Source: Octopus vulgaris
Taxonomy: Eukaryota
Reading direction: 5' to 3'
Assembly (NCBI GenBank): GCA_951406725.2
Contig: OX597819.1
Span: forward strand, 67,208,001-67,272,000
DNA: 64,000 bases
Shown here in pieces: positions 1 through 64,000 of the stretch (positions are counted from its first letter, which is position 1; each line of letters starts with the position of its first letter). Made by a program: the position numbers and the translations under genes. The notes beneath the pieces are model-generated. The model made no database searches. It saw only the letters and a list, made by a program, of their open reading frames with translations, and was not told the DNA's origin.

Positions 1-589
1 CATATCAGATAATAAAGCTAAGAAAGACGAGCAGAAAGCCAAGAACATAAAAGACAAAAAAAAAGAAAAGTAAAAAAAATCTAAAAAAAAAAAAAGAAAA
101 GAAAATCAAGCAAAACAAAATGACCAAAAGGGAAAAGAAAGACGAATGAGAAATATATGAAATCAGATATGATTTAGTCTTCGATACTTGACAAGGAGAA
201 AATTTATATATGCGGAAGATATAGAAGGAAAAAGAGGGGCGAGAAATGAGAAGAAACGTTAAAAGAATTGCTGAAGGAGGAGGTAGTGATGGTGAGAATA
301 AAAGATACGGCTTAAGACGTATGTAAAGAAACGAGAAACAACCACGTGAAGTAACAGCAAATGAGGAGATTTGGGAAACAAACAAATGACGATGGTGATG
401 ATGATCAGAAGAACGCATATAATGGAGGCGTTGATGGAGATGGTAATGATGATAATGAAGTCTATGGTGACAATTATGAACGTAATGCAATTAAGTTTGT
501 GTGTGCGTCTTTATATAAAATATACGTATGTATAATGATATATTTATATATATATATATTATATATATATAATTGTACATATATACATG

Positions 590-1456
590 TAGGAGATCTG
601 ATTAATAAGTATAAGGACTGTTGTCATAGTAACGAAGCTAAAGCATGAAGAGTAAAGCTGCTTGGCACAGGTTGACCTTGAGTGATGCTGTGATGTGTAC
701 TAAGTTTCAATGTTTAGCTCACTTCTGCTTTTTACAGCAATGCTTGGAAGGAAGGTGTGTAGTGTGTGATCGTCGAATTGACTATGATAGAGAAAGTTGT
801 CATGGCGATACCTGCTCAGAAGCCTATGCAAAGTTGCAGAAAGTGTTTGGAGAAGAGTGTATGAGCCACACACAAGTGTACGAGTGGTTCACACGTTTCC
901 AAAGTGGCCGAAGAAATGTCGATATTGACGAACGTTCTGGGAGACCCGCAACCTGCAGAACTGAGAAAAACTTCGCAGGTGCGCCTCCGTGAGTTGTCAG
1001 AGGATGTGCAGATTAGTTACGGTTTAGTTCAGTCCATTATCACCGAAGATTTAAGTATAAGACGTGTGTCTACCAATTTTCTGAGAAAACTGCTTTTTGC
1101 TGACCAAAAACACACTCGGGTTTCAGTTGCACAAGATGTCGTTGATTGTGTCGAGAAGGACGAAAAGTTTTGAAAACTTTGCGTAGACGTGTGAGCTGGT
1201 ATCGCCAAGGTTTTGGCAAAAGTTGATGCAGTTTTGTCTGCTCAGCTTCCTCTGCCATGTTCAATGCGATGATCACACGCTACACACGTTAATTCCAAGC
1301 ACTGCTGTAAGCAGCGGAAGTAAGCTACAACGTAAAAAATTTGGGCGCATGCACAGCTGAGTTCGAGATCAATATGTACCAAGTGGCTTCACTCTCCGTG
1401 CTTTATCTTCGTTACAATAGCAACAGTTCGTTTACTTCTGGACCAGACAACGTGTA
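590..1456 (+). mobile_element. Degenerate mariner (Tc1/mariner) derivative with long inverted arms
   Basis: ORF 645-992 contains a mariner N-terminal HTH segment (EAYAKLQKVFGEECMSHTQVYEWFTRFQSGRRNVDIDERSGRP). ORF 904-1173 continues it (VRLRELSEDVQISYGLVQSIITEDLSIRRVS). About 590-845 matches the reverse complement of about 1170-1456. Both ends lie in TA-rich sequence. Confidence 0.85.
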
Positions 1457-1559
1457 TATATATACATAAATTTCAGTTCTATATTTAAGAGATGAGGGAT
1501 TATGCATATTATTTACATTATTTACATTTGACAGATGTTTGTCCTCATCTTGTTTGTTG

Positions 1560-1604
1560 TTACCACATTTCGGCTGATATACCTTGCAGCATTCATCAGG
1601 TGTC
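1560..1604 (-). ncRNA. Hammerhead motif, degenerate inverted copy
   Basis: Reverse complement reads gacac-CTGATGA-a-tgctg..cagcc-GAAA-tgtggta. Confidence 0.55.
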
Positions 1605-1665
1605 TTGGGGCAATTTCGAACCTGTGTTCTCATTACTAAGGTATTTTTCGATGTTGTTGTTGTTG

Positions 1666-1730
<65 letters not shown>

Positions 1731-1746
1731 GTTGTTGTTGTTGTTG

Positions 1747-1802
<56 letters not shown>

Positions 1803-1868
1803 TATTACTCAGGTTAGTGCATCGAATCGAACAAGCCCCAAGATTCCGAGTTCGATTCCAGACAGTAA

Positions 1869-1974
<106 letters not shown>

Positions 1975-2029
1975 TATAATAATAACATCTAAAAATTAGG
2001 AATGAGATCCCAGGTTCAAAATTTCCCCA

Positions 2030-2075
2030 AACGCCTGATGAACGATGGAGGGTATATCAGCCGAAACGTTGTGTT
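2030..2075 (+). ncRNA. Minimal type I hammerhead ribozyme motif, canonical core
   Basis: aacgc-CTGATGA-a-cgatg..cagcc-GAA-ACGT-T-gtgtt. Stem I is aacgc/gtgtt and stem III is the palindrome ACGT. Stem II is mutated here but intact (ggctg/cagcc) in the 48728 copy. Confidence 0.7.
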
Positions 2076-2251
2076 AAGAACAAACAAGATGAGGACAAAT
2101 ATCTGTCAAATGTAAATAATGTACAAGAAATTTAAACGAAATATGTGTAAACCTTCTAATGATTGCTTGGTTATGATTTAGTATATTTTGTGTTTGGCGT
2201 ACTCCAATTTATAAGCAAAGCTTTACATTGTACATATATTACATTATGGAA

Positions 2252-2630
2252 GAGGCGCAATGGCCCAGTGGTTAGGGCAGCGTACGCGAGGTCATAGGAT
2301 CGTGGTTTCGATTCCCAGAATGGGCGATGTCAGTGTTTATTGAGCGAAAACACCTAAAGCTCCACGAGACACCGGCATTGGGTGGTGGCGAACCATGCTG
2401 TACTCCTTCACCACAACTTTCTCTCACTCTTTCTTCCTGTTTCTGTTGTGCCTGTATTTCAAAGTGCCAGCCTTGTCACACTCTGCGTCACGGTGAATTT
2501 CCCCCGAGAACTACGTTAAGGGCACACGTGTCTATGGAGTGCTCATCCACTTGCACGTTAATTTCACGTGCGGGCTGTTCCGTTGATCGGATCAACTGGA
2601 AGCCTCGTCGTCGTAACTGACAGAGAGCCA
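2252..2630 (+). mobile_element. tRNA-derived SINE, family S1
   Basis: Box A (tggcccagtgg) and box B (gtttcgattccc) are present. It aligns along its length with 46614-46989 and 45791-46168. Confidence 0.85.
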
Positions 2631-4937
2631 CGATTGCATTATGGGTCATTTGATTATATATACAGATGGAATTACTTTAATGTAATTTTACATAGGACTC
2701 TAGCAGCAATTGCAACGAAATCAAGTCACATTCGACGGGTGGTGAGTCGTATGAGGGTGACCGTTGAAACCCAGTGATTTATTGCTGTTGTTACTTTGTT
2801 GTTGTTGCTGTTGTCGTTCTGATCATCTCTGACTAGACAGACACTATGTTCTAATTGGTTGTAGCTGTTTTAACACTGTCTATATTTCCCCGCGGGACAT
2901 CAGATATTTTTATTACATTTTTAAAATGGCCCCTCCATTTTAAATGATTGCGTTGTCTGATTTGAGACATTTGCTTCGTTGCCTCTAGCAAAGCTTCAAG
3001 TTAGCAAAATCGTCACACGCTTCGACTTTACGTTCTGAATTAAAATTCCATCGAAGTCGACTTTACATTTCATCGATGTGATGTCGACAAAGTAAGTAAC
3101 AGATGAACATTAAGAACAATGCAGTCGATTAGCGTGTCTCCCTCGAAAACTTTTAAGGCTTTTGCGCTTAAACTGGCAAATATTTATTGAAGGGCGTTTG
3201 ATAATACAGAGATTTATTCTGCATTTGATGGTTATTTAGAGGTAACTTTCAGCCGCGTCGTTTCAACCAAGAATGACGATGCTTTCATGAATGTTTTGTC
3301 ATCGTTGTATTCTAAATTGTTGACCATTAACATTACATATACCTCAATAGTCAGCAAATATTTTCAAATGTTATGACTGGTCTTTCTTTGTTCTTACGTC
3401 AAGTTTTGTAATGTATTTTATAAAGAGAGATTAATATATTTTCTATGATTAATATCCTATTCCATTTTTACTCTATTCTCTGTAAGATACGCCTAATGTC
3501 AATTAATTTGCCTACTCAGTTAGCTTTGATTTATGTTGTGTGATATTGTTTGTTGATTCTTGACGTTGTAAATATTGTGTTTATTGCGTTGAATTTATTT
3601 TGGTGTGGTATAGTAACTTATTTGTATATTATTGACTAGCGTTTAGAAAGTTATCTGATTATCTTTCATGTATGAAACACTTAATGTAATGAAACAAATT
3701 TAGTTAATAATAGATATACAAATAGTTTGGTATAGGAAACTAGAAAATAGAGAAACTAATGCATACACAGATACACAGAGGGGAGCATAAACACACGTAC
3801 ATACACGTACGCATATACTTAGATGCATAATAGTCAATAAAAATCGCATTCAACGGAAATTATATTACATGATCGAAATAATTAACTTCAACACAATGAA
3901 CACGTAATCAAAAATACTAATGAAACAATATCGAATCATAAGCTAGCATTAATAAAGTATTGCAAGAGCGCAGAAATTAGAAATGCTATCGAGAATAATC
4001 ACAAGGCTTTAACATACTGAATAACTTTCTGGTAAATAATGAATGTTTTCTAATGCAAAGAAAATGTTTTTGGAAGCGGTATACACTTGCAAGTGTCAGC
4101 CATGTGTCATTACAATACATTAAAGCACATAAAACAAGCGGTCATGCGATCTGCAATAAATTGTGACTAAACAGCCCTCAGACTGTTGAATACTGTCTTT
4201 AAAACGGAGATATTTTTGGTACAGTGCTATGCTGAAATGATTTTATTCAGTGACAATGTTATGAGTTACTCCAAGAAACTGGAATTTGACTTAACAGTTT
4301 GAGTGTTGTGTTCGCGACGTCAAGCGTGGTTTCGATTCCCGGACCAGGATGCACGTTGTGTTCTTAAGCAAAACACTTTCTTTCATGTTGCTTCAGTCCA
4401 TTCAGCAGTATATAAATAAACCTGAGAAGGACTGGCATCCCGTCCAAGAACGATGTTGCGATCTCGGTCACTCATATACCATAGAATCTGTGTGACCGTC
4501 TTTATAAGTTCCAGGCCAAGCGACAGTATTTACTGCGCCTTAATAACCGAATAACTTTGCGGCCTTTTGTGTCTTTAGTAGTTGATGCAATATATATTGT
4601 ATAGCATTCATAAATGCAATAATCTGCATTATGGATAGGAATCAATAGTCTTTTAGAAGGATCAAATTCTCAAATTCTTGGCAGTGTTCAGCATTTAAAT
4701 ACAGTCGATAATTTTGTATATGGCTTAGTCTTATTATTACAACCTGTATACCATTGTTAACGCTGATTTTCTGTAGGAGGCATGGAATCTGTGGTATTTC
4801 CCTCGCGGGCGAATCTCATATAGACGTATAGTGTTTAAAAGGATGGTAATGCATCATATCATAAGAAAAGTCTCTGGCAGTAGAGGTGAAAATGCTAAAT
4901 ATGTATTTCTGTTTCTTTGGGTGTCATACTCAGCAGT

Positions 4938-5245
4938 GAAGGCGCATGGCTCAGTGGTTAGAGCGTAGAGGTTACGATCGTGAGGTTGTGAATTCGATTC
5001 CGGGACTGGGCTGTGTGTTGTGTTCTTGAGCAAGACACTTTATTTCACGTTGCTCCAGTTAACTCAGCTGTAGAAATGAGTTGCGACTTCACTGGTGCCA
5101 AACTATATCGGACACTTTGCCTTTCCCTTAGATAACATCAGGGGTGTGGAGAGAGGAGGCTGGTATGCATGGGCGACTGCTAGCCTTCCACAAACAATCT
5201 TGCCCTGAAATGTGCCCGGAGGTTATCTTTCTAGGTGCATTCATG
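4938..5245 (+). mobile_element. tRNA-derived SINE, family S2
   Basis: Head gaaggcgcatggctcagtggttagagcg, box B aattcgattcc, and a CORE-like segment cttgagcaagacactt. Related pieces lie near 4300, 14627, 28156-28629 and 29830. Confidence 0.75.
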
Positions 5246-5730
5246 GCCGAAATGGGGTCTCCTCTATCCTCAGCACAACTGTCAGCTGGCAGATTCGCTG
5301 ATATGCCTGACGAAATGCTCAGCAGAATTTTTTCTGGGTTTAATCTCTCAGATCAACTGCCACCAAGGTTGATTTTGGTTTCAATCCTGTCGATCGACAA
5401 ATAATAATTAATTTATTATTTGTGTCTATGTAATCAACATACCCCTCTCTTCAAAATTCCTAGCTTTCGGTCAAAAATTAGGAAACATTTTCTTTATGAG
5501 ACTTGACACAGAGTATATGTCTATGCAACATTTATATGGAGTTTCAATCTGCAAAATATACTCACGATGTATTTGTTGGTACCGGTCTATAATAAATGAT
5601 ACATGCCCCAGTTGCTGTGCAGTGGGATTGAACTAGAAATCATGGGGCTCTTAAACAATCTTCTTATCACGGAGCCATGCATGCGGTTTATGTATAGATA
5701 TATACATACATACATACATACATACATACA

Positions 5731-5790
<60 letters not shown>

Positions 5791-5879
5791 TACACACATA
5801 CACATATACATGCATATATACACATATACATACATGCATAAATATATACACACGTACGTACATACATACATACTACGCT

Positions 5880-6850
5880 AACTTCGATCATCAAAGCAGT
5901 TTATCATGGACAAATAGCCGGATTACTACCTCCCACTTTGAAGGGTATGCGTTTGTAACGCAGGAACAAGAAATATCAACGAAGTACTTGATGCACGAAG
6001 GAAATAAAGATGAAAGAAAAGCAGTAAAAGGTGACAAAAAAATGCAGACTTTGTGGCGTTAACACCGAAGTTATCACCCACAACATTAGCAGTTGTCTGA
6101 AAATGTCATCACGGTATTATCTATGGATGGGACATGATATTGAAGCCAAAACACTCTATGATGAAATCCGTCGGAAGGATAACCCCGAGGACAAAGAAAT
6201 AAAATCCCAGAGTATGGTAGAAGTCATAGTCACTGGTAATAAAAAAGGACTACTGATGGAATGTCCAAGGGAAATCCCCAATAAATTTAAGCACAGCAAA
6301 CTTGATATAATGATTTGGGATAGAGAAGCGAAACTGTTCACAGTTGTGGAAATTAGCTGTTCAGTGGATGCTAGCATAAAGCTAAGATTAGTGAAAAAGA
6401 GAATACCTGCGCTGAATATTAAGAAATCCGCAATTACTCTATTCAGATTACAAGTTCAGGTTTATTATACCTGCAATTATTGGGGCCCTGGGATCTGTGA
6501 CACACGGCCTAAACATGAATCTTGAGAAATTAAGCTTCTCAAAACTTGAAGAGAAAGGTAATTCGAAGACTACAATCCCAAGCCATGACTGGGACGGTAA
6601 AAATCTGTAACATTTTCTAGAAGTTTATCATTTAAATATATACGAGTATGTCTTGATACGCAACTATATCCATAAGAATACATACATCAAGTAAAACATA
6701 CAAATCTGCAAATATACATACACACATACATTTAAACAAAAATACTCTGTTGTTGATGTTGCAATTCCAATAGCGCCTTGAATCTAGGTTAGAAACCGAT
6801 TCTTTCTCTATTGGTAAGGAATTTTGAAATAAAACTTAATAATGACATAC
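5880..6850 (+). mobile_element. 3' remnant of an RLE-type non-LTR retrotransposon (R4/Dong-like), frameshifted
   Basis: Translated pieces include FEGYAFVTQEQEISTKY, a CCHC knuckle (CRLCGVNTEVITHNISSC), GHD, KLDIMIWD..VVEISC (restriction-like nuclease), PAIIGALG and LQSQAMTGTVKI. Flanked by (TACA)n-like sequence. Confidence 0.8.
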
Positions 6851-7659
6851 ATGTATGCATAAAGATAGCGCTGTCAACATCAGACGTGCAGGCGTAGACG
6901 ACCGTTTAAAATTTCTTGTTGAAATTTCTTGTTTTACATTTATGTCGACTCCAGCAGCGTAAAGCTTTACTTCGCCGATTATAAATAAGAGAAACGCCTT
7001 TTACCTATCAACGATGCATTACTCAGACTATAATTTTCAGAAAATGTTTACTTTATGCTCTGTGGATTTTCGCTGACACGATCATGGTTGAAATCAACAA
7101 GAACACCAACGATGAAATTAGCATGTATACATGTCATTCAAATGTGCTTATATATTTATATATCCGTATCATTTACTTTCCAGTCACACAGAGTCGTGAA
7201 GACTATTTAAGTTAATGATGACAGACGCTTCACTGCCGAAATGTTGCAGAATGTTTAACTAGAAGCATGCAAGGCTATAATTGTCGCCGCGTCTAAGCTA
7301 ACTGCTCGTGTAAAGATTCATTTGGTTAAACAACTAAAAGCTCATCATCGAAGCAGGCAGCTTGGAATCCACCATCACTACTTATCATGACATGCACTAC
7401 TAGCTAAACGAACACCAACGACAACGTCAACTGCACCGTCACCATTAAAATTTTAACACTTAATGAGAGCATCACAAACCTTGTCAACGTGATCATTAAT
7501 CAAGTATAAAGTGTACTGCATTCAAAGTCTTGTCTCATACCATTCAACGGGATTTTATAGTGCACGAGACCTCGACACGTAAAAACAGCTGCAATAACAG
7601 CCAGAATCATTTCATCGTATAGTAATATAAAACTAACTTCACAACAACCTTAGCTCTTA

Positions 7660-8070
7660 ATATCTTTTCTAATATAGACACAACGCCTGGAATTTTGTGG
7701 AAGGCGTCTAGTCGGTTGCATCAACATCACTGCTCAAAAGGTTCGAGCTGGCAGGAACGTTAGCACGCTGGGCGAAATGCTTGGCGGTATTTCGTCTCTC
7801 TTTACGTTCTGAGTTCAACTTCCGCCGAGGTCGACTTCGCATTTCATCTTTTCGGGGTCGATAAATTAAGTACCAGTTGCGTACTCGGGTCGATCTAATC
7901 GACTGGTCCCTCCCCCAAACGTTTCGGGCATTGGCTTCGAAAATAGCATCACTGTAGTAAACAATATCACTGCTCAAGTGGTACTTAATTTATCGATCCC
8001 GAAACATGGGATGCACATCGTCCTCGGCGAAATTTAAACTCAGATATGAAAGACGAAGAAAATACTCATA
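7660..8070. mobile_element. SINE family S4 cluster (tRNA-like head plus a Meta-domain-like core)
   Basis: Plus copy at about 7740-7940 contains the core tttcatcttttcggggtcgataaattaagtacc. It is nested within a minus-strand copy. Confidence 0.75.
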
Positions 8071-8254
8071 AAGCCTAAATCTAAAAGCAGCAGAAACCTT
8101 AAAGAAAGAGCTCGATTTTCAACCGCATGGTTTAAGGATCAGTCCCACTGTGTAGCACCTTGGAAATTACCTTCGACTTTAGCCCATGCTGATCAATGCG
8201 CTGGCAGTGAATTTGGTACACGAACTCTGTGCGGAAGCCCATCCAATGTATGAT

Positions 8255-8440
8255 AGATCGTTAGCCACTAAACCTTTTTCTGTTTTCTGTCTGTTTATTT
8301 CTGTGTTCCTTTATGTTTAAGAGCGTAAGCTCGAAACGTAAGAGACTTTCTCACTTCCCGAGCTTTAAACTAATACATTTGTTTGTTGTTTATATGCCCA
8401 TCGTCACCTTTTGTTTTTTGTAAATTCTCACTATATATTC
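8255..8440 (+). mobile_element. Solo 3' terminus related to the 36-40 kb Neptune PLE
   Basis: gagcgtaagctcgaaacgtaagagac and the downstream ttcccgagc..taatac..tttgtttgtt align to 35890-36025. Confidence 0.7.
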
Positions 8441-8489
8441 GCCTTTTTTTCTTTTGTAACTTGCCACTATATATATGTATATGTATATG

Positions 8490-8525
<36 letters not shown>

Positions 8526-8708
8526 AAATTTATAAGTTTAAATTATTAATTAAAATAATTTTTTAAAATTTTAACTTTAATTTAAATATTTTAATGGGAT
8601 TTTTATATTTTATATTTTATATTTTTTAATTAGTTTTATTTCTATGTATTGGCTTATGATTTTCACTGTTTGATTTGCCTAATAGTGGTTTTATCTCTAA
8701 TTTAATAT

Positions 8709-8823
<115 letters not shown>

Positions 8824-8829
8824 ATATAT

Positions 8830-9300
8830 GAACTGAAAATGGAGATATATATAACAATTGGCAATTCAATAATTAAAATTTAATATTTATTAGCATAATA
8901 GTGTTTTTTATTATATTCTTATAACAAAATGATACAATATAAATATTAAATAGTAAATATAGTAATAAATATTAAATATAAGACACATACAAATGTTCCA
9001 ATTCTTGGTCATAATAGAATTATAAAAGTTCATTGTTTGTTGGCCAAGAATCTCCTCTTGTATATGTTAGGATTCACATAACCAATAAGACGGAATTTGA
9101 GTCTGTTTGTTTACAATGAATCTTTATAATTTTATTATGGCCAAGCTTTGAAACATTTGTACGTGAGTTATATTTAACATTTATTACTTATATTACATTA
9201 CATTATATTATTATAAGAATATAATATAATATTATGCTAATAAATTTTAAATTTTCATTCTTGAATTGCCAATTGTTATATATATCGTCAATTTTAATTC
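8830..9300. repeat. Imperfect inverted repeat with about 200 bp arms
   Basis: 8830-9035 is the reverse complement of 9112-9300, for example taacaattggcaattcaa versus ttgaattgccaattgtta. Confidence 0.8.
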
Positions 9301-9441
9301 ATTTTCATAATTCAATATATACCCATGTGATTTGTATAGTTTTTTTCTCTGCAAAGTCGGGCACTTAACTGTGCCAGTGAATGAGTGGATGTTTTCATAT
9401 CCATTTTTCTTGTATTTTATATATATTTATGATATGTAATT

Positions 9442-10025
9442 AAGATTCAAAATAAGTAACAGGATGTCAAGTAGTAATGAAGTACGACCGTTTCAAGCGC
9501 CTCCATTTAATTGAACAATGTAATCATTACAGCAGTTGTAATACAGCACTATCATCAACTGCACGAAATATGGATTTTCAACAGACAAGATATATTAATA
9601 TATATATTTTTTTAATATTTCAGCAGAGCAAGAGGTTGGAGGAATTTCAAGTTGACACTATTGCAGCAAGTATATCTAAGACAAGAAGAAACTACAATTT
9701 TTAGAGTAGCATGGAACACAGTGGGGGTCTTAGTGTTGTAATTCATTTCCAATTTATCTATCTCCTTATCATCAAGAAAATATCAAAGACTAGAATACTG
9801 CGAGTATTTACAATGAAGAGCAAAATGAGTTCATAGCACATAGCTGGCTGTTAGTCATACATTTATGTCAACAGCCAGCAATGAGCTGTCAAATCTATAT
9901 TTCATGCAGCTAAAGGTAGCGGTGTATCTAAATTGATGTAATGAATGCGTTGTTCAATTAAATGCAGGCGCTTGGAACGGTTCTACTGCATTACTACTTG
10001 AAATCCTGGTGTTTATTTTGATTTT
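9442..10025. repeat. Imperfect inverted repeat with about 140 bp arms carrying a degenerate hammerhead layout
   Basis: 9442-9584 is the reverse complement of 9887-10025, for example caagcgcctccatttaattgaacaa versus ttgttcaattaaatgcaggcgcttg. Confidence 0.8.
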
Positions 10026-10282
10026 ATATATATATATATCCTTTTATTTCTTTCAGTTATTTAACTGCAGCCATATTGAAGCACCGCTTTTAGTCGAAAA
10101 CATTGACCCCAGGACTTATTCTTTGTAAGCCTAGTACTTACTCTATCTACCTTCTGCCGAACCGCTAGGTTACGGGGACGTAAACACACCAACATCGGTT
10201 GTCAAGGCGCTACGTACTGTGACTGAACAAGAAACCATGTGTTTAGGAAGCAAGTTTCTCACCAAAGAGCCACGACTGTATA

Positions 10283-10354
<72 letters not shown>

Positions 10355-11379
10355 GATATATATATATATATATATATATACATTCCTACATACATACATA
10401 CATACACACATATATGTGTGTGTGAGTATTTGTCTGTGTGTCACTATATCTTTGTGTATGCCTACTAGTCCAGCTTGTTAACCGGGTTTCCTTTGATGTG
10501 GTCCCGTACTTTAGCAGTTCAACAAGAGAAAAGTGATACCAGAACAGGACGGAGCTCCAGCGCATGACCGAAGTGAAATAAGTGAAACAAATAAAGGATA
10601 AATGATGTTTGGTATTTTCAAAGGTTTGGCGATGCAGTGTAATAACTGATCCTAGCAAGGCCTTAATACATTACGTTTAGGAAAGTGAAGAAATATGGAA
10701 ACCTGGTTGAGAATTCTAATTCAGGTGGGATGGAATTCAGATTATAAATATATTCAAACTTTGGAAACGATTAATCATTTTTCGGAAATATTTTGTGCTG
10801 CAGGAGTTACGACTCAAGATTAAACAATAAATATTGGAATCTGTACAATGGAGGTGTCACTCACGGCTTGTCCACAAATAATTAAGAGACAGATTTCTAT
10901 CGTATTGTCATGATAGACCCATTGTTATACGTGTTGGAAACATATTTATGTTTTAATAAGTAAATATCATAAGAATCTCAAACGCATGCAGCAATATCAA
11001 AGTCCCTCGTTCAACAAAAGCCAAAGTCAACCGTATGAAGTTGGCCATCGACAACGTGATGAAAATAGAAGTGCTCCAGCATTGCCACAACTTTTAGACT
11101 GGAACATTTAAATGAATAAATGTAATTGGATCCAAAATTGGAATAACCGAGAATTGTATATTATCACCATTTCAGTAATTTTATTCCTTAAAGATTAAAA
11201 GAAGGAGAATAAATATTTGAAAAGGAATTTACTATACAACATCGGCCATTCAGGATGTGCTGTAATTCCAGTAACAGGGATTCCTTGACATATCAAATTG
11301 ATGCATATCTCTCATACTCATTATCCAGAAGGGATTTGAATTCGTGACATCAAATTGTAGAAGAAACTAAAATGTTGGT

Positions 11380-12290
11380 ATCAAAGTTTGGCAAAAGACC
11401 AACAATTTCGAAGGAGGGTATAAATCAATTACATCAACTGCTATACTTGATTGGTATTAATCATACCGACCTGGAAAAGAGAAATGCAAAGTCGACATAA
11501 GCTAAATTTGAGACTAGAACACAAATATTGACGTAATGTTGCTATGCACTTCTTTCTGGCGTACAAACTCCCTCTGCAGCTGTCGCAAACAAAAGGCCAA
11601 CATATTACAATATATAATGCATTTAGTTTATTTTAAAGCTTGTGACCAGCTTTTGTTGACAAAGATCCAATTTGGGGGAAAGGAGCCAGTCGATTAGATC
11701 GACCCAAGTACGCAACTGGTACTTAATTTATCAACACAGAAAGAATGAAAAGCAAAGTCGACCTCGGTGGAATTTGAACTAAGAATGTAAAGACAGACGA
11801 AATATCTATTCTTTTTACTGCCCACAAGGGGCTAAACACAGAAGGGACAAACACGGAGAGACAAACGGATTAAGTCGATTATATCGACCCCAGTGCGTAA
11901 CTGGTACTTAATTTATCAACCCAGAAAGGATGAAAGACAAAGTCGACCTCGGCAGAATTTGAACTCAGAACGTAACGGCAGACGAAATACGGCTACGCAT
12001 TTCGCCCGGCGTGCTAACGTTTCTACAAGCTCCCCGCCTTAACAAAGATTCAATATTAACACTGGCTTAGACGGCAAGCCGGCAGAATGGTTAGCACGCC
12101 GGCCAAAATTTTTAGCGACATATAATCTGTCCTTACGTTCTGAGTTCAAATTCCGCCGAGGTCAAATTTGCGTCTCATAATTTAGGAGTCGATAAAATAA
12201 GTACCAATTAAGCACTGAGATCGATGTAATCCCCACCTCACCGGAAATTGCTGGCCGTGTGCAAAATTTGAAACTAATATTAGCAAAGGC
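11380..12290. mobile_element. SINE family S4 cluster including an S4 dimer
   Basis: The segment ctggtacttaatttatc..aaagtcgacctcggc..gaatttgaactcagaacg recurs on the minus strand (11670-12040). A plus copy lies at 12070-12280. Confidence 0.85.
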
Positions 12291-12520
12291 TATAAATTTA
12301 GTGATATGATATTGATCTCTTTATATTTCTACCTTCACATTTAAGGGGATTCCGATGGGTGATAATTGTCATGTATTATTGGTTTTCTATTTATCTTTAT
12401 GCGAGTTGAACCTCCTTCAGTGTTTATACCAAAGGAAAAATAGATCTTTTTATCAAACAACGCAGTGGATGCTGCAGTTATATCGCTGGTATGTTTATTA
12501 CTAACTATATATCTGTTTGT

Positions 12521-12805
12521 GGAGGCACATGGCCTAGTGGTTAGAGCAGCGGAATCGCGGGTTCGAATCTCAGACCGGGCGATGTGTATGTTTATGAGTA
12601 AAACACCTAAGCTCAACGCGGTTCCGGCAGAAGGTAATGGCGAACTTTTGCTGACTCTTTCGCCACAAATTTCTCTCACATTTTCCTCCTACATCTTGCA
12701 GCTCACCTGCAACGGACCGGCATCCCATCCAGGTGGGGAATCTATATGCCAAGAAAACCGGGAAACCGGCCCTTATGAGCCGGGCATGGCTCGAGAAGGA
12801 ACAAA
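12521..12805 (+). mobile_element. tRNA-derived SINE, S1-like head with a different tail
   Basis: ggaggcacatggcctagtggttagagcagcgg..ggttcgaatctc. Shares the aaaacacctaa(a)gctc body with S1, then diverges. Confidence 0.75.
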
Positions 12806-12944
12806 CATATATCTGTTTACTGCTTTTCTAGCACCCACGTTCATCTAGACTTGAGTGATGTTCATATTTTGAAATTTTCTGTAAATGATCCTAAATATTG
12901 ACTCTTTAAAGATTGTTTAACCTAATGTTTAACTATCGCATCTG

Positions 12945-13130
12945 TAGCTGAAATTTATTAACAAAAGACAAAGGCAGGTATATGATCAACAAGAAAGTGT
13001 ATTAGTTTGACGTTCTGGAAAAGGAAAAAGCCGTTTACCTTTCGAGCCTAGACTCTTCAACAAAACCGAATAAGAGCAAATAAATTGAGAGAGAATGAAA
13101 AAAACATGAAAATTTTAGCGCTCCATCTCT
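12945..13130 (-). mobile_element. Solo 3' terminus related to the Neptune PLE
   Basis: Reverse complement contains ttgttgaagagtctaggctcgaaa, matching ctgttgaagagcgtaggctcgaaa at 35892. Confidence 0.6.
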
Positions 13131-13621
13131 AGACGTATGTAGAACCAATAACGCGTTTTCTGATTTTCGAGCAGCATCTTATACACAAACGGTTAGTACA
13201 ACATGTATAGAAACGAGCTTAATTATATGCATTATATTACACATCATATGACATAATGTATGCTTATGAACGTAATTGAGAATATGGATTTCGATTACTT
13301 TGATTAACTAATACTAAACCGAATGATTTGTGCTTAGAATACGTCATATATTGCATGATGCATACTATATGCTCCTTATTGGACGTTAATATAATCGAAA
13401 TAATCCAGTTTATCTTTATGTATCCCATTCGCTTCGTACAGCACAACGGCAAAAGTATAGACATCAGCGCAGATATGAGCAGTGCTTACTCGTCAAACCA
13501 AGCTAAGATTAAAACCCCTATGCAAGAAAATCTGGTTTTATTTCTCTGGTGTCTCTCATTTTCTTAATGATTAAGGAGTTAGAGATTCTTGAAAAAGAAA
13601 CACACATAGACATAGACACAT

Positions 13622-13872
13622 AGGCGCAGGAGTGGCTGTGTGGTAAGTAGCTTGCTTACCAACCACATGGTTCCGGGTTCAGTCCCACTGCGTGGCATCT
13701 TGGGCAAGTGTCATCTGCTATAGCCCCGGGCCGACCAATGCCTTGTGAGTGGATTTGGTAGACGGAAACTGAAAGAAGCCTGTCGTATATATGTATATAT
13801 ATGTATGTATGTGTGTGTGTGTGTCTGTGTTTGTCCCCCTAGCATTGCTTGACAACCGATGCTTGACAACCG
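13622..13872 (+). mobile_element. tRNA-derived SINE, family S3 (CORE-like), 3'-truncated
   Basis: aggcgcaggagtggctgtgtggtaag head, box B gggttcagtccc, cttgggcaagtgtc, and an internal microsatellite. Matches the copies at 26685 and 61234. Confidence 0.85.
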
Positions 13873-13924
13873 AGTATAGACAACCACACACACATGCACA
13901 CACACACACACACATATATTTAAC

Positions 13925-14098
13925 ACAACACGTTCTTTTTTTCATTCTCTCTCCATTTTCTCTCATTCCTTTCTGTCGAAGAGCGTAGGTTCGAAACGTA
14001 AAAGACTTTTCCCTTTTTCCTGAGCGTCAAACAAATACACTTGCTTGTTGTTCATGCACTAGTTTTCGTCTTTGTTTTTCAATAAATTCAAACTATAT
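13925..14098 (+). mobile_element. Solo PLE 3' terminus with a CUGUCGA hammerhead-like motif
   Basis: ccttt-CTGTCGA-a-gagc-gtag-gttc-GAA-ACGT-A-aaaga at about 13968-14005. The flanks align to 35880-36025. Confidence 0.75.
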
Positions 14099-14426
14099 TG
14101 CAGGTAGGAAAGTAAATTTCGAACGCAGTAGAGCTGTAAGAAAAGCAGAAAAATCTGGGTATTGTTCCTTGTAAAACGGAATAGAAGTCGCCACCAAAAG
14201 GCTACAGGAGTTGAACTGACTACCTGCTCTACCATTAAGCTAAACGGCCCCTGATAACAATTACCGTCAATTTCAATGCTTCCAAATTTTGTTTCATATA
14301 TCTATCTATATATATATATGTGTGTGTGTGCGTGTGTGCGTGTGTGTATGTGTGTATGTATATATGTATGTATGCATTTATGTATGTATCTTTATACAGA
14401 GAGAGAGAGGGAGAGAGAGAGAAATG

Positions 14427-14429
<3 letters not shown>

Positions 14430-14457
<28 letters not shown>

Positions 14458-14459
14458 GA

Positions 14460-14504
<45 letters not shown>

Positions 14505-14541
14505 CAGACAGATGGATAGACAGACAGACAGACAGACAGAC

Positions 14542-14615
<74 letters not shown>
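14430..14615. repeat. (GATA)n/(GACA)n microsatellite
   Basis: Directly visible tandem tetranucleotide repeat. Confidence 0.95.
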
Positions 14616-14616
<1 letters not shown>

Positions 14617-15680
14617 AAGAAATGGTGAAGGCGTGTGGCTTAGCGATTGAGGTGTTGCACGCAAAATCGTGATTTGATTTGCCAAGTGATGCGTTGCGAT
14701 CTTGAGGAAGTCTCTCTATATCACTTTGCTCCACTTGATTCCGCTCTGAATGAACAACATTCCGAAGGATTGTTTCCCAACTTAGGAATACTCTTGTGAT
14801 TATGATCATTCATAGTCTTTGAGCCCTGTTAACCGCACTAAAATATCCAGGATTTGGAGATAAAAAGACATTCTCATAACAGTACTTTTTTTTTTAAAGT
14901 CTGTTATGTTACATTATACAGCAAATGGCATTCCTTTCGTTGGTGTGTTATCATCCGATTATTTTCTAATCATTTCTTGCCGTGAGATTTATTCTCGTAT
15001 TAACATATCAAATTACAAACCGAATGTTCTCTTAAACCTGAGTTATACTTCTAACCTATTTCTAACCAAATATGTTTTTTTTATCAACAAATCTTAGCAT
15101 GCATCCGTACACATAACATATTACGTCACATGCTGGTGTTGTAGCGTTATGCATAATTGACGTCATTCCTGCCTTGCTCTCGGGAACCGTAAACAAACAC
15201 CTGAATATCATTTGAACTCATGAACTGTAAGCAATCAATCGAATACATTATGGTTTCTGACTTAACATCTCTATCCTTAATGGCTATTTAATACTCCGTC
15301 TCCAATCCCCATCTCTCGCTCTATATCTTTCACTGTGTTTCTTACTCTTTCTCTCTGCATCGATCTTCCTCCTTACACATTGCTTTACCTTTCTTTCACA
15401 TATAACCTCTCGCTTTTTTTATGCATGTTCTTCGTTGCTTAACTACAATTTTTTTTTTTAAATTACTTTTACTTTTTGTTTTTAATTATTTTCTCCTTTG
15501 CATTCCTACCTTTAAATTTAATTCATCTTTACCTCTTTCTTTATTTTTTCTTATTCATTCTATATTTTCTTACAACATATTCCCGCCACCTCGATTGACG
15601 TTCATATTTTGAAAATTTCTTTGAATCATCCATAACATTAATTCTTTGCTTTTAACCTTTGTTTATTTTTTATATACTTC

Positions 15681-15772
<92 letters not shown>

Positions 15773-15817
15773 TGTATGTATGTATGTATGTATGTATGTA
15801 TGTGTGTGTGTGCATGC

Positions 15818-15861
<44 letters not shown>

Positions 15862-16585
15862 GTTGTATTATATGATTTATTTTCCTGTTTTCATTTTCCC
15901 ATATAGCCGTTGTGAATTTTTCGTTTTATTTTCTTCATCGTATGCAGAAGTTATTTTATCTCATGTTTGTTGATACTTCAACGTTTTGTGCGGCGGGGCA
16001 AGATGGCGGCAGTAGATGAAGCGAGTCTTATTTTTATATTTGTAATTTCTTTTTTTCTCTATGGATCTATTTTAAAAATGATTTTTGTTACAATTGCATT
16101 TCTTTGTATATTTGTATTTTCTTTTTAACTTCCATAACATCATTTTTTTCCTGTACATCATTCATTTTTATTTTATTATTTCATTATTTTCTTCTTTATT
16201 TCCTTCCTCTCCATCCTCTCTTCTTTCCTTCGTTTATTCTTTGTTTCTCTTGATTCGCATAATGTTCTTCCTCACTTTCTTTCATTCTCTTTTTCTTTCT
16301 GTCCAATTTTCCATTCTCTTTACGATCAACTCTAAAACCGTTAAAGAATACTGCATAGAAGCAAGTATGTCGGCATGATGCTAATAAATACTTTGAAAAA
16401 TCGATTTTCTTTACAAAATAGATGTCTTAGTGGTCTCAAACGTGTCTTAAAATACGAAATCAAGAATTATAAACACATGTACACACTATAATCTGGCACA
16501 AAAAAATCAAACACGCTCATTTATACGCATACACACAACCACACGCGTACTCAGAAATGCACCTATTTATACACACAAGCATACA

Positions 16586-16649
<64 letters not shown>

Positions 16650-16867
16650 ATACACCCACGTAGAGACAGATAATAAAATAAACCAAATGCGGAAAAACTG
16701 TATAAAAAATAAACACTTTCATTTAGAAGGAGAATACATGTTATACAGCCAAATGCACATACATGCGTACATGCATAGACACACACACACGCACACCTAT
16801 ATATTTATATATATATATATATATGTATATATGTGTGTGTACATACATTTATATGCGTATATATATG

Positions 16868-16906
<39 letters not shown>

Positions 16907-17380
16907 TTACATACGCACGTATATATGCATACATATACATATATGCATATTTTATGACTGCGTACGTTTGTGTGTGTGTGTGTGTGTTTGTGCGTGTGTG
17001 TGTATGTGTGCGTCCATGTGTGTGTAAATATAAACATATTCACACAAACACATACATACTGAATGTACGTTTAAAAAAAAGATTAAAAATCTCTACACCG
17101 ACATAGAAACGTTATCACAACCCCGCAGCAAATCAAAATGATAGATTTGATGTTTAATGATTGAATGAATTATTTGCTAAACGCCTCGGATTTCATACAA
17201 ATAGTGTTGAATCTTGAGAATAAAAATGGCGGGGGGAAGGAAATGGAGGGAAGAAAACGCTAAGACAATGATGAGTTATTGCTTCTGTTACACAAGGAAA
17301 TGTGTGTGCTGATTTGATTTTCGCAGGATGATAACGGAGAATATTCTGTCCAATCAGGGAAAAGATCTGCTGTTCGCATA

Positions 17381-17463
<83 letters not shown>

Positions 17464-17493
17464 AATCTATATATCTATCTATCTATCTCTCAA

Positions 17494-17541
<48 letters not shown>

Positions 17542-18894
17542 CCTCTCTCTCTGATAATGCTATGTGTTTCTTGCAGGCATATTTGTATGTGGTCATGACA
17601 TTCTATTCTCAGTAATTATGTTTTTCGGTTTCGATTCTACGGCGTCGTAACGTGGGTAGATAATTTATCAGTACGTCGATTTAATCGTATGAGATTATTT
17701 TGTAAGCGGTACTCCGAAATCTCAGATATTCTTCAATGGTTTATGCATTGACTCTTTCTTTATTCAAGTGCCATGTTTTACGAAAAATTGTCAAGTACTA
17801 GGTTCGATTAGTTCGACTTAAATAAACCTGTATCTGTTGTTCACCGCTTGCGATATGAAATGAAGTGTGGAAAATCATGCTTGAAGCATTTCTACATAAA
17901 ACACGTTTCGAGAGAATGTGTAAGAAATTGCTTTAAGAGTAAGTCGGTAAATGATTAAAGCTCTAAATAAAGATATTTTATTCCACATTTTAAAGATAGT
18001 AGGTTAGAAAAATTGTTAAAAATTTTAGTAGCATGTCTTCCGATAGTTTAAGTTCTGATTTAGAAGTCCATCCGAAGTCATTTTGTCCTTTCAGTAGCAA
18101 TAAAATAACCATCAGTCAATTTCTAAAGCTTTGAACCCTGTAACACGCTGGTGCCTTTTGAAGGTTCTGATTTGGGTGGTTATACGACACTGAGACCAGA
18201 AAATAGCGTTTACGATACCTAGGGCTCCAACGAATATCATATTTTTAATGGTATGTATCTTTACTATGCTGTTTATGTTCCTTAAGAGATACAACATACC
18301 AGTTTGCGATTCAATAAATATCAGAATATAGTGCCAAATTCAATATCAAGAGAGGAAGAAACAACAACATGCTCAGTTCAGTGTGTGATTTTTTTCTTGT
18401 TCCTTTTCATGCTCCCAAAATCGGAATCTCGCTTTCATATGATTCGGAAATATATTGAGATTATTAGAAGTAATGAAGATCGAATATTAGTCACTTGATG
18501 TAGTAAACGTGTTTTCAAATCGGAGAGGGTGGCCCGTGTCTTGTAAAGCCGTCGAAAGGAACGCCTCTGAAACTATGTACATTAACTTCCGATGAACGCT
18601 AACACTAATCAACGTCCGGTAATTTAGATTGACAGGACTTGGACAAAGAAGCTGTTTGCAGGTTTCTAACCACGAGAGAGTGACTGCCTTGCTATGTCAG
18701 TTTGAGCTTGATATCCCATATGTGAAAAATTGTTATAAGTTTAATGCCATTTTTCGACGAAGAAAGACGTGTATCCCATTGCGTAATGGATTAAAATTCA
18801 GAAAAGTGAAACATTCTAGTCCATCGAAACATTCCGGTTTTCTAGTCATAGAATAACAAGTCATTCTAGTCAGTCTAGTTTGTTTTGATGTTTT

Positions 18895-19300
18895 GAGGAA
18901 GGGGGTTAGCCGATGCCGTCGATCACAGTGCTAGATTGATACTTGTTTTCTCGACACCAAATCGATAGGAGTCAAAGTCCCCATCAGCTGAGTTTTAACT
19001 CAGGACACAAGGACAGACGAAATGCTGCTGCTAGCATTTTGCCCTACGTGCTAATAACGAGTCTACCATCTCATCGCCTTCAGAATTTATTCCTACTATA
19101 GGCACAAAGCCTGAAATTTGGGTGGAGAAGGGTTTGGTGATTGCCTCAAGTTCAGTGCACAGCAGCTACTTATTTTATCGGCCTCGAAAAGATGAAAGGC
19201 AAAGTCGACCTTGGTAGAATTTAAACTCAGAACTAAAAAACGGACGGAATGTCATCAAACACTTTGTCCAGCGTGCTAGCGTTTCTGCCAGCTAGTCACC
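18895..19300 (-). mobile_element. Two older tandem S4 SINE copies
   Basis: Degenerate aaaggcaaagtcgacc..gaatttaaactcagaac motifs occur twice. Confidence 0.65.
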
Positions 19301-20463
19301 CGTGTTCCCTTTATAATAATTGAAAATAAAGTATCACTGTCATTATGTTTAGGTTACTCAACTGTATTGCTTAAGTTAGCTGCAAAGTTTAGAAGTGCAG
19401 CCTTCATAGCCTCCCCAAAGGGTATCCGTGCAATATCATATGTGTCATTTATCTAGAAATTGTAACATAATACTGGGCTAATACAAATCCAAATTATTAT
19501 TGATTTACTAAAGCTGAATTCTTTAAAGGTATCTAAGTTTGGCTATCAAATCCGAATTCTTTATAACAATAACACAATCCCTTTTATCAGTGAAATTTAT
19601 ATGGTTTTAATAGCATTTCGGGGACTTCATGAATGGCTTTGTAGAAACGGTCATAGAAGAGAGAATTTCTTAACTTTGTTCCGACTTGGGACAAATTGTA
19701 AATATTCTGCGTACGAAGATACTGCTGAATTTGCGGGTTTATGGCCCATACTTACTGCGTCATAAACCTCTGCAGCGTTCTTCCTTTTCCTTTAGGATAA
19801 TGAGCAGAGTTTCCGAATATAAACTAGTAATAAACACCCATCATGGACTGGACTTAAGTTCGTATACCAATTCAAAGGTAGGAATCACGCAACCGATGCC
19901 AACTGATTGTAGCCTCAATAAAATCTTTATCTGTTACTTTACTGAAACATTTGACTGAGGCCATGCTAAGGTTTTGTAGGATTTGCCACATATAAGTCAG
20001 ATTCCAATGCAATGCACGCACACACGCAAAAAATAAACGCATATGTATGTATGTGTATTTTGTATTTTTCTATCTGCCTATCTGTCTATGTATCTATTTG
20101 TTTCTCTATCAATCTGTCTATCTATTTATCTATCTATTTTTTCTTTGTCTTTGTCTTTCTTTCTTTCTTTCTTTCTATATTCTATATATATATATATTAA
20201 ATACAGGGGTGGTGGTGCAAAAGCAGGTATACAGTAAGTATCACATCAATGTTATAATACTTAAATCATTTAAATTAAATTAGTTATCAGTAGTTATCAT
20301 TTGTGATATTTTCGGTGTCATTAATAATAATAATACTTTTATCATAACGATAATAATAATTTTATTGTAAATTTTAAATCTTTTGATAGACATAAATGAG
20401 TATTGTTCGGGTTTTCTTTTTCCACAACTGTATACCTACTGTTGCGCCACCCTGTGTATTATG

Positions 20464-20514
<51 letters not shown>

Positions 20515-20606
20515 ATGCATACACACACACACACGCATATATATAATATATATATATATTTATATATATACATACATACATACATACATACATACATACA
20601 TACATA

Positions 20607-20786
20607 CATGCATATGGATCAAAGCCGTTTGAGTGAAATTCGTTGGTACTCTTGAGTTTCAAGCATGATGCTAGTCGTCAGTCATTTTGAATTTGATCAA
20701 ATTCAAAATGGCTGACAACTACCATCACACTTGAAACTCAAAGTTACCAACGAATTTGAATCAAGCAGTTTTGATCTATACATGTA
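20607..20786. repeat. Spacerless 180 bp palindrome with a hammerhead motif in each arm
   Basis: Centre is ttttgaatttga|tcaaattcaaaa at 20696/20697 and the arms pair imperfectly to the ends. The minus arm reads CTGACGA-ct-agca-tca-tgct-t-GAA-ACTC-aa-GAGT-A-cca. Confidence 0.85.
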
Positions 20787-21279
20787 TCTCCCAATAAATT
20801 GGTTGAGTGCCCTTCTTTCGTTTGCCCAGTCACTCGTATATATTGGCTCCTCCCGCGTCCATTAGGACTTACCCCCTGCGCAATCCCACTAAGTTTGTTC
20901 GATAGCTGCAAAGCTTATTTTGTTGTACTTGTGGTATTATTATCATTATATTTCTTCCGTTGTATATAACCGTAAGTTTTCGTGCTGTTATATATTCATA
21001 AGTATTCGTGTGTTGTATCTTCATAAAGTCTTGTTTCTTTCTGTCACAGTATACATTCGCCTGCTTTCTCCCAGTTTGGGCTCTTGCTACGTCCATTTGG
21101 ACTTAACCCATTTCATGCTGCGCAACCCCACAAATTCCATCGATTGTTGCAGAGATCTTTTTGTTATATTGGTGGTATTTGCATAATAATAATTATTATT
21201 TGTCCGTTACATATAGCCGGAAGTCTTCGTACTGATATAAAGGCATAATTTGTCGTGTTTTATATTATATCTTGTTTGT

Positions 21280-21505
21280 TTCTTATTTCGTTATTGTCTA
21301 CAAGGGGACAAACACAGAGAGGACAAACAAAGGGATTAAGTCAATTGCATTGACCCCAGTGCGTAACTGGTACTTAATTTATCGACCCCGAAAGGATGAA
21401 AGGCAAAGTCGACCTCGGCGGAATTTGAACTCAGAACGTAACGGCAGGCGAAATACCTATAAGCATTTCACCCGGCGTGCTAACGATTCTGCCAGCTCGC
21501 CACCT
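21280..21505 (-). mobile_element. S4 SINE monomer with the long (Tx1-like) tail
   Basis: Complete S4 body ending in gccagctcgccacct, with the tail tatttcgttattgtctacaaggggacaaacacagag. Confidence 0.85.
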
Positions 21506-23439
21506 TGTTTGTTTCTGTCTCAGTATGCAGTCGCTAGCTTTTTCCCAGTAGCTTAATAACAGCACTGGCGCCTCCAAGATTGAGTCGTCGTCTCAATGAT
21601 AATGGCACAAAACCAGGATGATATTTTGGCTCATTGACCTACGAGGAAAATTCAGCTGCGAATTATCCGTATATTTTTTCCTTGTTGTGTTCTGTCTATT
21701 CAACCCTTGACATATATGTATATGTGGGCTCTCCTTACAGTTTTCATGTCAAAAATTCACTCACAAATCCTTAATGGGCTCAGAGTTGTCCAAAGTGACT
21801 CACTTGCCCAAGGTGCCGCACAGTGGGATTGAACACGAATCCCCTTAGCTATAAAGTGATATTCTTAGCCAGAATAGTATGTCAGCGATTATATTAACAT
21901 AACTCTAAGGATGCATAATTTTCTTTATTGCAGTGTGTAATTTATCAAGTGAATAGATATTCGTTCAGAAACTCGTTTCGCAGGTAACTTATTACCTGCC
22001 TATTATTCACCGTATTATAGTTCCGTTAGAATGCTATATTTTCCATATAAATTTTCTGCCCTTTTGTATTTGCGTTTGAATTACCTGGATATAAAACATA
22101 TTGTCGTGGAGCATATGCTATGACATTTTGTTAATAATATCTTCGAATTACAATGCTTCTGTTCATAAAGCAGATATTCATTCTTTTATAATAGAATATT
22201 ATGTAATTTCAATGTACTCTGCTTACATTGTATAGCAGCGAAGAGGGATTTTCTGAATGTTTAAGTATTGCGTTGATACAATGTTATATAATGACGTCGA
22301 ACAATTTGAGCTGAGAATGTATAGTACTGTTCCAAATGATTGTCTTTCGATGGTTTTTGTTACAACAATATCTCTGCGGTGTCGATTCCTCAGACTAGCC
22401 GTTAAATAAGATCCCGTATAAGGAAGTGGTTAAAACATTCAAAGTTTTTTCAACAAAATATTGCACTTTTGCTTACAAAATGGAATTTCCTTTACCTTTC
22501 AAAACGATTTAAGAATTAGACATTTGCCCAAAATATTTTGTTACTTTGTCAAGCTGTTGGAACTCCTTTTCCGCAATTACCGTGTAGGAAGTTATACATC
22601 TTGACGTGTAAAAATTATAGTAATAATAGCGAGACTGTATTATATTTTATATGATAATATTCAGACAAAGGAAGAGACAGACAACAGAGGCAAACAAGGC
22701 CTGTTTATAATGGTATATGACTCAGGTACATTTGCGTTGTGAAATATTATATAAGGAAAGCTAAAATCTCAAACGAACTGGATATATCATATATACATGG
22801 ATGTTGAAATTTCAATTAATTATACAGTTATGGAAATATACTCACCTTTTGGTTATTTATAAAATTAATTTATGATAAGCATAGAATTGACTGGTCTATT
22901 TTCGGGTGAGTACAAATTTATTTCCTGTTTACGATTATATTTTTCAAAGAAGACTCAATATTTTCCTGTTCGGATTTCCATGTTACTTACATCGCCAGGA
23001 TGACTTATTGTTTCATTTAAATTAGCTGCTGAGAATAGTCAAGAAATTATATAAGCATGACAGATTGTCATTCTGTCTTGAGATAAATAAGTCCTTCATC
23101 ACACCACGAATCTGAAGACACCCACTCACATCCTTTCTAGATTTCAGGACACAGGAAATGTTAACGAGAAGTTGGATGAGACAACGCACTGTGTGTGTTG
23201 GATATGATTTTTAGCCGAGTCGTTCACGAACATCAACGGATTAGTGTGTGTGTGCTTGAGAGGCATATAGGTATACCGAGAGAAGCACAGGCATACCGAG
23301 AGGCACATATATTAATAACATTAATTGTTGAAGCTAATGGAGAACATAGCAGATGAAGTAGATTGCCAACATCCTGTACTCTTTTCTGCTACGCAGCAGA
23401 TATTTTGCCTTCAATCATCTCCAACAAGAAAAAAAGAAA

Positions 23440-23580
23440 GAAAGGAAGGAAGGAAGGAAGGAAGGAAGGAAGGAAGGAAGGAAGGAAGGAAGGAAGGAAG
23501 GAAGGAAGGAAGGAAGGAAGGAAGGAAGGAAGGCAGGAAGGAAGGAAGGAAGGAAGGAAGGAAGGAAGGAAGGAAGGAAG
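23440..23580. repeat. (GAAG)n microsatellite
   Basis: Directly visible. Confidence 0.95.
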
Positions 23581-25027
23581 ATGCGTTTATAATATACAGA
23601 ATCACAGAAAAAAAAATGTTAAATGAATTTCTAAAACACTTTGCATATTTAATTAAGAGTTTCATCTGGAAAAAGGTGTAAGATTTACAGAAACTACATT
23701 GTTAAGCAGAAGCAAAAAGACAGTATTGAAAATTTCAAATCAGAGTTAGTTCGCCGTAGACAAAGGCAGTTTTAGATGAATACATCTAAGGAACATTTAC
23801 CTTAACAGTTCATTGCCAGATGTGTCATGTTTGAATTTATTGCGCTTCCCAAGAGAGAAGTGAAATATCTAGTTTTTATAGTAAAGGTTCTTATACAACA
23901 ATAAGTGCCCAAACTCTGTTGCATTCGTGAAATGAGATGAATATAAAACGCTTAGAGTTATAAAACTTTCAGACGGAATAAAACTTCAGAAAAGTAATGT
24001 ATCTCATCACTGGCCTAGCATTTACATAGCTGAGAAAGAAAGCAGGAAGCTACAGATAAACGTCAAAAATAACGAAGATAATAACCAACCGTCAACGACT
24101 AGCTGTTGAAGATCGAATCCTACAAACGGCGACCGCACCTGTTCACCGTCAGGAAAACGCTGCTGCCTACGCCTGCGCATCACTAGTTACGGCAAGCCCA
24201 GTCCTTCACTCAGCAGATATTGACAGCAACTGGACTGCCTAACTAATGGAACACGAACCCCTCGATGAAAAGAGGAGGATTGAACGCTCTATTTTGTTAT
24301 CGTGTATATTATTGTGCCTTATTCTGCTCAATACCACAGATTTGCTTGTCAGTTGTTTGACCTTAACAAGTTGAGCATGTTTCTAATTGGCTGACGATTT
24401 GTGCATCTCTGATCACGAGCAGAGGTAGTGGGGTAGCATCATTGCTATGCGTTGAGATGAATTCTTTACGGGTTTGAATAATTCACCTCTGGAAAGATGG
24501 GTGTTTCGTTCAACATCCTTAAAGAAACCTTATACAGGGACCTTTTGATCATGATGGCCTACTCGACCTGAGGAAAATTCTAATTGGGCCCCACCTACAA
24601 GGTCATGCGCTGTTTATTGGGCTTCGTATAATTATACCTCAGTGTCACTTTGATGGCATGGGCTGCTCTCTCACACAATAATAATAAAAAACTGGTTCTG
24701 AATTTTCTAATCTGTAATTGGTATATTAAATAATAATATGAATAGCTCTAATGCAGTGCCAGCAGTAGCTCTCTTGGATTATGATCTTAACTGATTGCAA
24801 GTGTTAAAATGTACATGTTTTGTCATGCATTTTCCCAAATTATTTGACAAAAATAAAACTGAGTATGCTTATTTCTTATTATTTGAACTGCTAGGGTTAT
24901 TTTCGCAGTTTATCTAGTACAACACTTAAACAATTAAGTGGCATTTTTCTAAACAATATATCGACTTATTTCGGTTAGTGACTTACTCAAGAATATAACA
25001 ACACTAGCGCCGCTGAGGGTAATATTC

Positions 25028-25365
25028 TCTAGGAACGCACAAAATCGCTTTTCAGAGTTATTTCTTTTGAATTATTATCTCATAACTGATTAACCTGTTA
25101 TTGCGTAACATGCTTCACGATTCTAGTATACATACGTTATTAGGAATTCCACCTATGTTCTATACGTTCTGGGAACGCATAAAAGTCCTTTTGAGGGCTA
25201 CTTTATTTGAATTTTTACTATCGGGTAACTAATTTCATATTATTACATAACTGACTTCACAATTTAGGTATTCACAAGCTATTTGGAATTCCTAGCAACC
25301 ATATCCTGTGTAAGACAGTTCGTTTTTTTCTGTAAATGCACAAAAAACGTTTTCAAGGCTACACA
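25028..25365. repeat. Diverged tandem repeat with a 140-160 bp period (about 2.3 units)
   Basis: Units start tctaggaacgcacaaaa (25028), tctgggaacgcataaaa (25169) and tctgtaaatgcacaaaa (25329). The first two also share tttgaatt, cttcac and ggaattcc in register. Confidence 0.65.
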
Positions 25366-25454
25366 CTTTGTATTGCTATTGGACTAGCGAAACAATTATG
25401 AGAACGGATCCAGAGGATAAAACCCGCTTTCCCGGGAATTGCCGTGTACCTCAA

Positions 25455-25586
<132 letters not shown>

Positions 25587-26684
25587 CAGTATATATTATA
25601 TACTCGGCTGGCTTCACACGGTCTTCCACTATCAAATTCATTTACAAAGCATTGGAAGGTCCGAAGTTGTAGCAGAAAGTTCTCCCTAGATGTACTATGT
25701 TGCAGAATCGAATTTGAAATCACGTAATCGCAAAGCCACCTTATTTACCACATTGCAATGGCTATGCTGATGAGTTTAACAAAACTGGCGGAAGCTCTTT
25801 GCCACTTTCAAAAAATCATTCCAATGTTGATAGTCCCAAATGGGGCCATATCAGATACCAAGCCTATAAAAACAGGTACTACACTTTGATCTCGCACATC
25901 CAGCACGGTATGCATATGTTGTATTTCAATTAGAATGCCTGGATTTGAGACACATCTGTAATAGAAAATAAGAAATGTGTTGAAGACGATGTAGAAATCA
26001 ACCGAAATTTAAATAAACTGATTGCGAAGAGAATGTAAGACTCAAACATCCATTGATACCACTTTACCACCATCTGGTTGTTGAAAATATATATGGCAGA
26101 GTGCTATTTAATCGTTGAGAAAAATGCTAATGTAAGAAATTTCATTTCCTTTCTGATAAAATTTGAGATATAGTATCACATAATAATATTGTATACCATT
26201 ATCTAATGTGTGACAATAAAATGTGATTCGAATGAGCCGTTCCCGTAGGAAGAGGCACGACAAAGAGTCAACTTTAGATTTGATAAATTGTAAGTTCGAG
26301 CAGTGTTGTGCTGTGGACAAGAAGAATCTTAGGTTTTGGACAGAATATCGGAACTATCTTCAATGAAGTGCTTAGCGCAAAACAGCGGTGCACTATTTCT
26401 TTCGGTGGCACAAAATCAATTTCATTGCCTGAAATATTTTTATTCATTTTGCTGACGCAGAATTATAATGTTTTGGTTGGTTCATTAATTATTGATTTCT
26501 ATTAAAGTGGAAAGAAACATCTAACCAGAGGGCAATATTATTTTGTTATTTATGAACTTCTTAAATAAAACAAATTTGAGCTTAATAGAATGAAATATAT
26601 CATAAGATATCTATATTCTATTAAATTCAATTTCGTTTGAAACTTGAATTTCAGAAGTTTTCAGAATTTTTTTCCCGTTAACAT

Positions 26685-26848
26685 AGGCGCATGAGTGTCT
26701 CGGTGGTAAGTAGCTTGCTTACGAACCACATGGTTCCGGGTTCACTCCCACTGCATGACACCTTGGGCAAGTGGCTTCTACTATAGCCTCGAGCCGACCA
26801 AATCCTTGTGAGTGGATCTGGTAGACGGAAACTGAGAGAAGTCCGTCG

Positions 26849-26913
<65 letters not shown>

Positions 26914-27118
26914 CTGTTTGTGTTTGTGTTTGTGTGCGTATGCTTGTCTCCCTAGCATCGCTTGATAATAGATGCTGGTGTGTTTACGTCCCCGTAAGAG
27001 ATCGATAGAATAAGTACTATGCTTACAAAGAATAAGTCATGGTTAGATTTGCTCGACCAAAAGCGCTGCTCCAGCATGGCCGCAGTCAAATGACAGAAAC
27101 AAGTAATAGAATAAAAGA
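26685..27118 (+). mobile_element. SINE family S3, near full length
   Basis: Head, CORE-like segment, internal (TA)n(TG)n and tail gctccagcatggccgcagtcaaatgacagaaac. Confidence 0.85.
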
Positions 27119-27784
27119 ACAACATGACGATTGGCCAATTTATTATCAAAAGGAATGTTTTCTCTATTGTTCCTTCATAACTCTATGGCGTATGGTATAC
27201 TTAGGTAAATTCATCAGCAGCGGAATTCAGAAATCTTGAAAAAAAAACAGCAATAAAGATTCAAACCTTTCCTCTGCACTTTAACTATTACTGATATTTA
27301 AATATTTAATGTCGATCCAACAGCAAATCTCTACGTCATAGATTCAATTGTAGAAAATAGTAGGTTGGTCACTCGTAATTAATATCGCAACGTCTTGCAT
27401 ATGAACTTGACAAACCACTACAAATGCAGGATGAAATTACAGAGTCACGACTATTACCAGTTTGATCGTACGTCTGCTCAACCACAGTTGACCGTGGGTG
27501 AAAGCAAGGAAAATATGTTACAACAAATCTATAACACAACACAAGTGATTCATCAATATTTCATCAATGCCTATGGGATAAATACTTTCCAGCATTTCTG
27601 TCAACTATTTATAAGAAGGAAACATATAACGCAGATGTTGGCGTTGCTTTCAAGTTTATGGTTGACGGATTAAGATATGCATTAGGTACGATACTACTGT
27701 CTTTTTGATGTAGCGTATATTCAACGGAAATGCATGGGAATATGAAAATTTGTAAACAAGTTGCTATATACATTGGCATGCATA

Positions 27785-27831
<47 letters not shown>

Positions 27832-27834
27832 TTA

Positions 27835-27931
<97 letters not shown>

Positions 27932-28079
27932 GTATATGTATATATATATATACATATATGTATGTGTGTGTATATATATATATATACATACGTACATATA
28001 CATATATATCCACATATATATACATCCATATATATATATACATAAATATATATATATAAATATACATATATACGCTTGC

Positions 28080-28129
<50 letters not shown>

Positions 28130-28155
28130 GCATGTATATATGTTTGTGTGTGTGT

Positions 28156-28629
28156 GGAGGAGCCTGGCATAGAGGTTGGGGTATTAGACTCCATGATTGC
28201 AAGGTCGGGAGTTCAGTTCCCAGCGACGCGTTGTGTCATTGAGGAAGACATTTTATTTCGCATTGCCCTAGTTCACTCAACTGGCAAAAATGAATACCAC
28301 GTTTAATTCAAAATACTGTCACGCTTTGTATCACGCTCAGTCTATATATATATATATATATATATTTATAAAGGGTAATGAATGACGTTCGTGGAAAACT
28401 ATCAGTCGCCCATGCATACCCACAACCCACTCTCCACGCCGCCAATTTTGTCCAACAGAAAGAGAAAAGCAGATACAGCTTGGCACAAGTGACGTCGCAA
28501 CTCATTTCTAAAGCTGAGTGAATTGAAACAACGTGAAATTAAGTGTTTTGCTCAAGCCTGGTCCTAGAATTAAATTGACTGCCTAATAATTGTGAGCCTA
28601 AAGTTTAAGCACTGAGCCATGCGTCTTCA
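28156..28629. mobile_element. Two degenerate S2-like SINEs, tail to tail
   Basis: Plus head near 28156. Minus head cactgagccatgcgtcttc at 28610-28628, with a body matching 5040-5100. Confidence 0.6.
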
Positions 28630-28670
28630 CACACACACACAAATACACACACAAACACACACACACACAC

Positions 28671-28729
<59 letters not shown>

Positions 28730-29194
28730 TATATTATATCAGTGTGATTAAATCAGAGAATAAATACGAAAATGTAGACGATATTTTCTTGCTAAATATT
28801 ATAATTAATCATACATGTCAGATATAATCCACTGCCGAATGTGTTATTCCGGATCACAACATGATAAATCATATAAGAAGTAAGGACAGACCATTTGAGT
28901 ACATGCAACAACATAGTTCTTGAATTAATGTTGTTCTTGCAACGTTTACAAGGGTTTGAAGTGAAGGTTAACTTGGGAAAATGAAATTACTTAATATTAC
29001 TTTAGTGAGAGAATGGCATTACTAGTAACTTCCATCTGTCTATCAATCAATCAATCAATCAATCAATATATCAATTAATAAATCAATCGATTTATCTTCC
29101 CGTGTATGTATGTATCTATCTATCTACATACATGCATACCTACCAAACTACCTACATAACTACATATCTAGCTATCTACCTATCTATATATTCG

Positions 29195-29606
29195 TCAGTA
29201 GAAAGGCAAGTTTTGTCTAGCGAATATTTAAAAATGAAGATGGGTGAATGTAGCAAGGATGGCACGTATGAATGACGAAGCCACCTTGAGCATCATCCTA
29301 TCAACTCGGAAAAAATTAAAACAGAGTTACTTACTTGCAAAAAAACGCGTTAACATGTGACATTATTGACCGAGGATACCGTGGTCTTTTCCGTGGGTTT
29401 TTCTTTCCACGGATAAATCTTATCTGTTTCCCCCTTTACCCTGTACACTTTACATCATGACATTTCTCTGATACACGATCGCTATTGATCGTTTTTTTCT
29501 TTCTTTTTTTACGATCCCTTTTGATCGAAAACCTAGCCTCCTGTTATTTTTTTTCTTTGTAATTTGTCCCCTCTGTGTTCAGCCCTCTGTGGGTAATAAA
29601 GAAACA
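29195..29606 (+). mobile_element. 3' end of a non-LTR retrotransposon, probably L1/Tx1 group
   Basis: Frameshifted terminal peptide ERQVLSSEY..RWVNVARMARMNDEATLSIIL resembles the E..F..W C-terminus of L1/Tx1 ORF2. It is followed by a T-rich 3' UTR and aataaagaaa. The clade call comes from remembered motifs only. Confidence 0.5.
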
Positions 29607-29692
29607 TATATATCTCTATATTTATCTATCTATGAATCTATCTATCTAGCTGTATTTTTATCTATCTATGTATAAATCGGTATGTCTGTCTG

Positions 29693-29726
<34 letters not shown>

Positions 29727-30577
29727 ATTCTCTCTATATATATGTATATAAATATATATACACCGCTGTAAACCTTCTATAATTGTTTAATACCCACGCC
29801 TAAGCCGATCGCCGCCAGAAACGTTTGCGTGTGCCAGTTCGCGTATACTTTTGGTTTCGATTCCTAGATCAGCTCTGCTTTACGTTCTTGAGCGAAACAC
29901 TTGCTTTTTATATCGCTCTAGTTCACTCAGTTGTTAATGATTAACGCTACCTCATACTGTCTTTCCGTTCACTGGCGGATATTGGTCTGCTTTCCAAGCC
30001 AAAGGAATGGCATCATTCGAAAGTTACTACAACGGGAGGAAGCACTTTTTAACAAGCAATGTATAACGATGTGCTACGATTTAGTCGGTGTAGTAACACC
30101 CACACACACACACATACACACACACACGCATACACACACACACATACATACACACACACACCACACAAATATATGATAAAAGAGAAATGCAAAACTTTCA
30201 CAAATAGATAATAATTTAATTTCTTTCAATGGCTGTTTTATTAGAAATAAGCATCATTTATTTTATAATTGTTTAATAAGGATGCATAATTAATTCATAT
30301 AGATTAATTAAAAGCAATATTTATTCAAAATCATCAGGATCACTTCTGCTAATGACTGCCGTAAGTTGTTTGCTGGTTTAAATTCAAGACTTTTATTTAA
30401 ATTTGTCTTAATTATATAAAGATAATTACATATTTATAGAATCAATGATGTTTAATGATAGTGAAACAGATGTTGAGAGTAATCAAATTATTATATTTGT
30501 TTGAAAATTGAGCTATTTTTTTTTTGTTTATTCTAAACATATGCTCTTGAGGATCATTGTATCTGATTATATATTCT

Positions 30578-31312
30578 TTTTTTAATCTAAGCACAAGGCG
30601 CGAAATTTTTGCGGAGTGAGCCAGTCGATTAGATCGACCCCTGTACGCAACTGGTACTTAATTTACTGAACTCCGAAAGAAAGAAAGGCAAACTCGAACT
30701 TAGCGGAACTTGAACTGAGAACGTAAAGATAGACGAAATAACGCTAAGCATTTCTTCCGGCGTGCTAACGTCTCTGCCTGCTCACCGCTTTACTATATTC
30801 TTTTCTGCTCTATGCAAAAGGCCCGAATTTTTTAGGGAGGGGGCCAGTCGATAAGATCAACAGCCGTGGGCAACTGGTACTTAATTTATCGACCCCGAAA
30901 AGATGAAAGGCGAAGTCGACCTCGGCGGAATTTGAACTCAGAACGTAGCGGGAGACGAAACTCCTATTTCTTTACTACCCACAAGGGGCTAAACACAGAA
31001 GGGACAAACAAGGACAGACAAACGGATTAAGTCGATTATATCGACGCCAGTGCATAACTGGTACTTAATTTATCAACCACGAAAGGCTGAAAGGCAAAGT
31101 TGATCTCGGCGAAATTTGAACTCAGGATGTAACGGCAGACGAAATAGCGCTAAGCATGTCGCCTGGCGTGCTAAGGTTTCTTATTTCATTACTGCCCACA
31201 AGGGGCTACACACAGAGGGGACAAACAAGGACAGACAAACGGATTAAATCGATTATGTCGACCCCAGTGCGTAACTGATACTTAATTTATCGACCCCGAA
31301 AGGATGAAAGGT
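30578..31312 (-). mobile_element. Array of four S4 SINE units
   Basis: ctg(g/a)tacttaattta occurs at about 30651, 30874, 31058 and 31275. Two units carry the long tail. Confidence 0.9.
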
Positions 31313-32180
31313 ATTCTGCGTTATTTTGCATGTATGTATGTATTTATTTATGTATGTATGTACGAGTGTGTATGTATGCATGTATGCATGTATGTATGTA
31401 TGTATGTATGTATGTGTATGTATGTATGTATGTATGTATGTATGTATGTATGTATGTATGTATGTATGCACGCATGTATGTATGTATGTATGTATGTATG
31501 TATATATGTATGTATGTATAGTATACTATTCTGTTATGGTAATATAAGCAAAAAAATTAACCCATCCACTGACAGATAAATATATAGTACAAAGCATAGA
31601 GTTAAGATTTGTGAATAGTTTCTTGCTGTGAAGACCCGTGTCTAGGTTGGACATTTTTATAGCGTGCCTTGTGTCCTCAAGTAATCTCCAGGATTTGAGC
31701 ACAAGGTCTGTTGTGTTTGGAAATACGGACGCAGGAAGGTTATAAAGCACGAGATCAAAAAGTAATACATAAGAACGAGAAGATTCATGCAAGAAAAAAC
31801 CAGAAGTAAACGTAAACAAGAAAAGAAAGAAAAGTAGAGTTATGTTCTAATTGCTCGTAGAAATATTCTGCTACATCTAGTTTAATTATGGCTTCTACGA
31901 CAAAGGGAAGGTCTTGTGCACGTATGTGCTGGGTGTATGTATATTTCTCCAGGTTTGTTAAACTGCATGATTAATTCCTAGAATATAGGTTCCTAGCATA
32001 ATAGGGCCAAGCAGTCTACGCCTTACACTTAAAACATATACTGGAGACAATTTTAACGGCAAAAATATTTGAAGGCGTTGCGCAGAATGACTGCAATCCA
32101 ATGAAGTAAATACGTAAAAAATGAAAAGAAAAACTGTTCACACAAAGGATATATGCGCAAATGATATATATATACACAGA

Positions 32181-32270
<90 letters not shown>

Positions 32271-32448
32271 CATGTGCGTGCATATATGCATTGCTACGCG
32301 CAAGTACGTACAATATACATGCATAAGAGTAAATAAGTATCTACATAAATCTATGTCTAAATCTGTATGCATGGATGTATGTATATATGTATGTACAGAG
32401 AAATAGAGAAATAGTTACACATGTATTCATGTGTATTTGTGTATATGC

Positions 32449-32484
<36 letters not shown>

Positions 32485-32570
32485 ATATATGGTTGTATGA
32501 AAATGTACGCGAGCGTAAATATATTTATATGCATACGTATGCGTCCATATATATATGTGTAAATATATGC

Positions 32571-32643
<73 letters not shown>

Positions 32644-33387
32644 TGTGTGTATACTACATACATGTATACACACACACTCGCATGATATTTAATTAAGTTC
32701 GCTCTATGTGTGTATGGGACTGAAACGCAAAACACGACCGAACTTGTCCATCGAGAAAGAAATATATAAACAATATCATGAATCAAAACAAAACAAGACA
32801 ATTATATCTACTATGGTATTTGACGATGTTAAATTAATTACTTATCTTATTGTTAGCAGAAGCTGCTGACCGCACAGATAAGAGTTTTATGGACAGCTGA
32901 TCTTCTGTTGGGCGATATTTACATCTAAATATCTCTCCATATGTTTTGGTAGTAATTAGAACGCTCTGGGAGGTGAATGTGTTTCTTTAACTCTGGTAAT
33001 TGGTTTAGCAGTAACATTCACATCAGTGGAGCAAGAAGGACCATTTGTCCAAATGGATTCTGTTCTCATTGTTTCTATTCACTTCAGTTGTTAATAACAT
33101 TTAGGATCTGTGTGAATACAATCTACTTTCTGTTTAGCGTGTCCCACTGAGAGAAACTGCAACTCGCTTCTGTCTACTGAAACATTGTTTAAGTGTACAA
33201 ACCCTAACTTTATTTCACCACAACTAGTTTGGTCAAGAAGTGCGTGCGCGCGTGTGTGTGTCTCTGTGTGTGTATTGTGGTAAGATTACCATCATGTTTG
33301 GTTGACTGAGATTGTGACGCGTCACGAGTTTCTAGTTTTCTACACACAATGCCATGGATCTGAAGACGTCATGCGCATACTCAAACA

Positions 33388-33419
<32 letters not shown>

Positions 33420-33484
33420 ACATCTGTCTCTCTATTTATCTATCTATCTATATATATATACATTTTTTGATATATATATATATA

Positions 33485-33920
33485 TTTAAAGTTTCAGCTC
33501 AGAGCTGCGGCCATGCTGATGGACCGCCGTTTTCCGCTACACTGTTACTACTAGGGGCCTTCTTTAATATGTAGCCCTTGATGAAGAATGGAGTTTGATA
33601 GAGTTACACCCATTTGCACCTCTTGCCGTGAGGTAGGCTCAACTGGGACTCTCGACAGGAAGAGGTCCAGCTTTGATTAAAAGACCCCTGCATCTACTTT
33701 GTGCAAGTTCCTCAGACTCTTTGCGAGAATATTAAAAAGCTGTGGGCCCTTGAAACCCAGGCTGTTGCAGTAACTGGTCCTGAAGCGTGATGGCATTGCT
33801 GGGATCTTTGGCACCATGCAGTGTCGTCCCATTCTGGCATAGGTGTAGCTTTCAATGCCAAAATTTGGCACAGTTCCTTCCAGGATCTTCCAGATATATA
33901 TTACTGCATACCTCTCCCAT
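33485..33920 (-). mobile_element. 5'-truncated 3' end of a CR1/L2/Jockey-group LINE
   Basis: ORF 33677-33973 contains ERYAVIYIWKILEGTVPN..NSLGFKGPQLFNIL..LRN, typical of the C-terminus of these ORF2 proteins. It ends in the hairpin cagctctgagctg next to (TA)n. Confidence 0.8.
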
Positions 33921-33922
33921 AT

Positions 33923-36028
33923 CGAATGGGCCCCAACTATGCGAACCTGTTCGTTGGCTATGTTGAGGCCCAAATATTCTCTAATTTCACTGGTCCCACT
34001 CCTGAACTATATGGTCGTTATATTGACGACATTATCGGTGCCACCTCACTCTCCCGCGAACATCTAGATTCCTTCCTCTCTTTCGTCCAATCTTTCCATC
34101 CAGCCCTCCACTTCACTTCCACTATCTCCAACACCTCTGTCTCCTTCCTCGACATTTCGGTTAGCATTCTTCACTCCACTCTTACCACCTCCATTCACTA
34201 CAAACACACAGACTCACACTCATACCTCAACTTCTCTTCCTCCCACCCAGAACACACCAAGCTTTCCATCCCCTATTCCCAATTCCTCCGTCTACGTAGG
34301 CTCTGTAGTGACGACCATGACTTTGAGACTCAGTCTCAACGTATGGCTCACCACTTCACCCTACGTGGATACCCCCTCACCACTATCCACACCGCCCTTG
34401 CCAGAGCACGGTCCGTGGACCGTGTATCTGCTCTCTCTCCCCGAACCCGCCCTGTAGTCTCCCGCCTCCCTTTACCCCTCACTTACCACCCCACGACCCT
34501 ACGTCTCCAACGCACCATTCTTCGAGCTTTCCGTCATCTCCAGTCCGACCCGTCCACTTCACACCTCTTCCCTAACCGACCCCTCCCCTCTTTCAAACGA
34601 GCCCACAACCTTCGAGACCTTTTGGTCCATAGCTCCTTCCCTGACCCTACCTCCCAACCCGGCTCGTTCCCCTGCTCCCGCCCACGTTGCCGCACTTGCC
34701 CTTACCTCTCCAACACCACCCGCCTCACTAGCACCCACCATCGACCCTATCCCATCATCCACTCCTTCACCTGCACCTCCAGCAATATTATCTATTGCAT
34801 CTCTTGCTCTCTCTGCAATTCCTTGTATATCGGACAAACGGGACGCCGCTTGGCTGACCGGTTCGCGGAACACCTTCGTGACATCCACCTTGCGAACGAC
34901 ACACCGGTCTCACGCCATTTCCGCTCCACCGGTCACTCCTTGCAACACCTATCTGTGTTCGGTTTGTCCTTACACAGAGGCCATGCGGATTCCCGTTTGC
35001 GCCGTGAACAGGAATTAATCTTCTCTCTTCGCTCTTATACGCCATTTGGTCTCAACTCTCCCCCCTCCTCATCTAACCCCCCTCTCCCCCCTCCTCACCT
35101 ATCCTTTCTCCCCCGACCCCTACTTCTACAGTCCTTCATCCTTTCACCCCTACTCCCCTTCCCTTCTTCCCTCTTTCTCCCTCCCTCTTCCCCTTCCCTC
35201 TGCTCCCTCACTCCCTCTCTCCCTCTTTCCTCCTTCATCCCCCTCCTCCCCTTCCTTCTCCCCCATCCTCTCCTCTTCCCCCTTCTCCTCCCCCTCTTCT
35301 TCCCCTCGCCTTCTCTCCCCCTCCCCCTCTTCTCCTCACTACACCACATGACTTTACACATCACATCACATATGATGTGCCATACTAATACACACACCAA
35401 CTAATACATACTAATACGTACTAATACATACCAGTACATACTAATACTTACACCAACCCTATACATACACACGTCCAGACCCCGCATACGCACTTATACT
35501 CTCACACACACACACACACACCTATACCTACCAATACGTACTAATACATACTAATACATACTAATACATACACCAACCCCATACATACGCACGTCCAGAC
35601 CAATCTTACGCACTAATACTCTCTCATACACACACACACACACACACACCCTTATACATACTAATACATACACCAACCCTATACATACACAGATCCAGAC
35701 CCCTCCCACGCACTTTTAGCTGGTCCCTCAACCCTTTTATCAACCCTATTATCTCCCCTTATTTCGCTCTCGCGTCTCATGTTTGATCTTTGACCTCTGG
35801 CCGAAATCAGATCGCCATGTTGATTCGTTAGCTACTGCACGCATTTTTTTTCTCTCCTTCTTTCTGTGTTTTTCTCTCTCTGTGTATCTTTCTGTTGAAG
35901 AGCGTAGGCTCGAAACGTTAAAGACTTGTTTTATTTATATTTCCTGAGCGCCATACTAATACAATTGTTCGTTTGTTTTCCACCTGCCTTCGTCTTTTGT
36001 TTATTTTCATAAAGCTTCCCGTTATATA
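33923..36028 (+). mobile_element. 5'-truncated tandem copy (pseudo-LTR) of the Neptune-type PLE
   Basis: Almost identical to 38397-40510, with a few substitutions and indels in the C/T tract. Encodes the RT C-half and GIY-YIG. Confidence 0.95.
35887..35924 (+). ncRNA. Minimal hammerhead-like motif with a CUGUUGA (A6U) core
   Basis: tcttt-CTGTTGA-a-gagc-gtag-gctc-GAA-ACGT-T-aaaga. Stems I and II are perfect and stem III is palindromic. Confidence 0.7.
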
Positions 36029-36641
36029 TTATGCGCTCACGTGGTCTCACTTTCATCCTATATTCTACCAATACCACTATCAACACTTACCTCTACCTTG
36101 GATTTTCTTTACCTCTTGGATACTTACCATTGGCTGCACCTCTCTTTCGCGGATCAAAGTGACTTTGCATTGATGTGAAATCCTTAAAAAATATACCACG
36201 ACGTCTACACATTTCTCACCTTGAACTTTCAACCTTGAACTTGTGTGCATAAACTGTCCCGTTTGTTGTATTTTTATTTTCTCTTATATTACCACTTTTT
36301 TTACATTCATTTCATGCTTCCCACATTTTCCTGAATTTTTGTTCTCCTTTCCGTCTTTCTTCCCTCTCTGGATGTCCTTTCTCCGTTTCCTCTGCCTGCA
36401 CCCCCCTTTTTTTTGCCTCCCCCTCTCTCTGCTTCCCTTCTTTCTTTCCCTTTTCCGTTTGCCCCGTCTTTTCTGCCCCTATCGCTTACTTATCTAGTTT
36501 TTTCATACGATTATTATTTTTTTGTTTTTTTGAACGTTTGTTTTTTCCCCTTTTTTCGCTATCCCCTTTTTTTCTATTTTTTTCATACGATAATTTTTGT
36601 TTTTTTTGTTTTTTCGAACGTTTTTTTTCCGCTATCCCATC

Positions 36642-39600
36642 ATGCCGGATCCTAGGTCCTACCTCCTCACCCTCCATCACCGTTTGAAGGATCATCTACG
36701 TTCGCTTCCTGTATATTGCCTTCAGCCGTCCGTTAATCTCTCTCTACTTCTTTTTAAAAAAACCCGCTTTTCTAGCCATGTCTCTTTCCTAAGCCGCTGC
36801 CTACATCACCGACTCATCCCTAAAGGTTTCCGCCTCCACTTCCACCCTGCTCTCCACTCGGATTCTTCCATCTTACCCATACTCCGCACCACATCTTACC
36901 GCCTTATGCGGGCCACCATTCGCTCCAATCTCTCCAAACTACATGCCATCAACCGCCTTCTTCCTCCTGCTTTCTCCACCTTCTTCTCCTCTCTGCCGCC
37001 TCTCTATGCTCCAAACACGCTACGCTTCATTATCCATTTGAATCAACTCTTCCATCAATTTCTTTCTGATACCAAACTTCGTAAACTCCAATCACTCTTC
37101 CATTCCACCCTACCCGACGCCACTACCCCAACTCCTCCACCACCCTTCTCCCCTCCCGATAGGCTCCATCCACCCACACCTAACCCCACTGCCCCTCCCT
37201 ACAACCCCTTCTCCCCTCCCGTTAGGCTCCATCCACCTACACCTAACCCTACTGCCCCGCCCAACCACCCCCCACACACCTCCCCAATCCCTCTCCCTCA
37301 GACCTCCACGAGACCTACCACCCCTCCTACTTCTATTCCACCCACCCCTTCTCCACTTCCGTCTGTTGTTACCATTCCCCCCGATCTTCCCCTCTCTGCG
37401 GCTGAACGCTCCGTCCTTGGTAGGGGTCTGCGTTTCATCCCCCTCACTCCATCCTGTAAGGAATTCCAGACGCGAGTTGATGTCCACAGCTTTGTGCGCC
37501 GTGTCCGGTTGGGTGCGCATTACCACGACTCGCCACCCACACCCAACGAAGAGGACGACTGCTTCACTGGCCTGGGCCGCCGACCATCCCCGTGGACGCC
37601 TGCACCTGGCCAGATCCTAGCAGTGGATCTTTTCGCGGGCGCTTGTCAGCGTGCATTGGAGCGGTTCAACTTCTCCAGGCGCCAACGCCGCCTCAACATC
37701 TCCCCGGCTGAGCTCTTGGCTCTTCGTTCCCTCCAACGGCGCGCTGACATTATCATCAAACCGGCTGACAAGGGTGGAGCTGTAGTGGTGTGGCGCGCGG
37801 ACCTCTATAGGGCCGAGGCTTTCCGCCAACTCAATGACACCTCCTTCTATTCCCCTCTGCCCTCTAACCCCACACGTAGCTACCAACAGACGGTATCCTC
37901 TACTGTCCAAGACCTCATCTCGTCCTCCCGTCTCCCCCGCACCGCATCCAACCTAATTGTGCGAACCCCACGTACCCCCACCATTTACTTCCTCCCCAAA
38001 ATCCACAAACCCAACAACCCTGGCCGCCCCATCGTCTCCGCCTGTAACTGCCCCACGGAGCTCATCTCTAAATACCTCGACCGTGTCCTTGCCCCCCTAG
38101 TGGCATCTCTTCCCTCCCACATCCACGATACCAACCATGCTCTCCGGCTTTTCAACTCTTTCTCCTTTCCTCCCGGCTCCTCCAAAATCCTTTTTACTAT
38201 GGACATCCAAAGCCTCTATACTGTTATCTCTCACCACGAAGGACTGCAGGCCCTTCGACACTTTCTTGACCTCCGCTCTAACCCTGTACCTGACACCTCC
38301 ACTCTCATTCGTCTGGCCGAACTTGTCCTTACTCTGAACTGCTTCTCGTTCGCGGGCGAGTTCTACCATCAGGTCTCGGGAGTGGCCATGGGAACGCGAA
38401 TGGGCCCCAACTATGCGAACCTGTTCGTTGGCTATGTTGAGGCCCAAATATTCTCTAATTTCACTGGTCCCACTCCTGAACTATATGGTCGTTATATTGA
38501 CGACATTATCGGTGCCACCTCACTCTCCCGCGAACATCTAGATTCCTTCCTCTCTTTCGTCCAATCTTTCCATCCAGCTCTCCACTTCACTTCCACTATC
38601 TCCAACACCTCTGTCTCCTTCCTCGACATTTCGGTTAGCATTCTTCACTCCACTCTTACCACCTCCATTCACTACAAACACACAGACTCACACTCATACC
38701 TCAACTTCTCTTCCTCCCACCCAGAACACACCAAGCTTTCCATCCCCTATTCCCAATTCCTCCGTCTACGTAGGCTCTGTAGTGACGACCATGACTTTGA
38801 GACTCAGTCTCAACGTATGGCTCACCACTTCACCCTACGTGGATACCCCCTCACCACTATCCACACCGCCCTTGCCAGAGCACGGTCCGTGGACCGTGTA
38901 TCTGCTCTCTCTCCCCGAACCCGCCCTGTAGTCTCCCGCCTCCCTTTTCCCCTCACTTACCACCCCACGACCCTACGTCTCCAACGCACCATTCTTCGAG
39001 ATTTCCGTCATCTCCAGTCCGACCCGTCCACTTCACACCTCTTCCCTAACCGACCCCTCCCCTCTTTCAAACGAGCCCACAACCTTCGAGACCTTTTGGT
39101 CCATAGCTCCTTCCCTGACCCTACCTCCCAACCCGGCTCGTTCCCCTGCTCCCGCCCACGTTGCCGCACTTGCCCTTACCTCTCCAACACCACCCGCCTC
39201 ACTAGCACCCACCATCGACCCTATCCCATCATCCACTCCTTCACCTGCACCTCCAGCAATATTATCTATTGCATCTCTTGCTCTCTCTGCAATTCCTTGT
39301 ATATCGGACAAACGGGACGCCGCTTGGCTGACCGGTTCGCGGAACACCTTCGTGACATCCACCTTGCGAACGACACACCGGTCTCACGCCATTTCCGCTC
39401 CACCGGTCACTCCTTGCAACACCTATCTGTGTTCGGTTTGTCCTTACACAGAGGCCATGCGGATTCCCGTTTGCGCCGTGAACAGGAATTAATCTTCTCT
39501 CTTCGCTCTTATACGCCATTTGGTCTCAACTCTCCCCCCTCCTCATCTAACCCCCTCTCCCCCCTCCTCACCTATCCTTTCTCCCCCCGACCCCTACTTC

Positions 39601-39872
39601 TACAGTCCTTCATCCTTTCACCCCTACTCCCCTTCCCTTCTTCCCTCTTTCTCCCTCCCTCTTCCCCTTCCCTCTGCTCCCTCACTCCCTCTCTCCCTCT
39701 TTCCTCCTTCATCCCCCTCCTCCCCTTCCTTCTCCCCCATCCTCTCCTCTTCCCCTTCTCCTCCCCCTCTTCTTCCCCTCGCCTTCTCTCCCCCTCTTCT
39801 CCCCCTCCCCCTCTTCTCCTCACTACACCACATGACTTTACACATCACATCACATATGATGTGCCATACTAA
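36642..39872 (+). CDS. PLE polyprotein: reverse transcriptase plus C-terminal GIY-YIG endonuclease
   Basis: Uninterrupted frame with first ATG at 36642. Motifs are KPADKG, YFLPKIHK, PGRPIVS, MDIQSLYT, GVAMG..MGPNYANLF, RYIDD, FLD, the Cys linker CSRPRCRTC (Neptune hallmark), IIYCISCSLC..LYIGQT, RFAEH and GLN. Confidence 0.93.
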   Translation: MPDPRSYLLTLHHRLKDHLRSLPVYCLQPSVNLSLLLFKKTRFSSHVSFLSRCLHHRLIPKGFRLHFHPALHSDSSILPILRTTSYRLMRATIRSNLSKLHAINRLLPPAFSTFFSSLPPLYAPNTLRFIIHLNQLFHQFLSDTKLRKLQSLFHSTLPDATTPTPPPPFSPPDRLHPPTPNPTAPPYNPFSPPVRLHPPTPNPTAPPNHPPHTSPIPLPQTSTRPTTPPTSIPPTPSPLPSVVTIPPDLPLSAAERSVLGRGLRFIPLTPSCKEFQTRVDVHSFVRRVRLGAHYHDSPPTPNEEDDCFTGLGRRPSPWTPAPGQILAVDLFAGACQRALERFNFSRRQRRLNISPAELLALRSLQRRADIIIKPADKGGAVVVWRADLYRAEAFRQLNDTSFYSPLPSNPTRSYQQTVSSTVQDLISSSRLPRTASNLIVRTPRTPTIYFLPKIHKPNNPGRPIVSACNCPTELISKYLDRVLAPLVASLPSHIHDTNHALRLFNSFSFPPGSSKILFTMDIQSLYTVISHHEGLQALRHFLDLRSNPVPDTSTLIRLAELVLTLNCFSFAGEFYHQVSGVAMGTRMGPNYANLFVGYVEAQIFSNFTGPTPELYGRYIDDIIGATSLSREHLDSFLSFVQSFHPALHFTSTISNTSVSFLDISVSILHSTLTTSIHYKHTDSHSYLNFSSSHPEHTKLSIPYSQFLRLRRLCSDDHDFETQSQRMAHHFTLRGYPLTTIHTALARARSVDRVSALSPRTRPVVSRLPFPLTYHPTTLRLQRTILRDFRHLQSDPSTSHLFPNRPLPSFKRAHNLRDLLVHSSFPDPTSQPGSFPCSRPRCRTCPYLSNTTRLTSTHHRPYPIIHSFTCTSSNIIYCISCSLCNSLYIGQTGRRLADRFAEHLRDIHLANDTPVSRHFRSTGHSLQHLSVFGLSLHRGHADSRLRREQELIFSLRSYTPFGLNSPPSSSNPLSPLLTYPFSPRPLLLQSFILSPLLPFPSSLFLPPSSPSLCSLTPSLPLSSFIPLLPFLLPHPLLFPFSSPSSSPRLLSPSSPPPPLLLTTPHDFTHHITYDVPY

Positions 39873-40371
39873 TACACACACCAACTAATACATACTAATA
39901 CGTACTAATACATACCAGTACATACTAATACTTACACCAACCCTATACATACACACGTCCAGACCCCGCATACGCACTTATACTCTCACACACACACACA
40001 CACACCCTATACCTACCAATACGTACTAATACATACTAATACATACTAATACATACACCAACCCCATACATACGCACGTCCAGACCAATCTTACGCACTA
40101 ATACTCTCTCATACACACACACACACACACACACCCTTATACATACTAATACATACACCAACCCTATACATACACAGATCCAGACCCCTCCCACGCACTT
40201 TTAGCTGGTCCCTCAACCCTTTTATCAACCCTATTATCTCCCCTTATTTCGCTCTCGCGTCTCATGTTTGATCTTTGACCTCTGGCCGAAATCAGATCGC
40301 CATGTTGATTCGTTAGCTACTGCACGCATTTTTTTTCTCTCCTTCTTTCTGTGTTTTTCTCTCTCTGTGTA

Positions 40372-40409
40372 TCTTTCTGTTGAAGAGCGTAGGCTCGAAA
40401 CGTTAAAGA
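40372..40409 (+). ncRNA. Minimal hammerhead-like motif with a CUGUUGA (A6U) core, second copy
   Basis: Identical to 35887-35924. Confidence 0.7.
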
Positions 40410-40506
40410 CTTGTTTTATTTATATTTCCTGAGCGCCATACTAATACAATTGTTCGTTTGTTTTCCACCTGCCTTCGTCTTTTGTTTATTTTCATAAAGC
40501 TTCCCG

Positions 40507-40549
<43 letters not shown>

Positions 40550-40990
40550 AGAAAAATTACCAAAATGTATAAGTAGTGAATGAGTAAAGCACCGGCACAG
40601 TTTATGCGTCTATGTGCCTGAGTGTAAGAGAGAAAAAAGACAACAAAATCCAAAGCAGGACAAGTATCTCAAGTAATTTAGGATATTTAATTAGGGTAAA
40701 GTGAATTCGAAGTCTTACAGCTGTTTCAGAGATATTCCAAGAGTTAGGCTTGCATGATCGTACACTAGGTTTTCCATCATGAGCGACAAGTTGAGTATGT
40801 GGGTGAGATAGGTGTGGGAAAGAATGAATGAGTGCTAAAGTAAAATAAATAACAAAAAAATTTTTAATGAAAATAATGTGTCAGTATTATTCATCGTAAG
40901 GGTCAGTTAAGGGTGAGAGGTCAGATGTTATGATTTTTGGTGAAGTGGAGGAGGAAGGCATTTATGTCTATTAATTAAATACATCACTAG
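40550..40990 (-). mobile_element. Probable old PLE 3' terminus with a degenerate hammerhead
   Basis: The reverse complement of 40712-40787 reads gtcg-CTCATGA-..-GAA-ACAGCTGT-A-agac (palindromic stem III, GUA triplet). Bounded by (TA)n. Boundaries are approximate. Confidence 0.5.
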
Positions 40991-41089
40991 TAAACTAAAC
41001 TCATCATATTCTCCATATATATTCATATATATATATATATATCTATATATATACAGACATGAATATGTATTCTGGCACACATATATATT

Positions 41090-41122
<33 letters not shown>

Positions 41123-41124
41123 TT

Positions 41125-42487
41125 ATAATAAATTAATAAATAAAATATATGCATATATACATATATATATGTACGTACCTACCTCTACATGTATATATAC
41201 ACGCATATATGGGTACAGGACACAAAAAAAACGTCGAACACAATGAGAAACGAAAACATAAACACAAAACCAAGGAACTCGACATTTTTCTTAAACAACG
41301 AAGAAATAGAGTACAGGACAAATAACACAAGGAAAATTCCCCTTCTTCAGTCGCCATGGCTTCATCTACTCTGCGTTTCGATGGTGAAGGCGATACGCAT
41401 CTTCGATAGAAACTTTCCTTCCTGCGAAAAGCAAATTAAATAAAATTTGAGATCCTTTTGCGGAGGGGTAAAAATGGTAACAAAAACAGGACAGTAACGA
41501 CAGTGCAAAATATAAACAGTAAAATACAGGACAAGGAGAATAACAAGACAAGAAGAGCTGTTAAGACGAACGAGAAAAAGTATTACGAACACTATTTTTG
41601 AGAACGGCGAAGGAGCAACAGAAAATGCCGTCCACACTTCAATGAAGTCAGGCCAGAAAAGCAATAGCAGAGCTCTCGTCGCGGGTCAACGACGGGAGGG
41701 AGGAGGAGGAGCAAGAGAAAGGGAGAGAGAAAAAGGAAATGGTTGTGAGGAAACCAGAAGAATGAAGAATGAGAGAGAGGGAGAGACAGTAAGGTAGAAG
41801 AAAAGGAAACCAGAAAGAATGAAGGCTGAGAAAGGGAGGGGACAGAAAGATCAAGTGCGCGCATCATTATTAATATCAAGAACAATCTAACTTAGAAATG
41901 GATGCGTGTATTCCGTCATATAATAATTTAATAAATAAAACACATGCATATATACATACATATATGTACTACCTACCTCTACATGTATCTATACATGCAT
42001 ATATGGGTACAGGACACCAAAAAAACGTGGAACACAATGAGAAACGAAAACATAAACACAAAACCAAGGAACTCGACATTTTTCTTAAACAACGAAAAAA
42101 TAGAGTACAGGACAAATAACACAAGGAAAATACCCCTTCTTCAGTCGCCATGGTTTCACCTACTCTGCGTTTCGAAGGTGAAGGCGATACGCATCTTCGC
42201 TAGAAACTTTCCTTCCTGCGAAAAGCAAATTAAATAAAATTTGAGTTCTTTTTGCGGAGGGGTAAAAATGGTAACAAAAACAGGACAGTAACGACAGTAC
42301 AAAATATAAACAGTAAAATACAGGACAAGGGGAATAACAAGACAAGAAGGGCTGTTAAGCCGAACGAGAAAAAGTATTACGAAAGGTATTTTTGAGAACG
42401 GCGAAGGAGCAACAGAAAATGCCGTCCACACTTGAAGGAAGTCAGGCCAGAAAGACAATAGCAGAGCTCACGTCGCGGGTCAACGAC
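41125..42487 (-). repeat. Tandem duplication of an approximately 565 bp non-coding unit (794 bp apart), probably PLE termini
   Basis: 41125-41693 and 41922-42487 align closely. A diverged relative lies at about 48960-49390 (shared caaattaaataa..ttgcggagg..aaacaggacagt). Confidence 0.8.
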
Positions 42488-42543
42488 AGACACGCATATG
42501 CATTCACGCACACATATAACCACACACACAAACACACACACAC

Positions 42544-42663
<120 letters not shown>

Positions 42664-43257
42664 TCTACACGGTATTCATCTACCAAACAGAACTGATCGG
42701 CTTGGAGGCATAGTAGAAGATATTTGTACCAAGGTTTCATGCTGTGAGACCAAATAGGAAACAATATGGTTAGCAAACTATCTTTTTACTACGCACACTT
42801 ATCTTCAGGCAATAATTAAATATTGAAAGATGGACACAAAAGTTTAATTTTCTAAGTTAATAATTCTGATATTTTTAGAGAAGGTAGCGTTATAGTTTCT
42901 TTAATGTGCCTGTATATATGTCATCTGACATTATCTTTTCCAAAGTAGTTTTATCAATTCACTTTTATCAATTACAGACAGACACATATAGACACTTTGT
43001 TATTCAACATCAACCTACGTTATTACGTTGTAATTCTCCAATATTTCCTCGCGCACCTACACAACATTAAACTTAGATACATATACCAATTCTACATATT
43101 TTGTTTTTCATATCAAATTTTAATATACAAGAAGACGGGGCTTATAAAATCAAGCCGAACGAATGTTCAGTTAAAATTATTATTAGTTTCATAGTTTACG
43201 TTGAAGTTCAAATTCTGCCGTACTCGATTTTGTTTTTCATTGTTTCACGGTGTAGTA

Positions 43258-43396
43258 CAGAGGTTTTCAAAGTGAGCGCTACCGTCCCCCGGTGGGCGTT
43301 GAGACGGTCCAGGTGGACGCTGGTGAGGCCCTGGGGAGGCGGTAGAGAAAAGGGATGTTTTGAGGAAGGAAGGCGATGGATTGGGCAACGCTATGA

Positions 43397-43473
<77 letters not shown>

Positions 43474-43636
43474 TGTATACAAGTTATATTATATTATGTT
43501 AAATATCAAATGATTCATAGTATATATAAATTAGTAAAATATAAAATATTTATTCATACTTAAAAATAGGGGTGATGCGCTGAAATTATTATGTGGCTAT
43601 GAGGGGTGGTGACCTAAAAAAGTTTGAGAACTTCTG
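43258..43636. mobile_element. hAT-type MITE
   Basis: Terminal inverted repeats cagaggttttcaaa / tttgagaacttctg. The flanking 8-mers gtgtagta and ggctagta (6 of 8 identical) fit a decayed 8 bp target-site duplication. Internal (TTA)n. Confidence 0.7.
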
Positions 43637-44522
43637 GGCTAGTACATTTGAAAACTATGATCGATATAATTGACTATCCCTCTCACTCAAATTGTCAGCA
43701 GTTGCGCCTATAGTAGAAAGAGAGGCCCAGAAATAGGGGTTATAACATTTGCGAGACATATAGTCCCTTAAATAGAGACTAGCTTACTCCTGATTCTCTA
43801 ATTAATGGACATCGCTACGGTTCTTTATGTTCAAATATAAAACTTTGCCTAGGTCTAGTTTATCATTCATCTTTTCGTAGTCGATAAATAAATATCATTT
43901 GGACATTGGTATCGATGTAATTGTCTTATTGTCTCTCTCTCCTAAACCCTCTGACCTTCTCTCAAACTTAGAAGTCATATTTTATGAACAACAGAATAAT
44001 TTGATCTCAAAAGTTGAACGATCGCACATATTATCCACCGATTTACCGATTTTGCAACTGATCAAAAAAATATGACAAAACAGAACTACAAAATTATAAG
44101 TAGTATGGCATCGTTTACGCGTTCAATAAAAGACTTAAGGTTTACACATAAACTTCAGAAAATGTGTAAGGATGGCAAAATTTATATAAATAACAGATAG
44201 ATCAGACAAAAAGATTATACAAAATATATATAACGTATATATAATGACATGATAAAAAATTTGATATACTTAAACGCACAAGATAGTAACTTGAGTATGA
44301 AGAGCACGCCAAAAACATAGACACACAAAATAAAAGTTATCCCAGCGTTTAGGACACAACATGTATGCAAGACGGAAATTTGAGAAGTTGTCGTGCTGAT
44401 GTAATAAAGTAGAATTCGTGAGTTTGAATAAGTTCAAATGCTGTTGCGAGGAAGACACGACAAATTTGACGATTAGTTACTTTCCTTTTGAAAGAGAGAA
44501 AGAAAATTACACTCACACACAC

Positions 44523-44555
<33 letters not shown>

Positions 44556-44605
44556 AACACACCTGCATACATTCTCACATATATATATATATGCGTATGT
44601 ATCTT

Positions 44606-44636
<31 letters not shown>

Positions 44637-44648
44637 ATATATATATAT

Positions 44649-44690
<42 letters not shown>

Positions 44691-44811
44691 GTTTATATAT
44701 ATGTATATATGCATATATAAATAGGTATATATATATATATATATATATAAACATATAGAATAGGTATATATACATATGCATATAACTTACACACACATAT
44801 ATATATATACA

Positions 44812-44858
<47 letters not shown>

Positions 44859-44878
44859 TTATATACATATTTATATAC

Positions 44879-44946
<68 letters not shown>

Positions 44947-44993
44947 GTACACGTGTATATTTTTCTCTTTCTCTCTCCCTCTCTATCTCTCAG

Positions 44994-45216
44994 AGAAAAG
45001 TACACGAAATTCAACGTATCGTTTTTGTCGACGAAGACCACCAACAGTTTCCGCGGTTCCGGTGTTCTAATAAAGAATTTATATACCTGGTTTACACTTA
45101 AGTTAGCAGGTTCGCTACATTGCATATCAATCAGCTTACTGAATTTAGTCACGAAACTTCCTACGATATATCCGCTTCTCTCATGTATCAGTTTTACTGC
45201 CGCCATGTCAAGCAAA
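44994..45216 (+). other. Candidate host-gene exon (223 nt), possibly containing the start codon (MSSK)
   Basis: Pyrimidine tract plus cag acceptor ending at 44993, donor aaa|gtaagt at 45217, and gccgccATG at 45205. It is an island of complex sequence between microsatellites with one frame open throughout. Confidence 0.5.
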
Positions 45217-45273
45217 GTAAGTTCATCAATCTCCCTTTCATTCTTTCTTTGTTTCTCCCCCCTCTCTCTCTCT

Positions 45274-45304
<31 letters not shown>

Positions 45305-45367
45305 GCTATCTATCTATCTGTGTGTGTGTCTGTATATATATATACATATATATATACAGACACACAC

Positions 45368-45406
<39 letters not shown>

Positions 45407-45530
45407 AAGAGAGAGAGATAGACAGTTATATACGTAGGTATATATATACGTGTGTGTGTGTGTGTATGTGGTGAATGTGTACATATATATGTATGTACGT
45501 GTGTCTATACATATGCATATATACATATAT

Positions 45531-45582
<52 letters not shown>

Positions 45583-45790
45583 CTTTGTAAATATAAATTA
45601 ATATAATTATGGATACATACTAACTGACACACTCGTACAGTCACCTACATATGTATTTCTTAATGTATATGCTTTCATAAATGTATACATACTCAAGCAC
45701 GCACGTATACGCACATACACTAATATAAACACACGTACACATATATATGCACACTATGGAAATTTTCTATATATATATATGTACGATGTA

Positions 45791-46168
45791 TCACTCTGCC
45801 GGTTACGACGACGAGGATTCCAGTTGATGCGATCCACCTGACAACCTGCCCGTGAAATTAACGTGCATTGGCTGAGCACTCCACGGAAACGGGTACCTTT
45901 AACGTAGTTGTTGGGGAGATTCAGCGTGACACAGAATGTGGCAAAAGCCGGCCCTTTGAAATACAGGTACAGCAGAAACAAGAAGAAAGAATGCGACAAA
46001 ACTGTGGCGAGAGAGTACATCAGAGTTTCGCCACCACCCTCTGCCGTAGCTTCGTGAAGCTTTAGGTGTTTTCGCTCAATAATCACTTACAACGCCCGGT
46101 GTTGGAATCGAAACCGAGATTCTATGAGCGCGTGTCTGCTGCACTTACCACTAGGCCATTGCACCTCC
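45791..46168 (-). mobile_element. SINE family S1
   Basis: Reverse complement aligns to 2252-2630. Confidence 0.85.
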
Positions 46169-46613
46169 ACATATGCATATATACATATAACTGTACAATA
46201 TATGATACACACATAGACATACATACACATCACAAACATAGATACAGTTGTTGAATAACATAAAAAATGATATTGCTTCTCATATTTTGTTTCGAGTTGT
46301 AAATCTGTAAATTTCTCAAATGCATCATTTAAAACAGTAAATTTTGTGTTGCTGCCGCCCAGTAGTATCCATGAGAAATATACTTGAACAAAAAGAACAA
46401 GAAAGTGAACCTTGAAATATAAAACCAGGTATAATTTAGCATCTAACTTGCTCACTGTCTCTGGTCATATTTGATTTTAGACACAATTTCTGAACGTGTT
46501 TATATTCAATTTTTGCGTTTTATTTACAGTTCGTCTATCAAGTTTTATGTTCTTTGTCAGCAGGGTGAGATATTTGTGTACATATGTTAGTATGGTGGTT
46601 TGTATAGTATAGT

Positions 46614-46989
46614 GGAGGCGCAATGGCCCAGTGGTTAGGGCAGCGGACTCGCGGTCATAGGATTGCGTTTTCGATTCCCAGACCGGTCATTGTGAGTGTT
46701 TATTGAGCGAAAACACCTAAAGCTCCACGAGGCTCCGGCAGGGGATGGTGGTGATCCCTGCTGTACTCTTTCACCACAACTTTCACTCTTACTTCCTGTT
46801 TCTGTTGTACCTGTATTTCAAAGGGCCGGCCTTGTCACTCTCTATGTCACGCTGAATATCCCTGAGAACTACGTTAAGGGTACACGTGTCTGTGGAGTGC
46901 TCAGCCACTTACACGTTAATTTCACGAGCAGGCTGTTCCGTTGATTCGGATCAACCGGAACCCTCGTCGTCGTAACCGACGGAGTGCTT
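46614..46989 (+). mobile_element. SINE family S1 (tRNA-Arg-like head)
   Basis: ggaggcgcaatggcccagtggttagggcagcggacTCGcggtc, with box B tttcgattccc. Confidence 0.88.
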
Positions 46990-47626
46990 CCAAAGTCCAA
47001 ACGTGGTTTGTTATATGTATTGGTTTCGTAAATTATCATCCGTCTCGGATTTGGTATTGTGCAATACTATGCACGTGTTGTTTGCTAATGTTTTCTATTT
47101 AGTTTTCGAGTTTTCTTTTCTGTCGCGCAATGTAATCGATGGAAATTATAACTCCTTATGCTTCCATGGTTACCTGTTGAGAAAGCAGGATTAGCTGATC
47201 AATTCCTCTATTTTCTTACGGAATTTCTGCATATAGAGGGTGTTATACATTTGTGTATTGGAGTGTGTGTGTGTGTGTGTGATTATATGTGTGAGTGTGT
47301 GTGAGTTAATGTGAGTGTGTTTGTATTTGTGTGCGTGTGTGCGTGCATGTGTGTGTATCAGTGTTTATGTGTGTGTGTTTGTGTGTGCGCGCGCGTGTGT
47401 GTGTGTGTGTGTGTGTGTGAGTGTGCGCGTTTTGATATTTCACCTAGGCAATGTGAGACCAATAACTCGATGTAAACGTATGTTTCTGAACGAAGAGTAG
47501 GGCGGTAATAAGAGATATAGGAGACAAAGAAACAAATGATTATCTTATTAACTTCATTAGCCTCCATCTGCTTCTGTTTTTCCAATGTCATTGTTGTTGT
47601 TGTTGTTGTTCTTCTTCTTCTTCTTG

Positions 47627-48420
<794 letters not shown>

Positions 48421-48429
48421 CGCTCTTCC

Positions 48430-48860
48430 TAAGATTCACCACTGGAAAATACGAAAACTAAAAGAAGCAGCACATATGCTAGGACACAGCAACCTCATAA
48501 TCTGACCGAGTCCAGATATAGACAGCTTATGGGAACCGGTATTAAGGAAAGATAGGAGAATATTAGATTTATAAGCCCTAAAAGCCACTAACATAATTGC
48601 CCACGGGCATATGGCGTAGTGGTTGAAAGCGCAGGCTACTAACCCCAAGATTCCGAGTTCGATACCAAGCAGTGACCTGAATAACATTAATAATAACAAT
48701 GAGAACCCAAGTTCGAAATTTCCTAAAGACACTTGATGAAGGCTGGAGGGTATATCAGCCGAAACTGTGTTAACAACAAACAAGATGAGGACAAATATCC
48801 GTCAAATGTAAATAATGTAAATAATGTACATAATTCCTCATCACTTATATATAGAACTGT
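48430..48860 (+). mobile_element. Inverted 3' end of the same PLE: GIY-YIG C-terminus, tRNA-like segment and hammerhead
   Basis: Translates as WKIRKLKEAAHM..LWEPVL. A tRNA-like segment lies at 48605-48677 and gacac-TTGATGA-a-ggctg..cagcc-GAAAC at 48728-48771. Confidence 0.8.
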
Positions 48861-50076
48861 ATTAACTTATGTACATACTTTCATCTATACGTATGTATAT
48901 ATGCATATGTTGGCACATGATGTCATGAAACGTGTACATCATAAAATACGAAGTACGAGTACATGGTATATGAATTTTTTTTTTCGAACGAAATACACAA
49001 ATTGAAAACAAAACAAGCAACGTAAAGAACGATCCTTCATCAGTTGTTGGCTGTTTCTTCTAGTCTCATATTTTGAGCATTTAACAACAATATACGCTTT
49101 CGATAAAACAGTTGCTCCCGCAAAGCAAATTAAATAATATGTGTGATCTTGCGGAGGCTCAAAATTTGTAGCACAAACAGGACAGTGAAAACAAACAGGA
49201 ATGGCTGCTAAGCCTAAACGAGGTTGTGGTGGCGAACGCGTAAATCAACTTGGACAGGGGACAGACAAGAACACGTCTTCCTTGTTTCAGCTACAACGGA
49301 GAGAAAGAAACACAAGTTAGGAGAAGGAAGATGGCCGATGGTTACGTGGGAGCCACGTGAGCAAGGGAAGACGAGTGGCGTCGACAAGTAGTTAGAAGGT
49401 TACTCGTACAATAGAAATAATAATACTATATCTTGGACGAGTCAACCGCATGCTATTCTTATGTTCACCTATAGTTTCAAAGGAGTTTTGAGAAAGTTAC
49501 GACTACGTAAAATAATAAAGTAATGACAAGTAAATTCAAAACTGAAAATAACATGCAACAATTATGATAGCACAATAACCGTTAGTTTGGTAAATAAATT
49601 ATAAATATAAACCTTGTAGGAATCAATAATTAAAATGACAAGCTTTATAGGAATTGCAGATAAACTGTTGAAAAGTAAGGCAAAGGGAAACCCGAACAAC
49701 ATTACTGCACCAAGAAGATGAGAGGTCTACAGATGAAAAACATTAATCATAAATGTGAGAGGTTAAAGTCGACCGAATCCAACAAATGGAAAATCATTGA
49801 TACAAAAGATAAAACGAGAAGTATCAGTTTTTGAAAGCAATGTGTGTAAAAAGAAAACGCATCCTTAGGAAACACACATACACGCACACACAGATACATA
49901 CAAAAACACGCACACACACTCATAAACACACACATAATCATACACACACAAAAGCGACCACACACGCAGATATTAATGTGTACATTCTTATTGATGCGAA
50001 CTAGCCAAATCTTACTATCTCCCTGTCTATCAATCGACATATATTTATAAATTATGTACACATACACACACACACA

Positions 50077-50120
<44 letters not shown>

Positions 50121-50260
50121 TATATATATGTATGTATTCGTGTGTATATATTTGTATATATACGTGTGTATATACATATTCATATACATGTGTGTGGGTA
50201 TATATGTGCGTGTGTATGTAGGTTTATTATATATATATATATATATATAGATACATACAT

Positions 50261-50320
<60 letters not shown>

Positions 50321-51159
50321 ACACATATATATATATGTATATATATATATTTATATTGAGGCAAATATATTCATGTATATACACACCTTTATATACAAGT
50401 GTACCTTCATAATTCATACATATAACGTATGTGTCATATCTTTGTGCCATACTATGATTATCTGAGCTCTGCGTGTCATCTATAACGGTTTATGCAAAAG
50501 GTGTGTGTGTGCCTACCTTTCATGTCGCTTTCTACGTCTCCATTCAAATAAACCCACACATAGGCACGCAACGTATTCTCTTTGGTCTACTGACCTGAGA
50601 CGTAAATCGGTGCAGCGTGGAGAGTACTTTTACCATTGATCTCCTGAATTAATCAAATTAGTTAATCACTGGAGAGACAGCGGGGTTGCTTAGGTAGAGA
50701 AAGATGAGAATGAGCGTGTGAGAGATATCGAGGAGTGTACGATAGGGGTGGGTAGGTTGCGGTGGAGAGGGGTGGGTGTTGATGAACAGATGATTAAAAG
50801 ATGTGGACGTGTGCAGTGGTTCGTTTGAGTTTTGGGACGCCAACGAAGAAATACAGCGACTGACGGGAAAAGTAAAACGCATATATGGATACTGATTTGC
50901 CGCAAAAGATAGATATTCGATAATGCATACCTATACACTTACAGACTGTATACACACACGCACACACACACATACAATTATTATGTATATATAAATATAT
51001 ATGTGTATACATATATATAGATATGTATATATATATAAATATTTATATATACACAACTATATTACATAGAAACTAACGCAGATGTGTGTGTCTGTGTGTG
51101 TATATATATATATATATATACATACATATATTTATATATGCATATATATATATATATGC

Positions 51160-51199
<40 letters not shown>

Positions 51200-51853
51200 C
51201 TGTGTGTATGTGCGTGCGAATATGTATATATGAGTGTATCAGTGTGTGTGTGTGTGTGTTTCTATGCGTGCGTGTGCGGGTGTATGGGACAGAGTGAAAG
51301 AGAGAGAGACCGAGTGAGAGCGAGGGGGAGAGACAGACAGACAGATAGAGAGTTTGTGTGTGTATGTATATGTCTATGTATATATACACACTCCGAAAAC
51401 AGTCTCTCGCACATATATGCATATACATCAATATATGAATTCTAACATGAAGGTAATATGTCGTCTCAGAAGCGATAATAGACGTAGCACAAGCGGAATT
51501 ATTCTCTGAAACAATAAATCTGCTTAATATAACATAACAGTCCACTACATATCCATTCATATAAAGTATATTGAACCGACTTGGGATTCCTATGAACGGA
51601 GTTCTGCGATTCAAGATACTTCATACTTGTACATTTGTATGTATGAACGCATGCACGATCGTATGTGTACATATATGAATACGTATTTTTAGGTTCATAT
51701 ATATACATTCACTCATGCGAACGAAATGTTGACAACAACAACTCTTTACCTTCACCGAGCGTCAAATTCTTGTGCACGTCCTCATGTTCATTGTTTTTTC
51801 TTTTGTGTGGCTTTTTTAATTGTTTGTTTATTTCACTTAACTACACACACACG

Positions 51854-51936
<83 letters not shown>

Positions 51937-52046
51937 GCATACATATACAAATACATACGTACATATATGTATATATGAATGTATGCATTACGGGGATGTA
52001 CTTGCATAACAAGTGATTTGATCTGAGATCGTGTGCTGAAACGAAA

Positions 52047-52320
52047 ACAATTACAGCGCGGAAGGTGTTTGTAAGCCATTTAAGAAACACACAAAAGCCG
52101 TTAGATTCACATTTAACATTTAATTTAGATTAACATTTAAGTTCAATTTGTCGAAATATTTTCGTCGCTTTAAGACCGCGAACTATTCACTGACAAAAAC
52201 AGGTCGCGGTTTTAAAGCGACGAAAATATTTTGACAAATTAAACTTAAATGTTGAAGTGACTCTAACGGCTTTTGTGTGTTTCTTAAATGGCTTACAAAC
52301 ACCTTCAAAGTTGCAATTGT
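52047..52320. repeat. Fold-back element (about 125 bp arms) with a G3-C8-type hammerhead motif
   Basis: gaaggtgtttgtaagccatttaagaaacacacaaaagccgttaga versus its reverse complement at 52263-52306. The inner ends carry the ribozyme-like motif. Confidence 0.88.
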
Positions 52321-52348
52321 ATGTATGTATACATATACATACATACAT

Positions 52349-52393
<45 letters not shown>

Positions 52394-52767
52394 ATTTTAT
52401 GCTTGTATTCTTTTATGCATTTCAACCCAAAGTTTGAGACCATGCTGAGGTATCGTTCGCTTAATCAGTCATCAGTTTTGTTTAAGTGCTTTCGTCGCGT
52501 TCGCCACATGCCTTCTTTACTCCCAGTCTGCTTTACGTCTGTCTGTGTTTCTCTCCGTGAATCCCTCTCCCTCGCCTCTTCCCCCCGATCTCTCTCTCTC
52601 TTTTTCTGTCTCTACTTTCTCTCTCTCTGCACATATATCTTTGGTGGGTGTGTGTGGGGGAGCATGGTAGACTGATACTAACAAAAGTGTTTTATACTGT
52701 CGTATATACATACATGCAAATACGCATTAGTTACATAAGGACAAGTTACATATAGTTGAGAATAATA

Positions 52768-53870
52768 ATCCTTTCTACTTTAGGCACAAGGCCTGAAATT
52801 TTGAACGAAATTACATTCGACTCCAGTACTCAACTGTTACTTAAATTATCGACCCCGAAAGGATGAAAAGCAAACACGGCCTCGGCGGAATTTGATCTGA
52901 GAACGTAGCGACGGGCAAATTACCGCTAAGGATTGTGTCCGGCGTCAAAAAATTTTGCCAGCTCGCCGCCTTAATGAGATATAGAATGGTTTCATATTTT
53001 GTCACAAGGGAAGCCATTTTAGAGGAGGAGATTTGTTGATTACATCGACCCCAATGTTCAGCTGGTACTTAGTTTATGGACCACGAAATTACGAAAGGCT
53101 AAGTCCATCATGGCAGAATTTCAACTCAGAACGTAGCAACGGGTGAATACCTATTTCTATTTCTTTACTACCCACAAGGAGCTAAACACAAAGAGGACAA
53201 ACAAGGACAGACAAACGGATTAAGTCGATTATATCGACTCCAGTGCGTAACTGGTACTTATTTAATCGACCCCGAAAGGATGAAAGTCAAAGTCGACCTC
53301 GGCGGAATTTGAACTCAGAACGTAACCGCAGACGAAATACTACTAAGCATTACGCCCGGCGTCCTAACGTTTCTACCAATTCGCCACCCTAATGAGATGG
53401 ATAATGACTTCAAATTGTGCCAGAAGGCAGTAATTTTGAGGAAGGTTATGTCTCAATTACATCGATCCTAGTGTTCATCTGGTACTTAACTGATGGACGT
53501 CGAAATTATGAAAGATAAAGTCCATCACGGCGGAATTTCAACTCAGAACGTAGCGACGGGCGAAATACCTATTTCTTTATTACCACAAGGGGCTAAACAT
53601 AGAGCGGACAAACAAGGACAGACATAGGTATTAAGTCGATTACATCGACCCCAGTGCGTAACTGGTACTTAATTTATCGACCCCGAAAGGATGAAAGGCA
53701 AAGTCGACCTCGGCGGAATTTGAACTCACAACGTAACGCAGACGAAATACCGCTAAGCATTTCGCCCGGCGTGCTAATGTTTCTGCCAGCTCGCCACCTT
53801 TTTCGCGACGGGCGAAATACCGCTAAGCTTTTCGTTCGGCATGCATACGATTGTGTCAGCTCGCGGGCGT
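52768..53870 (-). mobile_element. Array of five S4 SINE units plus a head fragment
   Basis: Repeated body at about 52830, 53060, 53250, 53478 and 53662. 52970-53390 and 53390-53800 look like a duplicated dimer. Confidence 0.9.
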
Positions 53871-55397
53871 AATGGTATTTATAATACAACTGAATAGACG
53901 GATCGTTAGAGATATTGAAGACGATGGTGACGAGTATGATGATGAATAATTTACTACGCTATCAGGTGTCCAATTGCATGTGTAAAATATATTCGTGTTC
54001 TTTAGAAACCGGTGTCGAAGACCATGTGGTCATACATGTCTTGCTGGAAACGAAGGCTTCGTATAATAACCTACGATTTCCTATCAATAATAACCTATCA
54101 ATTTCCTTTTATCCTTTATCGTTCACCAATTACTTGCTGTAATCATTAGGTTGCGGCCATGCTGGAGCACCACCATGAAGAATTATTTTCAGTGGGAAGA
54201 ATCGCCCCCAGTGCTAATTTTTTAAAAGCCTGATAGATATTTTATAGGTAGATCTTTGCCGAACCGCTAACATACAAGTACTTCAATCGATAAATACCGG
54301 TCTTCAATCGATAAAAGCACACACACAAACACAAACACAGACACACACAGAACAGAAACACAGACACAAACGGACACACAAAACACGCACACACAACACA
54401 CATAGTAATTTCAAATTCTCGAAGAAGGCTAGCAAGTTCCATCGACCGTACAACTGAACTGGTACTTATTTACTGAAACGATGATAGCCAATGCCGACCT
54501 CGGCCGAATTTGAACGGAGATTGTAAAGTCGGACGAAATGACGCAAATAATAATAAAAATAATAACCCTTTCTATTGGAGAAGGGGGCTAGTCGATTACA
54601 TCTACCCCAGTGTTTCACTTGGTTCTTAATTTATCGACCCTGAAAGTTTTGGCTCAAGGCCTGATATTTCGGGGGAGGGAGCAAACATATAAGATAATGA
54701 TGATGATGATGATAAGGAGGAGGAGGAGGAGGAGGAGGAGGAGGGGGATAACGATGTTGATGATGATAATCCTCTCCAATTTTGGCACAAGGCCAGAAAG
54801 TCTGAGGTGAATGCAGAACTGGTACTTCTCATATCAATCGCAAAAGATGATGATGATGATGATGACGACGACGACGACGACGATGATGATGATGATGATG
54901 GTAATAATGATAATGATAACAATTTTTGCAAGTTAAAGAAGATAATGAGAAATGCTATAACATAATGGAGAAAATATAATTCGGATATTATTTTAAAATA
55001 ATTTTTTGTATTTTATCAGTCTTGTATTGGCCAGTACAGTAGCACGCTTACTAATTAGTATTATTTAACATTAAATTTAATTAAATTATTTGATTATTTT
55101 CTATTGTGCATCCTCATAAACGATCTATAAACTCTTATCTTATCGTCTTCACTTCACAAAATTATTATTTCCATTTCAACAATGGAGATAACGGCTATGA
55201 AATATATAACGGATAATGAATTATTAAATAAATGAATATTTTAAATTCGCAGGTAGAGATGTTCAGTTAGGAAACTTGCTTTAGTACCACGTAGTTTCCG
55301 GTTCACCCCAACCGCATCATGAGCAAGTGGCTTCGTTTTAACTCCGGGCCGGGCAATGCCATGTAAGTGAAATTTGTAGACGGAATCTGAGTGGAAG

Positions 55398-55438
<41 letters not shown>

Positions 55439-55452
55439 GCATGTATGTATGA

Positions 55453-55558
<106 letters not shown>

Positions 55559-55664
55559 GTGTGTGTGTGCATATATATGGGTACAAGATCACAAAACGTA
55601 AACAATATGATATGCGAAGACAAATAACATAAAGACACATATATATGTTTTGTATGTACATATG

Positions 55665-55795
<131 letters not shown>

Positions 55796-56846
55796 GTAGA
55801 CATCGAACAATGAAAATGAGTGCACAACACAGTGTTGGTGGATATCATATCTTAAATTGTGATGTAAGGCTACCATCGGTTTCATGTTAAGAAATGAAGG
55901 AAAATGCCCTAGTGTATTAACAATTTTTCAAGCTGTTCATGTGAGACAAACATCGAAAATTTTCCGCGCAACATTAACTTCCTTTGATTCATTGATTCAT
56001 TGTTTTATTCACATGAATTTACGATAACCTGTGAGAATTTTACGGGAGTGTTTTCCAAATCGGATGTGAGAACCTATCTCCACGTGATCGGCCTGAAAAT
56101 TTGTTGAGACACTAGGTTAATTTCATCATCATCATCATCGTTGTCGTCGTCGTCGTTATCATCATCATTATCATCATCATCTTCAACATCATCATCATTA
56201 TCGTTATCGTGATCGTCGTCATGATCCTCATCAGAGTCAATATCAACAAGATCGAAATCATTATTTCGAGAATCATAACATTCATTATTGTCTTTATACT
56301 ACCATTGTCATTGAAATTTCTTTTTTTGCCATCTTTGTTCTATTGTTTATATTTTGAAATGATAAATAAATATAAATAGTAAAAACTAAAAGTCAGAATT
56401 TCAAAATATAATATTATTTTAAAGATAAACGAATGTATTTTCACCTTTTCACCTAATTCTTTTATTCAATAATATACGTGTCAATATGATTGTGTTAGTG
56501 TTTATATATGTTAATTATCACTGATATTGTTCATATAATTCTAAGACGAAGTTCTTAAATTATTTTCCTATGTACTTGTAAGAAACCACAAGTCGATTTT
56601 TGTTACGAGATATATTGAAATATACTTATATATATATATATATATATATATAGTTATCAGTAAATATTAAATCGGGAAATATCAAAGACGTTCACAAATT
56701 AAACCCCAAAACAAACATTACTTTAAGACGTTTGATGTTTTTCAATGATGTTAACATATTTATATTGAAAATAAATCCAGGATATATTTGATTAAACACA
56801 CACACAAACACACATACACACACACACACATACATACATGCATACA

Positions 56847-56890
<44 letters not shown>

Positions 56891-57129
56891 TTGTTATATT
56901 TCGGAATGGTCATATTGCCAGTTTAGCCAATAAAAACACACGCACTATATATTTGGTGTTATTTTGCTTCAGTGATATTTATTTTTTACATTAATCTTAA
57001 TCTTATTTCGGCCAAAGTTCTTTCGTCACACTCCTGTGACCGCATCAGTGGTCCTTTGTTTTCTTCTCACTTACTTGTGTCTCTCCTTACTAACCGTCAG
57101 CCATTTTGTATTTCTATTGTATTTCTATT

Positions 57130-58522
57130 GGACCAGAGCCATACGGAGCCCCGCAAATGTCCATCAGGTAAAGAAAATGATCGCACATGCACTAGGAGCT
57201 AGTATAAGAGTTACCCTAAAAGGCCACACATTTAAATTTAATAATAAAATATATGCCCAGGACGAGGGGGCAGCCATCGGTGATAGTATCGCTGGTGATG
57301 TGGCCAACCTCTTCATGGTATGGTGGGACAGAAGGCTTAAAGAATGCCTACTGCAGAAATCCATACTCGTAAACATGTACTCTCGCTATGTTGATGATAT
57401 CAATATAGTAGTAAAGGCACCTCCACAAGAGAGTAATGTTGATATAGTAATAGAAACTAATACTATGGAGAGCATCCAGCAAATAGCTAACTCCATCCAC
57501 CAGAGTATTAAGGTCACAATAGACTACCCCACTAAACACCCCAACCATAGACTACCAGTACTAGACACTGAACTCTGGCTAGAAATTGTGAAGAATAAAA
57601 CCCAAATCCTTCATTCATACTATGCAAAACCTATGGCCTCAAAATACCTGATCCACCGGAACTCAGCCATTGCGGGCAATGCCAAATTCAATATTTTGAT
57701 GGCAGACCTCGTCAGAATAATGAGAAATGTGTCACGCATGTGCGAGCCTACAGAATTAAAGAGACACATACAGTATTTCATTCACCGCATGCAGTTCTCA
57801 GGTTACAGCCATAAAGAAAGTATCAGAGTATACAAAGGAGCCATGAAGAAATTTGATAATATATTATGTAATGATAGGAATGGGGTTTGCCCACTCTATA
57901 GGAACAAGTCATGGAACACTATAGAAAGGACAAAAAGAAAATAGGGAAGGCCAACTCTTGGTATGATAGCCATAAATACCAGAGTGTCATGTTCGTTGAC
58001 ACCACCCCTGGAGGTGAACTGGCGTACCGCTTTAGAAGGACCCTAGATAAACTTAAACTAAGAATTAAGGTTGTTGAAAAGCCAGGCAACCCTATCAGAT
58101 CTATAATTGGTAGAACCTATCCTTTTAGTAGAACTCTCTGTACGGATAACTATTGCACTGTATGTAGATTTAGCCCACAAACAAACTGTAAATCCAGAAA
58201 TGTGGTCTATAGTATAAGATGTATAGAGGGACGATGCAGTAACAAGACAGTAACATACGTAGGGGAAACAGCAAGAAGCATTGGAGAGCGGGTGAATGAA
58301 CATTGGAGACAACTCAAGGAAGGTAAAAGCTCATCGATTCTGTACCAACACGCTGAACAAGAACACGGGGGATCAATCAATAACATAGAGATTAAGATAT
58401 TGTCCACACATAGAACAGATGAAACAATTAGACAAATTACAGAAGCTACACATATAATAGAAAATAAACCTAGCCTGAATAGAAAACTAGAATGGAGCAA
58501 TAGCACACACCACAACATATGA
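57130..58522 (+). pseudogene. PLE RT C-half plus GIY-YIG, one frameshift near 57935
   Basis: QDEGAAIGDSIAGDVANLFM, RYVDD, LPVLD and YYAKPMAS, then CTDNYCTVC..CKSRNVVYSIRC..TYVGETARS..ERVNEH..RQITEA..LNRKLEW. The frame switches in an A-rich run. Confidence 0.9.
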
Positions 58523-58642
58523 CGATAGTGGATCCTGCAAACATAATAAATACACAAATAATTAAAGAAATAGAAATGAATAACTATATATATGTATATG
58601 TGTATGTATATATATATATGTATGTGTGTATGTATGTGTGTA

Positions 58643-58701
<59 letters not shown>

Positions 58702-59019
58702 TTTTTAGAGTTTAGATTTATTATTATTATTAATATTGTTGTTATACATACATACAAGCATATGTAATGGTAATAATGGGTGGATGTAAACACATGAACA
58801 AAATTAGAACAAAAGCAACGACAACAAAAACAAAATACAAATTACAAGAATGTATGTAACCAGAAGATACAAATATTACAGGCATCCCCCCCACACACAC
58901 ACTAAATAAACATAGACGCACATAGAGATATAAGCATGCGCAAATGAAGACATACAATAGAAATACAAAATGGCTGACGGTTAGTAAGGAGAGACACAAG
59001 TAAGTGAGAAGAAAACAAA

Positions 59020-59064
59020 GGACCACTGATGCGGTCACAGGAGTGTGACGAAAGAACTTTGGCC
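59020..59064 (+). ncRNA. Hammerhead-like motif with a CUGAUGC (A9C) core; inverted copy at 57010-57054
   Basis: ggacca-CTGATGC-g-gtcac-aggagt-gtgac-GAA-AG-aa-CT-T-tggcc. Confidence 0.55.
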
Positions 59065-59712
59065 GAAATAAGATTAAGATTAATGTAAAAAATAAATATC
59101 ACTGAAGCAAAATAACACCAAATATATAGTGCGTGTGTTTTTATTGGCTAAACTGGCAATATGACCATTCCGAAATATAACAATATCTGTTTCAACACAC
59201 GACTTCACATAAAAAATCTTGCACAACAAATATTTAAACGTATATATAAATATATATATATAAATATATATATATATACATACTACATACATACATACAT
59301 ACATACATACATACATACATACATACATGCATACATACATACATACATATATACATATATTAATAGTATTGTTAGTTTGTGCGTAAAGTATTGAATTGTC
59401 AGAATCGTTTGCCACTCGGACGAAATCCTGGGCGGCATTTCTTTCGATTTACGATCTTAGTTTAAATGCTGTTGAGATTGACTTTTCTATTATCGTTCCG
59501 GTGTCGATAAAATAATTTCCATTTCAGAATTGAGATCGACGTAATCAATCAGCAACCCCAAAGTTCAGGCCTTGCGCCGATAATAGAAACGATTGTTAAT
59601 TTCCACATTGCAAATTATCTGCATGCATTTTAAAAATAATATACATATTTAACCTTATATAATTGTATATTAACATAAAGGTGTATAGTTTTTTTTTATG
59701 CGACTTTTCAAG

Positions 59713-59957
59713 CATAGCCAGGCTCATGGACTCCGTTTCCCTGTTTCTGTGGTGTATGTACCCCCCCCCAGCTGGACGGGACGCCAGTCTATCGCAGCTT
59801 TACAGGAAGAAAGAGTGAGAGAAAGTTGGGGCGAAAGAGTACAACAGGTTTCGCCAACCCACCCCCTGTCGGAGCCTCGTGGAGCTTTAGGTGTTTTCGC
59901 TTAATAAACACACACAACGCTCGGTCTGTGTATCGAAACTGTGATCCTCCGACCTCC
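59713..59957 (-). mobile_element. S1-related SINE, partial
   Basis: ggagcctcgtggagctttaggtgttttcgctt is the reverse complement of the S1 body. The tail differs from S1. Confidence 0.7.
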
Positions 59958-60782
59958 ACAAATGTGTATATTAGAGAAAACAATAAGTAATCGGATCGTA
60001 TATAATAGAACAGCACGGATATATATAAGATTAAAACGTGGTAATACTTATAAGTATGCATACGTACAAACATAGAAGCAGAATATTTAGGAACTAGTAA
60101 TTCCAGAAAAATTTGTAATTGTTTGTTTTGAAACTGAAAAAAAAAATGCTGCTTGTCGATCTACGGAGAACTATTAACCACACGCCATTCCTTATTACAT
60201 ACAAAGGCATGTAAAAAGATATTTAAGAAACACAGTCTAACCACGTAAATACAAATTAATCCACCTCCGACAGGAGATTAAAGCCGTCGCTGAAAGAAGA
60301 GAGTAGATTGCCTTCAGAGTGCTTCTTTCTCCGGCCGTGGACCTCAGATGAGAGCACTGAAGCATCTTGCAAAACTATATCTACAGATGATTTGCTTATA
60401 GTAATCAATTATTTGTGTTACCCAATTAGCTCACCTCCGCCAACATTCTACAACAGCATGATGTGACACGAAAAATTTAAAGCAACGTAAAAATCCAGAG
60501 GAACGTAAAATGAAGTGTTTTCCACAAAAGCATAAAACACACCACGTGATCTTGAGTGCAGAACCTCAAAACTATTGTCACAGCCGTGACATATCTTCGG
60601 ATAAGCTATTTTGGAAATATAATCTAACCGGATTAAACTCTGGCTAGACAAAAATTACAACTTTGTGTTACCTTGAGAAATAGCTCATGTTATATCAGCT
60701 TCTATCTAGAAAGAATCTCTAGTTTGTGAGATTTGGCGACGTTTTCTACCAAGTGAAGTATTTTAAAAGTTTCTTGGTGTAT

Positions 60783-61000
60783 TCGTAGGGGTGCTGAAAA
60801 GTTCCTGGCTTTGAGGATATCGCAAATAGCCCAAAATTCCGAGTTCTTTTACAGGGCTTAGAAAAACTGAAGGACTGCTTTCATAAGTGCCTAAATCTCA
60901 ATCTCAAAGCGGAATATGTTGAATACAATCATAATTAACTGATTCCCACCACCGTATTTTCTTTTACCGAAAACCCAAACATTTCAGGACACTTCGTATA
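60783..61000 (+). mobile_element. Mariner MITE
   Basis: Ends cgtaggggtgctgaaaagttcctgg / ccaaacatttcaggacacttcgta. The interior resembles a mariner transposase C-terminus (GL..KLKD.FHKCL..EYVE). Confidence 0.7.
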
Positions 61001-61233
61001 TATGTAGTTGCGTAGTTATCTGTAATCTGACACAATAAGGTGTTCCTTGAAAATCCGTTGTGAGTAAGCATCTCTAAGCATTTAGAAATTCCATTGCATG
61101 ACTCCAAACAACTATAATGGTGAAACGAGTGTAGAACCTTTAATAAAAGTCTATTTTATATTTGTTTTTCCTACATTTGCTCCGTTGCTTATAAATTGTA
61201 ATAATACTCTGTGTTATAGATTATTAATAGTTG

Positions 61234-61405
61234 TAGGCGTAGGAGTGGCTGTGTGGTAAGTAGCTTGCTTACCAACCACATTGTTCCGGGTTCAGTCCCA
61301 TTGCGTGGTACCCTGGACAAGTGTCTTCTATTATAGCCTCGGCCGAATAAAGCATTGTGAATGGATTTGGTAGACAGAAACTGAAAGAAGCCAGTCTTAT
61401 ATATG

Positions 61406-61446
<41 letters not shown>

Positions 61447-61646
61447 CTATGTTTGTTCCCCAACATCACTTGACAACCGGTGCTGGTGTGTTTACGCCCC
61501 CGTAAATTAGTGGTTCGGCAAAAGAGACCGATAGGATAAGTACTAGGCTTAGAGAGAATAAGTCCTGGGGTCGATTTGCTCGACTAAATGCGGTGCTCTA
61601 GCATGGCCGCAGTCAAATGACTGAAACAAGTAAAAGAGTAAAAGAG
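61234..61646 (+). mobile_element. SINE family S3, full length
   Basis: Head, CORE-like segment, internal microsatellite, and tail gcggtgctctagcatggccgcagtcaaatgactgaaac followed by (agtaaaag)n. Confidence 0.9.
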
Positions 61647-63315
61647 AGAGAGTATACAGAAAACAGACTGGATTATGTAAATATAAGAGTAACATTCACA
61701 CATCTACTTGTACACATTATATATAATGTGTGTGAGTGTGTGTATTTGTGTGTGTTGGGGGGTGAGTGTATGTTTTTATGGATGAATATGTGAACATATG
61801 TGTAAGCATATATATATATATATATATATACATACATTCATACGCACACATATATGAATGAATGATATTTACATTTGTTAATCCATCAAAAAACTTCTGT
61901 TACAGCCAATACTGAACGATAATATTCAACCCATGACAGTTTCATCATTTAGATATTGGTTGGAATTCAAAATTTCGCAATACGTACATTCAGATATTCT
62001 CAAGATGCAAGATCATTCCTTGTGCTGCAAATAGTTTCATGAAATAGAATTTCAAGGAAATTTCTTCTTATTGTTTACAACGAATTATTGTTTACAAAGG
62101 AATCAATGCATTACAATTTAATTTATGTAGGGATTAAATCAATGTAAGGATTAATACTTGTCATTCAAATGAACATATTCGCTACAGTTTACAATGCTGT
62201 TCATGTTAGATTCTCCACAGTATGTTTTTTAAAATGTATCGATATATAAATCCTGAAAGATATACAGAAATGACTATCTTTTAAGCAACAATATGATGTT
62301 GCAAAGATATACATCAATTTAGGGACAAATAATATATATTTGTAATCATATCACCATAAAATCACATCTACATAAACGTATGCATTAAATCCTGCAGCAT
62401 CCGTAACTCTTAATGAGTATACTCTACATGAATTGAAATACGTCTGTAGAAATATAACGATGGATCCATTCACGTTTCTACATGCATAGATAGATACATT
62501 AATGCACCCATACACATGCAATTGTGTGAATACATGTATGTATATATATTTATATATTATGTATGATATATAATTTATAGAAACACTTTATATATGTTAT
62601 ATATAACACATATATATGCATATACATATGCGTATGTGTGTATAGTTATGTGTTTAATTGAGTGTATGTGTGCGTGTGGTGTATGAATGTGTGAATATTT
62701 ATGTGTGTATATATGTTTTTTTTTTCAGGGAATTTATTTATATTTCTAAACGTCATTCAGATTTATAAATGAAATCGTTTGTAGTTTGCGATTATTGAAA
62801 AATAAAAGTAATGAAATTGAAAAATAACGTAAAATATTAAAAAAAACACAAATCACTTCCATGGATTTCTTACTGGAAGCCAAGGAAAATCAAAGTGCTT
62901 AATTGCGAAGATATCAAGAAATATAAATAAGAAATAAATACATATCAACAAACAAGGATTGTATATGATAAAGAATCGTGTGAATGTATCAATTTATGTG
63001 AATGCATAACTAGAAGAGGAACTGAAATAAAACGCTATGTGTAACGAAGCAAAATGATATGTGTATGTGTGTGTGAGCGTGTGTGTGCGCGCGTGCGGTT
63101 GGTTCTGTATATACTTACACGCAAATATATATATATATAGATGTACATATGTACATATATATATATCATGTGATCACGTGATACATATTTATATACTTCT
63201 ATATGTACATCTATATATGTATCAGGTGATCACGTGACACACATATATATATGTATGTATATACATGTATATATGTATATATATATACAAATATACACAC
63301 ACACACTCACACGCA

Positions 63316-63360
<45 letters not shown>

Positions 63361-63439
63361 GGTATGTGTGCAGAGGGAGCGAAAAATAAAACGTTTACTC
63401 TCGGCGCATTCAAGAGATGAACAATGTATAAAAATAAAG

Positions 63440-63494
<55 letters not shown>

Positions 63495-63740
63495 GACACC
63501 GGGGACGTTTAAGAGAGAAGACACCGGGGACGTTTAAGATGTAAGAAGGAAAATACAGAGCTCCGAAATCTATCCACAAACATCGAAAACAAGGACACCC
63601 TATGGAGCCAAAGATTTACTAACAAAGAATTGGACTATATCCGAGTAAGTAATACGAATTGAAATTTATTACTATTTTCGAAACGAAATGATGTATTTTG
63701 ACTCGATATTATCTCCACCTCTAACACAACACATGTAAAC

Positions 63741-64000
63741 ATGCGTGGAACAACACGATCATCCCCGACCTCAAACACCATGTACAAAGGAACTACGAAG
63801 AAATTAAATGCCACCGATACTATTCAACCCAAGAATAACAATCGAGCGGTACGTACATTAAACCTACAACAAAAAATGTACGAAAAACTACACGTGCGAA
63901 ATAATGTGACAACAGAAATAAACGGACCGGTACCCTATGAAAATGACGACCGTCAAAATAATGGGCCGGACGTTGTACCTCATGTCCCGCAATTAAAACC
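63741..64000 (+). CDS. ORF open to the window edge; possible N-terminus of a retroelement protein
   Basis: ATG at 63741 with no stop for 86 codons (MRGTTRSSPTSNTMYKGTTKKLNATD...). It is preceded by a 25 bp-period tandem at 63494-63539 directly after (AAT)n. No recognisable motif. Confidence 0.3.
   Translation, partial: MRGTTRSSPTSNTMYKGTTKKLNATDTIQPKNNNRAVRTLNLQQKMYEKLHVRNNVTTEINGPVPYENDDRQNNGPDVVPHVPQLK

What the first reader, a model, noticed from the sequence alone, without database searches (positions are those of the whole stretch)
35887..40409. Young intact PLE bracketed by two hammerheads with a non-canonical CUGUUGA (A6U) core
Seen: both termini carry tcttt-CUGUUGA-a-gagc(guag)gcuc-GAA-ACGU-U-aaaga with perfect stems I and II. 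U replaces the normally conserved A6. The same U6 recurs in diverged solo copies (CUGUCGA at about 13973, uuguuga on the minus strand at about 13055, auguuua at about 8313), so it is a family trait and not decay of one copy. Established: PLEs carry minimal hammerheads with palindromic stem III that cleave as dimers. Inference: the two motifs could pair through ACGU and cut after 35919 and 40404, releasing a 4485 nt unit-length RNA with the whole ORF. Alternatively the fold is kept as a protein-recognition signal without catalysis.
Basis: partly seen in the sequence, partly recalled or inferred. Interest (0 to 1): 0.75.

Follow-up and report, generated by a model that had tools for sequence, protein, structure and literature searches.

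The report
U6-core hammerhead in active Penelope element
A very abundant, recently amplified jumping-gene family in this animal genome carries a small hammerhead RNA motif in which a normally fixed core letter is U instead of A in about 95% of some 20,000 copies; it likely cuts slowly at best, which offers a natural test of whether such elements need self-cutting to spread.

Summary
Both motifs read CUGUUGA, 4,485 nt apart, around an intact 1,076-aa RT/GIY-YIG ORF. They are not at the termini: each lies 110 nt inside the 3' end of a 2.1-kb pseudo-LTR. U6 is a lineage trait: 19,515 of 20,506 exact genome matches and 71 of 73 copies found without using the core. Sister families keep A6 (7,964 matches). 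Across nine subfamilies the rest of the core stays fixed while N7 takes four states. The family is young: at least 150 stop-free RT copies at 98-100% identity. U6 is predicted to zip the core into a competing helix. Copy 5' ends show no excess at the predicted cut site, and stem II does not covary within the lineage. The two pLTRs of a copy share their haplotype, so both came from one template (RNA circle or template jump). Best reading: an attenuated, likely protein-assisted hammerhead; a non-cutting signal is nearly as likely. Cleavage is untested. I found no U6 report in the papers I could search, but Lünse 2017 was not held. The scan noted an A6C analogue in another genome, and no U6 case.

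The parts
33923..36029 (+). upstream pseudo-LTR: 5'-truncated copy of the element's 3' 2.1 kb
   Evidence: 99.15% identical to 38397-40514
35887..35924 (+). minimal type I hammerhead-like motif 1, core CUGUUGA (U6 at 35895), extra A at 35899, palindrome ACGU 35915-35918, predicted cut after U17 at 35919
   Evidence: sequence; fold; genome counts
35920..36029 (+). 110-nt tail after the predicted cut site, ending in a short internal TA tract (36023-36029) that marks the fixed 3' end of copies (inferred RT start)
35945..36039 (+). predicted long-range stem 35945-35954 / 36031-36039 that brackets the inferred RT start; it can form only at the internal junction
   Evidence: pair probabilities 0.65-1.0; one old-subfamily junction (L054) has a changed 3' arm that fits its subfamily's 5' arm
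36642..39872 (+). intact ORF, 1,076 aa: RT (DKG 376, YIDD 618), CX4CxxC linker (836-844), GIY-YIG with two inner cysteines (876-891), low-complexity C-terminal extension
38397..40514 (+). downstream pseudo-LTR
40372..40409 (+). hammerhead-like motif 2, identical to motif 1 (U6 at 40380, predicted cut after 40404)
40508..40547 (.). (TA)n microsatellite into which the 3' end runs
   Evidence: same in most copies
8284..8391 (+). decayed solo copy of the tail, U6
   Evidence: 72.9% identity
12957..13065 (-). decayed solo copy of the tail, U6
   Evidence: 72.2% identity
13969..14077 (+). solo copy of an older C7 subfamily, U6
   Evidence: 76.5% identity

Best explanation
This is a young, intact Penelope-like retrotransposon with a Neptune/Nematis-type linker, whose lineage fixed A6-to-U in its minimal hammerhead and kept the rest of the core unchanged through at least nine subfamilies; the motif likely survives as a strongly slowed, likely protein-assisted ribozyme. 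Shown: structure, U6 fixation, recent amplification, fixed 3' ends at a TA tract 110 nt past the motif, and both pLTRs of a copy sharing one haplotype. Predicted: U6 pairs with A15.1 and closes the core into an inactive hairpin in the free RNA. Inferred: in a read-through transcript the two motifs occasionally refold as a double hammerhead, probably with the element's protein bound, and cut after 35919 and 40404; the 4,485-nt unit is joined into a circle; RT primed from a nicked (TA)n starts at the TA tract and copies round the circle for more than one turn, which gives the partial tandems.
For: U6 in 19,515 of 20,506 exact matches, A6 in 375; 71 of 73 in a tail-anchored sample; 100 of 100 sense-strand U7/U17 motifs in 60 long young copies. 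Majority letters across nine subfamilies: 0 of 14 core and stem III columns vary against 27 of 76 tail columns (Fisher p=0.008); N7 takes four states and H17 is A or U, never G, which is the freedom pattern of a hammerhead. Stem I pair 2.4-1.4 is C-G in 24 of 27 U6 copies and G-C or G-U in 23 of 27 A6 sister copies. One template: shared variants sit in both pLTRs of a copy in 34 of 36 cases (16 of 18 outside an indel-prone site), and 5 private variants are also in both; 41 of 44 long copies that reach the junction run through the upstream motif. Precedent: natural A6C hammerheads keep low activity (PMC3088659) and are rescued by Mn2+ (PMC7151607); the Anolis Poseidon hammerhead cuts only with the element's protein (PMC11167929); a cleave-ligate circle was proposed for PLE tandems (PMC4209133).
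Against: No excess of copy 5' ends at the cut site: 14 vs 11 at a control site with the same TA microhomology (contigs C1-C17, counted by eye); 5 at 1.1 vs 5 at 1.2 and 5 at 1.3 in A17 subfamilies; 0 of 44 long copies. No compensatory change in stem II inside the lineage. The drawn active dimer is 6.7 kcal/mol above two folded monomers, against 3.7 with A6 put in. Changes in the CUGA turn gave low activity in a deep scan, with no rescue except the C3-G8 swap (PMC9901934); A6C cost several orders of magnitude in Mg2+ in one ribozyme. Dead hammerheads did not impair Poseidon insertion in vitro and no RNA-seq ends mapped to its site. Every conserved position also fits the closed hairpin, so conservation does not prove catalysis. 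Part of the subfamily sample was retrieved by core patterns, which favours invariance. A template jump explains the shared haplotypes without any cutting.
Confidence: 0.5

Rival explanations
1. The motif no longer cuts. U6 turned it into a stable hairpin (stem I, U4-G16.2/G5-C15.2/U6-A15.1, tandem G-A pairs, stem II) that is kept as a protein-binding or RT-positioning signal; partial tandems arise when RT jumps between the homologous pLTR parts of an uncut linear RNA.
For: P(U6-A15.1 pair)=0.98 in the window copy, 0.82 and 0.50 in A7 and C7 copies, about 0 in all A6 copies; no cut-site footprint; Poseidon inserts with a dead ribozyme in vitro; Naiads lack canonical hammerheads yet form tandems and reach high copy numbers (PMC8557442); the U6 lineage outnumbers the canonical-core matches about 2.5 to 1 (patterns not identical).
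Against: The closing helix is weak in G7 copies (P 0.15-0.48), so it is not uniformly kept; N7 free and H17 never G at subfamily level match catalytic rules; catalytic G8 and G12 are unchanged in all nine subfamilies.
Confidence: 0.38
2. U6 is a near-neutral passenger in a motif with no remaining function; the master lineage happened to fix it and the motif has not yet had time to decay.
For: No covariation inside the lineage; loop II is also invariant; the motif does not fold better than shuffles.
Against: The tail changed at 27 of 76 columns and ORF fragments of older U6 copies are only about 70-80% identical in DNA, while the core and stems kept their majority letters.
Confidence: 0.07
3. 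U6 is fully compensated (by loop II GUAG, the extra A or a metal ion) and the motif cuts as well as its A6 sisters.
For: Mn2+ restores near-normal rates to A6C hammerheads; the family is very active.
Against: Competing helix predicted; no cut-site footprint; no compensating core change seen against the A6 sisters.
Confidence: 0.05

Closest known systems
Minimal hammerheads (min-HHR) of metazoan Penelope-like elements (Cervera and De la Pena 2014, PMC4209133)
   Same: Position in both pLTRs, short stem I, extra base between 9 and 10.1, G10.1-C11.1, palindromic 15.2-16.2 with no helix III, U-rich 5' flank.
   Different: All 56 representatives in its Fig. S3 have A6 (the search descriptor demanded it). 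Described core variants are U3-A8. Here U6 is fixed, and stem II is only 4 bp.
Natural A6C hammerhead of phage Bcep176 (PMC3088659; PMC7151607)
   Same: Natural change at position 6 with the rest of the core kept.
   Different: C rather than U; a single phage motif with tertiary support, not a helix III-less motif in about 20,000 copies; its activity was measured, this one's is not.
Poseidon element PAc of Anolis (Frangieh et al. 2024, PMC11167929)
   Same: Hammerhead upstream of an internal RT start that sets the fixed 3' end; AT-rich targets; tandem layout.
   Different: PAc has a canonical core overlapping the ORF start and starts RT at a site not homologous to the target; here the motif is 720 nt before the ATG, the 3' end falls in a TA tract matching the (TA)n target, and the protein has the CX4CxxC linker.
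Neptune/Nematis clades of EN+ PLEs (as summarised in Craig et al. 2021, PMC8557442)
   Same: RT then C-terminal GIY-YIG, CX2-5CxxC linker, microsatellite insertion bias, partial tandem.
   Different: Canonical hammerheads are stated to be universal in these clades; this lineage departs at position 6. Neptune versus Nematis was not resolved here.

Membership tests
EN+ Penelope-like element, Neptune/Nematis type | Single ORF with PLE-type RT (DKG motif, catalytic DD) | tested here: met
   Pfam RVT_1 E=3.7e-7; ADKGG 375, RYIDD 617
EN+ Penelope-like element, Neptune/Nematis type | C-terminal GIY-YIG endonuclease with two inner cysteines and later histidines | tested here: met
   YCISCSLC...YIGQT at 876-891 and H...HF from 902; many homologues carry PF01541; the Pfam scan of this protein itself did not list the domain
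EN+ Penelope-like element, Neptune/Nematis type | CX2-5CxxC linker between RT and EN | tested here: met
   CSRPRCRTC at 836-844; definition from PMC8557442
EN+ Penelope-like element, Neptune/Nematis type | Partial-tandem layout with pseudo-LTRs | tested here: met
Neptune clade specifically | RT phylogeny with named Neptune references | not tested
   No reference set was at hand; named homologues come from turtle, shark, snails, urchin, cnidarians and a tick
Minimal type I hammerhead of PLEs | CUGANGA box | tested here: not met
   CUGUNGA in 19,515 of 20,506
Minimal type I hammerhead of PLEs | GAAA box, NUH site, G10.1-C11.1, extra base after A9, palindromic 15.2/16.2 | tested here: met
Minimal type I hammerhead of PLEs | Stems I and II supported by covariation | tested here: inconclusive
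   None within the lineage; one compensatory stem I pair against sister families, and stem II differs compatibly in a few distant families
Minimal type I hammerhead of PLEs | Homology to canonical-core hammerheads of sister elements | tested here: met
   A6 sister families share stem II, ACGU, the GAGCG tail element and the (TA)n 3' end
Minimal type I hammerhead of PLEs | Self-cleavage after H17 as a dimer | not testable with these tools
   Only contigs were available; the indirect genomic test was negative
Rfam hammerhead families | Covariance-model match | tested here: not met
   No hammerhead hit at E<=1 in 33000-41000; uninformative, since these models expect a helix III (own knowledge)

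The most novel reading that the evidence does not exclude
U6 is an evolved safety catch: it locks the hammerhead in a self-paired hairpin so that the RNA stays uncut until the element's own protein opens it, after which two motifs cut and the unit is circularised and copied by rolling reverse transcription. The dominant active PLE lineage of this genome would then carry a protein-gated ribozyme with a core not described in nature, and its matched pLTR haplotypes would be the genomic record of the long-proposed RNA circle.
Probability: 0.2. Interest if true: 0.8.

Novelty: new variant of a known kind. Interest (0 to 1): 0.55.

Why it matters
Whether PLE hammerheads must cut for the element to move is an open question: a circle model was proposed in 2014, while a 2024 in vitro study found cleavage dispensable. 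Here a currently amplifying autonomous family carries a normally damaging core change in about 20,000 copies beside A6 sister families with the same stem II, so U6 and A6 can be compared directly with the cognate protein. Either result is useful: activity widens the natural hammerhead consensus and means that CUGANGA-based searches miss large families; inactivity shows a ribozyme fold kept for a non-catalytic role. The shared haplotype of the two pLTRs is independent evidence that partial tandems are rebuilt from one template.

Tried and rejected
DNA search of the own genome with the 131-nt motif region found nothing (the tool skips very common words), so patterns were used. Rfam: no relevant hit. 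Cut-site footprint: an apparent peak of (TA)n-to-AAAGAC junctions (25 plus 3 of 100 listed) vanished against controls with matching microhomology, so it was rejected as evidence of cleavage. Covariation hunt at 10.2: 590 matches, the first 100 almost all single-sided decay. Sequencing runs: no RNA holder listed; only contigs of runs guessed to be RNA, which cannot show ends or expression; no splice-like joint in 35700-39540. Metagenome scan for the U6 motif: 5 hits, none with stem I or the tail, taken as chance. Independent insertion of one copy beside another as the origin of the tandem: rejected by the shared haplotypes. Back-splicing as a route to a unit-length circle: considered because a pyrimidine tract precedes loop II's AG, but no good donor follows at the same point (read from the sequence). 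In one search the A at position 6 of the oldest group and the lower-case 10.2 calls are sampling artefacts of the patterns used to fetch those copies. Rows dropped: 17 of 90 tail-anchored loci lacked a placeable motif (15 truncated, 2 with indels); 16 of 60 long copies lacked the anchors for the pLTR comparison. Papers not held: Lünse et al. 2017, Hammann et al. 2012, and a PMC id recalled for Nelson and Uhlenbeck 2008.
Full report
Anatomy. The window holds one insertion at 33923-40514: a 5'-truncated copy (33923-36029) followed by a full unit whose last 2.1 kb (38397-40514) is 99.15% identical to it. [quoted passage not shown] These are the marks of Neptune/Nematis-type PLEs as given in PMC8557442; I did not separate the two clades. 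The two motifs lie 110 nt before the 3' end of each pLTR, 4,485 nt apart. The right end runs into (TA)n at the point where the internal junction has a short TA tract. The genome is G000, 2.8 Gb in 227 contigs. Earlier AI notes on it call the host a cephalopod; I did not test that.

U6 is a lineage trait. With positions 6 and 7 free, the motif has 20,506 exact matches and the reversed control none: U6 19,515, A6 375, C or G 616 by subtraction. In the first 90 of 19,440 places found by a tail anchor outside the motif, 73 held a placeable motif; 71 had U6 and 2 had A6; N7 was U 29, A 24, C 15, G 5; H17 was A 58, U 12, G 2, C 1; other core positions were at least 93% constant except CpG-prone G16.2 at 88%. 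Contigs of four runs under four organism labels showed no other letter at 35895 at the 5% level, so close relatives probably share it; the labels are coded and contigs drop rare variants.

A6 is probably the ancestral state. The genome has 7,964 canonical-core motifs with the same ACGU (control 28), mostly a family with the same stem II and a 3-nt loop and a related tail ending at (TA)n. A tree of 147 motif regions without position 6 sets six A6 sister copies apart (100/99) and orders the U6 copies as a ladder ending in the window's subfamily (bootstrap not fully settled, midpoint root). A6 copies inside the ladder are scattered, as back-mutations would be. They are over-represented in the oldest group (by eye 13 of 21 A6-U7 copies), which may mark the transition or only its age.

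The family is young. A 217-aa RT query gave 9,325 candidates; the 150 scored were 98-100% identical with no stops. In 60 of these, chosen mostly for long open frames, all 100 sense-strand motifs of the young type read U6. Forty-four reach the internal junction, 41 run on through the upstream motif, 3 stop in the tail and none at the cut site. In 55 the 3'-end anchor was found, mostly followed by TA repeats.

The motif is under constraint. Across nine subfamilies taken from the tree, majority letters did not change at 14 core and stem III columns, against 27 of 76 tail columns (p=0.008); N7 has four states and H17 two. Part of this sample was fetched by core patterns, so the tail-anchored set is the fairer support. 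Covariation is thin: none inside the lineage (590 matches with a changed 10.2, first 100 almost all single-sided), and one compensatory stem I pair against the sisters (C-G in 24 of 27 vs G-C 12 and G-U 11 of 27).

What U6 is predicted to do. In the window copy U4-G5-U6-U7 pairs with A14-A15.1-C15.2-G16.2 (P=0.98). The hairpin is -10.8 kcal/mol against -8.4 for the open core, and the double hammerhead lies 6.7 kcal/mol above two monomers, against 3.7 with A6. The pairing is weaker in A7 (0.82), C7 (0.50) and G7 (0.15-0.48) copies, and some natural A6 copies have gaps as large for other reasons, so the lock is not uniform. These energies ignore tertiary contacts and protein. In print, natural A6C has low activity (PMC3088659), is far slower in Mg2+ and is rescued by Mn2+ (PMC7151607), and CUGA-turn mutants are weak (PMC9901934). 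I found no measured A6U rate.

No genomic footprint of cleavage. If cut linear RNA served as template, copy 5' ends should pile up at position 1.1. In the youngest subfamily 25 plus 3 of 100 listed junctions fell there (108 in all), but that site offers TA microhomology to the target. The loop II TA gave 11 against 14 over the same contigs with the same strict (TA)3 rule (list cut at C17; anchors differ slightly). In A17 subfamilies, with all 86 matches listed, distinct junctions were 5 at 1.1, 5 at 1.2, 5 at 1.3 and 6 at the TA site. These counts are by eye. So the template is uncut or re-joined RNA. This agrees with PMC11167929, where dead hammerheads did not affect insertion in vitro.

One template for both pLTRs. 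In 45 copies (44 fetched plus the window; 17,142 non-repetitive bases compared), variants shared with other loci were in both pLTRs 34 times and in one only twice (16 and 2 outside an indel-prone site). Of 33 private variants, 5 were in both. Plain read-through of a tandem donor never moves a downstream mutation into the upstream repeat, so a homogenising step is needed: a unit-length circle, a template jump between homologous parts, or gene conversion. A predicted stem (35945-35954/36031-36039) brackets the inferred RT start and can form only at the internal junction, in line with the Poseidon requirement for sequence downstream of the start site; this favours initiation at the junction, from which a full ORF can be copied only on a circle or by a jump.

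Verdict. The element is an ordinary PLE; its hammerhead is a new core variant. I put an attenuated, protein-assisted ribozyme that makes circles at 0.5, a non-cutting signal with template jumps at 0.38, and the rest at 0.12.

Literature seen. PMC4209133: main text parts 1-2 of 4, supplement parts 1-2 of 3. PMC11167929: parts 1-2 of 4. PMC7151607: parts 1-2 of 4. PMC3088659: passages and section 8; its Figs S6-S7 on variants were not seen. PMC8557442: passages, section 15 and a supplement search with no hit for the motif. PMC9901934: passages; per-mutant values not seen. PMC6765202, PMC6155905, PMC11014351, PMC12192606: passages. bioRxiv 10.64898/2026.07.22.740005: part 1 of 5; its supplements are closed. 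Searches for a U6 report: hammerhead + A6U (one twister paper, listing only), hammerhead ribozyme + CUGUNGA (none). Lünse et al. 2017, the largest survey of these motifs, was not held and could list U6, so novelty is provisional. Hammerhead numbering and the statement that N7 is free and H17 is not G follow the consensus quoted in PMC7151607 and PMC11014351.

Noticed in passing
G000, loci L180-L208: A sister family with canonical A6, the same stem II and a 3-nt loop (about 8,000 matches with other canonical families) is the natural control for the U6 lineage; its ORF and age were not examined.
   Followed up: partly
window 35945-35954 / 36031-36039: The tail element GAGCG, kept even in A6 sister families, is predicted to pair with the first bases after the internal TA tract; a candidate RT-positioning stem.
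   Followed up: partly
window 35840-35907: A long pyrimidine tract precedes the motif and loop II ends in UAG, like a splice acceptor; loop II is invariant across the nine subfamilies. No joint was seen in contigs.
   Followed up: partly
L013/L014, L054, L055, L299/L300: Pairs of motif-bearing tails in inverted orientation within 100-300 nt, as described for other PLEs.
   Followed up: no
window 39540-39872: The ORF runs on through a low-complexity pyrimidine tract; open-frame length varies widely among otherwise near-identical copies, so the last 110 or so residues are probably dispensable.
   Followed up: no
window 37143-37268: Two 63-nt direct repeats (90% alike) encode a proline-rich stretch between the N-terminal domain and the RT.
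   Followed up: no
G000:C12 about 6,050,000-6,096,000: The same short insertion recurs four times at about 15-kb spacing, a segmental tandem array.
   Followed up: no
L248, L297: Copies with more than two units or an upstream repeat of over 3 kb, which fits copying beyond one full turn.
   Followed up: no
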